A stretch of DNA of 64,000 nucleotides from Thermodesulfobacteriota bacterium (GCA_964291405.2 OZ219926.1:4736001-4800000); one strand, 5' to 3'. Counted from the first letter of the stretch, positions 1 to 64,000 are shown. Numbers and translations are program-made. The notes: generated by a model not told the origin, from the letters alone.

Positions 1-810
1 TTCGCGCTGCTGGGAATAGCGAATGGCTTCCTCAAAGGCGGCCTGGGCCACGCCGACCGCCCGGGCCGCCACATTGATCCGACCCACTTCCAAACCGCCC
101 ATGACTTGCTTGAACCCCAGGCCCTCTTCACCACCGATCAGGGAGGCGGCTGGCGTCGGAAAGTCCTCAAAGGCGAGTTCACATGTATCCAGACCTTTAT
201 AGCCCAGCTTCTTGATATCCCGGCTGACCGTCAGTCCCGGAGCGCCTTTCTCGGCAGCGAACAGGCTGATGCCGGCATAGGCGGGCTCGGCATCGGGGTT
301 GGTCTTGGCGGCGACGGCCAGAATATTGCCGTGCCGCGCATTGGTAATAAACATTTTTGAGCCGTTGATCAGATAGCCGTCGCCCTGCTTCTTGGCCGTG
401 GTCCGAATGCGCTGTACATCACTCCCGGCATGCGGCTCGGTCAGGGCGAGGCCACCGCGTTTCTCGCCGGTAGCCATGGCCGGGAGGAGTCGTTGTTTTT
501 GTTCCTCCGTGCCGAACAGCGCCAGAATGTGGGCGAATAGCAGGTGGGAGTTCAGGACACCGGTCAGGCTCATCCAGCCGCGACAGATTTCTTCAATAAT
601 CATGGCATAGGTCGTAAAGGACAAGCCCATACCACCGTACTCGGTCGGGATAATCGCGCCGAACAAACCCAGCTCTTTCATCCGCTCGACCAAGGCGTGG
701 GGGTATTCGTCGCGATGCTCCATTTCACTGGCGACCGGCTTGACCTCACGCTCTACGAAACGGTTGAGCGTGGACAGGATTTGTTGTTGTTCCGGGTCGA
801 GCTCGGGCAT
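1..810 (-). CDS. Acyl-CoA dehydrogenase (5' part; runs off window start)
   Basis: Not in the ORF track. Manual reverse translation from ATG 810 gives MPELDPEQQQILSTLNRFVEREVKPVA...ELGLFGAIIPTEYGG...ALTEPHAGSDV...YLINGSKMFITN, typical ACAD motifs; AAAGGA RBS upstream. Confidence 0.9.
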   Translation of the reverse strand, partial: MPELDPEQQQILSTLNRFVEREVKPVASEMEHRDEYPHALVERMKELGLFGAIIPTEYGGMGLSFTTYAMIIEEICRGWMSLTGVLNSHLLFAHILALFGTEEQKQRLLPAMATGEKRGGLALTEPHAGSDVQRIRTTAKKQGDGYLINGSKMFITNARHGNILAVAAKTNPDAEPAYAGISLFAAEKGAPGLTVSRDIKKLGYKGLDTCELAFEDFPTPAASLIGGEEGLGFKQVMGGLEVGRINVAARAVGVAQAAFEEAIRYSQQRE

Positions 811-988
811 GATGGGCATCCTTTCTGCCTGGGGCTGTAACGGACTGGTGCTCATTCTCCAGCTTTATGACCTGAGATCAAGGGAGAGCCCGTGCGCCCG
901 TCGGACTGGCTGGATCGGGAGAAAGCAGATAAGAAAAGAAAACGACCCTGCCCTTGGTCGCAGACACCCGGTCGCGAAGAAGAACAGT

Positions 989-3508
989 ATGGCTCTCACC
1001 CCCCTGATGCAGCAATATTTGTCGGTGAAGCAACAGCATCAGGACGCGATTGTGCTGTGCCGCCTGGGAGACTTCTACGAGATATTTTTTGATGATGCGC
1101 CGCTGGTCGCGAACCTGCTCGATCTCACCCTGACCGCCCGCGACGGCGGAGACGGCAAGATCCCGATGTGCGGCGTCCCCTACCATGCCGTCCAGGGCTA
1201 TATCGCCCGGCTGGTCAAGGCCGGAAAAAAAATTGCCCTGTATGACCAAGTCGAAGACCCGAAAACGGCCAAGGGTCTGGTCAAACGCGCAGTCACGCGG
1301 GTGATTACCCCTTCCACGTATGTCGAAAACGAGACCGACGCGGCAAGTCCGACCTTGCTGGGGATGTTTGCCAGTGGACGACAGTGGGGGCTGGCGCTGC
1401 TCGAACCAACGACCGGAGCGTTCCAATTCTGGAATGAGACGGAATCTTCCCTGGCTGACGCGCTCGCTCATCTCGCGCCGCGCGAGATTGTTATCGCCAA
1501 GGGTATGGCCGGACATCCCGCCCTGGCCGCGCATAGAAGCAGTCAAGCCGAGGTGAGCCTGACCACGCTGGAAGACTGGCTGGCTGCCTTCGATGACAGC
1601 GTGGAGTGCATCCAGTCCTTTTTTGGGCTGGACTCTTTGCGCGCCTTGGAATTGGACTCGGAAACCACCGTCGCCGTCGCCCTGGTGCTCCGTTTTCTCC
1701 AGCAGCATATGCAGGTCAGCCTGCCGCATATTGGCCTGCCAAAACGGCTCCACACGGGCGAAACCATGCTGCTGGGTCCGGTCGTCGAGCGTAGCCTGGA
1801 GATCTTTCGTCCGGCGAACCCCGACATCCGCGGCAAGGCGTTGATCGACGTATTGGACGCCACGGTCACGCCTATGGGCAAGCGACTGTTACAGCACTGG
1901 CTGAGGAACCCGCTCTTGTCCGTAGCTGCCATTGAAGCCCGGCATGCCGGCGTGGCAGAGTTCGCCAACGCGCCCGCCGTACTGGAAGCGGTGCGCGGCA
2001 CGCTCGCTCCCATTCGCGATCTGGAACGCCTGGCGGCCCGTTTCAGTTGTCGAGTGGCGAATCCCAAAGACTGCGCGGCTCTGCGTGACTCGTTGGCACA
2101 AATCCCCGGCGTAAGTCGAGCGCTGGAAACGGTTCAGAGTTCGTTGTTGCGGCAACAGTGTGAACAACTGCAAACCGACCTCGGTCTCTTGCCGGACACC
2201 CTGGCGCGCGCCTTGGTCGAGGTGCCACCCGTTCACCTCCGGGAGGGCGGTGTCTTTGCACCAGGCTACCATGCGGAGCTGGATCGCTTACAGGTCATTG
2301 CCTCGGATGCCAAGCAATGGCTGGCAGCGCTTCAGGCTCGGGAAAGTAAACGTACAGGCATTCCCTCGCTCAGAGTCGGGTATAATCGGGTCTTTGGGTA
2401 TTATCTGGAAGTCTCCAAGACCCACCTCAATAAGGTTCCTGACGCGTATACGCGGAAACAAACCCTTGCCAATGCGGAGCGATTCGTGACGCCTGAGCTG
2501 AAAGAGTACGAGGACCAGATTCTCAACGCCCAGGACCGCTCGGTCGCCCTGGAGCAGGAACTCTTTGCCGAATTATGCGAGCTGGTCCTCCAGTATATGA
2601 TGCAGATTCAAGCGCTTGCGCGGGCGTGTGCCCACCTCGACGTTTTGGCCGGCTTTGCCTGGGTGGCGATCGATCAGCATTACGTTCGGCCTGAAATGTC
2701 AGAGGCAGCCGAACTGTCGATCGTTGGCGGACGGCATCCGGTCGTCGAGTCGCTGCTGGGACGGAGTGCCTTTGTCGAGAACGATGTGCAGCTCAATCGC
2801 TCGGATCACCAGTTCCTGCTGTTGACCGCCCCCAATATGAGCGGCAAATCCGTGTATCTGCGCCAAGCCGCGCTGATTGTGCTGCTGGCCCAGGTCGGTT
2901 CGTTTGTCCCGGCCACGCGTGCCCGGATTGGTATTGTGGATCGAATTTTTACCCGTATCGGAGCCTCCGATAATCTGGCCCTGGGGGAAAGCACGTTTGC
3001 CGTAGAAATGATTGAAACCGCCCAGATTCTGAACACGACTACCGAACGGAGCCTGCTGCTGCTGGACGAGATCGGACGTGGGACCTCGACGGCGGATGGC
3101 CTGTCCATTGCCAGGGCGATAATCGAATTCCTGGTTGATGACGACGGGCCACGGCCCCGCACCCTGTTTGCCACGCATTTCCACGAACTCACCGACTTGC
3201 AACGGCTGCTGCCAGGCTTGGTGAATTACACTTTTGCCGTGCGTGAATGGCGGGATGAGGTTGTTTTTCTGTACAAGGTCATCGACGGGGCCTCAGACCA
3301 ATCGTATGGCATCCATGTGGCCAAGCTGGCCGGCCTACCGCGGGTGGTGACGGAACGGGCGGAAGAGATTCTCAAGGATCTCGAAGGGTCGGCGGAGTTG
3401 GTTCGACCGGCCAAAAGACGTTCGCGGGGCAGGGCAACCAAAGCCCCGACCACGGTCAAAGAAGCGTCTGCTCAACTCGGCCTCTTTGGGCGTGCAGGTG
3501 AGTCGTAG
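989..3508 (+). CDS. mutS: DNA mismatch repair protein MutS
   Basis: TPLMQQY, RLGDFYE, Walker A APNMSGKS, LDEIGRGTST, ATHFHEL, SYGIHVA; start reassigned to ATG 989. Confidence 0.97.
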   Translation: MALTPLMQQYLSVKQQHQDAIVLCRLGDFYEIFFDDAPLVANLLDLTLTARDGGDGKIPMCGVPYHAVQGYIARLVKAGKKIALYDQVEDPKTAKGLVKRAVTRVITPSTYVENETDAASPTLLGMFASGRQWGLALLEPTTGAFQFWNETESSLADALAHLAPREIVIAKGMAGHPALAAHRSSQAEVSLTTLEDWLAAFDDSVECIQSFFGLDSLRALELDSETTVAVALVLRFLQQHMQVSLPHIGLPKRLHTGETMLLGPVVERSLEIFRPANPDIRGKALIDVLDATVTPMGKRLLQHWLRNPLLSVAAIEARHAGVAEFANAPAVLEAVRGTLAPIRDLERLAARFSCRVANPKDCAALRDSLAQIPGVSRALETVQSSLLRQQCEQLQTDLGLLPDTLARALVEVPPVHLREGGVFAPGYHAELDRLQVIASDAKQWLAALQARESKRTGIPSLRVGYNRVFGYYLEVSKTHLNKVPDAYTRKQTLANAERFVTPELKEYEDQILNAQDRSVALEQELFAELCELVLQYMMQIQALARACAHLDVLAGFAWVAIDQHYVRPEMSEAAELSIVGGRHPVVESLLGRSAFVENDVQLNRSDHQFLLLTAPNMSGKSVYLRQAALIVLLAQVGSFVPATRARIGIVDRIFTRIGASDNLALGESTFAVEMIETAQILNTTTERSLLLLDEIGRGTSTADGLSIARAIIEFLVDDDGPRPRTLFATHFHELTDLQRLLPGLVNYTFAVREWRDEVVFLYKVIDGASDQSYGIHVAKLAGLPRVVTERAEEILKDLEGSAELVRPAKRRSRGRATKAPTTVKEASAQLGLFGRAGES

Positions 3509-3509
3509 T

Positions 3510-5405
3510 ATGGACCGTATTCGCCTTCTGGATTCGCATACGATTGAGCAGCTCCGTGCGGGCGAAGTGATTGAGCGTCCCGCCTCGATTGTCAAGGAGC
3601 TGGTCGAGAACGCGATTGACGCCGGCGCGCGATCAATCAACGTGTCGATTACCAAAGGTGGGATTGACGAAATCGTTGTCCAGGACGACGGGGTCGGCCT
3701 GACGCCGGAGGATGCGCCGCTCGCCTTCCAGCGTCACGCGACCAGTAAAATACAGTCCAGCAATGATCTCTTTCTCCTCACCACCTTAGGCTTTCGCGGC
3801 GAGGCGCTGGCCAGCATTGCCGCTGTGACACAGGTCGAATTGCTCTCCCGGACAGCGGAGGCCATCGAAGGGGTACGTGTCCGGGCGGGGGGCAGTGCGC
3901 CGATAGAGACGACCCCTGCCGGCTGTCCGCAGGGAACGACGGTGACCACGCGGCATTTGTTTTTTAATACCCCACCGCGGCGGGCCTTCCTCAAATCTCC
4001 GACTGCCGAAGGTCATCAGGTGCATGAGGTCTTGATCGCCCTGGCGTTATCGCGTCCGTCCGTTCACTTTCGCTTTCAGTCAGACGGGCGCGAGGTGTTT
4101 CATGCGCCTCCCCAAGATGAGTTGGCCCTGCGCGCGCGTGCGGTTGTAGGCAAGGAATGGGCTCAGGAGTTCCTGGTGCTCCCGAGTGCGGAAGCACGCC
4201 TGACCGAGGAGGGCGTTGGGGTGACCGGTCTCATCAGTCCGCCCAGTCGCACCCGCAATACCCGGACCGGACAATACTTCTTCGTGAATGAGCGGCCGGT
4301 GAAAAGCCAGCCAGTATCCTCTGCCCTGAGTCGCGGCTACGGAGAGCTCCTGCCCGCGGGCCGTTTTCCGTTGGGCATCCTCTTTCTGACTGTTCCGACT
4401 GACCAGGTTGACGTCAACGTTCACCCCACAAAGCGCGAAGTGAAATTTCAAGCGGAACGCGAGCTTCTCCAGATGGTCGTCCAAAGCGTCAGAAAGACGC
4501 TTGATCGGGCCAATCTGTTCAAAACAATCGAGCTTCCGGCCTCTGCTCTGCCAGGCGACAATCAACAAGCTGACAGCCGAACCGAGGATTGGTCCCGCAC
4601 CGAGAATCAGGCGCGGACCGAGAGTCGGGCCCTGGACAGCTCGGTCCCGATACCCGACCCGGCCGATTACCCAAGACCCCAAAGACGCCGCAAGGCCACC
4701 GGTGCGTATGGAGCCCGGTCTGAGCCCGGCCTACGCCTGCTGGACAAGCCGCTGGTCCGCGAATCGGAGGCCGCCCCGCCGAGCCCAGTCCCCTCACAAG
4801 CGACCTTGTGGCAACGGCCTGACGGGACCGCATTCCGGGTCGTTGGCCAGAGCCATGAGTTATTTGTCCTGGTTGAAGTGGAAGGCGAACTCTGGATTGT
4901 GGATCAGCACGCGGCGCATGAGCGTATCATGTACGAGCAGGTGCTCGACAGCCTGCAACACAAACACGACGCGACGCAGCCGTTGCTGATACCCGTAACT
5001 TTTGAGTTATCGCCCGCTGCGTGCAGTGCCCTGGAAGAACTGCACGATTATCTCGTCCAGATCGGCTTTGACATTCAGCCCTTTGGGGGGAACACGTTTC
5101 AGGTGCAGGCGACGCCGGCGTATTTTCGGCCGGCCGACACGCCGGCGCTGTTAAGTGAACTGGCCGAAGCCCGGGCCGAAGGGCAGTCGGATAACTCCAT
5201 TGAGGCCAAACAGGAGGATCTGGCGGCGCGTATCGCCTGTAAGGTAAAATCGATTAAAGCCGGTCAAACGCTGACCGAAGAGGCCATGCACGCCCTGGTG
5301 AAAACCCTGCTGGATTGTACCTCGCCGTTTACCTGTCCGCACGGCCGGCCAACCATGGTCCGCTATGCGGTACGTCAGCTCGAACGCCAGTTTGACCGGC
5401 GCTGA
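3510..5405 (+). CDS. mutL: DNA mismatch repair endonuclease MutL
   Basis: AGEVIERPASIVKELVENAIDAG, GFRGEALAS, DVNVHPTK; C-terminal endonuclease motifs DQHAAHER and CPHGRP. Confidence 0.97.
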   Translation: MDRIRLLDSHTIEQLRAGEVIERPASIVKELVENAIDAGARSINVSITKGGIDEIVVQDDGVGLTPEDAPLAFQRHATSKIQSSNDLFLLTTLGFRGEALASIAAVTQVELLSRTAEAIEGVRVRAGGSAPIETTPAGCPQGTTVTTRHLFFNTPPRRAFLKSPTAEGHQVHEVLIALALSRPSVHFRFQSDGREVFHAPPQDELALRARAVVGKEWAQEFLVLPSAEARLTEEGVGVTGLISPPSRTRNTRTGQYFFVNERPVKSQPVSSALSRGYGELLPAGRFPLGILFLTVPTDQVDVNVHPTKREVKFQAERELLQMVVQSVRKTLDRANLFKTIELPASALPGDNQQADSRTEDWSRTENQARTESRALDSSVPIPDPADYPRPQRRRKATGAYGARSEPGLRLLDKPLVRESEAAPPSPVPSQATLWQRPDGTAFRVVGQSHELFVLVEVEGELWIVDQHAAHERIMYEQVLDSLQHKHDATQPLLIPVTFELSPAACSALEELHDYLVQIGFDIQPFGGNTFQVQATPAYFRPADTPALLSELAEARAEGQSDNSIEAKQEDLAARIACKVKSIKAGQTLTEEAMHALVKTLLDCTSPFTCPHGRPTMVRYAVRQLERQFDRR

Positions 5406-5514
5406 AGGCCGGCTGCCGAGACCCGTCCCTTTCTCTCCTGGTTGTCTTCAGCGCTCGATCCGATTATGGTTGCAATATGGTTCCGTTTTGAATCTTTCCG
5501 GGAGAGTGGAAAAG

Positions 5515-5757
5515 ATGCCCACGCTGACTATTAAAAACATCCCTGAGGCGTTGTACTCAAGACTGAAGCGGCGTGCGACCGACGAGCGTCGGAGTATGAA
5601 TAATCAGGCTATTGATTGTTTAGAGCGAGCGTTACAGCTCCCATCTATCGACGTTGAGCGAGTGCTCGCACGGGCTCGAACTGTTCGAAGAAAAACAACG
5701 GGGCTTCCCTTGACGGACAAGCTGCTGGCTCGGGCGAAAAGTGACGGCCGTCCGTGA
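5515..5757 (+). CDS. FitA/Arc-like ribbon-helix-helix antitoxin
   Basis: MPTLTIKNIPEALYSRLKRRA...RRSMN; stop overlaps the PIN gene start (GTGA). Confidence 0.85.
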   Translation: MPTLTIKNIPEALYSRLKRRATDERRSMNNQAIDCLERALQLPSIDVERVLARARTVRRKTTGLPLTDKLLARAKSDGRP

Positions 5758-6161
5758 TTGTAGTCGCCACCAATCTGATTGCTTATCTCCATATGGAGGG
5801 AGAACGAACGACCCAGGCCCAACGGGTACTGCGGAAAGATGCCGAATGGGCTGCCCCGCTTCTCTGGCGTTCAGAATTTCGTAATGTGTTGGCATTCTAC
5901 CTGCGCCAACAGGTCTTCTCACTTGATGACGCTCAGGCCATTATGCAGCAAGCAGAATCTCTCTTGCAGGGAAGAGAATATGAAGTGGCATCGCAGCGCG
6001 TACTCGATGCCGTCATGTCTTCTCGCTGCTCGGCTTATGACTGTGAATTTGTCGTATTGGCACAAGACTTACAGTGCCCCTTGGTGACGGCGGACCGGCG
6101 AGTCTTGACGAATTTCCCGGCAGCGGCTATTTCGCCGGATGTCTTTATTGCGGAGTCTTAA
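5754..6161 (+). CDS. vapC: VapC/PIN toxin; first catalytic Asp replaced by Ala
   Basis: MIVVATN (PIN consensus xxDTN), SEFRN, SAYDCEFV, LVTAD; codon 5 is GCC. Confidence 0.85.
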   Translation: MIVVATNLIAYLHMEGERTTQAQRVLRKDAEWAAPLLWRSEFRNVLAFYLRQQVFSLDDAQAIMQQAESLLQGREYEVASQRVLDAVMSSRCSAYDCEFVVLAQDLQCPLVTADRRVLTNFPAAAISPDVFIAES

Positions 6162-6164
6162 CTC

Positions 6165-7190
6165 GTGCAACTCGGCGAATTAGCCCTCTCAACGAATCTG
6201 TTCCTGGCTCCGCTTGCGGGTTACACGACCCTCCCGTTTCGGTGGTGCATGCGCGAAGTGGGCGGATTTGGTCTGGCGACCACCGAACTGGTCCATGCCC
6301 GGTCGTTGCTCGAAAAAAATCGTCGAGCCTTTGAGCTGATCGACACGCGCCCGGAAGACAGCCCGCTGAGCGTCCAGCTCTTTGGCCCGGTGGCCGAAGA
6401 AGTCCGCGATGCGGCGGTCTGGCTTGAGGAGCAGGGGGCGGATGCCATTGATATCAACATGGGCTGCCCGGTTGAAAAAGTCGTCAAAATCGGAGCCGGT
6501 GCGGCCATGTTGAAAGACCCGAAAAAAACTGGCGCGTTCGTCCGAACGGTGACCCGAGCGGTCAACATTCCGGTCACCGTGAAGACGCGCCTGGGCTGGG
6601 ATCAGACGCAACTCGATGCACCGGTGCTGGCCCCCATTCTTGAAGAGGTAGGCGTTGCCGCCCTGACCATTCACGGCCGTACGCGAGCCGAAGCCTTCCG
6701 TGGCTCGGTCGACCTGGGTGGTATTCGCACGGTCGTGGAATCCGTACGGGCCATGCCCGTTTTCGGAAACGGCGATGTGTGCGACACGGAAACCGCGAAA
6801 CGCATGCTCGAAGAAACGGGCTGCGCGGGCCTCGTGATCGGCCGCGGCGCGCTGACCAACCCCTGGGTCTTCCAGCATATTCAGGCCGGCCTGCTGGGGC
6901 AGCCTGCCCCGCCCGAGCCATCCTTAGGGACGCGCGTTGCCTTTATGACCCGTCATTTTGAGCGAGCGGTACGGCAGCGTGGAGAGAAGCTGGCCTGCAC
7001 CCAATTCAGGAAGACCATAGACTGGTATGCAAAGTCTTTTGGGCCCTGTCGGCCCCTGCGTTTAGCCATGAAGGAACTCAGCAGCCGGCAGCACTATTAC
7101 GATCTGGTCGGCCAGTTTTTGGCATATCGCAGCCAGCATCCGCTCTCCCGGCGTGGGAACTATCCGGCTGGTGAAGCCGTGCCCGCCTGA
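6165..7190 (+). CDS. dusB: tRNA-dihydrouridine synthase
   Basis: LAPLAG, QLFG, IDINMGCP, HGRT, GNGD, IGRG motifs. Confidence 0.92.
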   Translation: MQLGELALSTNLFLAPLAGYTTLPFRWCMREVGGFGLATTELVHARSLLEKNRRAFELIDTRPEDSPLSVQLFGPVAEEVRDAAVWLEEQGADAIDINMGCPVEKVVKIGAGAAMLKDPKKTGAFVRTVTRAVNIPVTVKTRLGWDQTQLDAPVLAPILEEVGVAALTIHGRTRAEAFRGSVDLGGIRTVVESVRAMPVFGNGDVCDTETAKRMLEETGCAGLVIGRGALTNPWVFQHIQAGLLGQPAPPEPSLGTRVAFMTRHFERAVRQRGEKLACTQFRKTIDWYAKSFGPCRPLRLAMKELSSRQHYYDLVGQFLAYRSQHPLSRRGNYPAGEAVPA

Positions 7191-7377
7191 TTCTACCCCA
7201 CCACCACCGTTTCCTTCCTGATTCTCTCTCATTCCCATCCGTTTCCTCGTAAGCCCTGAATATCCAAGGTTTTCCCCTTGCCGTCGGATCGTCGGCTGAG
7301 CGGTCCTATACGAGAAGTGGTCTTTATCGCTAAGCGAGAAGTTGAAGGAGTGGGAGGGTCGTGATAAAATTTTATAA

Positions 7378-7532
7378 CTAGCGCAGTTTCCTCCGTGGTG
7401 TAGCGAGGTGCTCTCCAGAGTTCCGTAGGGTGCATCCCATGCACCACCTTTACTGGTGCGCAGGGCGCACCCTACGTATCGGGAAACACGCGGAGGCCGT
7501 TGGACGCGACACTCATGTGAATTTTGCTCTAG
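7378..7532. repeat. 155-bp CTAG-bounded MITE-like element containing a GTAG-type REP doublet (copy 1)
   Basis: Near-identical reverse complement of 24621-24775; CTAG at both ends; internal gtagggtgcatcccatgcacc ... ggtgcgcagggcgcaccctac. Confidence 0.85.
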
Positions 7533-7798
7533 CCCCCAGTCAGTTCCTACCTTGGCACTGACTGTTCCGCCAACCCTGGGACGACACGTCCCTCAACTTC
7601 CGCCCCGAGCGGCCCGGACCCAACATTATGTTACAGTCTCAAAGTTCAGATCCGCAGAACCAACTGCTGGCCTATCATGAAATTCAAAACAAGGCTCAGA
7701 CTATCTGGGAGAACATCAGCAGACTTGAGAGTGAAATCGGCTCCCTCCGGCCTCGTGGCCGCAGGCGACGGAGGAGCAGCCAGCCGCCGCAGAGTCGT

Positions 7799-9292
7799 AT
7801 GGCGGCGGCGCGCAGCGTCCTTCCCCACGACCTCGCCGCCGAACGGGCCGTCCTGGGCGGGATATTGCTCGATCATACCGCGCTTGAGCGGGTGAACCTG
7901 GCGCCGGAGGACTTTTTCTATGGCGAGCACAAGCAGATTTTCCGGGCCATGCAGCACATAGCCGCGTTGGGCACCGCCATTGACCGCCTCACCCTGTACG
8001 ACGCACTCAAAAAAGAGCCGGGGCACCCGCCGGCTAAGTACCTGGATATGCTGGCGGATGCGACTCCCAGCGCAGCCAACATTGAGGACCCGGCCAAGAT
8101 CGTCAGGGAGCATGCCGACCGACGGCGTCTGATCAACCTGCTGGAGGACGGCCTGCGACGGGCGCATACCGGGGAGGCGCTCGCTCCGTTGCGTGAGCGT
8201 TTGCTCCAAGGTGTGGACAATCTGGCCTCCCAGCGCCCGGACGGATTCAAGAGCACGCCCTGGGCGGAACTCAAGCACACCTCCCAGGAGCCAGTGGAGT
8301 GGGTGGTAGACGGGCTGCTCCGGCGGGGCGGGCTCTCCTTTCTCTTTGCCGCGCCCAAAGTGGGGAAATCCTCGACCGCCCGGACGCTGACGCGGGCAGT
8401 CGCGCTCGGGTTGCCGTGGCTCGGTCGAGACGTGCAGCAGGGTGGAGTCGTCTATTTGGCGCTGGAAGAAATGCCGGTGGACGTGCAGGAGCATTTCACT
8501 CAGATGGACCTGCCAGCAACGGCCCCGGTGGCAATCGTGTTCGAGCGGGAACCCGAGGCGACGTTCAAGAAGCTGGAGCAGCTTATCGACACGTTCCAAC
8601 CCAGCCTGGTTATTGTGGACACGTTGATTCAACTCGTCCCAATCGGGGACATCAACGACTACGCGCGCACCGTACGGGCGCTGCAACCGCTCCTCGCCCT
8701 GACCCGCCGGAGCAACGCACATGTCCTCTGTCTGCACCATGCCCGCAAGAGCGGCGGTTCACACGGGGCGGAGGGACTGGGGAGTCAGGCGCTGAGTGGG
8801 ACCGTTGACGTGATTCTCTCTCTCAAGCGCGGGGAGCACGATCGGAGCATTTCCTCCACCCAGCGCCGGGGCCGCCCCCTGGAAGAGTCCGTGCTGCGCC
8901 TGAACGAGGACACCGGCCTGGTCGAGTTGGCGGGCACGAAAAAGGCCCTGGACACCGCGCTCAAGGGGGAAGAGATCATGGCCTTTCTGGAGGAGCAGGA
9001 AGAGCCGGTGAGAATGGCGGCCGTTCAGGCGGAATTGAAGGGCCAAAGGAAACCGCTGAACGACACGCTCCGGGCGCTGGTCGAGCAGGGCAAAATCGGA
9101 TGCGTCGGGAGCGGCAAAAGGGGCGATCCGTACCGCTATTTTGCTGTTCCCGAGGGTCCTGAAAACACAGCGGTTTCGGCCGCAGGCCGGGAACAGCAAC
9201 TGTCCAGCGATTCCAAAGGGTTAGACCCTGAAAAAAAAGCTGTTCCGCTGTTCCCGACCTATAGTGGGGAACAGAAAGAACAGAAAATCTGA
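7799..9292 (+). CDS. Mobile-element replication ATPase: DnaB N-terminal domain + RecA/AAA_25-like ATPase + probable C-terminal wHTH
   Basis: PHDLAAERAVLGGILLD..PEDFF...HKQIF (DnaB-N); WVVDGLL, AAPKVGKS, LVIVDTL, HHARK. The ORF is open from 7628, so the start is uncertain. Confidence 0.8.
   Translation: MAAARSVLPHDLAAERAVLGGILLDHTALERVNLAPEDFFYGEHKQIFRAMQHIAALGTAIDRLTLYDALKKEPGHPPAKYLDMLADATPSAANIEDPAKIVREHADRRRLINLLEDGLRRAHTGEALAPLRERLLQGVDNLASQRPDGFKSTPWAELKHTSQEPVEWVVDGLLRRGGLSFLFAAPKVGKSSTARTLTRAVALGLPWLGRDVQQGGVVYLALEEMPVDVQEHFTQMDLPATAPVAIVFEREPEATFKKLEQLIDTFQPSLVIVDTLIQLVPIGDINDYARTVRALQPLLALTRRSNAHVLCLHHARKSGGSHGAEGLGSQALSGTVDVILSLKRGEHDRSISSTQRRGRPLEESVLRLNEDTGLVELAGTKKALDTALKGEEIMAFLEEQEEPVRMAAVQAELKGQRKPLNDTLRALVEQGKIGCVGSGKRGDPYRYFAVPEGPENTAVSAAGREQQLSSDSKGLDPEKKAVPLFPTYSGEQKEQKI
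9144..9283. repeat. GGAACAG/CTGTTCC short repeats in both orientations at the 3' end of the rep-like gene (iteron-like)
   Basis: Copies at ~9144, 9190, 9240, 9248, 9268 and a partial at 9278, partly arranged as an inverted repeat around ctatag. Confidence 0.45.
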
Positions 9293-9411
9293 CCATCTCA
9301 GAATGGGGAGAACACGAGCGGTTGATGGTCCCGCTCGATACGCCGACAAGGGACGAGGCGGCACTATGCTGGCGCACGGGGGTGAGATGTGATGAATGAG
9401 AGAAGCTCGCC

Positions 9412-9537
9412 ATGCAAAAGACCCGTCTCAGCGAAAGCGACGTTTGCGCCAAGTATATCACGCCAGCCCTGCACCAGGCCGGCTGGGACGAGACCACGCA
9501 GATAAAGGCGATATTGGCCGAGGCGCTGTTGCGATAA
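9412..9537 (+). pseudogene. Remnant of a second type I R-M locus (HsdR N-terminus, possibly fused to an HsdM C-terminus)
   Basis: Manual translation MQKTRLSESDVCAKYITPALHQAGWDETTQIKAILAEALLR*; the first ~30 aa resemble EcoAI/EcoEI-type HsdR starts. Confidence 0.65.
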
Positions 9538-9789
9538 AGGTCGCAAAAATTTATTCGCGGATGTTGGAACCTCCGGCTCATCCAACAGACGGAACGAGTT
9601 TGACGCATACGGCCATTTCTCCTAAATCTGACTAATCTAGTCATAAGGAGAAACGCTCTCACGAACTCCTGTCCCAATCTCCGCTGAGCTGTATCACGTT
9701 CGGTGGAGACGGAATTCGGAGCCCGGTCCGTGAGTGTGCGTCGTGAATAGTGCTTGCCTCCTTCGTCTTTATATCCCACAATAGTCTCC

Positions 9790-10005
9790 ATGAACACGGT
9801 CACTGTTCGTCTGGATGCAGAGCTTGCCCTTGAGTTGACAAAACTCGCAAAACGCACGGGACGCCCCAAAAGCGAGTTGATTCGCCGTGCGTTACGCCGC
9901 CAACTGGCATTGGCTCGTTTTGAAGAACTGCGTCAAGGTGTCGCGCCGTTCGCACAGGCCAAAGGTTGGCTTACGGATGAAGACGTTTTCCAGAACGTCT
10001 CATGA
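9790..10005 (+). CDS. CopG/RHH antitoxin
   Basis: MNTVTVRLD..L..L.KLAKRTGRPKSELIRRAL...GWLTDEDVF; overlaps the PIN start. Confidence 0.85.
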   Translation: MNTVTVRLDAELALELTKLAKRTGRPKSELIRRALRRQLALARFEELRQGVAPFAQAKGWLTDEDVFQNVS

Positions 10006-10097
10006 GGGTGTTCCTGGACACCAACGTGCTGGTTGCCGCATACGCGACACACGGGCTTTGTGAGGATGTCTTTCGAGCCATATTAGCAGAACATACG
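10002..10097 (+). pseudogene. PIN toxin truncated after ~32 codons
   Basis: MRVFLDTNVLVAAYATHGLCEDVFRAILAEHT, then the frame runs into the antisense of higA. Confidence 0.8.
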
Positions 10098-10388
10098 ACG
10101 GTCCGCAGCCGTCCGGGCGCGCCGCGCCTGCGCCAACTCGTAGCTCGCCTGCATCCGCATCCAGTGATCGGCGGTGCCCCAGCCGATGTCCTCCAGCGCC
10201 AGCGCCATGTTCGCCGACACGCCCGCCTTGCCGTTCAGCAGGCGCGACAGCGTGCCGCGCTCGCAGCCCAGACGTGCCGCCGTCTCGGTCACGTTCCAGC
10301 CCACCTCGTCCATGCTCTCGCGGATCAGTTCGCCCAGGTGCGGTGGGTTCAGCATCGGTCCAACGCGCTTGCTTGCAATGTCGTTCAT
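10083..10388 (-). CDS. higA: HigA family (XRE-HTH) antitoxin
   Basis: NPPHLGELIRE...VTETAARLG..RGTLSRLLNGKAGVS..MAL...WMRMQASYEL; the last codons derive from the junction with the PIN remnant. Confidence 0.88.
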   Translation of the reverse strand: MNDIASKRVGPMLNPPHLGELIRESMDEVGWNVTETAARLGCERGTLSRLLNGKAGVSANMALALEDIGWGTADHWMRMQASYELAQARRARTAADRRMFC

Positions 10389-10407
10389 GGTCAGCACTCC
10401 CCTTCGG

Positions 10408-10602
10408 TCAGTGATAGTCGATCAGGTCCACGTCCACGGCCTCGCCGTCCTTGAAGCGGAACACCACGCGCCAGTTGCCCGAGACGCGGACGCTCCACTG
10501 GCCCGCGCGGTCGCCCTTCAGGGGATGCAGCCGGAAGCCCAGCGCCTCGGCGCTTCGCGGCTGCGTCGCCTCTTGCAGCCGGAACAGGATGCGCTTCAGC
10601 CA
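10408..10602 (-). pseudogene. higB: HigB (RelE-family) toxin lacking its N-terminus
   Basis: Manual translation LKRILFRLQEA...GFRLHPLKGDRAGQWSVRVSGNWRVVFRFKDGEAVDVDLIDYH*; in-frame TGA at 10603-10605 upstream and no in-frame ATG. Confidence 0.85.
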
Positions 10603-10616
10603 TCACACCGGGTGCC

Positions 10617-13600
10617 TCACCCCGCGCCCGCCTGCTCGGAGGCAAGCCCGAACACCGTATCGGTCAGCCAGCGCTTGAAGCTCTGGTTGTCCATGAACTG
10701 CTTGAACAGCTCGGTGTCGTCCTTCATCACCGAGGTCATCACCCGCAACAGCGCCTTGTCGTGCTCGATACGAGCGTTCTCCCGGTCCGAGTTCTGCTGG
10801 GCGTTCTTGAAGGCCGTATCCTCGGCCACCCTGGCCGGAATGGTCTCGGTAATGAGCTGCCGCACGCGGTCGGCGTCGTCCCAGTCGATGTCGCCGAAGA
10901 GATGGTTAAAGGCCCGCAGGATATTCGACAGCCGGTCCAGCTCCGGCTCAGGTAAGTGACCGCCGCCGGTGGTCGGCACCGGCTCGACCTCGGCGTCCTC
11001 GTCGGGCAGCATGATCTGCTGCATGGCCCGCTTCTCGGCCCGGTAGCTGTCCATGTCGATGGCGTCGAGAATCCCTTTGGACAGGTCCTCCTCCTGAGGA
11101 GATGGCAGCTTGGAGACCAGGAAATTCAGAAAGATCGAGCGCTTCTCCCAGGCCGGGTTGGTATAGGGCAGGATCGAGGACAGGAAGGCATAGGTGCGGA
11201 CGAAGCCCTTGGCCTTGCCCTTGAAGTCCACCTGTCCGTCTTCGTCCAGATCGCGCCGATAGACCGCCACGCATTGATCGAGAATGGGGTCGAGCTGGTC
11301 GCGCTCGGCTCCGCCCAGGTAGCGCGACACAAACTCGTCGATCTGCTCCGGAGAATAGACCTGAGCACCGTCGAGGTCAGCCTGGAGGTCGTGCAGCTTG
11401 TTGGGGTCGGTCTCGTCGGCCAGAACCGTCGCCCGATAGAAGCTGGCAAAGGAATCGCGGATGATCTCGGTCTTGTTCAGAAAATCCAGCACGAAGACAT
11501 CGTGCTTCTTGGGGTGCGCCCGGTTGAGGCGCGACAGGGTCTGCACCGCCTTGACGCCCGCGAGCGTCTTGTCCACATACATCGTGTGCAGCAGGGGCTC
11601 GTCATAGCCGGTCTGGAACTTGTCCGCGCAGACCAGGAACCGGTAGGGGTCTTCCTGTATCCTCTCGGCGATCTTGCCGGACGGAAAGCCGTTGAGCGAC
11701 GCCTCGCTGACCTTGGCTCCGTTGAACTCGGGCTCGCCGGAAAAGGCCACGATGGCCTGGTAGCGGCTCTTGCCTTCCTTCAGATAGTCGCGGATGGCGT
11801 GAAAATACTGGATGGCGCGCTCAATGCCGTTGGTGACGACCATGGCCCGCGCCGCGCCGCCGATCTTGTTCTGGGCCAGGACCTGCTCGTGAAAATGATC
11901 GACCATGATCTCGGCCTTGAGGCGGATGGCGTGGTCGTGGCCCTCGACAAAGCGCCGCAGCTTTTGCTGGGCCTTCTTCGTATCGAACTGCGGGTCGTCT
12001 TCCACGGTCTTGGCCAGCTTGTAATAGCTGTTCACCGGCGTGTAGTGGGTCAGCACGTCCAGGATAAAGCCCTCCTGGATGGCCTGCTTCATGGTGTAGG
12101 TGTGGAAGGCGTGATGCTTGACCGTGCCGTCAGCCTGGGGGGCCGGGTGGCCGAAGATTTCCAGGGTCTTGTTCTTGGGCGTGGCCGTAAACGCAAAGTA
12201 GCTGGCGTTGGGGAGCAGCTTGCGCGACTCCATGAGGCGGTTGATCTGGTCCTCGTAGGTCTCGTCCTCGCCCTCCGCACCGGCCTGGGACAGCGCCTGG
12301 CCCATAGCCGCGCTGGTGCGGCCACCCTGGCTGGAGTGGGCCTCGTCGATGATGATGGCGAAGCGCCGCCCGCGCTGTTCGTCGCCGATCTCGTCGAGGA
12401 TGAAGGGGAACTTCTGCACGGTCGAGATGATGATCTTCTTGCCGGACTCGATAAAGCGGCGCAGGTCGCCCGACCGCTCGGCATGTCCGAGGGTCGCGCC
12501 GACCTGGGCGTACTGTTTGATGGTGTCGCGAATCTGCTTGTCGAGAATGCGCCGGTCGGTGACCACGATGATCGAATCGAAGACCGGAGCGTCGTCCTTG
12601 GCCAGTCCGATCAGTTGATGGGCCAGCCAGGCAATGGAGTTGCTCTTGCCGCTGCCCGCCGAGTGCTGGATTAAATAGCGCCGGCCCACTCCGCGCGTCC
12701 CGGCGTCTTCGAGCAGCCGGCGCACGACGTCGAGCTGGTGGTAGCGCGGCCAGACCTGGGTCTTCTTCTTCCGGCCCGTCTTCTCGTCTTTTGATTCCAC
12801 TACTTGGGCATAATTTTCCAGGATGTTGGTCAGGCTCTGGCGGGTCAGCACTGCGCGCCACAGATAGTCGGCCTTGAGTCCGTTGGGGTTGGGCGGGTTA
12901 CCCGCGCCGTCGTTCCAGCCCCGGTTGAAGGGCAGGAACCACGAGGATTTGCCCTGGAGGTGGGTACAGAAGCGCACTTCGCTCTCGTCCACGGCAAAGT
13001 GGGCCACGCAGCGGCCGAACGCGAACAGCTTCTCGCGCGGGTTGCGGTCCTGCTTGTACTGCCAGACCGCGTCGTCCACGGTCTGCTTGGTCAGGCTGTT
13101 CTTGAGCTCGAAGGTGAAGACCGGCAGGCCGTTGATGAACAGCCCGAGGTCCAGTGCCCGCTGGGTCTCGTCGCGACTGTAGCGCAACTGGCGGGTGACG
13201 GTGAAGCGGTTCTGCGCGAAGCGTTCCCGGGCCTTCTCATTTCCTGGTGAAGGCGTGCCGTAGAACAGGTCCAGGTGGTGCGGCCCGTGGTCGATGCCGT
13301 GGCGCAGCACGTCGATAGTGCCGCGCTTGGCAATCTCGCCCTGGAGTCGGGCCAGGAATCTGCGCCGCGTCGGACCGTCCTCGGACAGCCCCAGCGATGC
13401 CGCGGCCTTGGGTTGGGTCGTGCGCAGAAAGGCCGAGAGCTGGACCAGATCGACGCAGTATTCGCGGTCGTAGTCGTGGAAGTTGCCGCCGCTCCAGCCC
13501 ACGCCGCCGTAGCCGGCGGGTGGTTCGGCCACCGTACCCGTCGCGGGCGGCTCGCAGGGATGGCCGGCCAGCGTGGTGCAGATCAGGCGTTCGAGGCCGC

Positions 13601-13625
13601 GTTCGGAGGTGTCGGTGGTGGCCAT
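10617..13625 (-). CDS. hsdR: Type I restriction enzyme R subunit
   Basis: DLGLFINGLPVFTFELKN nuclease motif, HSAGSGKS, DEAH, FTATP, QTGYDEP, QTLSRLNR. Confidence 0.95.
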   Translation of the reverse strand: MATTDTSERGLERLICTTLAGHPCEPPATGTVAEPPAGYGGVGWSGGNFHDYDREYCVDLVQLSAFLRTTQPKAAASLGLSEDGPTRRRFLARLQGEIAKRGTIDVLRHGIDHGPHHLDLFYGTPSPGNEKARERFAQNRFTVTRQLRYSRDETQRALDLGLFINGLPVFTFELKNSLTKQTVDDAVWQYKQDRNPREKLFAFGRCVAHFAVDESEVRFCTHLQGKSSWFLPFNRGWNDGAGNPPNPNGLKADYLWRAVLTRQSLTNILENYAQVVESKDEKTGRKKKTQVWPRYHQLDVVRRLLEDAGTRGVGRRYLIQHSAGSGKSNSIAWLAHQLIGLAKDDAPVFDSIIVVTDRRILDKQIRDTIKQYAQVGATLGHAERSGDLRRFIESGKKIIISTVQKFPFILDEIGDEQRGRRFAIIIDEAHSSQGGRTSAAMGQALSQAGAEGEDETYEDQINRLMESRKLLPNASYFAFTATPKNKTLEIFGHPAPQADGTVKHHAFHTYTMKQAIQEGFILDVLTHYTPVNSYYKLAKTVEDDPQFDTKKAQQKLRRFVEGHDHAIRLKAEIMVDHFHEQVLAQNKIGGAARAMVVTNGIERAIQYFHAIRDYLKEGKSRYQAIVAFSGEPEFNGAKVSEASLNGFPSGKIAERIQEDPYRFLVCADKFQTGYDEPLLHTMYVDKTLAGVKAVQTLSRLNRAHPKKHDVFVLDFLNKTEIIRDSFASFYRATVLADETDPNKLHDLQADLDGAQVYSPEQIDEFVSRYLGGAERDQLDPILDQCVAVYRRDLDEDGQVDFKGKAKGFVRTYAFLSSILPYTNPAWEKRSIFLNFLVSKLPSPQEEDLSKGILDAIDMDSYRAEKRAMQQIMLPDEDAEVEPVPTTGGGHLPEPELDRLSNILRAFNHLFGDIDWDDADRVRQLITETIPARVAEDTAFKNAQQNSDRENARIEHDKALLRVMTSVMKDDTELFKQFMDNQSFKRWLTDTVFGLASEQAGAG

Positions 13626-13655
13626 TTCATCCTCTTGCACGCGAACTTTTGATCC

Positions 13656-14333
13656 CTATGTAAGCGTCTCTAACCTTTCAAGCCATTCCCTGAAGTGTTC
13701 GCATTTCGACCGCAGAGTCGGTAAGCCAATCTTCTCGGTTACAATGGGACCGGCGGACCGCTTCCTTTTTTCATATTCTGGGATTTTATCGATAATTCGT
13801 TTTGACGGGGCGGTTTTGTCTCCATCATTGACCAGTTCCGGTGAACCAAATGTGGATACCAATTCGACAAGCTGCTGTACTCCAGTGCTACGGTCGGGAA
13901 ACTGCGAGTCGAGTTTCTGAGGATCGGACAACAATAACGCCTCGAATTCGTGGAGTTGTAAATAGGGGATGAAGCGCGGATCGGCGATGTCTCCGTTCAG
14001 CGCGTCCTCTAAAGTTCTGATGCGTTGGTAGGGGTCGGATATTTGTGCAGCGTCTTTAGAGCCAGGAAAATCTGTTGGGAGATGGTATAGGTCAAACATG
14101 GTTGTGAAACGTGCGTCCGAGTTCTGGTCCTCCATTATCCAGGCTTTGATGTCGTTCTTCGCTTGTGCGTATCTCATGATACCCCCGCGATATTTGGTGC
14201 CATGCTTACGACTCGTCATGACACGCCGAGCCTTCGTCCAGATGGATAACTGGGCCAGATGCGGGCGGAGAACTCGGTTCACGAAAGTCTCTTCGGTCTG
14301 TCCCTCAACGATGAAATGCAACCTGACACCCAT
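13656..14333 (-). CDS. DUF4276-like (TOPRIM-fold) protein
   Basis: IVEGQTE, TMFDLY, HEFEALL, PELVN, PSKRI, C.HF..W; start overlaps the ATPase stop (TAATG). Confidence 0.8.
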   Translation of the reverse strand: MGVRLHFIVEGQTEETFVNRVLRPHLAQLSIWTKARRVMTSRKHGTKYRGGIMRYAQAKNDIKAWIMEDQNSDARFTTMFDLYHLPTDFPGSKDAAQISDPYQRIRTLEDALNGDIADPRFIPYLQLHEFEALLLSDPQKLDSQFPDRSTGVQQLVELVSTFGSPELVNDGDKTAPSKRIIDKIPEYEKRKRSAGPIVTEKIGLPTLRSKCEHFREWLERLETLT

Positions 14334-15442
14334 TATGGACGCCCGCCGATTACATTCTTTTCCCACAACTCGGAAAGGGAATAGTCTTCGAGCCATCCTC
14401 CCAGAGCCTCAGCGTCTAGCTGTCTAAAGGTAGAGCTACGACCTTCGCGTTCGACAACAACGATGTCCGTCGGCTCAAAGCAATCAACGAGCGCCATGGA
14501 TTGCGTAGCGACGATGACCTGTATTCTGTCCGATACAGCGCGTATCAAACCGCCCACGATGTTAATGGCGTAGGGATGCAGTCCAAGTTCAGGTTCATCG
14601 AGAACCAAAACGTCCGGCAAGTCCTGCTCGGGTTGAAGGAGAAGGGTAACGAGGGCGATAACTCGCAACATGCCATCCGACGCTTGCGACACACTGAACA
14701 CTTGATCGCTGTTTCGTTCGCGCCAGTTCAAAAGAAGACTCTCGTAGTGTGGTTCTAACTCAAAATCAGAGAAGAACGGCAGGATGAGACGGATGGTATC
14801 TATTATTCGCTGATAATATTTGCCGTCGTGTTCCTTCAGGCGAAAAAGAACGGACGCGATGTTGGCAGCATCTTCCTTCAGAAACCGATTGTCATTCAGA
14901 TGCCACTTGCTGCGCATACGGGCGGTGTCCGAGGTGTTGTGGAACTGATATATAACGATTCTTCGTAGGATGTCTCGAATGACGCGAGCGGTCGTATCCC
15001 CGCCGATCGCGTCGGCTAGAAGCCGAGGAGCGCGATGCCCAGCGCCCGTTTCTTGCCAAGGCGCAACACCGATGTAGCTCTTGCGAGAGAACCGGTATCG
15101 TTCATCAGCAAAGATAAACGCATCTCCCGCCGCCCAAACTAACCGGAACGCATACTGATTCTCGCCGGCATCGGTTCGGATCGTGAGTTGGGCTTCTATC
15201 TCACGGGTCTTGGCTGGGCCGTCGTGTAAAAATGTGCTGGCTCCTCCTTGTTGACTCACATGAAACTGAAGATTTTCCGTTTCTGCCAGTGCCCAACTCA
15301 TCATGCGAAAGAAGGAGATAAAGTTGGACTTGCCAGCGCCGTTGGGACCGATGAGCGCCGTTAAGGGACGAGGCTGAAAATTCTCTAGCGACTGAATGGT
15401 TTTGAACCCCTTGAGAGTTATCGTATCAAGTCTGTTTCTCAT
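14333..15442 (-). CDS. ABC/AAA_21-type ATPase
   Basis: GFKTI, Walker A GPNGAGKS, signature ASDG, Walker B LDEPELGLHP, ATQS, LSELWEKN. Confidence 0.9.
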   Translation of the reverse strand: MRNRLDTITLKGFKTIQSLENFQPRPLTALIGPNGAGKSNFISFFRMMSWALAETENLQFHVSQQGGASTFLHDGPAKTREIEAQLTIRTDAGENQYAFRLVWAAGDAFIFADERYRFSRKSYIGVAPWQETGAGHRAPRLLADAIGGDTTARVIRDILRRIVIYQFHNTSDTARMRSKWHLNDNRFLKEDAANIASVLFRLKEHDGKYYQRIIDTIRLILPFFSDFELEPHYESLLLNWRERNSDQVFSVSQASDGMLRVIALVTLLLQPEQDLPDVLVLDEPELGLHPYAINIVGGLIRAVSDRIQVIVATQSMALVDCFEPTDIVVVEREGRSSTFRQLDAEALGGWLEDYSLSELWEKNVIGGRP

Positions 15443-15561
15443 AATATGGTACCTTTCCGATAACACAGGCTAGACCTAACCAGTCTCACATAGTGACGCG
15501 GGGCTGTCAGTGCTGTGCAGATGAGACGTTCGAGGTCGCGCGCAGAGGCGTCGGTGGGCAT
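15439..15561 (-). pseudogene. Diverged duplicate of the hsdR 5' end (40-aa ORF)
   Basis: MPTDASARDLERLICTALT vs HsdR MATTDTSERGLERLICTTLA; its TGA overlaps the ATPase ATG. Confidence 0.7.
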
Positions 15562-15594
15562 TAGGCTAGTTCGTATCGACAAAGCGCACGGCAC

Positions 15595-15786
15595 TCACCC
15601 GCGTTTGGGGTGCTCGTCTTCGGCGGCAGCCGCTGCCTGCGCTTCAGCCCTAGCTCTGTCCCGGTCGTATAGTTCCTCGCGGGACAGGTTGTCGGCCATG
15701 CGCAATCCGCCGCCGTTGGCTATGATCTTCTCAATGACCTCGCGCGACCTCCTATAACGGCGTTCGGCTTCCGTTTCTCCACTCAT
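15595..15786 (-). CDS. Small orphan antitoxin-like protein
   Basis: C-terminal LSREELYDR resembles VapB-type tails; no adjacent toxin. Confidence 0.45.
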   Translation of the reverse strand: MSGETEAERRYRRSREVIEKIIANGGGLRMADNLSREELYDRDRARAEAQAAAAAEDEHPKRG

Positions 15787-15879
15787 GGACACAGCCTCAT
15801 AATTTCTGGGTAGTACAGCATAAGGTCTCATTGACTAATGGGCAACACTCACGGTGTCGTGTAGGGGCAGCCGGATTCG

Positions 15880-15907
15880 GTAGGGGCGACCGGCCGGTCG
15901 CCCCTAC
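15880..15907. repeat. Perfect 28-bp REP palindrome GTAGGGGCGACCGGCCGGTCGCCCCTAC; supplies the hsdS stop codon
   Basis: Read directly; identical copies at 16676 and 17230. Confidence 0.95.
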
Positions 15908-16662
15908 ACAGCAGCGGTGTCGAGGGGATCGTCCAGGGGGTCTTCGGCAGCGAGTGAATCGACCTCGGGCAGCGCGGCCGCGGCCTCGCGTACGTCGAGC
16001 TTGCCGGTGACGATATCGGCGATCAGGCGGGTGCGGTATTCGTGGAGGAGGTCGATCTGGCGATGGGTACGAGAAACCGCACGGTCAGCCTGCTCCAATA
16101 CAGCATCAAGAAAGCTCACCAACGACTCTTGCTCTACCGCAGGAGGAAACGGAAAGCGGTGCGCCCGAAGTTTGTCGCCTGTCAAGTGGGCAATAGTACT
16201 GAGGTGTCCATCGTTGAAAGCATTGCCTTTCACCGCAGCACGAAGGGCATAGTGCATGAAGCGTGGGACATCCAGATCGGCATTTCGCGGGCGGAGACGG
16301 TGCAGTGCCTTCTGAAACCCGCACTTGGCTAGTTCACCTGACCACAGCGCACATCGACCCACCTCTCCTCCCTCGCAGACGAGCAAGTCGCCTTGTTGAA
16401 CGGTATAACGCTCATATTCATCCGGCAGAATGTCCATAGTGGGAAGGTCTTTGATGTTGATCTGATCCCATTGAACATCAACATTCCGCAGATACGGAAG
16501 CGAGTGGTTGCCGGTGATCCGCTTAGAGTCGAGCATCTTACCAAGGCACTGCGAATATCTATGGTGCAGAGCGGCGACCTCCCAATGCGCCGGCACCTCT
16601 CCCAGCCACGGAACGCCGGAGTCCTTATAGGCGGGATAGGGTTTCAGTTCGGCGGCCATCAT
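15904..16662 (-). CDS. hsdS: Type I R-M specificity subunit, half-size (single TRD)
   Basis: LKPYPAYKDSGVPWLGEVPAHW, one TRD, PP..EQ, EYRTRLIADIVTGKLDVR; ~250 aa. Alternative GTG start at 16671. Confidence 0.9.
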   Translation of the reverse strand: MMAAELKPYPAYKDSGVPWLGEVPAHWEVAALHHRYSQCLGKMLDSKRITGNHSLPYLRNVDVQWDQINIKDLPTMDILPDEYERYTVQQGDLLVCEGGEVGRCALWSGELAKCGFQKALHRLRPRNADLDVPRFMHYALRAAVKGNAFNDGHLSTIAHLTGDKLRAHRFPFPPAVEQESLVSFLDAVLEQADRAVSRTHRQIDLLHEYRTRLIADIVTGKLDVREAAAALPEVDSLAAEDPLDDPLDTAAV

Positions 16663-16675
16663 CAGATTCACCGAT

Positions 16676-16703
16676 GTAGGGGCGACCGGCCGGTCGCCCC
16701 TAC
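16676..16703. repeat. 28-bp REP palindrome at the RAYT 3' end / hsdS 5' boundary
   Basis: Identical to the 15880 copy. Confidence 0.95.
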
Positions 16704-16942
16704 ATCGTCCCTAACGGCAGGATTCTCTGGGTCTTCCGACCACCTGGCCGGGTTATCCGCAATGTATTGCCGAATCCGATTCAACGCGGCTTCATTCCGG
16801 ACAACGTGTTCGTAGTAATTGCGCTGCCAGACCGATGCGCCGGGTGTGCCACGCATTGTGTTGATGCGTTTCGACACAGCGGATTTATATGAACCGACGA
16901 TGGCACCAATAGAACGTTTCGGCGGACCGGCACCGGTGCGTT

Positions 16943-16970
16943 GTAGGGGCGACGCATGCGTCGCCCCTAC
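16943..16970. repeat. Variant 28-bp REP palindrome GTAGGGGCGACGCATGCGTCGCCCCTAC inside RAYT
   Basis: Perfect palindrome with a different core; translated as VGATHASPL. Confidence 0.92.
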
Positions 16971-17229
16971 GTGTGGACCTGCGATAACGAGAACGCCATG
17001 CACATGATTAGGCATCACGACCCAGGCGTCTCTTTCCACATGGGGAAAATGGGTGGGGATTTCCTCCCACACCCTACGCGCCACCCTCCCCATATCGTTC
17101 AACTGCATCTCTCCGTTCAAGATTTCGCCGAATAGACAGGCTCGGTTTCGGGTACATATGGTCACGAAATACGCCCCTTGCTGGGTATAATCGAATCGGG
17201 GAAGACGGAGAGACCGGCGCCGGTGCGTT

Positions 17230-17257
17230 GTAGGGGCGACCGGCCGGTCGCCCCTAC
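17230..17257. repeat. 28-bp REP palindrome at the RAYT 5' end
   Basis: Identical to the 15880 copy; translated as RRGDRPVAPT. Confidence 0.95.
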
Positions 17258-17278
17258 GGAGGACGTCATCACGCATGT

Positions 17279-19265
17279 TCATAAACCCGTGCCGTCTCCG
17301 ATGATCTCGTCCAACAGCCCTTCCGTCTCTTTCTCCAACTCCAGAATATCCGCCCGAATCTCATCCAGCGTGCGCAGGGGCTGCGGCTTATAGAAGTAAC
17401 GGGTGAAGCTGATCTCGTAGCCGACCTTCACGCTGTCGGGCTGATACCAGGCGTCAGGGGCGTAGGGCAGGACCTCGCGTTGCAGGAAGGCTTCGATACC
17501 GCCCGCCTCTTGCAAGGGAATCTGCTCGGTGTCGCGCAGGTCGGTGTCGGGCTCATACTCCACCACGGCGGGCCGGCCGTTGATGGTAACCGCGAACCGG
17601 CCACGCAAGCGGGTCAGCCTCGGTACCCCGCTTGTGAATCTTCTTGATGACCGGTGGCGCGTCCTCGCTGCGCTCGTCAGTCTCTTTCAGCTTCTTGATC
17701 TCGGCAGCCTTATAGGCGCGGTTCGGGTCGATGCCCTGGATGCGCAGCGGTCGTTCGACCGTGACCTTCCAATAGCCGAAGGCGGCATTGTCGAAGATTT
17801 TACTCTGTTCGCTCTCCTTGAAGTCGAGGAAAGTATCGCAGATGCGGGCGATGTCTTCCTCGCCCAGCTCGCAGTTCTTCTTGCCCATATTCTTGCGCAA
17901 AGGCCGGTACCAGGTGGTGGCGTCGATCAACTGGACCTTGCCTTGGCGATACGCGGGCTTACGGTTGGTCAGCACCCAGACGTAGGTGGCGATGCCGGTG
18001 TTGTAGAACATGTTGAGGGGTAGGGCGACGATGGCCTCCAGCCAGTCGTTCTCGATGATCCAGCGACGGATATTGCTCTCGCCCTGGCCGGCATCACCGG
18101 TGAACAGCGAGCTGCCGTTGTGGACCTCGGCAATACGGCTGCCGAGCGGGGTGTCCTGCTTCATCTTGGACAGCTTGTTGGCCAGAAACAGCATCTGGCC
18201 ATCGCTGGAGCGGGTGACCAGCGAATACTCGGGCTCGCCGGCGTGTTCGATCACGAAGCGCGGGTCGCGCATACCGTTCTTGCCGCCCATGCGCTCCAGG
18301 TCGGTCTTCCAGCTCTTGCCGTAGGGTGGGTTGGACAGCATGAAGTCGAACTCGCGGGCGGCGAAGGCGTCGTTGGCCAGGGTGGAGTGCTCCGGGCCGC
18401 CTACGATGTTGTCGGCGGCTTCGCCCTCGCCCTTGAGCAGCAGGTCGGCCGTGCAAATGGCGTAGGTCTCGGCGTTGATCTCCTGGCCGTAGAGGTGGGT
18501 GGACACGTCCTTGTCGTACTCGGCGGCAAGCTGCCGCAGGGTGTCTTCGGCCACGGTCAGCATGCCGCCGGTGCCGCAGGCGCCGGCGTAGAGCAGATAG
18601 GTGCCGGATTTGATGGCGTCGGCAATGGGCAGGAAGACGAGCCTGGCCATGAGGGTGACGGCGTCGCGTGGGGTCCAGTGCTCGCCGGCCTCTTCGTTGT
18701 TCTCTTCGTTGAAGCGGCGCACCAGTTCCTCGAAGATCGAGCCCATGCCGTGGTTGTCGAGACCGGGGTGTTTGACCGAGCCGTCGGTGTTCAGGACCGG
18801 GGCGGGGCTCAGGTTGATGTCGGGCGCGGTGAGCTTCTCGATCAGCGTGCCCAGGGCGTCGGCCTTGGACAGGCGCGGAATCTGGTTGCGGAACTCGAAG
18901 TTGTCGAGAATGTCCTGCACGTTGGGCGAAAACCCGTCCAGGTAGGCTTCAAAGTCGGCGGTCAACTGCTGGCGGCTGGCGCGGGCTCTGAGGTCGCGCA
19001 GGGTGAATTGCGAGGTGTTGTAGAACGCCTGTTCCGCGGCCTGGCGCAGGGCCGGGTCCTGTTCGACCACCTCTGCGGCATCGAGGCTGGCCTTCATGTC
19101 AAGGACGGCCCGCTTGCTGTCTTCCAGGACGGCGTCCAGCCGGCGCAGCACGGTCATGGGCAGGATTACGTCGCGGTACTTGCCGCGCACGTACAGGTCG
19201 CGCAGCACGTCGTCGGCTATGCCCCAGATGTAGTTGGCAATCCAGTTCAGGTCGCTGGTGTGCAT
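17279..19265 (-). pseudogene. hsdM: Type I R-M methyltransferase, frameshifted near 17607 (real or sequencing indel)
   Basis: IWGIADDVLR, AGEHWTPRD, YAGACGTGG, SNPPY; the C-terminus (EYEPDTDLRDTEQIP...GYEISFTRYFY) lies in the ORF at 17279-17608. Removing one T restores ...ADPLRGRF. Confidence 0.9.
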
Positions 19266-19462
19266 CGTTCTGTGTAGCCTTTAGCGGCAGGTAGCGGATA
19301 TCATACGGAACGCAGGAGGCAACCTATCACTTCCCCAGCGTCGGCCCATACGGCTTGATGTGCGGTAGAGCCGTCCGTGAGAGCAGGGCTTTGCGTGGTT
19401 GGGCTGGGTAGTGATGTATGGTAGCCTGAATATCGGCTTAGAGATCGAGAGGACATCACCGT

Positions 19463-19903
19463 ATGCTCATCCGTATACTTGCCTCCCTCATTCTCGTCTT
19501 GGGGCCTGGTGCTATGCTCATCGCGCCGGGGCACGTTGTCTTGGCCGAGACGAGTCCGGCTCCTGACACCACGCCTGGGTCGGAAAAGCAGCAACCATCA
19601 GTAACCCCGCTTTCAACTCATACCGGTCTGCCTGCCACCTTATCGCCCGACCTGTTCAGCGGAGCAGTCAGAGACGGTTACATCATTGCCCAAACCATCC
19701 CGGACGTGTTGGCCGGGCTGCACTGCTACTGTGGCTGTGATCGGTCCATGGGACACGGCAATCTCCTGGATTGCTTTGTGGACGATCACGCTGTGGGCTG
19801 ACCGCACTGTTTACACGAAGCGCAGGATGCGCAGACGCTGTTTGAAGCAGGGGCCCCGCCGGAAGTCATCCGGGATTTTATTGATCAGAAGTACGGCAAC
19901 TAG
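19463..19903 (+). CDS. Secreted PCYCGC/CYCXC-motif protein, probable selenoprotein (UGA at 19799-19801)
   Basis: Signal peptide; LHCYCGC..GH.NLLDCF..DHAVG-UGA-PHC..EA...IRDFIDQKYGN*; hairpin downstream of the UGA. Confidence 0.75.
19807..19849 (+). promoter_or_regulatory. Putative bacterial SECIS element
   Basis: CTGTTT/AAGCAG, ACA/TGT, CG/CG and GCGCA/TGCGC stems; GGA apical loop begins 23 nt after the UGA. Confidence 0.55.
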
Positions 19904-19934
19904 GGCAAATCACGCTACGGTGGAGCGTGTCCCT

Positions 19935-20168
19935 CTCCTCCTTGAGGAGGGAACAGGCGGGCAAGATGCCCGCGCTCCCAGGGGGGAAGGGAACAGGCGG
20001 GCAGGATGCCGCACCGTCGGACGTGATGAACAATAGGAGTGCGGGCTCCCAGCCCGCATGGCGGCCAGGAGGGGAACCCTCCCAGGAGGGGAGCCCCCCG
20101 CATCTCCCTGGGCCGCTTGGGGCAGGCCCGTGTCCCTCCCGACGAGAGCGGACTGGCACGGCTACAAC
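19935..20168. repeat. ~234-bp REP-containing repeat, copy 1
   Basis: Near-identical direct copy at 21068-21302; contains gcgggcaagatgcccgc palindromes. Confidence 0.9.
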
Positions 20169-20412
20169 TTAAGCGGAAAGCTCAGGCGGCCTGACCGTCA
20201 GCCTCACCGTTGCCTTAGTCAAGCTGACATCCTGACCAGTCTCGCTTTTCTCAGTCCTCTCTCCACACATTAGAAGCAGAGCATCGGGCACTATCGGCGG
20301 CAGCATTTCTTTTAGGGGTTCGGCCAAGCCGTACTGAAGCCGTAGAGTTTGGGCGCTTGTATCGTCTGCGGGTAAAGATTATCTTGAGTTTAACATGAAG
20401 AGGAGCCTAACC

Positions 20413-20658
20413 ATGCCTGAAATGATCAGTGCCAAGCAGCTGCGGGAACAACTCCAGAACGTTGTTGAAAAAGTGCGACACGGGGAGCGCTTCACCGTGT
20501 TGTATCGGAGCCGTCCGGCCTTCGACATCGTCCCGGTGGGGAATCCGCCGCTCGACAGCACGCCACTGGAATCGGACCCGCTCTACCAGGCGCCGGCTGT
20601 GGGTGCATCCGAATCGGGCGACGCTGCGACCCGGCATGACGAGGTGCTGTACCGGTGA
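20413..20658 (+). CDS. Phd/YefM family antitoxin
   Basis: ISAKQLREQLQNVVEKVRHGERFTV....RP; AGGAG RBS. Confidence 0.82.
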   Translation: MPEMISAKQLREQLQNVVEKVRHGERFTVLYRSRPAFDIVPVGNPPLDSTPLESDPLYQAPAVGASESGDAATRHDEVLYR

Positions 20659-21062
20659 GGCACATGTTTGTAGACACAGCCGCATGGGTTGCCGCCGCGG
20701 ATAGCCGGGATACGGCAGGGCCGGCTGTGCGGAAAGCGCGAGATCAATGGTTGGCGTCCGGAGGCGGACTGACGACGACTGACTATGTGATTGACGAGAC
20801 GCTGACTACCCTACGATTTCGCTTAGGGCTTGATGCGGCCGAAGCGTGGTGGCTCCAAATCGACGGCTCGTCTCGACTGCGCATTGAGTCCATCGATGAA
20901 TCACGAAGCGAACGTGCGCGGGCACTCTTCTTCCGGTATCGAGATAAAGATTTCTCCTTCACCGACTGCTGTAGCTTTGCGGTGATGCGGGAGTTGCGTA
21001 TGCGTCGCGTCTTGACGCTGGACCATCACTTCCGACAGATGCGCTTTGAGGTCGTTCCGTGA
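20655..21062 (+). CDS. vapC: VapC/PIN toxin (motifs intact)
   Basis: FVDTAAW, VIDET, SFTDCCSF, TLDHHF. Confidence 0.9.
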   Translation: MRHMFVDTAAWVAAADSRDTAGPAVRKARDQWLASGGGLTTTDYVIDETLTTLRFRLGLDAAEAWWLQIDGSSRLRIESIDESRSERARALFFRYRDKDFSFTDCCSFAVMRELRMRRVLTLDHHFRQMRFEVVP

Positions 21063-21067
21063 GCGTA

Positions 21068-21302
21068 CTCCTCCTTGAGGAGGGAACAGGCGGGCAAGAT
21101 GCCCGCGCTCCCAGGGGGGAAGGGAACAGGCGGGCATCTTGCCCGCACCGTTGGACGTGATGAACAATAGAAGTGCGGGCTGCCAGCCCACATGGCGGCC
21201 AGGATGGCCGCCCTCCCAGGAGGGGAGCCCCCCGCATCTCCCTGGGGCGCTTGGGGCAGGCCCGTGTCCTTCCCGACGAGAGCGGACTGGCACGGCTACA
21301 AC
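21068..21302. repeat. ~235-bp REP-containing repeat, copy 2
   Basis: Direct repeat of 19935-20168. Confidence 0.9.
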
Positions 21303-21334
21303 GTATCGTGAAATGCGCGAGGGCAGGGCGTGGC

Positions 21335-22114
21335 CTACGCGCCTTTGAGATAAAAACGGACGCCACACACCTCTACCTGATCGTCCGACACCCGGCACCC
21401 GCGTTGCTCTGCCCTTGTCAGCAGTCCTTGGACATCGGCAACAACCAGATCAACTCCACCCAAACCGTCTCCGCGCCCATCCGTGGCCTCAACAAAGCGT
21501 ACGTCGGCATTCTCCAGCGAAAAGCTCAGGCGGCCCTGATCGTCCTGCCGGAGAGGAGTGCCTGCAATGTCTGCCCATCGCTGGGCCATGGATTGCGGGT
21601 CGTGGGACTGCATCTCAACCGCCGAGAAGCCGCTGACCACCTCAGTCCGCCGGGCGGTGTCCCAGCCATCTCCGCCCGCGGGCTCCCAATGCCCTTCGGG
21701 CTCGTTCTTCGGGTCCCAGTCGAGTTCAAAGAAGGCGCCCCCCGTGTCGCCAGGGTGAAGCTGCATGCACTGAAAGCCGTGAATATCCTGCTCCCAGGCA
21801 ATACGCACGCCGAGCTCCTGCGCCCGGGCCCTGCGGGCCTGTTGTGTTTCATGGCTGTCGCACTGGCAGATGACCATATAGCCGCCATCGCCGTTACGAC
21901 GCCGGAGAAAGCGGCCGGCCGCGGTGTTCTCTTTCGTTGGTGCGACCACTTCAAAAAAGTTTGCGTCGACTGGAAACAGCGCGTTCTCCAGGCCGAAAAC
22001 ACCTACGCCTTCATCAACAAAGCACACCTCAAGGCCAAAGATGGATGTCAGGTCTTCGACCACGGGAGCAAGTTTCTCCGCAACGAAGCATATCTGTCGT
22101 AACCGTATCGTCAT
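21335..22114 (-). CDS. VOC/glyoxalase-like domain protein
   Basis: IRLRQI, FGLEN, EVVAP...TAAGRFL.RR.GDGGYMVI, QLHP.D.GG. Confidence 0.8.
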   Translation of the reverse strand: MTIRLRQICFVAEKLAPVVEDLTSIFGLEVCFVDEGVGVFGLENALFPVDANFFEVVAPTKENTAAGRFLRRRNGDGGYMVICQCDSHETQQARRARAQELGVRIAWEQDIHGFQCMQLHPGDTGGAFFELDWDPKNEPEGHWEPAGGDGWDTARRTEVVSGFSAVEMQSHDPQSMAQRWADIAGTPLRQDDQGRLSFSLENADVRFVEATDGRGDGLGGVDLVVADVQGLLTRAEQRGCRVSDDQVEVCGVRFYLKGA

Positions 22115-22255
22115 CACGCTCTCCTCTCAGGTGTCAGAACATTGTCGACTCCGGTTCTGGTATCGGAACTCTCCGGGTATTGCTACCTGTCCGGCGCGCT
22201 TGCCCGGGTTGCGGGAAGTATTGTAACGTTGGGTTCCAGATCACAAGGAGGCCCC

Positions 22256-22654
22256 ATGGCTCAAGCTGAACGTGGTAACGTACTCACGGCCTTTGCCGTC
22301 CTGTTTGCTATCCTGGCGGTATCAAATTTACTGAAACCCCTCCAACTTCATGAAACGACCGGCTTTGTGCTCTTTGGCTCTCGGCTGTCCGGGATGCCGA
22401 ACGTGATAGCCGGCATCCTGGCAGGTCTCTATTTGCTCGTCTATGCCTACGGTATCTGGCATATGAAACGGTTTGTGGTGGGTATGGCGCATGCGTATGC
22501 GCTGTACGTCATTTTGAACCTCTTGCTCTTTATGTACCGCGATGATCAAGGGGCCGAGTTGGATCTCTTCTACCTCCTCTACTCCGTTGTTGCGGTTGGT
22601 GTCTCGCTGGGCTCGGCTATCATCCTGACGAAACGCAAGGCCGAACTCGCGTAG
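22256..22654 (+). CDS. Hypothetical integral membrane protein (~4 TM)
   Basis: AGGAGG RBS; four hydrophobic segments. Confidence 0.75.
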   Translation: MAQAERGNVLTAFAVLFAILAVSNLLKPLQLHETTGFVLFGSRLSGMPNVIAGILAGLYLLVYAYGIWHMKRFVVGMAHAYALYVILNLLLFMYRDDQGAELDLFYLLYSVVAVGVSLGSAIILTKRKAELA

Positions 22655-22918
22655 GGACCGACTGGCCTGGGGCGAGTAAAGAAGCTTCGACTAGTATTCT
22701 CACTCGTTGTCAGGTATACTGAACTCGTATAATACGAGAACGAACCGCGAGCAGGTCTCTTTTCCTTTGTAAGAAATCCCGCTCAGAAGCGGGTCTCAGG
22801 TTGCCCAGACCCGAGTTCCACGTTTCCCAGGTTCTGTCCAATAACACGGTGCGCCGATGCTTTGTCCGCGCCCATATTCGTCCGTGCCGCTGGGCCGCAC
22901 GGAGAAAGAGATGGTCCT

Positions 22919-24190
22919 TTGACAACAGAGAATATACAGAACGATCCTGCCGATTGTTCAGAGTTTTCCGAGCTAGGGCTCATACCCGAGCTCTTACGCG
23001 CCCTTGAAGATGTCCAATACGAAACCCCAACCCCGATTCAATCCCAAGCGATTCCGGTTGCCCTGAGCGGTAAAGATATGCTTGCTTGTGCCCAGACCGG
23101 GACGGGCAAGACGGCCGGATTTATCCTGCCCATCCTGCAACGTTTTACCCACGCAGAGTCGAAAACAGTCCGGGCTTTGGTGCTGACCCCGACGCGCGAA
23201 CTCGCCGTCCAAATAGGGGAGAGTGCCCGAACCTACGGAAAACACGTGCCGGTTCGCTCAACCGTGGTCTATGGTGGTGTCGGGCTCGGCCCGCAAGCCG
23301 ACCGGCTGCGGCGCGGGGTGGAACTGCTCATCGCAACCCCCGGACGCCTGCTCGATCACTTGAATCGGGGCAACGTCCGGCTTGCTGACGTCGAGGTGCT
23401 CGTCCTGGACGAAGCCGACCGTATGCTGGATATGGGCTTTCTGCCCGATGTCCGACGTATCCTGGCCACATTACCTAAAACGCGCCAAACGCTCTTGTTT
23501 TCCGCAACCATGCCACAGGAGATTGAGCGTCTGGCCCAGGACACCTTGAGAGAGCCTGAGGTGATTGATGTCGGGCGACGGGCGACGCCGGTCGCGACGC
23601 TGCGCCACGTACTCTATCTGGTGGAAGCTGAACGCAAAAACGATCTGTTATCCTATCTCCTCCAGCACGGCAGCCTCAAACACGTTCTGATCTTTACGCG
23701 GACCAAGGTTCGTGCGGAACGACTGTCCAAACGTCTGGCTCAGACGAATCGCCGGGTGGCCGCCCTGCATGGCGATAAGACCCAGCGCGTCCGCACGCAG
23801 GTGCTCAATAACTTCAAGAGTGGAAAGGTTGATGTCCTCGTCGCAACCGATGTCGCCGCGCGTGGCCTTGACGTTGAGGGTATTTCTCATGTGGTGAATT
23901 TTGACGTTCCCAATCGGCCGGAAGATTACGTCCACCGCATCGGCCGGACCGCCCGAGCCATGGCGACCGGGGAGGCGCTTACGTTTGCCTCGTCCGACGA
24001 GGTCGAAGCTGTGCGCGCCATCGAAAGCCTGTTGGGTAAAGAGGTTTCCCGCAAGATGATTAAGGGTTTTGAACCAACGCATTTCACCCTCCGCCGGTTT
24101 GCCAAGCCGGAAGCCTCGCGTGGGGCGCGTATTGCCAGCGGCGCCATCCGGCACTTTAGTCCGGGAGGCAGGCGGCGGAAGAGCGCGTAA
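22919..24190 (+). CDS. DEAD-box RNA helicase (RhlE-like)
   Basis: PTPIQ, AQTGTGKT, PTRELA, TPGRL, DEAD, SAT, ARGLD, HRIGRTAR; start (TTG) uncertain. Confidence 0.93.
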   Translation: MTTENIQNDPADCSEFSELGLIPELLRALEDVQYETPTPIQSQAIPVALSGKDMLACAQTGTGKTAGFILPILQRFTHAESKTVRALVLTPTRELAVQIGESARTYGKHVPVRSTVVYGGVGLGPQADRLRRGVELLIATPGRLLDHLNRGNVRLADVEVLVLDEADRMLDMGFLPDVRRILATLPKTRQTLLFSATMPQEIERLAQDTLREPEVIDVGRRATPVATLRHVLYLVEAERKNDLLSYLLQHGSLKHVLIFTRTKVRAERLSKRLAQTNRRVAALHGDKTQRVRTQVLNNFKSGKVDVLVATDVAARGLDVEGISHVVNFDVPNRPEDYVHRIGRTARAMATGEALTFASSDEVEAVRAIESLLGKEVSRKMIKGFEPTHFTLRRFAKPEASRGARIASGAIRHFSPGGRRRKSA

Positions 24191-24228
24191 TTTCATGATT
24201 CGGGTCAACGACCCCCAAAGGAATATAT

Positions 24229-24624
24229 ATGCCACTCAATCCGGCTAAAGATTCTGTCGACCTCGGTATTGTTGTCAGCGACATCACCAAAAGCCTGGAC
24301 TTCTACCAGGGGGTGCTGGGCCTCAACAAGAGCGAGGAACTGTCCACCCGGTTCGGCACCCTGCACCGGCTCCATTTCGGCACCAGCGACATCAAGCTGA
24401 TTGACCCTACGCAGGCCCCAGCAGCCGGGACCATCGGCCTGGAGAAACAGGTCGGGCTCCGCTACATCAGCTTTAGGGTTCACGACATCAGCGCCCTGTG
24501 CGTCGAGTTACAAGCCAAGGGTGTGGAGTTCAGCATGGCTGAGACCGAGGTCCGACCCGGGGTGCGCATAGCTATGGTCAACGATCCCGACGGCAACACG
24601 GTAGAGTTCATCCAGCGCGGCTAG
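24229..24624 (+). CDS. VOC family protein
   Basis: DLGIVVSDI..SL.FY..VLG...DPDGNTVEF; paralogue of 25084-25476. Confidence 0.88.
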   Translation: MPLNPAKDSVDLGIVVSDITKSLDFYQGVLGLNKSEELSTRFGTLHRLHFGTSDIKLIDPTQAPAAGTIGLEKQVGLRYISFRVHDISALCVELQAKGVEFSMAETEVRPGVRIAMVNDPDGNTVEFIQRG

Positions 24625-24775
24625 AGCAAAATTCACATTAGTGTAGCGTCCAACGGCCTCCGCGTGTTTCCCGATACGTAGGGTGCGCCCTGCGCACCAG
24701 TAAAGGTGGTGCATGGGATGCACCCTACGGAACTCTGGAAAGCACCTCGCTACACCACGGAGGAAACTGCGCTAG
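24621..24775. repeat. 155-bp CTAG-bounded MITE-like element (copy 2, inverted relative to copy 1)
   Basis: Reverse complement of 7378-7532; its left CTAG includes the VOC gene stop codon. Confidence 0.85.
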
Positions 24776-25060
24776 AGCAAATTACGATCCTGTGTAGCCG
24801 CCCGTCATTCCTGCGAAAGAACGTCACCCCTGTGCAAACAGGGGCAGGAATCTAGGTCCCTGGCCCCCTCTCTCACTCTCCATAGAGCCGTGTGATACAC
24901 ATTACATTACTCGGCGGCTCTCCGCTCCCCTGCGCCGTGCCGGTCTGCGACAGGGGGCCAGGAGTGCGGGCTTCCAGCCCGCAAGCGGCCAAGATGGCCG
25001 CCCTCCCAGGAAGCGGGAGGCTCACGCCACAATATGCATCACACGTCATAGAGAGGAGAG
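24772..25060. repeat. Mosaic of further REP/MITE-like elements
   Basis: Nested cgtcattcctgc...gcaggaatc palindrome (~24803-24853); imperfect ITR cgtgtgatacacatt/aatatgcatcacacg enclosing a segment similar to part of the 235-bp repeat. Confidence 0.6.
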
Positions 25061-25083
25061 GGCAGGGCGCCCTCTCCGGTACT

Positions 25084-25476
25084 TTAGCCGCGCTCGACAA
25101 ACTCCAGAATATTGCCCTCAGGGTCCTTGATCATAGCGATCCGGGTGCCAGGGCGGATTTCGGTTTCCGGGATGGTGAACTCCGCGCCTTTTTCCTTGAG
25201 GGCGGCGCACAGGCCGCTCAGGTCTTTGATCACAAAGGTGAGATAGCCAATGCCCAGGCGCTTACCAAAACCGTTTGGTGCGGCCGGCGGGACTTCTTTG
25301 GGGTCCATGAGCTTGATGTCGCTCGTGCCATGCCGGAAGCGATGGATGGTACCAAAGGCGGTCGGCACTTCCTCGGTCTTTTCCAGGCCGAGCGTGCCCT
25401 GATAAAAATCGAGCATGGTGCTGATGTCTTTGACAAAAATCCCAACGTCAATTGAGTCTTTTGCGGGTTGTAGCAC
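25084..25476 (-). CDS. VOC family protein
   Basis: PAKDSIDVGI...FYQGTLGL...GTSDIKL...DPEGNILEF. Confidence 0.88.
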   Translation of the reverse strand: MLQPAKDSIDVGIFVKDISTMLDFYQGTLGLEKTEEVPTAFGTIHRFRHGTSDIKLMDPKEVPPAAPNGFGKRLGIGYLTFVIKDLSGLCAALKEKGAEFTIPETEIRPGTRIAMIKDPEGNILEFVERG

Positions 25477-25499
25477 TGGGAACTCCTTTTTGTGGTCTT

Positions 25500-25895
25500 C
25501 TATCCGCGGGCGCCTTTGAGATCGATCAGTTCGACCTTGTAGCCATTGGGGTCTTCAATAAAGGCGATAACCGCGCCGCCGTGCGCCATCGGGCCGGGCT
25601 CACGAACCACGTTGATGCCTTTTCCTTTGAGCTCGTCGCAGGTCTGATAGATATCATCCACGCCAATAGCCAAATGCCCAAAGGCGTTCCCCTGGTCGTA
25701 GCTCGAGGTACCCCAGTTATGCGTCAGTTCGACGACGGTGTTGTTCTTTTCGTCACCGTAGCCCACAAAGGCCAGGGTAAACTCACCGCCCGGATAGTCC
25801 TGTTTGCGCAGTAGCTTCATGCCCAGCCCGTCGCAGTAGAATTTGAGTGACTCGTCCAGGTCGTTGACCCGGATCATGGTGTGTAAGAACTCCAT
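25500..25895 (-). CDS. gloA: Lactoylglutathione lyase (glyoxalase I)
   Basis: LHTMIRV, ELTHNW, FGHLA, EDPNGYKVELI. Confidence 0.95.
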   Translation of the reverse strand: MEFLHTMIRVNDLDESLKFYCDGLGMKLLRKQDYPGGEFTLAFVGYGDEKNNTVVELTHNWGTSSYDQGNAFGHLAIGVDDIYQTCDELKGKGINVVREPGPMAHGGAVIAFIEDPNGYKVELIDLKGARG

Positions 25896-25970
25896 ACTAT
25901 GCCCTCCTCGTATTCATGAGATTCGCCCGCACCTTCTCCTGCTTCCCCTATCCGGTTGTGACTCCGACTG

Positions 25971-26447
25971 TCAAGCAAGACCGTCACCGATAACCTGGAA
26001 GATGGCTTTTTCTATGCGCATTGCCTCGGCTTCGGAAATATGCGTCTCGTACATCGGAAAGAGCTCACGTTCTTCACACCGGATATGCCGCTCTAAGAGT
26101 GTCCCGAATGAGGACAGCAATTCCGGCAACTGCGGCCCGGCAGGAGGCTGCTGGTCAATGTGATCCACCAACTCCCGTATAGCCGCATGTTCCTGAATGA
26201 GCTGGTCGAGCAGAGCAGATGCCTGAGGCTGCATGGCTCGAATGGCCGGAAAGAGAATGTCAGTTTCTGCGGCAAAATGGGGCGTTAGACTTTTTCGAAA
26301 GAATCGTACTGTATCTGCCGCCTGCTCCTGTGGACTGTCGTGGGGCTGGCGGGTTTTCGGTAGCCCATGCTTGAGGCGGAACGCGAGCAGGAGGCCGTGA
26401 TGATGCTCGCGAGAGAGGGGAACCAGGCTGGGGTGACGTTTGGGCAT
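25971..26447 (-). CDS. Hemerythrin-like (HHE) protein
   Basis: KRH.SL.PLSREHH, HF..E, EH, HIR.EER.LFP; start overlaps the topo B stop. Confidence 0.85.
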   Translation of the reverse strand: MPKRHPSLVPLSREHHHGLLLAFRLKHGLPKTRQPHDSPQEQAADTVRFFRKSLTPHFAAETDILFPAIRAMQPQASALLDQLIQEHAAIRELVDHIDQQPPAGPQLPELLSSFGTLLERHIRCEERELFPMYETHISEAEAMRIEKAIFQVIGDGLA

Positions 26448-28363
26448 TACACGTCTACGTCTTCGACCCGAGGCGCCCGCTCCATGATAAAGCTGAAGCG
26501 CGGCTGGACATCTTTGCCCATCAGGGTCTGGATGGCTTTTTCGGTTCGTTCGACGTCCTGAATAGAGACCCGGAGCAAGGTACGCGTACGCGGGTCGAGG
26601 GTCGTTTCCTTGAGAGTGTGCGGATTCATCTCCCCCAGGCCCTTAAAACGCTGGACTTGGGCCTTGCCGGCATGCCCGTTTTGCTGAGCCAGCAGGCGCT
26701 CCTTGGCCGCATCATCGTCCGCCCAATGGACTTCCTTGCCGACCTCGATTTTATACAGCGGTGGCTTGGCAATATAGACACAGCCGGCTCGAATCAGTTC
26801 GTGTAGGTGACGGTAGAAAAAGGTCAACAGGAGTGTACAGATGTGGTTGCCGTCCGAATCGGCGTCCATCAACAGGCAGACTTTGTGATAGCGGAGCTTG
26901 GACAGGTCAAACGCCTTGCCCACGCCACAGCCCAAGGCCGACACAATGTCGTTTAACTCTTTATTGGTCAGGATTTTATTGAGTGAGGCCTGTTCCGTAT
27001 TCAATACCTTGCCGCGTAGCGGCAGAATAGCTTGAAAGCCCCGGTCCCGGCCCTGCTTGGCCGAGCCGCCGGCGGAATCTCCCTCAACAATGAAGAGTTC
27101 GCTGTTGGCCGGGTTGGTTGAGGAGCAGTCGGCCAGCTTGCCGGGCAGGTTCAGACGATGGGAGACCGACCCCTTACTCCGCACGGTTTCCAAGGCCGCG
27201 CGTGAGGCCGAGCGCGCGCGGGCCGCCAATATCACCCGCTGGGCAATCGTTTCCGCCTGGGAGCGGTTATGGAGCAGAAAATTCTCCAGGGTGGTCCGAA
27301 CCATACCGTCAATTTGCGCCGTTGCTTCCGGGTTGCCGAGTTTTTCTTTGGTCTGACCCTGAAACTGCGGATGTTTGAGATACAGGCTGAGAATGGCGAC
27401 CAGCCCTTCGCGCGTGTCGTCGGCCGTAATCGATACCCCTTTGGGCGTCAGATTGTTGACGTTAATGTAATTGCGAACCGCCTTGACAATCGCGGTTTTT
27501 AAGCCGGCTTCATGCGTACCGCCGAAGGGGGTGGGAATACCGTTCACAAACGAGTGGATGCGTTCTTCCGGTGATTCCGTCCAGGTCAACACACATTCCA
27601 GCGGGGGCGAGGCGGCGCGTTCAATGTGAAAGATGTCCTGAATAACCGCCTTTTTATCGCTGTCGGTGAGCAGCTTGCGGAGATATGCCTTGAGGCCGTC
27701 TTGATACAGGAATTGCTGGGTTTGCCCGTTTGTCTCGTTCCGAAAGACGAGTATCAGCCCCTTGTGCAGATAGGCTTTGGATTCCAATCTTTCGGCAATA
27801 CGCTCGGATTTGAAGGTAATGGACGGAAAAATATCGGGGTCGGGGTGAAAGGTAAGGGTGGTGCCATGGCCGCGCGCGCCACCCACGTTTTTAAGTGGCG
27901 TGGTGGCCTTGCCGCGACGAAAGCGTTGTTCCCATTCCACCCCATCTCGACGGATACGGACAACCATACGGTCAGCCAGGGCGTTGACGACGGAAGCCCC
28001 CACGCCGTGCAGCCCTCCGGAATGGGCGTAATTCTGATCGCCGAATTTCCCGCCAGCGTGCAGGGTGGTCAGGATCAGCTCCAGGGCGGGCTTCTTGAAC
28101 TGCGGATGGAGGTCTACCGGAATCCCCCGCCCGTTATCGGCCACGGTGACGGTCGAGCCATCCTTATGCAGGGTCACCTCAATACGACTGGCATGGCCGT
28201 TCATGGCTTCATCTACCGCGTTGTCGAGGAGTTCCCAGACAAGGTGGTGCAGCCCGGTTATATCAACTCCGCCGATATACATTCCGGGCCGTTTGCGAAC
28301 CGGATCGAGACCCTCAAGAACGGTAATATCTTTTGCCGTGTAGGCTTGTTTTTGCGCTGCCAT
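26447..28363 (-). CDS. parE: Type IIA topoisomerase B subunit (ParE-like)
   Basis: RKRPGMYIG, ELLDNAVDE, GGLHGVG, VEGDSAGG, PLRGK, DADSDG, RFKGLGEM; short form without the gyrase insertion. Confidence 0.85.
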   Translation of the reverse strand: MAAQKQAYTAKDITVLEGLDPVRKRPGMYIGGVDITGLHHLVWELLDNAVDEAMNGHASRIEVTLHKDGSTVTVADNGRGIPVDLHPQFKKPALELILTTLHAGGKFGDQNYAHSGGLHGVGASVVNALADRMVVRIRRDGVEWEQRFRRGKATTPLKNVGGARGHGTTLTFHPDPDIFPSITFKSERIAERLESKAYLHKGLILVFRNETNGQTQQFLYQDGLKAYLRKLLTDSDKKAVIQDIFHIERAASPPLECVLTWTESPEERIHSFVNGIPTPFGGTHEAGLKTAIVKAVRNYINVNNLTPKGVSITADDTREGLVAILSLYLKHPQFQGQTKEKLGNPEATAQIDGMVRTTLENFLLHNRSQAETIAQRVILAARARSASRAALETVRSKGSVSHRLNLPGKLADCSSTNPANSELFIVEGDSAGGSAKQGRDRGFQAILPLRGKVLNTEQASLNKILTNKELNDIVSALGCGVGKAFDLSKLRYHKVCLLMDADSDGNHICTLLLTFFYRHLHELIRAGCVYIAKPPLYKIEVGKEVHWADDDAAKERLLAQQNGHAGKAQVQRFKGLGEMNPHTLKETTLDPRTRTLLRVSIQDVERTEKAIQTLMGKDVQPRFSFIMERAPRVEDVDV

Positions 28364-28364
28364 A

Positions 28365-30749
28365 TTACACTCCAGCCCCCTCCACTCCACCATTCGAGCC
28401 GCTCCGGGCGCCGCTTTGTTGCACGCCCACCAGCACCGAGCGCTTGACTACCCGCCGGCCCTTTCCGGCCCGTTTGCCTAACGGAATATCCCGCAGTGGA
28501 ATTTTACGCTCTTTCCCGTCTTTATTGATAACCGTCACACCCGTGCCCGGTTCGCTCGTGACCGCTCCAACCAAGCGGTCGTCCGTATCCAGGCGCATGA
28601 GAATCACCCCACGGCCGGCTCCCGATAACTCGGTAATATCTTCGGTGGGAAAGGCCAATAGATATCCAGCCGCAGTGGCACACACCGTTCGGCCACTGCC
28701 CGCCGGCCGGACGGTAATGACTTCGTCATCGACGGACAAACGCGCGATTTTTCTCCCGTTGCGGGTGGTTTCTTCGACATTGGGTTCAAAACGAAAACCC
28801 AGGCCCTTGGCCGTCGCCAGGAGCAAGGCCGGTCCTCGCTCGTCAACGGACTGGGGGGAGGCACTGAGCGTAAACAGATCGTCCTGGCTCGGCTTGGCCG
28901 CTTCCGCCCCGTTCTGCTGGGCCGGGTTTTCCGGCGGGCGGTCCGGGATAAGGCGAATCGTCACAACCTGTTCCCCATCCTGAAAATTGAACAGGGTCTG
29001 GATGGGCTCTCCATAGCCGGTGGTTGCCGGTACGGTGTTAATGCGGATGACGTAGAGCATGCCTCGGTTGGTGAAAACGGCCAGGCGATCACGGGTTGTC
29101 CCCTGAAGAACGGCTTTGAGGTTGTCGCCCTCCCGGAGACGGGTGCTCGTCGGATCCTTGAGTTCTCTGACGCGCTTAATCCAGCCATCCCGGCTGAGGA
29201 CGACTGTGGCTTCCTCATGGACAATATAGGCGTCCGGATCGTAGTTGAGCTGTTCGCCCGAGCGCAGGGCCGTCCGGCGTCGATCACCGTACTGCTTGCC
29301 CAGCGCTTCCAGTTCGTCCCGTATGATCGTCCAGCGCTGGCCTTCACTCCTCAACAACCGGCGCAACTCCTGGGCGCGGGCTTCTTTCTCCCGGCGTTCG
29401 GTCTGAATTTTTTCGACTTCCAGGCGGGCGAGCTGGTAGAGGCGAATATCGAGAATGGCGTCGGCCTGGATCTCGGTCAATTGAAAACTCTGCTGGAGTT
29501 TTTCCCGCGCGTCCTTGCGGGAAGCCGCATTCCGGATGAGGCGGATGACGGTGTCGAGCTGGTCGGCAATGAGGGCCAGACCGGCAAGAATATGCAGGCG
29601 GGTTTCCAACTCGTCTAACTCATGCTCAAAGCGTTTGGTGACCACCGCAAAACGGAAGTCCAGGAAGTGTCGACACAGGTCGGACAGGGTGGCGCGCAGG
29701 GGTTGACCGACTTCCGGGTTGCCGGTTGGAACCAGACAGGTCAGGTTGACCGAAAAGGAGGTTTGCAGCGACGTATGCCGACATAAATACGCCATGGCGA
29801 GTTCGTCCGAGGTGTTGCCTTTGAGCTCAAGGACAATGCGGATGTCGTCGGTTGATTCGTCCCGGACATCGATGACCTGCGGGATTTTCCGGCTGCTGAC
29901 GAATTCGGCGATCTTTTCCACCAGTTGAGCCTTGTTGACGGTATACGGCAGGGAGGTAATGACGACCTGACGCTTGCCGCGCGGCAGGCTCTCGACCTTC
30001 CACTCCCCGCGCAGTTTGATCGTCCCCTGGCCCTTTTCATACATCTCGCGCAGCTCGCGCTTGCTGGTCAGGATTTCCCCTCCGGTTGGAAAATCCGGGC
30101 CTTTGATATATTTGAGCAATCCCGCGCTGGTCAGCGTCGGGTCATCAATCAGAGCCAGCAGGGCCTTGATGACTTCCGTAAAATTATGGGGCGGAATGCT
30201 GGTGGCCATGCCAACCGCAATGCCGCTGGCGCCGTTGAGCAGGAGTTGGGGAATGCCGGACGGCAGGACGACCGGCTCGTCCAGGGTGGCGTCATAGTTG
30301 GGGCGATAAGGTATGGTTGCGCCGCGCAGGTCGCGGAACAGCTCTTCGGATAACGGGGCGAGCTTGGCTTCGGTGTAGCGCATGGCCGCCGCGCCATCGC
30401 CATCGAGCGAGCCGAAATTGCCTTCTCCCTGCACCAGCGGATAGCGGAGCGAGAACGGCTGTGCCAAGCGCACCATGGCCTCATAGGCGGCCTGGTCCCC
30501 ATGCGGATGATATTTGCCCAGAACCTCACCCACCACCGCAGCGGATTTGCGCGGCCGGGCATCGCCTCCGAGCCGCAGGTTTTGGTGCATGGCGTACAGC
30601 AGCCGGCGCTGGACCGGCTTGAGACCGTCACGGATGTCGGGTAGGGCCCGCGAGGTAATCACGCTCAGGGCGTAATTCAGATAGCGCGCTTCCGCTTCAG
30701 CCCCGAGGTCTGTGGTCAGGATTTGTTCCGCCACCGCCGCTTTCTTCAT
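28365..30749 (-). CDS. parC: Type IIA topoisomerase A subunit (ParC-like)
   Basis: [28 protein letters not shown]; no recognisable GyrA-box. Confidence 0.85.
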
Positions 30750-30829
30750 ACATCCACCTCCACCCACCGGATTATAGGCGAAGTCACGCCTGGTTCCAAC
30801 GACCGAGGGAACGGCCGCTCACCCAGTAC

Positions 30830-31693
30830 CTATTCTTGCAAAGGACCAAAAAACTCCCGGGCTTGGGCAATCACAAAATCCGGCTTTTCTTCCGCAATAA
30901 AGTGCCCGCACTCTTCGACCTGGCCGCCTTCGACGTTGTCTGCCACGCCTTGCCAGATCGGCACAAGATTACCCAGAAAGGTCTGGCCGCCCCAGGCTCG
31001 GACCGGCATCTTGAGTTTTTCCGTGCATGAACTCAGGTTCTCCAGATCTTCATTGATGCCCGTGCGGTAATACTGGAACCCGGCGCGCAGCGCCCCCGGT
31101 GCGGAATAGACCCGGACGTATTCAGCCACATCCTCGTCTGTGAACACCTTTGGGCTGTAATTGTACACGGTCGAATTATAGAAATGCCGTAAATAAGTTT
31201 CGACATTATTGCTGACCAGCTTTTCGGCCAGGTCGGGCATGCCGGCGTGAAAGAAGACGTGCCACAGCCGCTGGGCAACCCCGATGTCCATCTTTTCGCC
31301 CTTGCGACCCAGACCCGGAATCATATCCAGGATCATCAGTCGCTCGACCATTTCCGGGTGATCGTAAGCCAGATAGTAGGTGACCGCGCCACCCCAGTCA
31401 TGGCCGGTCAGGCCGATTTTCTCAAAGCCGAGTGATTTAACGAGTTCATATACATCCGAGGCCAAGGTGCGTTTGTCATAGCCGCTCAGCGGGCGCTCGG
31501 AATCTCCCAAGCCTCGCAAGTCGGGTGTGATGACCGTGAACTGCTCCGACAACGGGCCGATGATCTTGTGCCACTCATAGCTGCTCTGCGGCCAGCCGTG
31601 AACAAAAACCAGGGGGTAGCCTGATCCGGCAATCACATAGTGCATCCGAAAGCCGTTGACCGTTGCCACATGATGGGTGCCTGTGTCTGTCAT
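30830..31693 (-). CDS. Alpha/beta hydrolase (epoxide hydrolase-like)
   Basis: HGWP, GHDWGG, catalytic His in CGHF; AAGGAG RBS before ATG 31693. Confidence 0.88.
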   Translation of the reverse strand: MTDTGTHHVATVNGFRMHYVIAGSGYPLVFVHGWPQSSYEWHKIIGPLSEQFTVITPDLRGLGDSERPLSGYDKRTLASDVYELVKSLGFEKIGLTGHDWGGAVTYYLAYDHPEMVERLMILDMIPGLGRKGEKMDIGVAQRLWHVFFHAGMPDLAEKLVSNNVETYLRHFYNSTVYNYSPKVFTDEDVAEYVRVYSAPGALRAGFQYYRTGINEDLENLSSCTEKLKMPVRAWGGQTFLGNLVPIWQGVADNVEGGQVEECGHFIAEEKPDFVIAQAREFFGPLQE

Positions 31694-31793
31694 ACTTGTA
31701 CTCCTTTTATTCCTGTTTTGTATCCGAAGCCCGGAACGGACAGCAAGAGGAGTGGGGCTGCTGCTGTCCGTTCCGTGTGATAATTGGTGAGCT

Positions 31794-32828
31794 ATGGAGA
31801 CGCCGGTTTTTCTGCGCGCCTGCCGGGGAGAGCCAACCCCGTACACCCCCGTCTGGCTCATGCGACAGGCCGGGCGGTACATGGCCGAATACCGGGCGTT
31901 GCGCGAACGCGTGCCTTTTCTCGAATTGTGCAAGACGCCTGACCTGGCCGCACAGGTAACGCTTGAAGCGGTTGAACGCCTGGGTGTGGATGCTGCCATT
32001 CTCTTTTCGGATATACTCCTCATTGTTGAACCCATGGGCGTTGGACTGGAATTTTCTGCAGGTGACGGTCCTGTGATTCATCGCCCGGTTCGTTCGGGCC
32101 AAGATATTGGCGCTCTACGTGAGGCGCTGCCCGAAGAATCCGTCCCCTTTGTATTTGAAACAGTCCGCAAGATCCGCAGCAGCTTGCCCAGCCATATCCC
32201 TCTGATCGGCTTCTCGGGCGCGCCCTTCACCCTGGCGTCGTATTTGATTGAGGGCGGCGCATCACGTCAGTATCTGGAAACCAAGCGCCTCATGTATCAG
32301 GACTCCGGGGCCTGGAACGCGCTGATGGATCAATTGGTGCGTGCTATCACCGCCTATGTAAATGCTCAGATTACGGCCGGTGCGCAGGCCATTCAGCTCT
32401 TCGATTCCTGGGTTGGCTGTCTGGCCCCCCAGGACTATCGAACCTTTTTGTTACCCCATATGCAGACGCTCATCCAAGGAGTGACGCCGGGTGTTCCCCT
32501 CATTCATTTCGGCACGGGCACGGCCGGCATTCTGGAACTGCTGGCCGAAGCGGGTGGGGATGTGATTGGGGTGGACTGGCGAACCGATCTTGATGTGGCC
32601 TGGGAGCGGATCGGTGCAGACCGAGCCGTCCAGGGCAATCTTGATCCATTGGCTCTTTTTGCTCCTCTGGATACCTTACGCCAACAGGTGCAACGTATTC
32701 TGGATCAGGCCAGGGGCAGAGAGGGCCATATTTTCAACCTGGGACACGGCATTGTACCACAAACTCCGGTGGATAATGTGATTGCGCTGGTCGATATGGT
32801 GCACGAATTTTCGAGTCGGACAGGGTGA
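31794..32828 (+). CDS. hemE: Uroporphyrinogen decarboxylase
   Basis: PVWLMRQAGRY, FSDIL, GAPFTLASY, FNLGHG. Confidence 0.97.
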   Translation: METPVFLRACRGEPTPYTPVWLMRQAGRYMAEYRALRERVPFLELCKTPDLAAQVTLEAVERLGVDAAILFSDILLIVEPMGVGLEFSAGDGPVIHRPVRSGQDIGALREALPEESVPFVFETVRKIRSSLPSHIPLIGFSGAPFTLASYLIEGGASRQYLETKRLMYQDSGAWNALMDQLVRAITAYVNAQITAGAQAIQLFDSWVGCLAPQDYRTFLLPHMQTLIQGVTPGVPLIHFGTGTAGILELLAEAGGDVIGVDWRTDLDVAWERIGADRAVQGNLDPLALFAPLDTLRQQVQRILDQARGREGHIFNLGHGIVPQTPVDNVIALVDMVHEFSSRTG

Positions 32829-32870
32829 TAGTCCCGGCGTCAAAAAGGCGCAAATCACAGCCTATTTCCT

Positions 32871-33796
32871 ATGCAATACGACGCCGTTCTTTTGATTGCC
32901 TTTGGCGGGCCGGAAAAAATGGATGACGTGCGGCCCTTTTTGGCGAATGTCCTGCGCGGTCGTCCCGTACCGCCGGCCCGACTGCAAGAAGTTGTCCGAC
33001 ACTACGAGGTGTTTGACGGTCGCTCGCCCTTGAACGAGATTACCTTTCGTCAAGCGGAAGCAGTCCGACGCTATCTGGCCCAAGAAGGTCAGTCGCTGCC
33101 GGTATATGTCGGCATGCGGAACTGGCATCCCTATATAGCCGAGACCCTGGAACAGATGGGGCGGGACGGAGTGAAAAACACCGTTGGCTTCATTCTCTCC
33201 GCTCAGCAGAGCGAGGCCGGCTGGGAGCGGTATAAGATGAATGTGGCAGAGGCCAGAGAAAGGGTGGGGCCGCTCGCGCCCCAGGTGAGCTTTACCGCTG
33301 GCTGGTATAATCACCCCTTATTCATTCAGGCGGTGGCCGATTTGACGAAACAAGCGTTCTTCGTCTCTTCCGGCGGACCGTCGTGGGGCGGACTCCTCTG
33401 GTCTATACCGCCCATAGTGTGCCGACCTCCATGCCGAGCAGCCGGGAATACGTCCGACAGGTCGAAGAGGGCGCGCGTCTGGTCGCAGCGTGCATTGGGC
33501 ACAAAAACTGGTCGGTAGCCTATCAGAGTCGGAGCGGCCCGCCCCAGATGCCGTGGCTGGAGCCGGATATAGGCGATGTGCTCAAGGAGCTTGCCGCTCA
33601 GGGGGTGTACGATGTCGTCGTCGTGCCCATCGGCTTTGTGTGTGACCACATCGAGGTCCTGTACGATCTGGATACGGAGGCGAGGGGGATTGCCGAAAGG
33701 AACGGCCTGAATATGATCCGTGCCCGGACGGTCAACGCGCATCCACACTTTATTCGGATGATCGCCGAGGTGGTCCGAGCGACCCTGAATCAATAG
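32871..33796 (+). CDS. hemH: Ferrochelatase, split by a frameshift near 33355-33390
   Basis: FGGPE, GMRNWHP in ORF 32871; TAHSVP, YQSRSG...WLEPD, GFVCDHIEVLYDLD in ORF 33383. Confidence 0.9.
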
Positions 33797-33835
33797 AGCG
33801 GGTGAGCGTCGTACAGCTCGACACGAAACTGTCGT

Positions 33836-35305
33836 ATGTCTCTTTCTCCAGAGAGCAATCCCAGAGTGCCCCATATCGTTATTGTCGGTGGTGGTATTGC
33901 CGGTCTGGCCGCAGCCTACAGACTCGAAGAATTGAGCCGAGAACGAGAGCAGCCGCTTCGATTTACGCTGTTGGAGGCCAGCGACCGGCTTGGCGGAGTC
34001 ATTGCAACGGAACAGAGAGATGATTTTCTGCTTGAACTCGGGCCAGATTCCTTTATCTCGGAAAAACCCTGGGCTTTAGCCCTGTGTCGTCGCCTGGGGC
34101 TTGAGCCGGAACTCCTGGGGACCAACGACGCGCACCGTTCTACATTTGTTGTCCACAAAGGGAAGCTGGAGCCCCTGCCACAAGGGTTTATGTTACTGGC
34201 CCCCACCCAGTTTGGTCCCTTGATGCGCTCGCGTATTTTTTCCTGGTCGGGGAAATTGCGTATGGCGCTCGATCTCGTGCTGCCTCGTGCCAAGGGACAA
34301 AGTGATGAAAGCCTTGGCTCGTTTGTCCGGAGACGACTCGGGCGAGAAGCGCTCGAACGCATTGCGCAACCCCTTATTGGCGGCATCTATACGGCCGACC
34401 CTGACCAACTCAGTCTTGCCTCGACCATGCCGCGTTTTCTGCAAATGGAGCGTGAGCATCGGAGCGTGATTTATGCGCTCTGGCGAAGGGCTCGTCGTAA
34501 TCCCCATACGACAAAGGGCACGAGCGGCGCGCGCTGGAGTTTGTTTGTCACCCTGCAAACCGGCATGCAGTGCCTCGTTTCTGCTCTGACCGAACGCCTC
34601 AGCCTCGGGACCCTGCGTCGGCGCTGTCCGGTAACGAGTGTCCGCTTTCAGCCGGTGGGATCGGACGAGACCCGCTGGACGGTGGACTGTGCCGACGGCT
34701 CCAGCCTCCACGCCGATGGTTTGGTACTGGCAACGCCGGCCTTTGCCGCGGCACAGCTTGTGCATGGGTTTGACCGCGCTTTGAGCCAGCACCTTTCTGG
34801 TATTCTCTACAGTTCCACGGCCACGGTGAATATGGCCTACCGTCGCGACCAGATTCCCCATCCGCTGAACGGGTTCGGTTTTGTGGTGCCACGGGTGGAG
34901 CAGCGTTCCATTCTTGCCGGGACTTTTTCGAGCGTGAAATACGCAGGACGCGCACCGAGCGACCATGCCCTATTACGTACCTTTGTGGGGGGAGCGCTCC
35001 AGGCCGAGCTGTTTGAGCGGGATGACGCTGAAATCCTCGCTCTGGTCCGTAGCGAGCTGAACCAGTTGCTTGGGATTGAAGCCGAACCCCTCCTGACCCG
35101 TATCGCCCGCTATCCGCAGTCCATGCCGCAGTACCGCGTCGGGCATCTTCAGCTCGTTGACGAGATCGAAGAACAAGTAGCCGGGCATCCGGGTCTGGCG
35201 CTTGCCGGCAACGCTTATCGTGGGGTTGGTCTGGCCGACTGTGTGCGGAGTGGAGAAGCCGCGGCTGAGGCGGTGTTTGCCGGGTGTATGGCCAAGCCGC
35301 TGTAG
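33836..35305 (+). CDS. hemY: HemY-type proto/coproporphyrinogen oxidase
   Basis: GGGIAGL, E.GPDSF, GGIY, GFGFVVP, MPQY..GH, GVGL.DC. Confidence 0.93.
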   Translation: MSLSPESNPRVPHIVIVGGGIAGLAAAYRLEELSREREQPLRFTLLEASDRLGGVIATEQRDDFLLELGPDSFISEKPWALALCRRLGLEPELLGTNDAHRSTFVVHKGKLEPLPQGFMLLAPTQFGPLMRSRIFSWSGKLRMALDLVLPRAKGQSDESLGSFVRRRLGREALERIAQPLIGGIYTADPDQLSLASTMPRFLQMEREHRSVIYALWRRARRNPHTTKGTSGARWSLFVTLQTGMQCLVSALTERLSLGTLRRRCPVTSVRFQPVGSDETRWTVDCADGSSLHADGLVLATPAFAAAQLVHGFDRALSQHLSGILYSSTATVNMAYRRDQIPHPLNGFGFVVPRVEQRSILAGTFSSVKYAGRAPSDHALLRTFVGGALQAELFERDDAEILALVRSELNQLLGIEAEPLLTRIARYPQSMPQYRVGHLQLVDEIEEQVAGHPGLALAGNAYRGVGLADCVRSGEAAAEAVFAGCMAKPL

Positions 35306-35317
35306 CCTCACTTTTCC

Positions 35318-35823
35318 CTATAGATCAAGCTCTCTTGTCATTTCGATAACGTGCAGGGAAGGGTAAGAGGGTAACAGATCGGTTTTCCCCGTAGGAACAA
35401 AACCTGAAGATTTATACAGTTTCATGGCCGGGCTATTACCGACGGTGACCCAGAGCCCCATGCGCTTCGCCCCCTGAGCGGTGGCCCAGGACATTGCCCT
35501 ATGAAGGAGTTGCTTGCCAATTCCTTTGCCACGTGCCGTGGGAGAAACCCACATGCTGCCACCTGAGCGACGTGTCTATCGGTGGTTTCCAGGTGTCCGT
35601 AGGTTATACCGACGGGCTCTTCATTGAGAAAAGCAATAAAGAATTCGTGATGTGAAAAGCGCAAATTTTTCGCAAGTTGCTGCCAGTACGCTTCCGGCTC
35701 GCCCTGAATTTCCTCAATTGTCTGGGCAAACGCATCAGGAGCATCCGTAAGCGCCCGCATCCGTAGTTCTCTCAGCAACTCCCATTCGTCTGTCTGTAAC
35801 GGCCTTATCGAGAGACTTTTCAT
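35318..35823 (-). CDS. GNAT acetyltransferase, frameshifted near 35558
   Basis: LR..AL.DAPDAF in one frame; MWVSP.ARGKGIG...N..A..LY...GF in the other. Adding one G restores ..QVGSMWV. Confidence 0.85.
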
Positions 35824-36036
35824 GGCCCTAATTCAAGATCATCAGTCATACCGTTACTGCGCTGTCAAGTGGAAGATAGGCGTATCCGAAAACAACACGA
35901 CTGCTTACATAGGTTGGCCTCGTGTGCCGACACTCGAACTCTCTCCCTTTATCTTTACTTAACGTTTACTTGAGTAGTCGGGGAGGGGTTGCTATGGTGC
36001 TGCCTTACTGTCGGTAATGGAGAGGGGTTGGGGCAA

Positions 36037-36801
36037 GTGATTCGGGTATTCCCCCGCATTGAGAACGCCAGGCTCATGGACCTGTTTCGGAAGGGCGTTG
36101 AGGGGCAGTGGTCAGCGGCCGAAATTGACTGGACGCAGCCGTTGTCGCTCGGTCGTCACGAACAGCGCGCTTTGGCCATGGTGCTGACTCCGATCTATCT
36201 GGGTGAGCAAACGGCCATGATTGGGGCCAGCTCGACCATCCCGCAGTGTTTCGCCGCCCATGAGACCGAAGCCCAACTCTATCTCTCCACCTTTCTTTTG
36301 GACGAAGCCCGCCATTTCGAGACCTTGACCCGCTTCTATAACACCCTGAACCAGCGTCCGCTCGAAGTCCGTCAGCTCAAAGATATGTTCCGCTATCAGG
36401 CGCGCCTGTTCAAATCACGGGATCGGATTGAATGGCTGTGGGGGATACTGCTCAGCGATATTCTGGCCCGCCATTTCTACAGCATCCTGGCGAAGGCCCA
36501 CCCCACCTCTCTCTTCGCCTCCATCGCGAATCGCATCTTACGCGACGAGGCCCGCCATCTGGCATTTGCCGAACTCTATCTCCGTGCCGTGTTGGAACGT
36601 GAACCGCAGTTCGGTCCGGTCTTTCTCAAGATGCGAGACGAACTACTCCGGCTGATGGAGGCGATGTATGAGGCCCTGAAAGCCGAGGCGCTGCTGATCG
36701 GCATTGATGGGCAGACTTTGTTCGGGAAGGTAAGGCGGGACATTGAGAACAAGGCCCGGCGGCTTCACCTCCCCGAAGCAGAAAGCCCGACAGAAGAATG
36801 A
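36037..36801 (+). CDS. Ferritin-like di-iron carboxylate protein (R2lox/AurF-like)
   Basis: QW....IDW, GE, DEARH, SD..A, DEARH ligand pattern. Confidence 0.8.
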   Translation: MIRVFPRIENARLMDLFRKGVEGQWSAAEIDWTQPLSLGRHEQRALAMVLTPIYLGEQTAMIGASSTIPQCFAAHETEAQLYLSTFLLDEARHFETLTRFYNTLNQRPLEVRQLKDMFRYQARLFKSRDRIEWLWGILLSDILARHFYSILAKAHPTSLFASIANRILRDEARHLAFAELYLRAVLEREPQFGPVFLKMRDELLRLMEAMYEALKAEALLIGIDGQTLFGKVRRDIENKARRLHLPEAESPTEE

Positions 36802-38102
36802 GTCGGCCGTCCCCGCCTGCTAAAAATGCCTCCGCTGTGCGTTTCCCCCGTTGGCCGCGAGGCAATACGCCCCAATGGATTGCCGAGCGCCAGGAACGCC
36901 TGCGGACACTGACCCACTGGGATGCTGAATATCAGCACGTGTTAGACGGCCAACTCGATGCGCTGACCCCCTTCCAGGAATGTCTGACCGGTCAGATGAC
37001 GCTGCCCGTTGGGGTCGTTGGCCCGCTGAGGCTGAACTGGGGCCAGTACGAACTCGACCGGCAGGGACAACTGTACGAGCGCGGCCGACAAGAAGATCAG
37101 GTTTTCGTGCCTCTGGCCCATACTGAAGGCGGACTCTCGGCATCGATTCAACGCGGAGTGACTGCCGTGGCACTTGCCGGGGGCGTCCGCACCTATGTGC
37201 TGGCCGACCGGATCACCCGAGACTCGTGCTTTGTGTTCTCTTCTACGCAAGAGGCGCTCAGTCTGGCTGATTGGGTCGCGGCGCATGCCGAGGATATGGC
37301 CACCTGGCTCAAAGACGCCGCCCATCCCTCGCTCTCGGATCATTTGCTCAGCCGCCATGCGGTGCTGCACGAGGTGCAGACCCATGTGGTCGGCCCCATG
37401 TGCCACGTCCTATACCGTTTCACGACCGGTGACGCCTGCGGGCCCAATATGATGACGCGCAACGCCTATGCGCTCAACCATGCCTATATTAGCGAACGCT
37501 TCGCAGCCGAGTCCGGCATCAGGCCGCTGCGTGTATTTCTCGAAGCCAATATGGGAGGCGATAAAAAACCGAGTCATGCCTTTTTTCAGTTTCCGGGGCA
37601 CGGCAAGGTTGTCCATGCCGAAATCACCCTGCCCAACGCGGTTTTGCGGCGAGTCCTGCGCGTTGAGGCTACGGACATCCTCGCCCTGGAACATGCCGGA
37701 CTTCACGGCGCGCACGCGAGTGGCATGCAGTCTTTTGCCTTTACTCCAGCCTCAGCCATTGCGGCTATTTTTGCCGCCACTGGCCAGGACCTGGGCATGG
37801 TTGGAACCAGCAGCATGGCGCAGGTCACGGTTAGTCCGGTTAGTGACGGTCTGCACCTCTCCATTCGGTTTGCCGGCTTAGAGGTGGGTACGCTCGGGGG
37901 GGGGACGAGCCTGCCGCACGCACGCTCGTATCTGCAACTGATGGACTGCTGGGGAGAGGGCAAGGTGTACCGGTTTGCCCAAATCATTGCGGCAACCGCC
38001 CTGTGCCTCGAACTCTCAGCCTCGGCCAGTATGGCCGCGGAGGGGAGCCGGAATTTTCTGCAAGCCCACCTTGAGCGCGGCGGACTGCGAGCGAACGAGT
38101 AA
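36798..38102 (+). CDS. Class I HMG-CoA-reductase-fold oxidoreductase (divergent)
   Basis: PVGVVGPL, PLAHTEGGL.AS, TGDACGPNM, DKKP, ATGQD, EVGTLGGGT, ELS...H. Confidence 0.85.
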   Translation: MSRPSPPAKNASAVRFPRWPRGNTPQWIAERQERLRTLTHWDAEYQHVLDGQLDALTPFQECLTGQMTLPVGVVGPLRLNWGQYELDRQGQLYERGRQEDQVFVPLAHTEGGLSASIQRGVTAVALAGGVRTYVLADRITRDSCFVFSSTQEALSLADWVAAHAEDMATWLKDAAHPSLSDHLLSRHAVLHEVQTHVVGPMCHVLYRFTTGDACGPNMMTRNAYALNHAYISERFAAESGIRPLRVFLEANMGGDKKPSHAFFQFPGHGKVVHAEITLPNAVLRRVLRVEATDILALEHAGLHGAHASGMQSFAFTPASAIAAIFAATGQDLGMVGTSSMAQVTVSPVSDGLHLSIRFAGLEVGTLGGGTSLPHARSYLQLMDCWGEGKVYRFAQIIAATALCLELSASASMAAEGSRNFLQAHLERGGLRANE

Positions 38103-38116
38103 AGACGAGAAGCCGG

Positions 38117-39022
38117 ATGCCCACGGCCCGCCTTATTGTCAACCCGACCTCGGGGGGAGGACGGGGGGCGAGGATTGCTCGCCAAGCCAGCCTGGAACTA
38201 CAACGGCGTGGATGCCCACACGAAGTGCTGTATAGCAGCGCGCCAGCTGCCCCCGCTGCGCTGGCCGCTCAGGCAGTTCGGGATGGCTGCACCCTGGTGG
38301 TCGGCCTGGGCGGCGACGGCTTGATCCATGCGGTTGCAAACAGCCTGGTCGGGACGCCGGCGACGCTGGGCATTGTTCCGGCCGGGCGCGGAAACGATAT
38401 TGCGCGCGGCCTGGATATTCCGTTGCGTCTGACCGAGGCGTGTGAGTTGATCGCGCAATATGGCGCGCACGCTGCCCAGTCCGTCCCCCGTATTGATGTT
38501 GGGCAGGCGCATGAGCGCTATTTCTTGTCGGTGGCGTTGGTCGGTTTGGCGGCAGAGATTAACCGTCGCTCAAACCTGATGGGCCGCTTTCGCTTTAACG
38601 CCGTGTATTCGGCATTGACCGTTCTGTCCGTCTTCCTTTCCGCGCCACGGACGTTCACGATTCGTTGCGACGGTCATGAGCAGCGCTGCTATAGCTGGCT
38701 GATTGCCGTCGGTAACGCGTGGAGTTCAGGACGGGGCATGCAACTCGTGCCCGGAGCTCGGGTTGATGACGGTGTCCTGGACGCCTGTGTGGTACATGGG
38801 ATGGGTAAATGGGAACTCCTGCTGCGGGCCTTCCCGCGCGTCTTTAGTGGCACCCACGTCTATCTGACCGGGATCGAGAGTTTGCGTGGGAGAGAAATGG
38901 TTATCCGTTCGGAGACTCCAGGGGATATTTACGCCGACGGTGAACGCCTGGGCTCCCTGCCGGTGACGTTGCGAGCGGTTCCCCAGGCCCTATCAGTCAT
39001 TCGTCCCGCCCGAAATCGCTAG
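38117..39022 (+). CDS. Diacylglycerol/lipid kinase family protein
   Basis: IVNPTSGGG, GGDG, PAGRGNDIAR, P.A..DDG.LD, ADGE. Confidence 0.9.
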   Translation: MPTARLIVNPTSGGGRGARIARQASLELQRRGCPHEVLYSSAPAAPAALAAQAVRDGCTLVVGLGGDGLIHAVANSLVGTPATLGIVPAGRGNDIARGLDIPLRLTEACELIAQYGAHAAQSVPRIDVGQAHERYFLSVALVGLAAEINRRSNLMGRFRFNAVYSALTVLSVFLSAPRTFTIRCDGHEQRCYSWLIAVGNAWSSGRGMQLVPGARVDDGVLDACVVHGMGKWELLLRAFPRVFSGTHVYLTGIESLRGREMVIRSETPGDIYADGERLGSLPVTLRAVPQALSVIRPARNR

Positions 39023-39096
39023 GCAAACGGGGAGGTGTGTGGTACACGGGGGTCGAATCGACCACGAAGACTGCAACTGGAAATTAAGGAGAGATT

Positions 39097-39873
39097 ATGG
39101 CCTTTCAGGAAGAGTTTCTTGATATCCGTGGCAAGAATATCCAAATGCTCAGCGGCGGGAATGGGGACCCGCTCCTGTATCTCCATAGTGCGGGCGGCGA
39201 GGTGGCTTGGCTGCCTTTTTTCGAGCAACTCGCGCAACATTATACTGTGTATGTGCCCGGCCATCCGGGTTTTAGCCGCTCTGAGGGCTTGGATCAGATC
39301 GATACTATAGAAGACTTGGTTTTTCACTATACAGATTTGATGGACCATATCGGGCTCGACCAGCCCTATGTGGCCGGTCTCTCGCTCGGGGGCTGGCTGG
39401 CCGCCGAACTGGCAACGCGCTATAGCAATCGTCTGAAAAAGTTGGCCCTGATCAACCCTGCCGGGCTGCGCGTGCCCGGCTCTCCCATGGCCGATATTTT
39501 TGCGGCAGACCCACAGGAAACGCGCCGTTTAGTCTTCCATACGCCGGAGTCGGAGCTCGCCAGGAGCTTTATCCCGGATGACCCACCCCAAGAGGTCCTG
39601 GAAAACGCCTTACGCGCCCGCGAAGCCACGGCCCGTGTAGGCTGGAATCCCTATCTCTGCAATCCAAAACTGCGCAGCCGGCTGTACCGGGTGACCGTCC
39701 CAACCCTGATTGTCTGGGGCGAGTCCGACCAATTGATTCCGCTCGCCCACGGGCATGCCTATCATGAGGGGATTGAAGGTTCACAGCTTGCCATGATTTC
39801 CGACTGCGGCCACGCACCGCCGTTTGAAAAACCCGAAGAAACCGTGACGCATTTAACCGGGTTTTTTCAGTAG
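39097..39873 (+). CDS. Alpha/beta hydrolase
   Basis: HPGF..S, GLSLGG, WGESD, CGH. Confidence 0.88.
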   Translation: MAFQEEFLDIRGKNIQMLSGGNGDPLLYLHSAGGEVAWLPFFEQLAQHYTVYVPGHPGFSRSEGLDQIDTIEDLVFHYTDLMDHIGLDQPYVAGLSLGGWLAAELATRYSNRLKKLALINPAGLRVPGSPMADIFAADPQETRRLVFHTPESELARSFIPDDPPQEVLENALRAREATARVGWNPYLCNPKLRSRLYRVTVPTLIVWGESDQLIPLAHGHAYHEGIEGSQLAMISDCGHAPPFEKPEETVTHLTGFFQ

Positions 39874-39895
39874 GGCTCCGCCTTGCCTGCACGTT

Positions 39896-40546
39896 ATGGA
39901 CCAGCGTTTGACCCCGGACATGTTCGAGCGCCTCGACGAGAACGACGATGCGCTCTTTTATACGCTGCCGCGTAAACTGGTGCATATCGATGATGGAGCG
40001 ATTGCCGCCGCCGGCCAATGTATGGCCCAGACGTTTGCGCCGGACGGTGTCCTCCTGGATCTCATGAGCAGTTGGCGTACGCATCTGCCCGAAGGGTTTG
40101 TGAAGCAAAAATGCATCGGACTCGGGCTGAACGCCGAGGAGATGGCGGATAACCCGGACCTGGATGAATATATTGTTCACAACCTCAACGTCGATCCGCA
40201 GCTCCCCTTTGCTGACGCCTCCTTTGATGGGGTGGTTGTCACCGTCTCGATTCAATACATGATCCAACCGGTTGAAGTTTTTGCTGAAGTGAATCGGATA
40301 TTGAAGCCCGGCTGTCCCTTTCTGGTGCTCTACTCCAACCGCATGTTTCCAACCAAAGCCATCCGCCTGTGGCATATGTTGAGAGATAAGGGTCGGGCCG
40401 AGTTGATTACCGCCTATTTCCAGCAGGCCGGCGGCTACGAGGCCGCGACCTTTGAGGACTGGAGTCCCAATCCGGGCGGCTCTGATCCCATGTTTGCCGT
40501 CTATGCGCGCAAGCAAAACACCCCAGAAACACCGGGCACACGATAG
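39896..40546 (+). CDS. SAM-dependent methyltransferase-like protein
   Basis: DD..FY..PR..VHIDD, LDLMSSW, LP..D.SFD, SNRMFPTKA. Confidence 0.85.
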   Translation: MDQRLTPDMFERLDENDDALFYTLPRKLVHIDDGAIAAAGQCMAQTFAPDGVLLDLMSSWRTHLPEGFVKQKCIGLGLNAEEMADNPDLDEYIVHNLNVDPQLPFADASFDGVVVTVSIQYMIQPVEVFAEVNRILKPGCPFLVLYSNRMFPTKAIRLWHMLRDKGRAELITAYFQQAGGYEAATFEDWSPNPGGSDPMFAVYARKQNTPETPGTR

Positions 40547-40554
40547 AAAACCTT

Positions 40555-41187
40555 GTGGCCTCACGCCTGATTTATCCGAAACTGGTTGTTGAGCAAAACC
40601 TGTGGCGAGCCGGGCTTCACATTGTTGCTGGAGTAGACGAGGTCGGCATGGGGCCCCTCGCCGGTCCGGTGGTGGCTGCCGCAGTCGTTTTTCCCCCAAG
40701 ACCGTCGGATGAGCGGCTGCCGGAGTCTTTCCCGGCGGGCGTGCGCGATTCCAAGACCTTGACGCAGAAAGCTCGGGAACGTCTTGAGGTGGCAATCCGT
40801 CAGATCGCAACGGGCATCGGTATCGGGCTGGTTGAGGTCGAGGAGATTGACCAAATCAACATCTATCAGGCGGGCTTGAAAGCCATGCGTTTGGCCCTCG
40901 ACCATCTTCCAGCTCGACCCGAACACGTGCTGATAGATGGCCGTTTGCTGCCAGACTATCCGATACCTCAATCCACTTTTCAGAAGGGGGATCGGGATAT
41001 TTACTCCATTGCCGCGGCCTCGATTGTTGCGAAAACGTACCGTGACCGGCTCATGCTTGAGTTGGACCAACGCTACCCTCAGTACGGATTTGCCCGCCAT
41101 AGAGGATACGGCACGGCCGCCCATCGCGAGGCTCTGCGCGCCCACGGACCGTGCCCGGCTCATCGACGTTCATTTCGGTTGCTCTAG
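40555..41187 (+). CDS. rnhB: Ribonuclease HII
   Basis: AGVDEVG.GPLAGPV, DSK, LIDG, KGD, SIAAASIVAK, HRRSF. Confidence 0.95.
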   Translation: MASRLIYPKLVVEQNLWRAGLHIVAGVDEVGMGPLAGPVVAAAVVFPPRPSDERLPESFPAGVRDSKTLTQKARERLEVAIRQIATGIGIGLVEVEEIDQINIYQAGLKAMRLALDHLPARPEHVLIDGRLLPDYPIPQSTFQKGDRDIYSIAAASIVAKTYRDRLMLELDQRYPQYGFARHRGYGTAAHREALRAHGPCPAHRRSFRLL

Positions 41188-41250
41188 TGGCTCCGGTTCA
41201 CTTTCAACCTTCCCCTATTGGTGGCTATACTAAAAGGGTAGGAGGAGTGT

Positions 41251-42525
41251 ATGGCGACTGAAGTAATCATGCCGCGTATGAGCGACACTATGGAGGAAGG
41301 GAAGATCCTCAAGTGGCTCAAAAAGGTTGGGGACCGGATTGAGGTCGGCGATATTATTGCCGAGGTGGAAACCGATAAGGCCGACATGGAAATGGAGGCC
41401 CTGGACGACGGCTTTCTGACTGAGATTCGAGCCCAGGAGGGCGAGTCTGTTCCGGTTGGAGGGGTGATTGCTCTGTTGGGAGAAGAGGCTGAAGTTGGAG
41501 TTGCTCCAACGCCACCGGCTCGAACGGCAAGCCCATCCGTACCAACTCCACCTGCTGAGAGGAGGGCGGATGCCAAAGCGAGTCCGCCGGCAGCCAAGAA
41601 GGTCCGGAAAATTCGTGAAGCCGCACCAAAGAAGCTGCCGGCCCGAAAAAAAAACGAGCGGATTCTCGCCTCGCCCATTGTCCGGAAAATTGCGGCGGAG
41701 CGCGGTATTGAACTCGCCAAGGTGCGGGGCAGTGGGCCGGGCGGCCGAATCATCAAACAGGACCTTGAAGGTGCTGAGGCCATCCCGGTGGCGGCTGAAT
41801 TGAAGACCTCGCCGGCCTCCTCGCCAGTAGCCACCACGCCAACCGGCAGGGTAGAGCCGTTCTCTCGGATGCGGGCGACGATTGCCAAACGTATGGCGGA
41901 CAGTATGCGGGAGGCGCCGCATTTTTATGTCACCGCTGAGATTGATATGTCCGAGGCGGTTCGCCTGCGGACCTCGTTGAAGCTGAGCGACCGGGTGAGC
42001 GCCGAGGTGACCTATACTCACTTATTGGTCAAGGCGGTCGCGGTTGCGTTGGGACGCCACCCACGGGTGAATGCGTCCTTTACCGGTGACGGGCGGGAAC
42101 TCAAGGATGAGGTCAATATCGGGATTGCGGTTGCCCTTGATGATGGCTTGATTGTGCCAGTGCTGCACGACTGTCAGGCGCTGTCGCTGCTGGACATCGC
42201 CGCTCGGGCCAATGCGCTGGTGGAACGGGCACGGACGGGCAAGCCGACGACGCAGGACCTCTCTGGAGGGACCTTTACCATTTCCAATTTGGGCATGTAT
42301 CCTGTGGAGCACTTTACTGCGGTAATTAATCCGCCCCAGGCCGCGATTCTGGCGACGAGTGCCATTAAAGAGCGCCCTACGGTCAGAGACGGGCAGGTGG
42401 TCATCTCGCGGACCATGATGGCAACGTTGTCGTGCGATCACCGGGTACTGGACGGGGCGACGGGCGCACAGTTTCTCCAAGAATTGAAAAATTTACTCGA
42501 AAATCCCGTGGGTCTAATGGTGTAA
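41251..42525 (+). CDS. pdhC: 2-oxoacid dehydrogenase E2 (dihydrolipoamide acyltransferase)
   Basis: Lipoyl domain ETDKA, PSBD ASP..RK.A...GSGPGGRI, SNLG, DHRVLDG. Confidence 0.9.
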   Translation: MATEVIMPRMSDTMEEGKILKWLKKVGDRIEVGDIIAEVETDKADMEMEALDDGFLTEIRAQEGESVPVGGVIALLGEEAEVGVAPTPPARTASPSVPTPPAERRADAKASPPAAKKVRKIREAAPKKLPARKKNERILASPIVRKIAAERGIELAKVRGSGPGGRIIKQDLEGAEAIPVAAELKTSPASSPVATTPTGRVEPFSRMRATIAKRMADSMREAPHFYVTAEIDMSEAVRLRTSLKLSDRVSAEVTYTHLLVKAVAVALGRHPRVNASFTGDGRELKDEVNIGIAVALDDGLIVPVLHDCQALSLLDIAARANALVERARTGKPTTQDLSGGTFTISNLGMYPVEHFTAVINPPQAAILATSAIKERPTVRDGQVVISRTMMATLSCDHRVLDGATGAQFLQELKNLLENPVGLMV

Positions 42526-42534
42526 AGGAGAGCA

Positions 42535-43920
42535 ATGGAACGCTACGACTTGGTGGTAATTGGAGCAGGCCCTGGGGGCTATGTCGCGGCTATTCGGGCC
42601 GCTCAGCTTGGCCTAAATGTCGCGGTCGTAGAGAAAGACCAGCCTGGTGGGGTGTGCCTGAACTGGGGCTGTATTCCGTCCAAGGCCATTCTGACCTCGG
42701 CGGAGATGTATGAGGACCTCAAACATGGGGAGCACTACGGTATTAAGGTGAGTGGGTTGTCTTTTGATTATCCCCAGGTCATTAAGCGTTCGCGCCAAGT
42801 TGCCGGCCGACTGGCCAAAGGGGTGGAATACCTGCTCAAAAAGAACAAGGTACCGCTCCTCAAGGGAACGGGCCGGTTGGAGGGCAACAATCGCGTGGTG
42901 ATCGAAGGTCAGGAGACGCAGCAGATCGAAGCCGAGCGTATTTTGATTGCCACCGGTTCCCGCGAACGAACGCTGCCCGGCCTTGAGGTTGATGGCAAGC
43001 AAGTCCTTACCAGTTATGAGGCATTGACGGAGCAAACCATTCCCGAATCCATCGTTATCATCGGTGGTGGGGCGATTGGGGTGGAATTCGCCTATATCTA
43101 CGGCACGTTTGGCAGCCGGGTGACGGTTGTTGAGATGGAAAAGCAACTCCTGCCTGGGATCGATGCCGAAATCGCCAAAGAACTGGAACGCGCGTTTAAG
43201 AAAAAGGGCATCGAGGTCCTGACCCAGACCATGTTTCACAGTCTGGAAAAATATCCGGGCCGGGTTGAGGTCAACCTGGATAGCAGCGGCACCCTCAAGG
43301 AGCGCACGGCCAATAAAGTCCTGGTGGCTGTCGGTCGGGCGCCGATTAGTGCCGAGCTTGGTCTGGAAGAAGCTGGTGTCGGGATTGAGCGGGGCTATGT
43401 GCAGGTCAACGAGCAAATGCAGACCGCTAATACGGCAGTCTATGCGATCGGTGATGTGAACGGGCCACCGCTTCTGGCCCATGCCGCCTCAGAAGAAGGC
43501 ATTGCCGCGGTCGAATACATAACGGGTGAACGGGAGAAAGGGCTGGATTCATCTCGCATCCCGGCCTGTATCTATTGTCAGCCGCAGGTGGCGGTCTTTG
43601 GGCTGAGCGAAGAGCAGGCCCAGGCGCAGGGTCATGAGGTCAAAGTCGGGCGATTCCCGTTCCGTGCTCTGGGCAAGGCGCTGGCTGCCGGTCATGACGA
43701 AGGTCTGGTCAAGCTGGTGGTTGATAAAGAATATGGTGAGATCCTGGGTTGTCACATCGTTGGGCGCGGTGCGACCGACCTCATTGCCGAGGTTGGTCTC
43801 GCCCGGACGCTGGAAGCGACCACGGCTGAGCTGAGCGAGACGGTTCATGCCCATCCGACATTGTCGGAAGCGATTATGGAAGCTGCACTGGACGCTGAAG
43901 GACGGGGCATTAATTTTTAG
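42535..43920 (+). CDS. lpdA: Dihydrolipoyl dehydrogenase
   Basis: GAGPGGY, GGVCLNWGCIPSK, HAHPTLSE. Confidence 0.96.
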   Translation: MERYDLVVIGAGPGGYVAAIRAAQLGLNVAVVEKDQPGGVCLNWGCIPSKAILTSAEMYEDLKHGEHYGIKVSGLSFDYPQVIKRSRQVAGRLAKGVEYLLKKNKVPLLKGTGRLEGNNRVVIEGQETQQIEAERILIATGSRERTLPGLEVDGKQVLTSYEALTEQTIPESIVIIGGGAIGVEFAYIYGTFGSRVTVVEMEKQLLPGIDAEIAKELERAFKKKGIEVLTQTMFHSLEKYPGRVEVNLDSSGTLKERTANKVLVAVGRAPISAELGLEEAGVGIERGYVQVNEQMQTANTAVYAIGDVNGPPLLAHAASEEGIAAVEYITGEREKGLDSSRIPACIYCQPQVAVFGLSEEQAQAQGHEVKVGRFPFRALGKALAAGHDEGLVKLVVDKEYGEILGCHIVGRGATDLIAEVGLARTLEATTAELSETVHAHPTLSEAIMEAALDAEGRGINF

Positions 43921-43944
43921 GGCAGCCTGGTTCGAGCAGGTCGA

Positions 43945-44637
43945 ATGAAACTCGCGTGTATAACCCCTGGCTTGGTGGACTACGCTGCCGCACTGGCATG
44001 GCAGCAGGCGCTGGTCGCACAACGGATCGCTGCTGAGATTCCGGACTCTCTCGTCCTGCTCGAACACCCGCCCGTGTTTACCTTAGGCCGGGGAGGCGAC
44101 GAGAGATATCTGCTCGACCCTGGTCAGGTACCGGTCCACCGCGTCGGTCGTGGCGGGGAGGTAACGTTTCATGGGCCGGGCCAGTTGGTCGGCTATCCCA
44201 TTCTGGACCTGAAGCCGCATGGCAAGGATGTCCATCGTTATCTGCGTCTGCTTGAAGACGTTGTCATAGCCACGCTTGCCGTATGGGGCATTGCTGCGAA
44301 TCGAAGAGACGGCCTCACCGGTGTGTGGGTAGGAACTGATAAAATCGCTTCAATCGGCATTGGTGTCCGGCGCTGGGTCACGTTTCACGGCTTTGCTCTG
44401 AACGTGAATCCTGAGCTGTCGTATTTCTCTGCCATTGTCCCCTGCGGGCTGCCCGGCGTGCGCATGACGTCCATGCAGGAATTATTGAAGGAAGAACTCC
44501 CGCTCGATACAGTGCAATCAACGATTGTCCAAAGCTTTGCTCGGACATTTGGTCATCAGGAGATCGTATGGAACACGAGCTTGCAGGCGCCCGTTCTCAA
44601 GCCTCCTCTAACAGAGCGTCCGACAACCGTCCCGTAA
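43945..44637 (+). CDS. lipB: Lipoyl(octanoyl) transferase
   Basis: EHPPVFTLG, RGG..TFHGPGQ, KIASIG, HGFALN, PCGL. Confidence 0.95.
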   Translation: MKLACITPGLVDYAAALAWQQALVAQRIAAEIPDSLVLLEHPPVFTLGRGGDERYLLDPGQVPVHRVGRGGEVTFHGPGQLVGYPILDLKPHGKDVHRYLRLLEDVVIATLAVWGIAANRRDGLTGVWVGTDKIASIGIGVRRWVTFHGFALNVNPELSYFSAIVPCGLPGVRMTSMQELLKEELPLDTVQSTIVQSFARTFGHQEIVWNTSLQAPVLKPPLTERPTTVP

Positions 44638-45482
44638 AGCGTCGCCATCCGGACTGGATTAAAGTCCGCATGCCCGCCGGTCCGGGCTATACGCAGACCA
44701 AAGCGATTGTCTCGACGTTCAAGCTCAATACGGTTTGCCAGGAAGCCCAGTGTCCCAATATTGGTGAATGCTGGGGACACGGGACGGCGACGTTTATGCT
44801 CATGGGCGACGTGTGTACCCGTAACTGCCGGTTCTGCGCGGTCAATCATGGCCGCATGGTTGCCCTTGACCCCGGAGAGCCCCGCCGTGTGGCTGAGGCG
44901 GCCCGAAAAATGAACCTCTCACATATTGTCGTTACGTCTGTCAACAGAGACGACCTACCGGACGGTGGAGCCCAACATTTTGCCGAGACCGTGCATGCGA
45001 TCAAGCACCTGAACCCCGACTGTACGATCGAAGTGCTGACCCCCGATTTTCAGGGAAATGAAGCTGCGGTTGCCACGGTTGCCGCATCGCCGATCGAAAT
45101 TTTCAACCATAATACCGAGAGTGTGCCGCGGTTGTATAAGCGCGTTCGCCCAGGGGCGAAGTACGAGCGCTCCCTCCGTGTCCTGGAGAAAGCCAAAGCC
45201 GTTCGCGCGAATCTGAAAACCAAAACCGGCATCATGCTCGGCCTGGGCGAGACCTATGAAGAACTCCTGACCGTCTTCGGCGATCTGCGAGCGGTGGAGT
45301 GCGATATCCTGACGCTCGGGCAGTATCTCCAACCGTCGAAGGACCAACTCCCGGTCGAACGCTACGTCCATCCGGATGAGTTCAAAGCCCTAAGGGAAGA
45401 GGCGCTGAGTCTGGGTTTCCGTCATGTCGAGTCCGGCCCGCTGGTGCGCAGTTCCTACCACGCCTGGAAACACGTCGAATAG
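44568..45482 (+). CDS. lipA: Lipoyl synthase
   Basis: CQEAQCPNIGEC, CTRNCRFC, RSSY. Confidence 0.96.
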   Translation: MEHELAGARSQASSNRASDNRPVKRRHPDWIKVRMPAGPGYTQTKAIVSTFKLNTVCQEAQCPNIGECWGHGTATFMLMGDVCTRNCRFCAVNHGRMVALDPGEPRRVAEAARKMNLSHIVVTSVNRDDLPDGGAQHFAETVHAIKHLNPDCTIEVLTPDFQGNEAAVATVAASPIEIFNHNTESVPRLYKRVRPGAKYERSLRVLEKAKAVRANLKTKTGIMLGLGETYEELLTVFGDLRAVECDILTLGQYLQPSKDQLPVERYVHPDEFKALREEALSLGFRHVESGPLVRSSYHAWKHVE

Positions 45483-45578
45483 CCCAGCTCTCCCAGGTAA
45501 GTCCCTTTCAATAATTTCCATCAATAAATCAGCACCTTACGGTTCATATTGAACCCGATACTCGACCCTCTTCAAAAA

Positions 45579-45607
45579 TTGTACGGCTCGCTAAGTTGTG
45601 TTAGGAT
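45579..45607 (+). promoter_or_regulatory. Candidate sigma70 promoter for the surface-protein gene
   Basis: TTGTAC-17 bp-TAGGAT. Confidence 0.35.
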
Positions 45608-45805
45608 GGTCTTGGTTGATGAGCCGCCCATGTGGTGGGGTGGTGGTTGGAGGTGGTTGTGGTGTTGCATATCAGGGCGGCAGTCCGTCTGCTGCGATTG
45701 GCTGGAGAGCAGGGGAGACCTATCGTCCCCCTGGGTGTGAAAAGTCATCAGCACGATTCGGCATTCCGGGCTGAGAAACAGGGCCGGGATCATTCGGCCA
45801 GAGAG

Positions 45806-48800
45806 GTGACGGCGCGGCGCGCCTCATCCTTACTCCCTTCAATTAACATATTCGTCCTTATCCGTCCGTTGCTACGTGCGTGGCTGCTGGGGGGGCTCCT
45901 GCTACTGGGTGGGGCCGTCCACGCCCAGGAAATAGAGACTGAGTCAGATGCGAACCAGGCACCAGTGGTGGAATATCAGCTGTTTACCGAGTGGCTACGA
46001 ATGGGAGTGTCGGAGGTGGTGCCGGTAGGGTATGCGTTCAGTGATCCGGACGACGACCCGTTGACGTATGGGGCAATCGTGAAATCCGGCGATACGGTCG
46101 TCGAAGTAGAGAGCGTAACGGATGACGACGTGACGCTCAAGCCAAAGGCCATCGGCACGGCGACCATTACCGTAACGGCGACCGACACGGATGGGTTAAG
46201 CGTATCACAGGATTTCACGGTGCAGGTCACGCGGAACTATGACGCTGACGATGACAGACTAATCGAAATCACAACCCTGGCCCAGCTTGACGCCATACGC
46301 CATGACCTGGATGGGGACGGCAGCCCGGCATACGGTGAGGACACGGCGTATGCCGAGGCGTTCCCGGACGGGGGAGTGACCGAGAGGGGCGGACTCTCCT
46401 GTAGCAGCCGCTGTGCAGGATACGAATTGACGGCGAACCTCGACTTTGACACCGACGGGGATGGCGTTGCCGGTACAGGCGACACCTACTGGAACGAGGG
46501 CGCTGGCTGGATGCCTATTGGCACGTTCTCGGCGACCTTCGACGGTAATGGACACACCATCAGCAACCTGTTTATCAATCGGGAAGACGCTTTCTCATCG
46601 GGATACTCCGTGGGATTATTCGACCAGATCGACTCGCCCAGTGTGCTGCGCAACGTCGAGCTGATTGATGTCGATGTAACGGGCGGAAAGTTCATCGTTG
46701 GTGGGCTGGTCGGAACGATCAACAGTGGCGGCAGCATCACGGCCAGCTATGTCACCGGTCGGGTGGTGGGCATGCACAATATAGCCGGTGGGCTGGTCGG
46801 AACGATTAACAGTGGCGGCAGCGTCTCCGCCAGCTATTTCACCGGGCACGTGCAGGGGATGGGCACCGCAGTCGGCGGGCTGGCCGGAACAAGCAGCGGC
46901 AGCATCACCGCCAGCTATGCCACCGGCCAGGTGGTGGCGAATTCTCATGCCGGCGGGCTGGTCGGCATAAGCAGCGGCAGTATCACCAAGAGCTATGCCA
47001 CTGCCTGTGTAGAGGGGAGTAGTAACGATGCCGGCGGGCTGGTCGGAGAGAACAGGGGCAGCATCACGGCCAGCTATGCCACCGGGTCCGTAGCAAGCAG
47101 GATCGATGCCGGCGGGCTGGTCGGGAGCAACGTTAGCGCGCTCGGTACGGGCAGCATCACGGCCAGCTATGCCACCGGGTCCGTGGCAGGAAGGACCAAT
47201 GCCGGCGGCCTGGTCGGGCGCAACGTCGGGAAGGACGCTGAGGATAACGCTATCGAGGGGACCATCACCGCCAGCTATTGGGATACGGAGACCTCCGGGA
47301 TGTCCGTGGGAGTCGGAACGGACGATGCAGACAACAACGGCAGCATTGACGGTACGGAATCGCAAACAGCCGGCGCGGAAGGAAAGACCTCGGCACAGTT
47401 GCAGGAGCCCACGGACTACACCGGTATTTATGACACCTGGGACGACAGAGACCTGGACGGCGACAGCACTAACGACGCTCCTTGGGATTTTGGAGAAGAC
47501 GACGAATATCCGGTGCTGCTAGTGGATTTCGACGGGGACGAGACGGCGACCTGGGAGGAGTTCGGCTATCAGTTTCGGGAAGCTATGGAGCTAACGGCGA
47601 CGATGCCCGAAGGCGTGGCTCAGGTGGACTTGGCGTGGACCGGGGTGACGGTAACTCACTGGGACCCTGCGCCAAACGTGACTTACCTCCTCTCACGCGA
47701 CGACGGGACTACCGCCGAGACCCTGTCGGAGAACACAGAGGCAGGAGACTACTCCGACCTCAGCGTGACTCCCGGCTCCACCTATACCTATCGGATAGCA
47801 GTTTTCGTGATAGGGAGCGAAGTGGCATGCACCGGAGTCAGTGTCGCCATACCTGCAGACGCGAACCGGCATCCGCAGGCGGTAGGGACGTTGGCAAACC
47901 AGACGCTGCGAGTGGGACAGACTCCGAAGGACGTGCCTGTAGCGACCGCATTTCAAGACCCGGATAACGACACACTGGAATACGAGGCAACCTCGGGCAA
48001 CGAGACAATCGTCACAGTGAGCGTGACGGGGTCTACGGTGACGCTCACGCCTGTGGCCGTTGGTGGTCCGGTGACCATCACCGTAACGGCGACTGATACG
48101 GGTGGATTGAGTGCGACACAGTCGTTTACGGTGACCGTTACGAACCCACCGCCACCACGGCCACCGGACACGGGTACGAACACGGAGACAGAACCAGAGC
48201 CACAGACGCCGGACACGGGTACGAACACGGAGACAGAACCAGAGCCACAGACGCCGAGCAATCCTCCGAATAACACCGGTCCCCCGGGGGGCGGCTCCCC
48301 CGGTACTGTGGGTAGTACTGCTAGCCGGGCCTCTGACCAGCGCTCGCTGGTCGGGTTTTTCGAGAACCCGGAGCGGGTTTCCCCCCAAAGTGGCATTGGG
48401 GTTATCTCGGGTTGGGTGTGTGAGGCCGACAAGGTCGAGATCGAGATCAGGACCGAGAGTGGTGACACGAAGCGATACGTGGCGGGCTACGGGACAGAGC
48501 GGCTGGACACGGAGAAAGCTTGTGGGGACACGGACAACGGCTTTGGGTTGTTATTCAACTGGAACCGGTTAGGCAATGGAAGGCATAGAGTCATAGCGCG
48601 AGTGGATGGGATGATGTTAGGCCGCTCCACCGTGCGGGTGACGATGCCGGATAAGGATGAGGAGATGCTGACGGGCGTTCAGGGTACGTGCGAGGCGACG
48701 AGCTTTCCGAGTCCGGGCGAAACGGCCACCCTGATCTGGCAGGAGTCGCTCCAGAACTTTGTGATCGTGGAGGGCGAGGCTCCCGCCGGCACCAACCATG

Positions 48801-49228
48801 CCGGATCGATGGACGTGGGATTTTTAGAGAATCCGGGCCCCAATTCGTTTCAGAGTGGTCTTGGGGTCATCTCGGGCTGGGTGTGTGAGTCTGACGAGGT
48901 GTTGATCAAGATTGGGGACTTTGATCCGCAGCTGGCGGCGTCCGGGACGGAGCGGTTGGATACCGAAGAGCATTGTGGGGACACGGACAACGGCTTTGGG
49001 TTGTTATTCAACTGGAACCGGCTGGAGGATGGTGAACATACCGTGGTCGCGCTGGTCGATGGTGAAGAACTCGGCCGGGCTACGGTGCAGGTGACGACCT
49101 TAGGATACGAGTTCGTAGAGGACGCAGTTGGTGAGTGTGAGGCAGAGGACTTCCCGAGTCAGGACAAAATGGTCACCCTGACATGGCAGGAATCGCTCCA
49201 GAACTTTGTGATCACCGCTGTGGAGTGA
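45806..49228 (+). CDS. Large secreted/surface protein: Ig/cadherin-like domains, GLUG beta-helix repeats, Fn3-like domain, Pro/Thr linker, tandem C-terminal domain
   Basis: Signal ...AVHA|QE; F.DPD.D.L.Y...T.TD..GLS..Q.F.V twice; repeated GGLVG...I.ASYATG; duplicated ENP...QSG.GVISGWVC...CGDTDNGFGLLFNWN...WQESLQNFVI. Start uncertain. Confidence 0.85.
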   Translation: MTARRASSLLPSINIFVLIRPLLRAWLLGGLLLLGGAVHAQEIETESDANQAPVVEYQLFTEWLRMGVSEVVPVGYAFSDPDDDPLTYGAIVKSGDTVVEVESVTDDDVTLKPKAIGTATITVTATDTDGLSVSQDFTVQVTRNYDADDDRLIEITTLAQLDAIRHDLDGDGSPAYGEDTAYAEAFPDGGVTERGGLSCSSRCAGYELTANLDFDTDGDGVAGTGDTYWNEGAGWMPIGTFSATFDGNGHTISNLFINREDAFSSGYSVGLFDQIDSPSVLRNVELIDVDVTGGKFIVGGLVGTINSGGSITASYVTGRVVGMHNIAGGLVGTINSGGSVSASYFTGHVQGMGTAVGGLAGTSSGSITASYATGQVVANSHAGGLVGISSGSITKSYATACVEGSSNDAGGLVGENRGSITASYATGSVASRIDAGGLVGSNVSALGTGSITASYATGSVAGRTNAGGLVGRNVGKDAEDNAIEGTITASYWDTETSGMSVGVGTDDADNNGSIDGTESQTAGAEGKTSAQLQEPTDYTGIYDTWDDRDLDGDSTNDAPWDFGEDDEYPVLLVDFDGDETATWEEFGYQFREAMELTATMPEGVAQVDLAWTGVTVTHWDPAPNVTYLLSRDDGTTAETLSENTEAGDYSDLSVTPGSTYTYRIAVFVIGSEVACTGVSVAIPADANRHPQAVGTLANQTLRVGQTPKDVPVATAFQDPDNDTLEYEATSGNETIVTVSVTGSTVTLTPVAVGGPVTITVTATDTGGLSATQSFTVTVTNPPPPRPPDTGTNTETEPEPQTPDTGTNTETEPEPQTPSNPPNNTGPPGGGSPGTVGSTASRASDQRSLVGFFENPERVSPQSGIGVISGWVCEADKVEIEIRTESGDTKRYVAGYGTERLDTEKACGDTDNGFGLLFNWNRLGNGRHRVIARVDGMMLGRSTVRVTMPDKDEEMLTGVQGTCEATSFPSPGETATLIWQESLQNFVIVEGEAPAGTNHAGSMDVGFLENPGPNSFQSGLGVISGWVCESDEVLIKIGDFDPQLAASGTERLDTEEHCGDTDNGFGLLFNWNRLEDGEHTVVALVDGEELGRATVQVTTLGYEFVEDAVGECEAEDFPSQDKMVTLTWQESLQNFVITAVE
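48164..48253 (+). repeat. Exact 45-bp tandem repeat (x2) encoding PDTGTNTETEPEPQT
   Basis: Read directly. Confidence 0.9.
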
Positions 49229-49257
49229 GGACGGTGGCCGACAAGTGGACTACATCT

Positions 49258-49521
49258 TTACTCGAAATGCGTCCACAGCCGAATAATTTTGATAACTTTC
49301 TCTCTGCGGTAAACTTGGTAGACAATGCGGTGTTGGATATTGATTCTTCGTGAGTAGAGCCCGGCGAGATCACCAACAAGTTTTTCAAACGGGGGAGGGG
49401 TTCTTAACGGATCTTTTTCGAGAAGAGCCAGAAGTGGCTGGACTTTGTTCTTTAATCCACTGGCAGCGATCTTTGTGGCATCTTTTAACGCTTGTTTCGT
49501 ATAGACCAGCCTCCAACTCAC
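49258..49521 (-). CDS. yoeB: Txe/YoeB toxin
   Basis: PP.EKL.GDL.G.YSRRINIQHRIVY...WTH. Confidence 0.92.
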   Translation of the reverse strand: MSWRLVYTKQALKDATKIAASGLKNKVQPLLALLEKDPLRTPPPFEKLVGDLAGLYSRRINIQHRIVYQVYRREKVIKIIRLWTHFE

Positions 49522-49760
49522 CAGTCCAACTCCTCGTCACATTCTTCAAGAGGGGCAGCCATCCCCTCACGCAGCGACTCACGCATTCCTGGCATTGAAA
49601 GCAGAAATAAGGTCTCTTGTACTGCAGCCCAATCTTCTTCGGAAAGGAGCACCGCATTATTCCGTTTGCTCGTGATGAGAATTGGTTCGTGAGAATGCGC
49701 TGTTGCGTCAATGAGCCGATAGAGATTTGCTCGTGCCTCACTTGCGGTTCTGCTCTCCAT
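49518..49760 (-). CDS. yefM: YefM/Phd antitoxin
   Basis: TASEARANLYRLID...HEPI.IT.KR.NAVL.SEEDW...QETL; true start at 49760. Confidence 0.92.
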   Translation of the reverse strand: MESRTASEARANLYRLIDATAHSHEPILITSKRNNAVLLSEEDWAAVQETLFLLSMPGMRESLREGMAAPLEECDEELDW

Positions 49761-49793
49761 AATGGTATCCCCGGTGTCAGTCTGTATTTTCTG

Positions 49794-49823
49794 AAGCGTA
49801 CGAAATACGGTACGCTTTGTCAA
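49794..49823 (-). promoter_or_regulatory. yefM-yoeB promoter with overlapping operator palindrome
   Basis: Minus strand TTGACA (49823-49818)-17 bp-TACGCT; inverted repeat AAGCGTAC-N8-GTACGCTT at 49794-49817. Confidence 0.7.
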
Positions 49824-49848
49824 GTTGAGAAGGGATGGAGGCAAATCC

Positions 49849-50799
49849 ATGACACTCCCCAGCAAAGTTAAAATCGTCGATCTGACCGCCAGAGATGGTT
49901 TGGAAGGCTTCAAGCATTTGATCCCGGTGGATTTCCGGATTGAGTTGGTCGACCGGCTCTCCTCTGCCGGGTTTCCAGCTATTGAGGTGGGAGAGTTCGT
50001 GAGCCCCAAGGTCATTCCAGCCATGCAGGGCTCGGACCAGGTTGCCCAACAGATCGAGCCGAAACCGGGGGTGGAGTATAGCGCGCTTGTGCCGAATATG
50101 CGGGGCTTTAACGACGCGCTTAAAGCCGGGGTGAGTGTCATTACGATTTTTGGTGCGGCCACTGAGCAGTTCAGTCAGGCCAATATCAACTGCTCGATTG
50201 AAGAAAGCTTCGGACGTTTTGAGCCGGTTGTTGCCGCGGCAAAAGAACATCATGTCAAAGTGCGTGGCGCGGTCTCTTGCGTTGCCGGCTGTCCGTATGA
50301 AGGTGATGTCGACCCTCAAGCAGTCGGCAGGCTGGTCAAGAGATTCCACGCTATGGGCTGTTACGAAATCGCCCTTGGCGACAGCATTGGGGTAGGAACC
50401 CCGCGGTCGATCAAAGCTCTTATCCAGGCCTGTGAAGACCAGGGTGTCCCCGCCTCTGTCTTAACCGCGCATTTTCACAATACCTGCGGGATGGCGCTGG
50501 CCAACTGCTACGCAGCCATGGAAATGGGTGTGTCCATTCTTGAGAGTGCCTGCGGCGGGCTGGGTGGATGCCCGAATGCTCCGGGTGCAACGGGCAATCT
50601 GTCCTCAGAAGAGTTGGTCTATATGCTGAACGGTCTTGGGATTGAGACTGGGGTGGATCTCGACCGGGCCGTGGCCATAGGCAAGTGGGCCACGGAGGCG
50701 ATGAATCACCGGCTCGATTCAAAGCTGGGCGAGGCCATGACCAACCCCAATATGACCTATTTTGAGAAGGTCGTCCGTGAGCCGCAGGCTCCGGCCTAG
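49849..50799 (+). CDS. HMG-CoA lyase family (DRE-TIM metallolyase)
   Basis: RDGL, FVSPK.IP.M, GCPYEG, LGDSIG.GTP, HFH.T.G.ALAN, GLGGCP.APGATGN. Confidence 0.88.
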   Translation: MTLPSKVKIVDLTARDGLEGFKHLIPVDFRIELVDRLSSAGFPAIEVGEFVSPKVIPAMQGSDQVAQQIEPKPGVEYSALVPNMRGFNDALKAGVSVITIFGAATEQFSQANINCSIEESFGRFEPVVAAAKEHHVKVRGAVSCVAGCPYEGDVDPQAVGRLVKRFHAMGCYEIALGDSIGVGTPRSIKALIQACEDQGVPASVLTAHFHNTCGMALANCYAAMEMGVSILESACGGLGGCPNAPGATGNLSSEELVYMLNGLGIETGVDLDRAVAIGKWATEAMNHRLDSKLGEAMTNPNMTYFEKVVREPQAPA

Positions 50800-50970
50800 C
50801 GCGCCGGTATAACCCTGGTGCTTGAAACGAACGGTCCTGCCGACCGGCGGCGGGTTGTCCCGCTCCGCGTCGGAAAAACCTGATGACGACGATGGGCGCA
50901 GCCGTAGGTGCCGCTTCTATATTATATACCGCCCCTTGCTGTGTAGTATCACTATTGATATTCATTCCCT

Positions 50971-51219
50971 GTGGCGGATACTAGGATACTCCTCAAGGCG
51001 TTCCGCACCAATCCCAAAGGGGTACGGTTCGCTGACCTCGCCAAGGTGTGTGATGCATACTTCGGGGAACCGCGTCAGAAGGGCACGAGCCATCGAATCT
51101 ACCGCACTCCTTGGCCGGATGACCCAAGGGTGAATATTCAGAACGTCAAAGGGATGGCAAAACCCTATCAAGTTCGCCAAGTCCTCAAAGCGATTGAAAA
51201 ATTGGAGGGCATGAAATGA
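50971..51219 (+). CDS. HicA-like toxin
   Basis: NPK.VRF.DL..VC..YFG.PR..G.SH...TPW..DPRVNIQ....AKPYQVRQ. Confidence 0.85.
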   Translation: MADTRILLKAFRTNPKGVRFADLAKVCDAYFGEPRQKGTSHRIYRTPWPDDPRVNIQNVKGMAKPYQVRQVLKAIEKLEGMK

Positions 51220-51545
51220 CGACTCATTATACGTACCGCATTACGTGGTCCATCGAAGACAATGCCCACGTTGGTCTGTGTGCAGAATTCCCCTCATTAA
51301 GCTGGCTGGCATCTACTCCGGCGAAGGCTTTGAGCGGTATCCAGCGGTTGGTGCGTGCCTGTATCGCCGACATGCAAAACACCGGGGAAACGCCGCCAGT
51401 GCCATTGGCTGACCGGACCTATAGCGGAAAGTTTGTGGTGCGCGTGCCTCCGGAAACGCACCGCGCCCTCGCCATACGGGCAGCAGAGGAGGGAGTGAGT
51501 CTGAACCGACTGGTGAGCGCGCGCCTCGCCAAGGGCGCTATGTGA
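51216..51545 (+). CDS. HicB-like antitoxin
   Basis: HYTYR..WS.ED...VGLCAEFPSLSW...YSGKF.VR.PP..HR.L...AAEEGVSLN. Confidence 0.88.
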   Translation: MTTHYTYRITWSIEDNAHVGLCAEFPSLSWLASTPAKALSGIQRLVRACIADMQNTGETPPVPLADRTYSGKFVVRVPPETHRALAIRAAEEGVSLNRLVSARLAKGAM

Positions 51546-51570
51546 TTGAGTCAGATCACACCCCTCCTGT

Positions 51571-52626
51571 CTATCCCTCAACCTGCTGTATGACATGGGT
51601 GGCGAAGTCGGTCATCTCTTGCTCTCCGCCGGTTATGCAGACCTGGCTGATGCCCAACTCCTTCATCTTCCGCACCCGTTCCTGAAGTTCCTCGGGGGTG
51701 CCGGTCAGGGTGGTTTCCTTAATCATCTTTTCGGTAACCAGCGGTGCGTGTTCCGGCTTAAACGCGGCACAATAGTCCGTATAGAGGTCCAGATGACGGG
51801 TCTCGATCGGGGCGTCTGGGGTACGATAGGCGTCCTTAAAGGCCATGAGGTCATCGCGTATGTCTCCCGGTAGCTGAAAAGGGTCCTTCACCGACAGGGC
51901 GAAAATATTGCACTCCGAAGAAACCAGCGGGCCGACTGCCTGCTGAAGGTCTTCCAGGGTCTCTTCGGGTTTTCTCAGATGGAAGGCTGTCACCGCAGTG
52001 ATATAGAGGTCTTCCAGACGCTTGCCGGCGCGTTCGGCGCCACGTCGGATGTGGTCCAGGGTATATTTGAGCAGGCTGTCACCCACCGTGCCGAAGAGGA
52101 TCACGCCGTCTCCGATCTCCCCGGCCAACTCCAGCGTCTTGGGGCCGCTGCCGGCCACGTGAATCGGGATGGGGTTCTGCAGATTGATGAACTCGCTGTT
52201 GGGGTTGAGAAACCTGATCTGGCGCTTACGTTCGCCTTCTTGATACGGAACGGTATCGCCTTTCAGCAGGCCGCGACACACCTCCACATTGGCCCGCAGA
52301 ACTGCCAGCCGGGCCGCCGGCATGCCGAGCGTCCGCCGGGCCGTATTGCCCGTCCCGATACCCATGATGACCCGACCCGGAGCGAGCACATTCAGGGTGC
52401 CAAAGCTACAGGCCGTCACCGGAGCAATCCGCGAGCTGGGGTTGGTCACGTTGGTGCCGAGTTTGATCGTCTTGGTATGGGTCGCACACAGCGCCATGCA
52501 CTGGAACACATCGCTCCAGACCATCTGGGAATCGCCGAACCAGGCATGAGTATAGCCCTTGTCCTCGGCAATCATCACGTCTTTATAGGTCTCAACGTGG
52601 GAAAGAAAAATCACTCCGTAGTCCAT
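51571..52626 (-). CDS. LLM-class flavin-dependent oxidoreductase
   Basis: T..IKLGT.VTNP..R, APGR...GIG.G, GPKTL.LAGEI.DG. Confidence 0.88.
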   Translation of the reverse strand: MDYGVIFLSHVETYKDVMIAEDKGYTHAWFGDSQMVWSDVFQCMALCATHTKTIKLGTNVTNPSSRIAPVTACSFGTLNVLAPGRVIMGIGTGNTARRTLGMPAARLAVLRANVEVCRGLLKGDTVPYQEGERKRQIRFLNPNSEFINLQNPIPIHVAGSGPKTLELAGEIGDGVILFGTVGDSLLKYTLDHIRRGAERAGKRLEDLYITAVTAFHLRKPEETLEDLQQAVGPLVSSECNIFALSVKDPFQLPGDIRDDLMAFKDAYRTPDAPIETRHLDLYTDYCAAFKPEHAPLVTEKMIKETTLTGTPEELQERVRKMKELGISQVCITGGEQEMTDFATHVIQQVEG

Positions 52627-52689
52627 TCGTACCTCCCTGTTCGTGATCTTGTTTGAGTCGGGCTGTTGATTTTTATACGGTAAGGCTGC

Positions 52690-52947
52690 TCAGGCGCTCC
52701 GCAGTTTCTTTAAGGGTGTATGCATAATGCCAAGCAGCCCATCTATCGATAGGTCCTCATCGAGTAACGGCCAATGAATTCCATACCCCGACGGGGAAAT
52801 CTCAAACATCTGGCGGTCCTTCTCCGGGGCATTGAGGAGGACTTGAGATATCTCATGTATGTTGAACATCCTGGCCCGCCCATCAATGGTGACATGCAAA
52901 ACATCACCCTCAAAATGCACATCTGCTACATCATGGTGTTGCTTCAT
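52690..52947 (-). CDS. DUF2442 protein (TA component)
   Basis: GYGIHWP.LDEDLSI.GL. Confidence 0.85.
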   Translation of the reverse strand: MKQHHDVADVHFEGDVLHVTIDGRARMFNIHEISQVLLNAPEKDRQMFEISPSGYGIHWPLLDEDLSIDGLLGIMHTPLKKLRSA

Positions 52948-53201
52948 GGTTGACGGCTCCGTTGAAACTCTTCCCAGCGCTGTTCAATGTATTCGAAATG
53001 GTCAAAGATGATCTTCTTGATATCTCGGCGGTCCCGGGGAGAAAGATTATAGGCATAGACTTCTTCCAGATCAAAGCGCTCACGGTCGAGCCAATATTTA
53101 CATTCTCTCTCCCCTTTCCGGCAATGGATATGGATCGGTTCATTCCCCTCATTCGCGTAGAAGAAGAGACGCCACCCTGCCATCATCAAGACTGTCGGCA
53201 T
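52944..53201 (-). CDS. DUF4160 protein (TA component)
   Basis: MPTV....GWR.FFY.NE..EP.H.H......CK.WL; ATGA overlap with the DUF2442 gene. Confidence 0.85.
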   Translation of the reverse strand: MPTVLMMAGWRLFFYANEGNEPIHIHCRKGERECKYWLDRERFDLEEVYAYNLSPRDRRDIKKIIFDHFEYIEQRWEEFQRSRQP

Positions 53202-53229
53202 TGGGATTTATCCTTTAAGCCCTCTTTTC

Positions 53230-54222
53230 TTACAGAACCTTCAGCAACTCATCTCGTTCACTGTAAGCGAAGGTGGTGGGTTTGCCGTTCCGCCGAGCCC
53301 GGATACCGGCCTCTGGCGTAACGGTCCCAATGACCTGGGCGGGGATGTTTTCTGACTGAAAAATCCGTTTGAGACTTGGCCACTGATCCGCAGCAATGGT
53401 CAGGAGCAGGGTGCCGGAACTGATCAATCCGAGTGGATTGATATTGAAGTGTTCACCTATGGCGCGGGTGGAGGGGAGGGTGGGAATGACGTCGAGGTCA
53501 ATCTGCATGCCGAGGCCGCCGACAACGGTCAGCTCGTACAACCCCATGGCCACGCCACCCTCTGTCGGGTCGTGCATGGCTGTCGCGCCGTGTTGGGCAG
53601 CTAACAGGGCTTCTTTGACAATAGAGATTCCCCATGTCGTGCGGATATTCTGCGCCTCGTCCTGAAGCTCGGATGCAAGGATATTCTCCAGTTCTTTGCG
53701 CTTCTCGGCAAACACGATGCTGGTCCCCTCAAGACCGGCCGTCTTGGTCATCACGACCAAGTCTCCGGCTCGGACTCCCTGGGTGGTCACTAATCGGTCC
53801 TTGGCGACTACACCTGTCATATTGCCGACAACGACCGGCTGAGACACGGCTGTGGTCACTTCAGTGTGTCCACCGGTAACGCTAACACCTAACTCCCGAC
53901 ACGTGGAGTCAATCTGGGCAAAGACCTGTCTGACACTGTGCTCTGAGGTATCGGGTGGAAACAGGAGACAGGCTTGAAACCAGGCCGGCTTTGCGCCCAT
54001 GGTCGCGACGTCATTGGCATTGATATGTACGGCGTACCAGCCCACGTCGTCGGCCGTGAATGTGACCGGGTCGGTTTTGACCACGAGATACTGCTCACCC
54101 ATATCGAGAACGGCGCAGTCTTCACCAAATCGCGGGCCGATGAGGACCCGCGGGTCTTCCGTCCCGGCGTGCGTGATACAGGTTTTAAGAAAATCGGTCG
54201 GGAGTTTGCCTGGGAGAAGCAT
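53230..54222 (-). CDS. AIR synthase-related (PurM/HypE superfamily) protein
   Basis: GKLP, GP..GEDCA, TDP, NANDVA, GGHTE, MHDPTEGG, P..LISSG. Confidence 0.88.
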   Translation of the reverse strand: MLLPGKLPTDFLKTCITHAGTEDPRVLIGPRFGEDCAVLDMGEQYLVVKTDPVTFTADDVGWYAVHINANDVATMGAKPAWFQACLLFPPDTSEHSVRQVFAQIDSTCRELGVSVTGGHTEVTTAVSQPVVVGNMTGVVAKDRLVTTQGVRAGDLVVMTKTAGLEGTSIVFAEKRKELENILASELQDEAQNIRTTWGISIVKEALLAAQHGATAMHDPTEGGVAMGLYELTVVGGLGMQIDLDVIPTLPSTRAIGEHFNINPLGLISSGTLLLTIAADQWPSLKRIFQSENIPAQVIGTVTPEAGIRARRNGKPTTFAYSERDELLKVL

Positions 54223-54252
54223 ATACGCTCACCCCGCGTGTCGGGCGACGCC

Positions 54253-55656
54253 TCACTCCGCCGTGGTCGCGGCAGGATTCGGTTCTTTGGTTGCCGCTTG
54301 TTCCGTGTCCCCACCGGACGCATCGGCGTTGGTCTTGGCCTGCTCCAGGCCGGCCTTTTCCAGGTCGGCAACAACGACCTGGAGGAATTGATCCGGGTAG
54401 AGGTGTTGCTTTGCCGCCGCTCTCACCTGCTCAAGGGTCACCGAGCCAATAATGTCCGGGTAGCGATCCGGGTAATCGAGTCCCAGCCCATAGAATTCGA
54501 GGACTGGGAGCATCCTGGCGACGTCCGAGTTGGAAATGAGCCGGAGCGGAAAACTGTTCGTGAGATAGGCTTTTGCCGCTGCGACTTCTTCTTCGGTTGC
54601 CCCTTCTTGCCTGAAGTGCCGAATGACGGCCAGGGTTTCAGCAATGGCTTGCTGGGCGCTTTCATTCTTGGTTTGTAAGGCAACCGTAAAAGGGCCTGGA
54701 TGCTTACGAGCTGAGAAATAGCTGCCGACGGAGTAGGCATAGCCTTGCTCTTCTCGAATGCGGTCCATGAGCCGCGAGCCAAATCCCCCGCCCCCAAGAA
54801 TGTGATTCATAATCAGAACGGCGTAATAATCGGGGTGCGATCGGGCGATGCCCGAGTGGCCGATCATGATGTTGGCCTGGGTGACCTCTTTATTCAGGTT
54901 TACCTGTCGTGCCTCTCGCTCGGGTAGGTCCGGCCACGAGAAATCAGGCAGGTCTGCCGCTTTCCAGGCGGCAAAATGAGAAGCGAGGAGGGAGCCGACC
55001 TGGCCCTGGGTGATTTCTCCGGCAACGGCGATAATAGCGTTATTCGGACGATAGTAAGTGGCGTGAAACTGTCTGATGTCATCAGGCGTAATACGCGCCA
55101 GCGTCTCCGCCTGGCCTGAAATCAGCCGTCCGTAGGGATGCTGAGGATAGAGGTGCTCTCTAAAGGCTTTGCCGGCAACCCAGCCAGGGTCTTCTTCGTT
55201 GCTGTGCAGACGACCCTCGATCTCCTTGCGGATGCGCTCGAATTCGTCCTGCGGAAAGCTTGGGAACAGGACGACTTCGGCCAGAAGGGCGAAGGAGCGG
55301 TCCAGGTTCTTGGTCAAGGTCGTCAGGCTGATGGTCGTGGCATCGTTGCCTGCGTCGACCGATAACGACGTCCCTAGGAAGTCGAGCTCTTCGGCCAGAG
55401 CTTGGGCGGAATAGCTCTTGGTCCCGCGCGTGAGTAATGCGGCGGTGAGATTTGCCACCCCCTGTTTGTCCTGCGGGTCAACAGCAGCGCCTGTTTTGAG
55501 GACCATGCTCAGCACGACCATGGGTAGGCCGGGGCGCTCGGCAACCAGCAGTGTTGCGTCGTTATCGAGGACGGTCCGTGTTCCCAGCGGTGCGGCTGAC
55601 AGAGACGAAGCAAGACCGAGGCTGAGCATAAGGCCGATAAGAAGGCGTCGTGTCAT
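54253..55656 (-). CDS. M16 peptidase, non-catalytic subunit
   Basis: M16 fold motifs (ILGGGGF.SRL...IRE..G.AY); no HXXEH; signal peptide. Confidence 0.88.
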   Translation of the reverse strand: MTRRLLIGLMLSLGLASSLSAAPLGTRTVLDNDATLLVAERPGLPMVVLSMVLKTGAAVDPQDKQGVANLTAALLTRGTKSYSAQALAEELDFLGTSLSVDAGNDATTISLTTLTKNLDRSFALLAEVVLFPSFPQDEFERIRKEIEGRLHSNEEDPGWVAGKAFREHLYPQHPYGRLISGQAETLARITPDDIRQFHATYYRPNNAIIAVAGEITQGQVGSLLASHFAAWKAADLPDFSWPDLPEREARQVNLNKEVTQANIMIGHSGIARSHPDYYAVLIMNHILGGGGFGSRLMDRIREEQGYAYSVGSYFSARKHPGPFTVALQTKNESAQQAIAETLAVIRHFRQEGATEEEVAAAKAYLTNSFPLRLISNSDVARMLPVLEFYGLGLDYPDRYPDIIGSVTLEQVRAAAKQHLYPDQFLQVVVADLEKAGLEQAKTNADASGGDTEQAATKEPNPAATTAE

Positions 55657-55709
55657 AGCGTACTTCCTTCAAGCGATGGGACGGATCGGAGTGAACAGGA
55701 ACGGATTGG

Positions 55710-57110
55710 TCAATGTGCCCCCCGGTGTCCTGGTCCTCCCTGGGGGGATTCCCGAAGGGGCGTGCCGTCAGGTTCCAGGATGCCGACGGTCCGGTTCGTA
55801 TCGATCAAATACTTTTGGGTCACCTGTTGGACCTGTTCCGCAGTGACGGCCCTGAGGCCAGGAATGACTTTGAGGATGAGGCTCCAGTCGCCAAGCGCGG
55901 CGTACTGCCCGAGTTGCAGAGCTCGATAAAAGAACGAGTCCTGGGCATAGGTAAAACTCGATTCAATCAGATTCTTGGCCCGCTCCAGCTCCTTTTCCGT
56001 CACCAGGGTGGTCTTGAGCCGAGCGATCTCTGCGGACAATGCCTGTTCCGCGGCCTGCCAGGTTTTCCCCGGAGCGATCCTCATGGACAAGGTAAAGAGG
56101 GTGGGATCGATTGACGTCCGATCATAACCGGCGTTCGCGCTCAGAACCAACTGCTGCTCTTCAACCAGCGAGCGTTGCAAACGGGCGCTCCGACCACCGC
56201 CCAGAATCGTTGCTGCGATTGAGAGGGCGAAACTCTCGTCGTGCTCGAAGGTCGGAACGTGGTAGCCGGCAATATACAGCGGTAGCGAGGCCGGACGTTT
56301 GAGAAAAACGCGCCGTTCGCCCCGCTGTGGCGGTTCCACTGAGGTGACCTTGGGAATTGTCGCTCCGGCCGGAACCTGGCCAAACGTCTTGTGGATGCGT
56401 GGCAGGAGGCTCTCCGGAGTCACATCCCCCGCGATCACCAGGATGGCATTGCCGGGAGCGTAATAGGTCTGACGATAGGCTTTGACATCTGCAAGGGTGA
56501 CCGCCTCCAGGTCGTGCATCCAGCCGACCACGGGCCACCCATAGGGATGAGCCGTAAACGCGGCGGCACTGACCTGCTCCCACAGATCGGAACTCGGCTC
56601 ATCCGCGGTCCGCAGCCGGCGTTCTTCCATGACAATTTTCTGCTCCGACAGAAAGCCCTCCTCATCCAGCATGACATGGGCCATACGGTCGGATTCGAGT
56701 TCAAGAAAAAGGTCGAGATGCTGCACGGCTGCGCTTTCAAAATAGACGGTCTGGTCAGCAGAGGTGAAGGCGTTGTGCCGTCCTCCCCGTTCCTGAATCA
56801 AACGGGAAAATTCTCCCTTGCCGTAGGTCGGTGTTCCCCTGAACATGAGGTGCTCAAGCAGATGAGAAATGCCCGTAATACCCGGCCGCTCATTGCGCGA
56901 GCCGACCTTGTACCAGACCTGAAGGGTGGCGACAGGCGCACGATGGTCTTCCAAGATGATGACGGTCAGCCCGTTGTCGAGAACGTGTTGTGTCACCTGC
57001 CAGCCGTTCGTGTCGATGGGTTGGCTATGGCCGGACTGAAAGCCAAGCAGGAAGATGAATGCGCAAACGAGCGCGGAAAAGAATCTCAGCAGTTGCCGCC
57101 GTGTAATCAT
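55710..57110 (-). CDS. M16 zinc peptidase, catalytic subunit
   Basis: GISHLLEHLMFRGT, NAFTS, EERR; start uncertain. Confidence 0.9.
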   Translation of the reverse strand: MITRRQLLRFFSALVCAFIFLLGFQSGHSQPIDTNGWQVTQHVLDNGLTVIILEDHRAPVATLQVWYKVGSRNERPGITGISHLLEHLMFRGTPTYGKGEFSRLIQERGGRHNAFTSADQTVYFESAAVQHLDLFLELESDRMAHVMLDEEGFLSEQKIVMEERRLRTADEPSSDLWEQVSAAAFTAHPYGWPVVGWMHDLEAVTLADVKAYRQTYYAPGNAILVIAGDVTPESLLPRIHKTFGQVPAGATIPKVTSVEPPQRGERRVFLKRPASLPLYIAGYHVPTFEHDESFALSIAATILGGGRSARLQRSLVEEQQLVLSANAGYDRTSIDPTLFTLSMRIAPGKTWQAAEQALSAEIARLKTTLVTEKELERAKNLIESSFTYAQDSFFYRALQLGQYAALGDWSLILKVIPGLRAVTAEQVQQVTQKYLIDTNRTVGILEPDGTPLRESPQGGPGHRGAH

Positions 57111-57221
57111 AGCGGTCATAGTTGCGAACGCCAGACCTGTTTGCAAGGGGAGGGCGGCCCGGAAGGAGAGGGTCACAGGCTTAGGATACGAGTCGAGCCT
57201 TGAGAAGAAAGGGCGGGCAGA

Positions 57222-57746
57222 TTAGTACACCCATTCTCCTTTGGTGTAGCGAAATATCTCGGAAACCTGGCTGGTCTCGGCATGCTCAAATAAGCCGTTG
57301 GTCGCCTGTTTTTCTGTTTTACCTACACTGCGCATGGTCTTTTTGTAATATGTGAGGATGCCGATAAAAGGAATCGCCTTCGATTGGGTCTGCTTGATCT
57401 TTGTGTAGCGATAAGGAAGATAGCCGGTATATTCGGCGACGAATCCCTCCTGTGTTTGTCTGATCTGCATCCCCTTTTTCAGGAAGTCTTCAGTTCTTGC
57501 CAGCTTCTGCATCCATTTGCGGGTAAAAACATCAAAGCTCGCCCGCGCCCAGTCTTCCGCCTCTTCCCCGGCTGAAGGGGCGGGGTTGGAGGGCGTCTGG
57601 TTTTGGTCGGGTTGGGTCGCTTCTGTATGAGGCGACGGAGCGCTTTGCTGAGGGGACGTCTCCCCAGCCGTCGCTAAGCAGAAGGAAAAAAACACAAGCA
57701 GCCCAGCAGTACAAATACGGAAAAGAGATTTAAGTGGCAGCATCAT
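57222..57746 (-). CDS. Hypothetical secreted protein
   Basis: Signal-like N-terminus, low-complexity linker, C-terminal EIFRY..GEW.Y. Confidence 0.65.
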   Translation of the reverse strand: MMLPLKSLFRICTAGLLVFFSFCLATAGETSPQQSAPSPHTEATQPDQNQTPSNPAPSAGEEAEDWARASFDVFTRKWMQKLARTEDFLKKGMQIRQTQEGFVAEYTGYLPYRYTKIKQTQSKAIPFIGILTYYKKTMRSVGKTEKQATNGLFEHAETSQVSEIFRYTKGEWVY

Positions 57747-57813
57747 AGATGGGACGTGAAAAGGGCGGGGCTGGTTTCTCGAACCAAGCGCCCGCCCTGT
57801 TAATGCTGAGTAT

Positions 57814-57845
57814 GGCTGAGACACGCCTGCGTGTCTCAGCCTTTT
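57814..57845. terminator. 13-bp-stem hairpin downstream of ompA
   Basis: ggctgagacacgc-ct-gcgtgtctcagcc; the T-run is on the + strand only, so its direction is unclear. Confidence 0.5.
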
Positions 57846-57857
57846 CAGAGCGACGTA

Positions 57858-58550
57858 TCATTCACCGGCAGTTTGAACGATCAGTTCAGTCCGTCGGTTC
57901 ATTTTCCGGCCGTCCGGATTATCCGTCCCGTCGTCGTTCGTATTAGGGGCGACCGGGTCGTCTTCTCCACGCCCGACGGCTTCGAGACGATCCGCGTCTA
58001 TACCCTTATCGACCAAATATGCCCTGACTGCTGCGGCACGCTCTTCTGACAAGCTCTGGTTATAGGACTCGGAGCCTATCGAGTCAGTGTGCCCCTCGAT
58101 AAGGACTGTGCGATCTGGATTATCCTGAAGAATCTGGACCGCTTCATCAAGGACCGGCTCGAATTCAGACTTCACATCCGACTTGTCAAAATCGAAATTA
58201 ATCCCGCGCAGGATGATCTCCTTGGGTTCCGGTGGCGGTGGCGGCGGTGGTGGTGGCGGTGGTGGCGGTGGCGGTGGTGGCGGTGGTGGCGGTGGTGGCG
58301 GTGGTGGCGGTGGATCGTCCGCCGAATAATAGCCTAAGACCGCACCGACCAGTGCCCCGATTCCGGCCCCGGCTCCGACCGCCGCATCAGTATCGGTGTC
58401 ACTTACTCCGCTCCCGGCCGCGGCTCCAACAGCGGCACCGAGTGTAGCGCCATAGAATGCACGTTTCTGTCTTTCCGTTGCGCAGCCCGCAACCAGAAAG
58501 AGGAGGGCCATAACCCAGACAAAATGAAAGCCTCTACCTCCTCGAATCAT
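57858..58550 (-). CDS. OmpA-family lipoprotein with glycine zipper and 28-Pro linker
   Basis: Lipobox LVAGC; INFDFDKS, EGHTD, N..LS..RA, NRR.E. Confidence 0.92.
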   Translation of the reverse strand: MIRGGRGFHFVWVMALLFLVAGCATERQKRAFYGATLGAAVGAAAGSGVSDTDTDAAVGAGAGIGALVGAVLGYYSADDPPPPPPPPPPPPPPPPPPPPPPPPPPPPEPKEIILRGINFDFDKSDVKSEFEPVLDEAVQILQDNPDRTVLIEGHTDSIGSESYNQSLSEERAAAVRAYLVDKGIDADRLEAVGRGEDDPVAPNTNDDGTDNPDGRKMNRRTELIVQTAGE

Positions 58551-58691
58551 CTCCTAATCTCCTTTCTGTCCTGTCTGACTGTCCGAAAAAGGACTCCTCC
58601 GACCGGAAATACTTTGCAAACCTCTAACAGAAAACATAGACCCCGACAAGATCAAAACTAAGGTGCCGGAAATGCCAGGCCGCTCAGTGGC

Positions 58692-59879
58692 TTACGACCG
58701 TAGTGTGGCAAGACCGGGCAGGTCTCCCGATTCGAGAAAGGCTAAGGAAGCCCCGCCTCCGGTTGATATATGACTGATCCGGTCGGCAAGACCTGCCTGG
58801 CTCAAGGCGGCAACCGTATCCCCGCCCCCAGCAACACTAAAACAGGAGGAGAGGGAGGCGACCGCTTCCGCCATAGATCGGGTCCCCCGGTCGTATGGCG
58901 ACATTTCAAAAACACCCATTGGGCCGTTCCAGAGAATAGTCCTGGCAGACTGCACAACGGTCTGAAACGCGACAATACTGCGCGGTCCGATGTCTACTCC
59001 GAGCTGAGTATCGGGAATATCGGCGCCTGCCGTAGCGGTCGAAGCGGCTCCTGCCGTAAGCTCTGCCGTTACAATATGGTCTTGGGGCAGGTGAATGGTG
59101 ACGGCCTGCTTTTGAGCCTCTTGCAGCAGGCTTTTCGCTTCGTCAAATTTCTCCGGTTCGACCAATGAACGGCCTGTTCTCAACCCTTGCGCCCGCAAGA
59201 GGGTATAGGCCATGGCCCCCCCGATGATGATAGCGTCTGCGCGGGGCAGCAGGCTGTGTATCAGTCCGATTTTGTCTGACACTTTCGCTCCGCCGAGGAT
59301 GGCCACAAAAGGGCGGTCCGGCGCGGACAACAGGGATGATAGCGCCTCGACCTCTCTGCGCACGAGAAACCCGATCCCTTTGTCCTCGAAGTGTTGCACA
59401 ACGCCCACAACCGAGGCATGAGAGCGGTGGGATGAGCCAAACGCATCATTCACGTAGACGTCGGCCAAGTCGGCAAGGGCGCGACTGAACACCGGGTCAT
59501 TGGCTTCTTCCTCGGAGTGGAAACGCAGATTCTCAAGTACGACAACCGCCCCGGCCGGAAGCTGGTCGATCTGCCGCTCAACCATCGGTCCAACACAATC
59601 CGGAGCGAGGCTCACCGGACGACCCAGCAGTTCCTGGAGCAGTGCTGCCACCGGTTTGAGACTGAGCGCCGGCTTGACTGTTCCCCGAGGACGCCCGAGG
59701 TGAGACGCGAGCAGGATGGTCGCACCCTGGGCGAGGGCGTGCTGTATGGTGGGTAGCGCTTCCCGGATTCGCGTTGCGTCGCCCACTTTTTGCTCCGGCG
59801 TCAGTGGCACGTTAAAGTCAACGCGGATCAGAACGCGCTTATGTGCCAGAGGGAGCTGATCAACTGTTTTGAGTTCCAT
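58692..59879 (-). CDS. pgk: Phosphoglycerate kinase
   Basis: RVDFNVP, SHLGRP, ENLRF, GGAKVSDKI, WNGPMGVFE, STGGGA. Confidence 0.97.
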   Translation of the reverse strand: MELKTVDQLPLAHKRVLIRVDFNVPLTPEQKVGDATRIREALPTIQHALAQGATILLASHLGRPRGTVKPALSLKPVAALLQELLGRPVSLAPDCVGPMVERQIDQLPAGAVVVLENLRFHSEEEANDPVFSRALADLADVYVNDAFGSSHRSHASVVGVVQHFEDKGIGFLVRREVEALSSLLSAPDRPFVAILGGAKVSDKIGLIHSLLPRADAIIIGGAMAYTLLRAQGLRTGRSLVEPEKFDEAKSLLQEAQKQAVTIHLPQDHIVTAELTAGAASTATAGADIPDTQLGVDIGPRSIVAFQTVVQSARTILWNGPMGVFEMSPYDRGTRSMAEAVASLSSCFSVAGGGDTVAALSQAGLADRISHISTGGGASLAFLESGDLPGLATLRS

Positions 59880-59905
59880 GCGCTGATCGTGAGACCCAGC
59901 GACCC

Positions 59906-62350
59906 TTACGAGGGCGGGACCTCGGTCTGAAATCCCGCCTGGGCGGCGGTGACGTCAACCGTGGTGGCTTCCAGCGCATGCTCAAGCACCTCGTCGATAG
60001 CCTCAACAAAGCGAAACTGCATTTCCTCTCGCACCTTGGGCGGGACATCTTCCAGGTCTTTTTCGTTGCGTTGGGGCAGGATGACGGTCGTGACGCCGGC
60101 TCGCCGAGCAGCCAAGACTTTCTCCTTGACACCGCCGATAGGCATCACTTTCCCCCGCAGGGTAATTTCACCTGTCATGGCCACGTCCTGACGGACTTTG
60201 CGCCCGGTCAGCAGGGAGGCCAGAGCCGTCACCATGGTAATCCCCGCAGAGGGCCCATCTTTGGGAATGGCTCCGGAGGGGACGTGGATGTGGATGTCGC
60301 AATTGTCATAAAAGTCGGCAGGAATGTGCAACTGGTCGGCTTGGGAGCGGACATAGGACAGGGCGGTTTGGGCCGACTCTTTCATCACGTCGCCGAGGTG
60401 GCCGGTCAGGGTCAGGCCCTTTTTCCCAACCATGCGAGTCGCCTCAATGAAGAGGATATCGCCTCCATTCGGAGTCCAGGCCAGTCCGATAGCGACGCCA
60501 GGTCTTTGGGTGCGCTCGGCCACTTCCGGGAAGAATTTAATCGGCCCCAGCATATCCGAGACTTTCTCCTGGGTCACTGTGATTTTTTCTGTGTTCCCTT
60601 CGGTGACGCCTCGGGCGACCTTGCGACACACGGCCCCAATCTCGCGCTCCAAGTTCCGAACGCCCGCCTCATGGGTATACCCGCCGGCAATACTCAGCAC
60701 CGCCTCATCCGTAAATTCGACCTGCTCGTCGGTGAGGCCATGCTCGACGACCTGTTTGGGCATAATATGGCGCTTGGCAATTTCGAGCTTTTCCTCTTCC
60801 GTATAGCCGGCCAGTTCAATGACCTCCATCCGATCCTTGAGCGCCGGCGGAACCGGCTCCAGGTAGTTGGCGGTGGTAATAAACATGACCTTGGACAGAT
60901 CAAATGGGACTTCCAGATAGTGGTCGGAGAACGAGAAGTTCTGTTCGGGGTCCAGAACTTCCAGCAGAGCCGAGGCCGGGTCGCCACGAAAATCCATGCC
61001 CAGCTTATCAATCTCGTCCAACATGAACAGCGGGTTGTTTGACCCGGCGGAGCGCAGGGACTGAACGATGCGACCCGGCAGCGAGCCGATATACGTCCGG
61101 CGATGACCGCGGATTTCCGCTTCGTCTCTGACACCGCCCAGGGAGAGGCGGATAAACTTGCGGCCCATGGCCCGTGCAATAGAGCGTCCCAGCGATGTTT
61201 TGCCGACCCCCGGAGGACCAACGAAACAGAGAATGGGTCCCTTTGAGTCCTGCTTGAGCTTGCGAACGGCCAAATACTCGAGGATACGGTCCTTAATTTT
61301 CTCCAGGTCGTAATGGTCTTCGTCCAGGACCTGGCGGGCATGCGGAATATCCAGATTATCCTCTGTCGTGACTGCCCAGGGGAGGTGGATGAGCCATTCG
61401 AGGTAGGTCCGCACCATCGAGTGTTCTGCCGACTCGGGTGGAATAATTTTCAGACGCTCGAACTCATTATTGGCCGCCTTGAGCGCCTCCTCGGGCATCT
61501 TGGCGTCGTCTATTTTCTGGCGCAGGTCATCCAGCTCATTGGAACGGGAGTCTCCTTCTCCCAGTTCTTTTTGAATCGCCCGCATCTGCTGGCGTAAATA
61601 GAATTCCTTCTGATTTTTGTTGAGCTCGTTCTGGACCTGGGACTGGATTTTATTCCCCAGCTCAACCAGTTCGACTTCCCGATTCAGAATGGCGGACAGC
61701 TTTTCCAGTCGGGTCCGGATGCTCAAGGTATTCAACAGGTCTTGCTTTTCATCAACCGAGATATTCAGGTTCGAGCCGATCAGGTCCGTCACCTTGCCGG
61801 GGTCTTTGATATTCATGACCACACCCTGGAGTTCATCCGGCAGGTAGGGAACCATGGAGACGAACTTGGCAAACTGACTGACGAGGTGGGCTTGACGCGC
61901 GTCCACATCCCGGGAGGCTTCCGTTTCGCTCTCCAGTGGCGTGATCTGCGCCCGATAATAGGGCTCGATTTGCCCGTATTCCCGAATATCGATCCGCTTC
62001 AGCCCCTGGACCAGAATACGGACGCTGTCATCCGGGTATTTCAGCATTTTCAGGATACGACCGGCACTCCCCCGTGAAAAAAGAGCCTGCGGCTCCGGAG
62101 CTTCATCTTCTGGATTTTTCTGGGCGGCTAAGCCTAAGAGATTATTGCTTTTTCGGCAGTCTTCAACCAGCTTGAGTGAGGACGCGCGCGAAATGAGGAG
62201 CGGGACGATAGCGGAAGGAAAGATGACAACGCCCCGCAAAGGCAGGATCGGGAGTTCTTGAGGAAGCTCGACATCACTCAGGTCTTCTTCAAACCCCACA
62301 ACACTCTGTTCAGTGGTTTCTTCCCCTGCACCGACCTTGCTGTCTGCCAT
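59906..62350 (-). CDS. lon: ATP-dependent Lon protease
   Basis: [29 protein letters not shown]. Confidence 0.97.
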
Positions 62351-62557
62351 AGGTCTCCTCCCGTAGTGTTTCTACTACTCTACTCTGCTAGGACTGTTCA
62401 AAACCATAATACATGGTCTCTGCTTGCACAAGTGGGAAACTCCGGTTACAAACTTCGGCACTCTGAGGACGAAGACGTTGAGCAAAACCCCCCTTTACCT
62501 TGTTGGGACTCGGCTGTGGGGGCTGAAAGACGCTCAGTGTACCCGTAAAGGACTGGT

Positions 62558-63307
62558 GTGAAACACTACGACGCTGTGCTGTTTGACCTCTTTGGGACTA
62601 TTGCGCTGTTTAATCCGGGGAAATTGCCGGTTTTTGAGTGGAAGGGACAGACCACACGCTCGACCATGGGCCAGCTGCGCGATGTGGTGACGGAAGTGGT
62701 TCCGGCCCTGCCTTTTGAACAGTTTCATCAGGCCCTGGGCGAAGTGAACCAGGAACTCGGCGCCATCCGCTCCACACAAATGCGTGAAATCAGCTCTGCG
62801 GAGCGATTTCGTCGCACCCTGGTCCACGCCGGCCTGGACGACACCCCTGAAACTGCTCGTTTAGGAGCCTCCCTGTCTTTGGCCCATATGGACCTGCTCG
62901 CCGCCGCGACCGAAGTCCCTCCCGCTCATACCCAGTTCGTGGTTCGCGTAAGTGAACGCTACCCGACCGCGCTTGTCTCAAATTTCGATCATGCTCCAAC
63001 CGCGAGACGAGTCATCCAAAAAGGTCGGGTCGCCGACTGCTTTCGCTGTACGGTCATCTCGGCAGAACACGGCTGGCGCAAACCCCACCAAAAGATTTTT
63101 CATGACACGCTCACCCAGTTGCAGGTTGCGCCCCAATCCGCCCTGTTTGTTGGTGATTCTCCGCATGATGATGTGACCGGTGCCCAACAAGCGGGGATGG
63201 ATATCGCCTGGGTCAACGCCTCCGGGGCTGAGTTGCCTGCGCACTGTCCGCGCCCCCAGTATACGATTCGGGCTATCCCGGAGTTGGCGTCGCTGCTGTT
63301 TCCCTAG
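62558..63307 (+). CDS. HAD-superfamily hydrolase
   Basis: FDLFGT, VSNFD, RKP, VGDS..DD..GA. Confidence 0.88.
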   Translation: MKHYDAVLFDLFGTIALFNPGKLPVFEWKGQTTRSTMGQLRDVVTEVVPALPFEQFHQALGEVNQELGAIRSTQMREISSAERFRRTLVHAGLDDTPETARLGASLSLAHMDLLAAATEVPPAHTQFVVRVSERYPTALVSNFDHAPTARRVIQKGRVADCFRCTVISAEHGWRKPHQKIFHDTLTQLQVAPQSALFVGDSPHDDVTGAQQAGMDIAWVNASGAELPAHCPRPQYTIRAIPELASLLFP

Positions 63308-63359
63308 GCGTTGGTTTTCATAAGAGTTGTGCGCGTACGAACAGCGGGACGGCCACCTA

Positions 63360-63413
63360 AAAGAGGAAACGTATCCAGCATCTGATATCTATAGGAGGAC
63401 CCGTTTCCTCTTT
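63360..63413. repeat. Hairpin element with 12-bp terminal inverted repeats (copy 1)
   Basis: aaagaggaaacg...cgtttcctcttt; related copy at 63867-63922. Confidence 0.7.
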
Positions 63414-63875
63414 ATGCCACGTAAGATTCAAATTGCCGTTATTGGTGATAGTCAGCCTTCGGCAGAAGTCGCCGGCTGGGCAGAGGAGGTTGGCCGGCTG
63501 ATTGCTCAGCACGACGCCGTCGTGGTGTGTGGCGGACTCGGCGGTGTGATGGCCGCGGCCGCACGGGGCGCGGCGCAAAATAATGGAACCAGTGTCGGTA
63601 TTCTCCCCACATATGAGGCGACTACCGCCGCGCCTGGCATTTCGATTGCCATCCCCAGCGGGCTCGGGCACGCCCGCAATATGCTGGTGGTGGCCTCGGG
63701 GGATGCAGTGATTGCTCTGCCTGGCGCGACTGGAACGCTGTCCGAAATCGCACTGGCGCTGACGCTGGGCAAAACCGTGACTGCCATACGGGCCTGGTCC
63801 CATATTCAAGGTGTGTCCGTCGTACAGACTCCCCAAGAGGCCGTGCAACAGGCGTTACGCGCCGCCAAAGAGTAA
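63414..63875 (+). CDS. TIGR00725/LOG-like Rossmann-fold protein
   Basis: IAVIG, CGGLGGVM.A..RGA, G.ARN, GTLSE. Confidence 0.88.
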   Translation: MPRKIQIAVIGDSQPSAEVAGWAEEVGRLIAQHDAVVVCGGLGGVMAAAARGAAQNNGTSVGILPTYEATTAAPGISIAIPSGLGHARNMLVVASGDAVIALPGATGTLSEIALALTLGKTVTAIRAWSHIQGVSVVQTPQEAVQQALRAAKE

Positions 63876-63922
63876 ACGTGTCCAGCACTCATATCTATTA
63901 TTGGAGGACCCGTTTACTCTTT
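63867..63922. repeat. Hairpin element (copy 2); contains the gene's stop codon
   Basis: aaagagtaaacg...cgtttactcttt, with a compensatory change relative to copy 1. Confidence 0.7.
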
Positions 63923-64000
63923 CAGGAAAAGGTCTCAAGTGGTGGAAATTGAGAAACGGTCGCGGACATCCTATAAAAGAGCTGCCCGGAATATGTGAGG

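Follow-up and report, generated by a model that had tools for sequence, protein, structure and literature searches.

The locus raises the question of what an enzyme with the fold of HMG-CoA reductase (HMGR) does when its gene lies between those of a ferritin-like di-metal protein and a lipid kinase. It is carried by an uncultured Binatia bacterium (genome 97.5% complete), and the window is the whole stretch of 64,000 nucleotides that was analysed. An earlier note on this DNA had described three tightly linked genes and proposed that a non-HMG acyl-CoA is reduced, oxidatively modified and then phosphorylated. ORF calling in the window confirmed three co-oriented genes (Table 1). The first starts with GTG, with an alternative TTG at 35989. 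The sequence of its junction with the second gene reads as an ATGA overlap at 36798-36801, and since the second gene ends with a TAA stop at 38100-02 and the third starts with ATG at 38117, these two are separated by a 14-nt gap. A promoter and terminator scan of the locus found no more sites than in shuffled sequences. Contigs from four RNA libraries of three studies covered parts of all three genes with 90-100% likeness, one of them spanning the 36798 junction; these contigs are weak evidence because DNA carry-over is possible, and the uncovered parts carry no meaning.

Table 1. Features of the locus, with positions counted from the first letter of the window.
Feature	Position	Strand	Basis or remark
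Shine-Dalgarno-like GGAGAGGGG	36019..36027	+	9 nt 5' of the GTG of the first gene; read from sequence
R2lox-like ferritin-fold di-metal protein, 254 aa	36037..36801	+	ORF, homologues, AF2 model, Foldseek
HMGR-fold thioester reductase, FcrA signature, 434 aa	36798..38102	+	ORF, Pfam, alignment; FcrA criteria as reported in PMC11948995
DgkB/YegS-type soluble lipid kinase, 301 aa	38117..39022	+	PF00781 + PF19279, PDB relatives
Alpha/beta hydrolase, membership doubtful	39097..39873	+	Pfam Abhydrolase_1/6; 74 nt downstream of the kinase gene
SAM-dependent methyltransferase, candidate neighbour only	39896..40546	+	Pfam Methyltransf_11

The product of the second gene matched the Pfam family HMG-CoA_red (PF00368) with 264.8 bits against a cut-off of 27, and stayed below the equivalog model TIGR00533 (188 bits, cut-off 441.8). 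It was aligned to human HMGR (1dq8) and Methanothermococcus HMGR (6hr7); the human residue numbers used here follow an offset derived from the printed alignment and from what we take to be the usual numbering. E110, K256, D331 and H424 correspond to the class I catalytic residues Glu559, Lys691, Asp767 and His866 and are invariant in 15/15 aligned family members. All the class I motifs named in the earlier note are present, namely TEG (E110), GGDKKP (D255, K256, K257), GQD (D331), VGTLGGGT and the C-terminal AH (H424). The segments QSFAFTPAS, LEHAGLHGA and DACGPN, which it had read in place of HMGR segments, were all found as well, and their invariance in 15/15 aligned members from two phyla shows that the variant motifs are not due to chance. 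The HMG-binding residues Ser684, Lys735 and Leu862 and the NAHxAN segment are lost. E249 aligns at Ser684 and F420 at Leu862, both invariant in the aligned family, while A300 aligns at Lys735 in a less certain region of the alignment where the family has A, V, I, S or L. In the segment AFTPAS (314-319), A314, T316 and S319 align at Asn750, His752 and Asn755. The protein shares with class I HMGR the fold, NADPH-type motifs, catalytic tetrad and C-terminal helix with its histidine, but it has lost the HMG-binding residues and has no pathway partners.

These substitutions are the published signature of FcrA, an HMGR-derived fatty acyl-CoA reductase described in 2025 by Grossi et al. (PMC11948995), and the reductase type is therefore no longer new. 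According to that report, FcrA occurs in Ca. [quoted passage not shown] Its specificity is explained there by the change of Ser684 to Glu, the loss of Lys735 (printed as 'Lys795', with N. pharaonis offsets that indicate 735) and a bulky residue at Leu862. The reductase of the locus resembles FcrA in its class I HMGR fold, its catalytic Glu/Lys/Asp/His, the Glu, small and bulky aromatic residues at these three positions, and a host genome without mevalonate pathway. It differs in the missing N-terminal Lad or ACP domain, in Ala/Thr/Ser for Asn750/His752/Asn755, in a long branch of its own in an unrooted tree, and in being paired with a di-metal protein throughout (exceptions are given below), plus a kinase in Binatia. 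The FcrA chemistry assigned to it is taken from PMC11948995, whose criteria its signature residues match. As the three pocket changes read in the earlier note, or their neighbours, are the ones reported for FcrA, the proposal of a non-HMG acyl-CoA substrate gains support.

A variant mevalonate shunt, which the earlier note had allowed as the alternative, would need a true HMG-CoA reductase followed by a non-orthologous mevalonate kinase. The HMGR fold with its intact catalytic residues and the adjoining kinase gene are what such a shunt predicts, but the ligands of the HMG carboxylate are lost, an acidic residue faces the pocket, and FcrA with the same changes is inactive on HMG-CoA (PMC11948995). 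No HMG-CoA synthase or mevalonate kinase had been noticed nearby, and this holds for the whole genome, where PF08540 had no match and the best scores for an archaeal-type HMG-CoA synthase (148 bits vs 353), mevalonate kinase (TIGR00549, 20.6 bits vs 163) and the decarboxylase (TIGR01240, 23.3 bits vs 171) were all under the cut-off. The genome has a single HMGR-fold (PF00368) gene, and IspH is present. The shunt is thus effectively excluded; it is close to refuted and extremely improbable.

To place the reductase, an unrooted FastTree phylogeny was built from 130 domain sequences, among which neither canonical HMGR nor characterised FcrA is represented, so that the signature residues are the basis for membership in the FcrA clade. 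The subclade of the locus together with one sister clade lies opposite 106 FcrA-signature rows on a branch of 0.74 (SH-like support 100). Among the 99 nearest full-length representatives, 94 have Asp or Glu at Ser684 and 96 have Phe or Trp at Leu862. Of the loci of Vibrio, Verrucomicrobia and Planctomycetota and six further HMGR-like genes of the phylum sample, nearly all carry FcrA-type residues; the exceptions are L240 and L244, which keep Ser at 684, and L242, which is gapped there. The subclade has Ala/Thr/Ser(Thr) at Asn750/His752/Asn755, the last of which persists in almost all of the remaining FcrA-like proteins. Because of these replacements and the long branch, the substrate or product of the subclade could differ from that of published FcrA.

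Of the 130 domain-tree rows, 63 are proteins with a length of at least 640 aa. An APH/EcKL kinase domain was detected in 5/6 long HMGR-domain proteins scanned, and one long protein has an adenylation domain, a carrier domain, the HMGR domain and a kinase in this order. The nearest relatives outside the subclade are often such HMGR-domain/kinase fusions. The fusions, which are uncharacterised and come from Spirochaetota and Bacteroidia MAGs, combine an FcrA-signature reductase with a kinase as the locus does, there in one chain; they differ in a kinase fold unrelated to that of the locus kinase and in keeping Asn755. Taken together, the module and its kinase-fused relatives in other phyla suggest that bacteria commonly turn acyl-CoA into phosphorylated alcohol.

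The di-metal protein has the E/ExxH/D/ExxH ligand set that the earlier note had read, composed of E57, E90-x-x-H93, D141 (with S140 adjacent) and E171-x-x-H174, and its homologues share a MIRVFPR start. Pfam gave sub-threshold matches only, AurF (25.3) and the RNR small subunit (23.0), and the best NCBIfam R2lox model reached 37.5 bits against a cut-off of 194. By sequence, the best solved relatives are the R2lox proteins 6f6c/4hr0 (phmmer, E 1e-5). An AF2 model (pLDDT 86) placed R2lox at all Foldseek ranks from 1 to 20, with E from 8e-7 and TM 0.72-0.79. The protein shares the fold and the six-ligand di-metal site with R2lox of Geobacillus kaustophilus (4hr0), M. tuberculosis (3ee4) and Sulfolobus (7qbk), but it is only ~18% identical and its third-helix ligand is Asp, not Glu. 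Val72 and Tyr162 of GkR2loxI, which we take to be the Val-Tyr ether cross-link pair, align with Ala60 and Trp135, and the pair is absent. For GkR2loxI, activity as an alkane hydroxylase has been reported (PMC10867098).

The pairing of a thioester reductase with a ferritin-like di-iron enzyme is also seen in the cyanobacterial AAR/ADO alkane pathway, and by analogy the reductase could pass an aldehyde to the di-metal protein for deformylation to an alkane or alkene, with the kinase as an addition in Binatia. The part conserved across phyla is indeed the reductase/di-metal pair, with or without the kinase, and aldehyde-deformylating oxygenase is matched in structure (4rc5, Foldseek rank 46, TM on target 0.76) and faintly in sequence (5k52, E 0.9). 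However, R2lox ranks far above this distant match in both, AAR has another reductase fold and a two-electron product, and the locus reductase has lost none of the catalytic residues needed for the two hydride transfers. The presence of a dedicated kinase speaks for an alcohol as the product, which is also what published FcrA gives, free aldehyde not being used (PMC11948995). We consider this hydrocarbon route very unlikely.

Another possibility is that enzymes of the subclade act on acyl-CoA that is shorter or carries a modification (hydroxy, amino or branched), with a small alcohol as the substrate of the kinase. Such a role would fit the long branch in the unrooted tree; the DACGPN motif and the missing Asn750/His752/Asn755, which separate the subclade from assayed FcrA; and the fact that AurF, an arylamine N-oxygenase family, heads the sub-threshold Pfam matches of the di-metal protein. 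The kinase, though, is of the DgkB/YegS lipid-kinase family, and long-chain fatty acids are the ligands of R2lox proteins, to which the di-metal protein is closest among solved structures. Grossi et al. modelled 12/59 putative FcrA with small pockets, but the combination of Glu at Ser684 and Phe at Leu862 is the long-chain signature of the same report (PMC11948995), and a substrate other than a long-chain lipid is judged unlikely.

The kinase has the DAGK_cat (PF00781, 87.8 bits) and YegS_C (PF19279, 119.7 bits) architecture of the soluble lipid kinases DgkB, YegS and Rv2252, and its PDB relatives are 4wer (E 2e-18) and DgkB 2qv7 (E 6e-18). Unlike these enzymes, it is under the cut-off of every NCBIfam diacylglycerol or lipid kinase model, narrowly so for TIGR00147 (112.7 vs 118.65), and within Binatia its orthologue occurs only where the reductase does, a pattern that suggests a special substrate. 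The orthologue (E<=1e-45) was found in 35/36 reductase-bearing Binatia genomes (34/35 in family f1 and 1/1 in family f85, the genome of the window excluded) vs 0/214 others; the one reductase-bearing genome without it has the reductase at a contig end. As this distribution is confined to one Binatia order, the co-occurrence may partly reflect shared descent. In all 42 Binatia loci with room, the kinase gene follows the reductase gene on the same strand within 256 nt. In Gaiellales and Bacillota loci no kinase adjoins the reductase/di-metal pair, and the gene that follows there is that of a Cof-type HAD phosphatase.

Gene order, coupling, residue patterns, and phyletic and neighbourhood patterns are direct observations. 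Next to reductases of the subclade, an R2lox-like di-metal protein recurs under three phylum labels, namely in Binatia, in Gaiellales and in Bacillota MAGs. In Binatia-type loci the di-metal gene lies on the same strand and at most 75 nt upstream of the reductase gene in 42 of the 43 with room, and 36 of these 42 have an overlap of 4 bases or longer. Gaiellales-type loci have a 20%-identical ferritin-like homologue within 1.2 kb of the reductase in 30/35 with room, divergent and within 250 nt in 25. In two loci of Bacillota-labelled MAGs both genes share a strand, that of the reductase (55-59% identity) lying 271 to 934 bp ahead of that of the di-metal protein (46-49%), and the longer gap (L133) contains a 278-aa ORF on the opposite strand without Pfam match; further di-metal genes from Bacillota have no reductase within 5 kb. 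Among 251 genomes sampled from the class, 34/35 of family f1 had the di-metal orthologue (at least 67% identity), always adjoining the reductase, and outside those genomes only paralogues of 34% identity or lower were found. A di-metal neighbour was absent from 5 of the 35 Gaiellales loci, from the f85 Binatia locus (L055) and from the one locus found of the Acidimicrobiia sister clade (L096), which also has no kinase neighbour. The neighbourhood check suggested in the earlier note thus gave a recurrent pair under three phylum labels and a kinase orthologue restricted to reductase-bearing Binatia, and this context supports a functional linkage of the three genes.

FcrA was first found via wax-ester synthesis (PMC11948995), and the genome has two WS/DGAT genes (PF03007, 192.9 and 160.3 bits), so the reductase might only feed fatty alcohols to wax-ester synthases, with both neighbours accessory or unrelated. 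These genes, however, are ~177 kb and ~522 kb away. WS/DGAT (E<=1e-25) is missing from 10/36 reductase-bearing genomes, several of them 93-97% complete (the genome of the window excluded), and 162 genomes of the class sample have WS/DGAT and no reductase. The FcrA report itself states that fcrA often occurs without WS/DGAT (PMC11948995), and the conserved di-metal partner and restricted kinase would be left unexplained. Since WS/DGAT does not track the reductase, wax-ester supply is the weaker rival, and we rate it as improbable. A search for other fatty acyl reductases with NAD_binding_4 gave weak generic matches, and this model also matches 14/14 control genomes.

What the three-gene module suggests is a so far undescribed way of making a phosphorylated lipid. 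We see an even chance that the operon is a lipid-alcohol branch of fatty-acid metabolism and not of mevalonate. The first step is well supported; an FcrA-type, HMGR-derived and NADPH-dependent reductase would act on a long-chain acyl thioester, with acyl-CoA as the most probable form, and carry it via a bound aldehyde to the primary alcohol by its conserved Glu/Lys/Asp/His machinery. For what follows, we infer the oxidase reaction, the kinase substrate, the step order and the final product. With O2, the translationally coupled R2lox-like protein may introduce a hydroxyl group or a double bond into the alkyl chain of either substrate or product, and the DgkB/YegS-type kinase would phosphorylate the lipid alcohol that results; candidates for this alcohol are a fatty alcohol, a long-chain diol and acylated derivatives of these. 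The alkyl or diol phosphate so made would enter the synthesis of some polar lipid. A more specific version is tentative and unlikely, namely that the module makes a glycerol-free phospholipid precursor by R2lox-like hydroxylation (e.g. at C2), reduction of the hydroxyacyl-CoA to a long-chain diol and phosphorylation by the kinase. If true, the kinase would be the first 'fatty alcohol/diol kinase', an R2lox-type oxidase would for the first time have a physiological role, and lipids with long-chain diols or alkyl phosphates would gain a genetic basis.

The di-metal/reductase/kinase module is undescribed in the searchable literature, while the reductase type is known since 2025 (PMC11948995). The main text of that report does not mention kinase, di-iron, ferritin or phosphotransferase. 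Literature searches found no further work on FcrA, none on HMG-CoA reductase in Binatota or Gaiellales, nothing relevant on HMGR with a ferritin-like protein, and none on a fatty alcohol kinase or a step from acyl-CoA to phosphorylated alcohol. What is new, as judged from sequence, is a distinct FcrA subclade tied to a di-metal protein that would activate O2 and, within a single lineage, also to an apparently dedicated lipid kinase. Orphan R2lox-like oxidases gain a concrete and testable metabolic context. The gene products are small and soluble, which makes the hypothesis directly testable in E. coli.

The alpha/beta hydrolase, which the earlier note had left as a possible member, is probably not part of the module. 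Its gene follows the kinase in many, not all, Binatia loci, and homologues with 54-63% identity are present in Binatia families without the reductase. The methyltransferase is syntenic in most Binatia loci, and RNase HII and PDH E2 further on are equally syntenic.

The three genes lie in a genome of 4.95 Mb that is 97.5% complete. The di-metal and reductase genes share an ATGA overlap and 14 nt separate the reductase from the kinase, so the tight linkage described in the earlier note can be read directly from the sequence. RNase HII and pyruvate-dehydrogenase genes are situated further downstream and haem genes upstream. Pieces of all three genes are covered, at 90-100% likeness, by contigs from four RNA libraries; these libraries stem from three studies and carry sponge and coral metagenome labels. 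One of the contigs (36737-37018) bridged the di-metal/reductase junction. With DNA carry-over possible, the contigs give only a hint of expression. The ferrochelatase gene is split by a frameshift into two overlapping frames matching Pfam positions 2-174 and 184-315, and is a pseudogene unless the assembly is at fault. In the minus-strand hydrolase frame, the first ~115 residues look like an over-extended start.

Coordinates of the features discussed (window positions unless a locus, L, or the window's own genome, G000, is named)
Feature	Position	Strand	Remark
Gene 1, di-metal protein	36037-36801	+	254 aa; GTG start, GGAGAGGGG ahead of start
Gene 2, reductase	36798-38102	+	434 aa
RWPRxN segment of reductase	36798-36870		within residues 1-24
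Gene 3, kinase	38117-39022	+	301 aa
Alpha/beta hydrolase	39097-39873		downstream of kinase
Methyltransferase	39896-40546		downstream of hydrolase
Ferrochelatase	32871-33796	+	frames 32871-33518 (Pfam 2-174) and 33383-33796 (184-315)
Alpha/beta hydrolase frame	30830-32035	-	401 aa; epoxide-hydrolase N-terminal match
Best DXS match	G000:C3:4499610-4500815		618-aa frame
Thiolase-like pairs	G000:C3:1060041-1061812 and 4159036-4160934		adjacent matches
gatB-gatA-gatC, folD, ferritin-like gene	L063:894-5974	-	upstream of reductase
Cof-type HAD phosphatase	L133:6120-6989; L134:6179-7057		directly after reductase/di-metal pair

The reductase has the HMG-CoA reductase fold (Pfam, 264.8 bits) and scored 188 bits against the NADPH-HMGR equivalog model, whose cut-off is 441.8. 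Its residues were mapped with the human and Methanothermococcus HMGR sequences as alignment references and with a separate column table; the human numbers follow a printed alignment and positions which we assume. Glu559 (E110), Arg590 (R141), Asp690-Lys691-Lys692 (D255-K257), Asp767 (D331) and His866 (H424) are kept. Ser684 is replaced by Glu249, Lys735 by Ala300, Leu862 by Phe420 and Asn750/His752/Asn755 by Ala314/Thr316/Ser319, and DAMGMN reads DACGPN. All the motifs listed in the earlier note are present. Grossi et al. 2025 (PMC11948995) describe FcrA as a homologue of class I HMGR which reduces fatty acyl-CoA (at least C14) to alcohol with NADPH, is inactive on HMG-CoA and free aldehyde, and is not inhibited by simvastatin. 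PMC11948995 also describes four intact catalytic residues, Glu at Ser684, a small residue at 'Lys795' (as printed; position 735 by the paper's N. pharaonis offsets) and a bulky one at Leu862, in host bacteria without the mevalonate pathway. The window reductase resembles FcrA, as far as described there, in all four residue features and in the pathway background. Among its 99 nearest full-length representatives from a 1.84-billion-protein library, 94 have Asp/Glu at Ser684 and 96 Phe/Trp at Leu862. Most of 17 further homologues show the same residue types at both positions, and no canonical HMGR was found near the window reductase among these 99 and 17 proteins.

The window reductase is the only PF00368 gene of its genome. 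The mevalonate partners, of which the earlier note saw none nearby, are missing genome-wide: profile search of the 97.5%-complete genome gave no match to the HMG-CoA synthase C domain, and the best scores for mevalonate kinase (20.6 bits, cut-off 163) and diphosphomevalonate decarboxylase (23.3 bits, cut-off 171) were far below threshold. IspH was found at 214.8 bits (cut-off 187.85). Despite the fold, a variant of the mevalonate pathway is highly improbable. Though IspH is present, the best TIGR00204 score for DXS was 138 against 466 bits; either the DXS is very divergent or part of it escaped a loose initial search. The archaeal HMG-CoA synthase model picked up two pairs of neighbouring thiolase-like sequences at 148 and 132 bits, below its cut-off of 353; rather than HMG-CoA synthase, these are probably condensing enzymes of the thiolase/DUF35 type.

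The motifs SGMQSxAFTPA[ST], GDA[CV]G[PA]NM and EANMGGDKK, a C-terminal GSxNFxxAHxERGGxR and an N-terminal RWPRxN are common to all of 15 aligned family members from Binatia and Gaiellales; in the last, P20, R21 and N23 are invariant in both groups. Asn755 is Ser/Thr in this AFTPAS subclade, whereas nearly all other FcrA-like sequences retain it. FastTree, run on 130 domains, recovered all 22 'AFTPAS' rows as one monophyletic group (SH-like support 99) with a small Acidimicrobiia clade as sister, and a branch of 0.74 (support 100) set both opposite the other 106 rows. Since this tree, built without characterised FcrA or canonical HMGR sequences, is unrooted in effect, we infer FcrA-clade membership of the subclade from its residues.

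The di-metal protein matched AurF and RNR-R2 in Pfam, both sub-threshold, and among solved structures its sequence comes nearest to the R2-like ligand-binding oxidases (E 1e-5). R2lox structures took Foldseek ranks 1-20 (TM 0.72-0.79) for its AF2 model (pLDDT 86). The ligand set E57, E90/H93, D141 and E171/H174 is intact, and Ala60 and Trp135 occupy what we take to be the Val-Tyr cross-link positions of R2lox. The protein is therefore predicted to be an R2lox-type oxidase in action, outside the R2lox family in the strict sense. Ribonucleotide-reductase R2 and aldehyde-deformylating oxygenase ranked below R2lox, and a hydrocarbon route like AAR/ADO is quite doubtful. GkR2loxI is reported in PMC10867098 to be an alkane hydroxylase.

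The kinase contains DAGK_cat and YegS_C domains (Pfam), and 4wer and DgkB are its nearest solved relatives; it fell under every cut-off of the curated NCBIfam models. A non-lipid substrate of the operon is unlikely. Many relatives just outside the AFTPAS subclade are proteins of 640-1500 aa, the named ones carrying a 'phosphotransferase' label in Spirochaetota and Bacteroidia MAGs. Among six scanned, P0144, P0149, P0150 and P0190 possess an APH/EcKL kinase domain C-terminal to the FcrA-signature HMGR domain, P0184 has the order adenylation, carrier, FcrA-signature HMGR, APH/EcKL kinase, and P0148 showed no second domain at E<=1e-5. The kinase fold of these fusions is unrelated to that of the window's kinase while the reductase type is the same, which argues that phosphorylating the alcohol made by the reductase is a genuine strategy, adopted more than once. 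The most likely reading, to which we give roughly an even chance, is an operon in which a long-chain acyl thioester would be reduced to the alcohol, the alkyl chain modified with O2 and the product phosphorylated, destined for some lipid. The searchable literature, with the FcrA paper's supplements outside it, yielded no report of the three-gene module, of a fatty alcohol kinase or of HMGR-type genes in Binatota or Gaiellales.

Distribution was analyzed in a class sample of 251 genomes; because these are related to one another, the counts cannot be treated as independent of each other. The window's own genome is excluded. The reductase occurs in 35/35 genomes of family f1, in the 1/1 of its sister family f85 and in 0/214 others, bar two 35%-identical homologues. 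The kinase orthologue (E<=1e-45) follows with 34/35, 1/1 and 0/214. The di-metal orthologue (>=67% identity) is present in 34/35, always adjoining the reductase; it was not found in the sister family, and the other 214 genomes have only paralogues of <=34% identity. For both orthologues the lone miss within f1 falls at a contig end. WS/DGAT shows a contrasting distribution, being present in 189/251 genomes and, at E<=1e-25, absent from 10/36 reductase-bearing ones; plain wax-ester supply is an improbable role. Hydrolase homologues of 54-63% identity occur in families without the reductase. The di-metal, WS/DGAT and hydrolase tallies include G282, G378, G403 and G408, genomes marked unpublished from reductase-less families.

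Conservation of the linkage was borne out in Binatia-type loci: the di-metal gene lies <=75 nt upstream of the reductase on the same strand in 42/44, and the kinase <=256 nt downstream in 42/44. One sequence without the di-metal gene ends 14 bases before the reductase, and locus L055 truly lacks it; the two without the kinase stop 106 and 164 bases past the reductase. What little probability the readings above leave goes to unrelated neighbours. In 36 Gaiellales-type loci, whose reductases are 55-61% identical to the window's, the Binatia di-metal and kinase queries gave no match. A 270-aa ferritin-like gene, whose product is 20-25% identical to the window's di-metal protein (pairwise E 4e-6), lies <=1.2 kb from the reductase in 30/36, divergent and within 250 nt in 25; it is absent from five loci with 6 kb room, and one more locus is cut. 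L063 and other Gaiellales loci share a conserved minus-strand gene order upstream of the reductase (table). Further loci, in Bacillota-labelled MAGs, came from scanning with the di-metal protein alignment. In seven of these the di-metal gene is present and no reductase was found within the flank. Two others carry the reductase (55-59% identity) and next, on the same strand, the di-metal gene (46-49%); after them come a Cof-type HAD phosphatase and topA, the phosphatase being on the side where Binatia carry the kinase.
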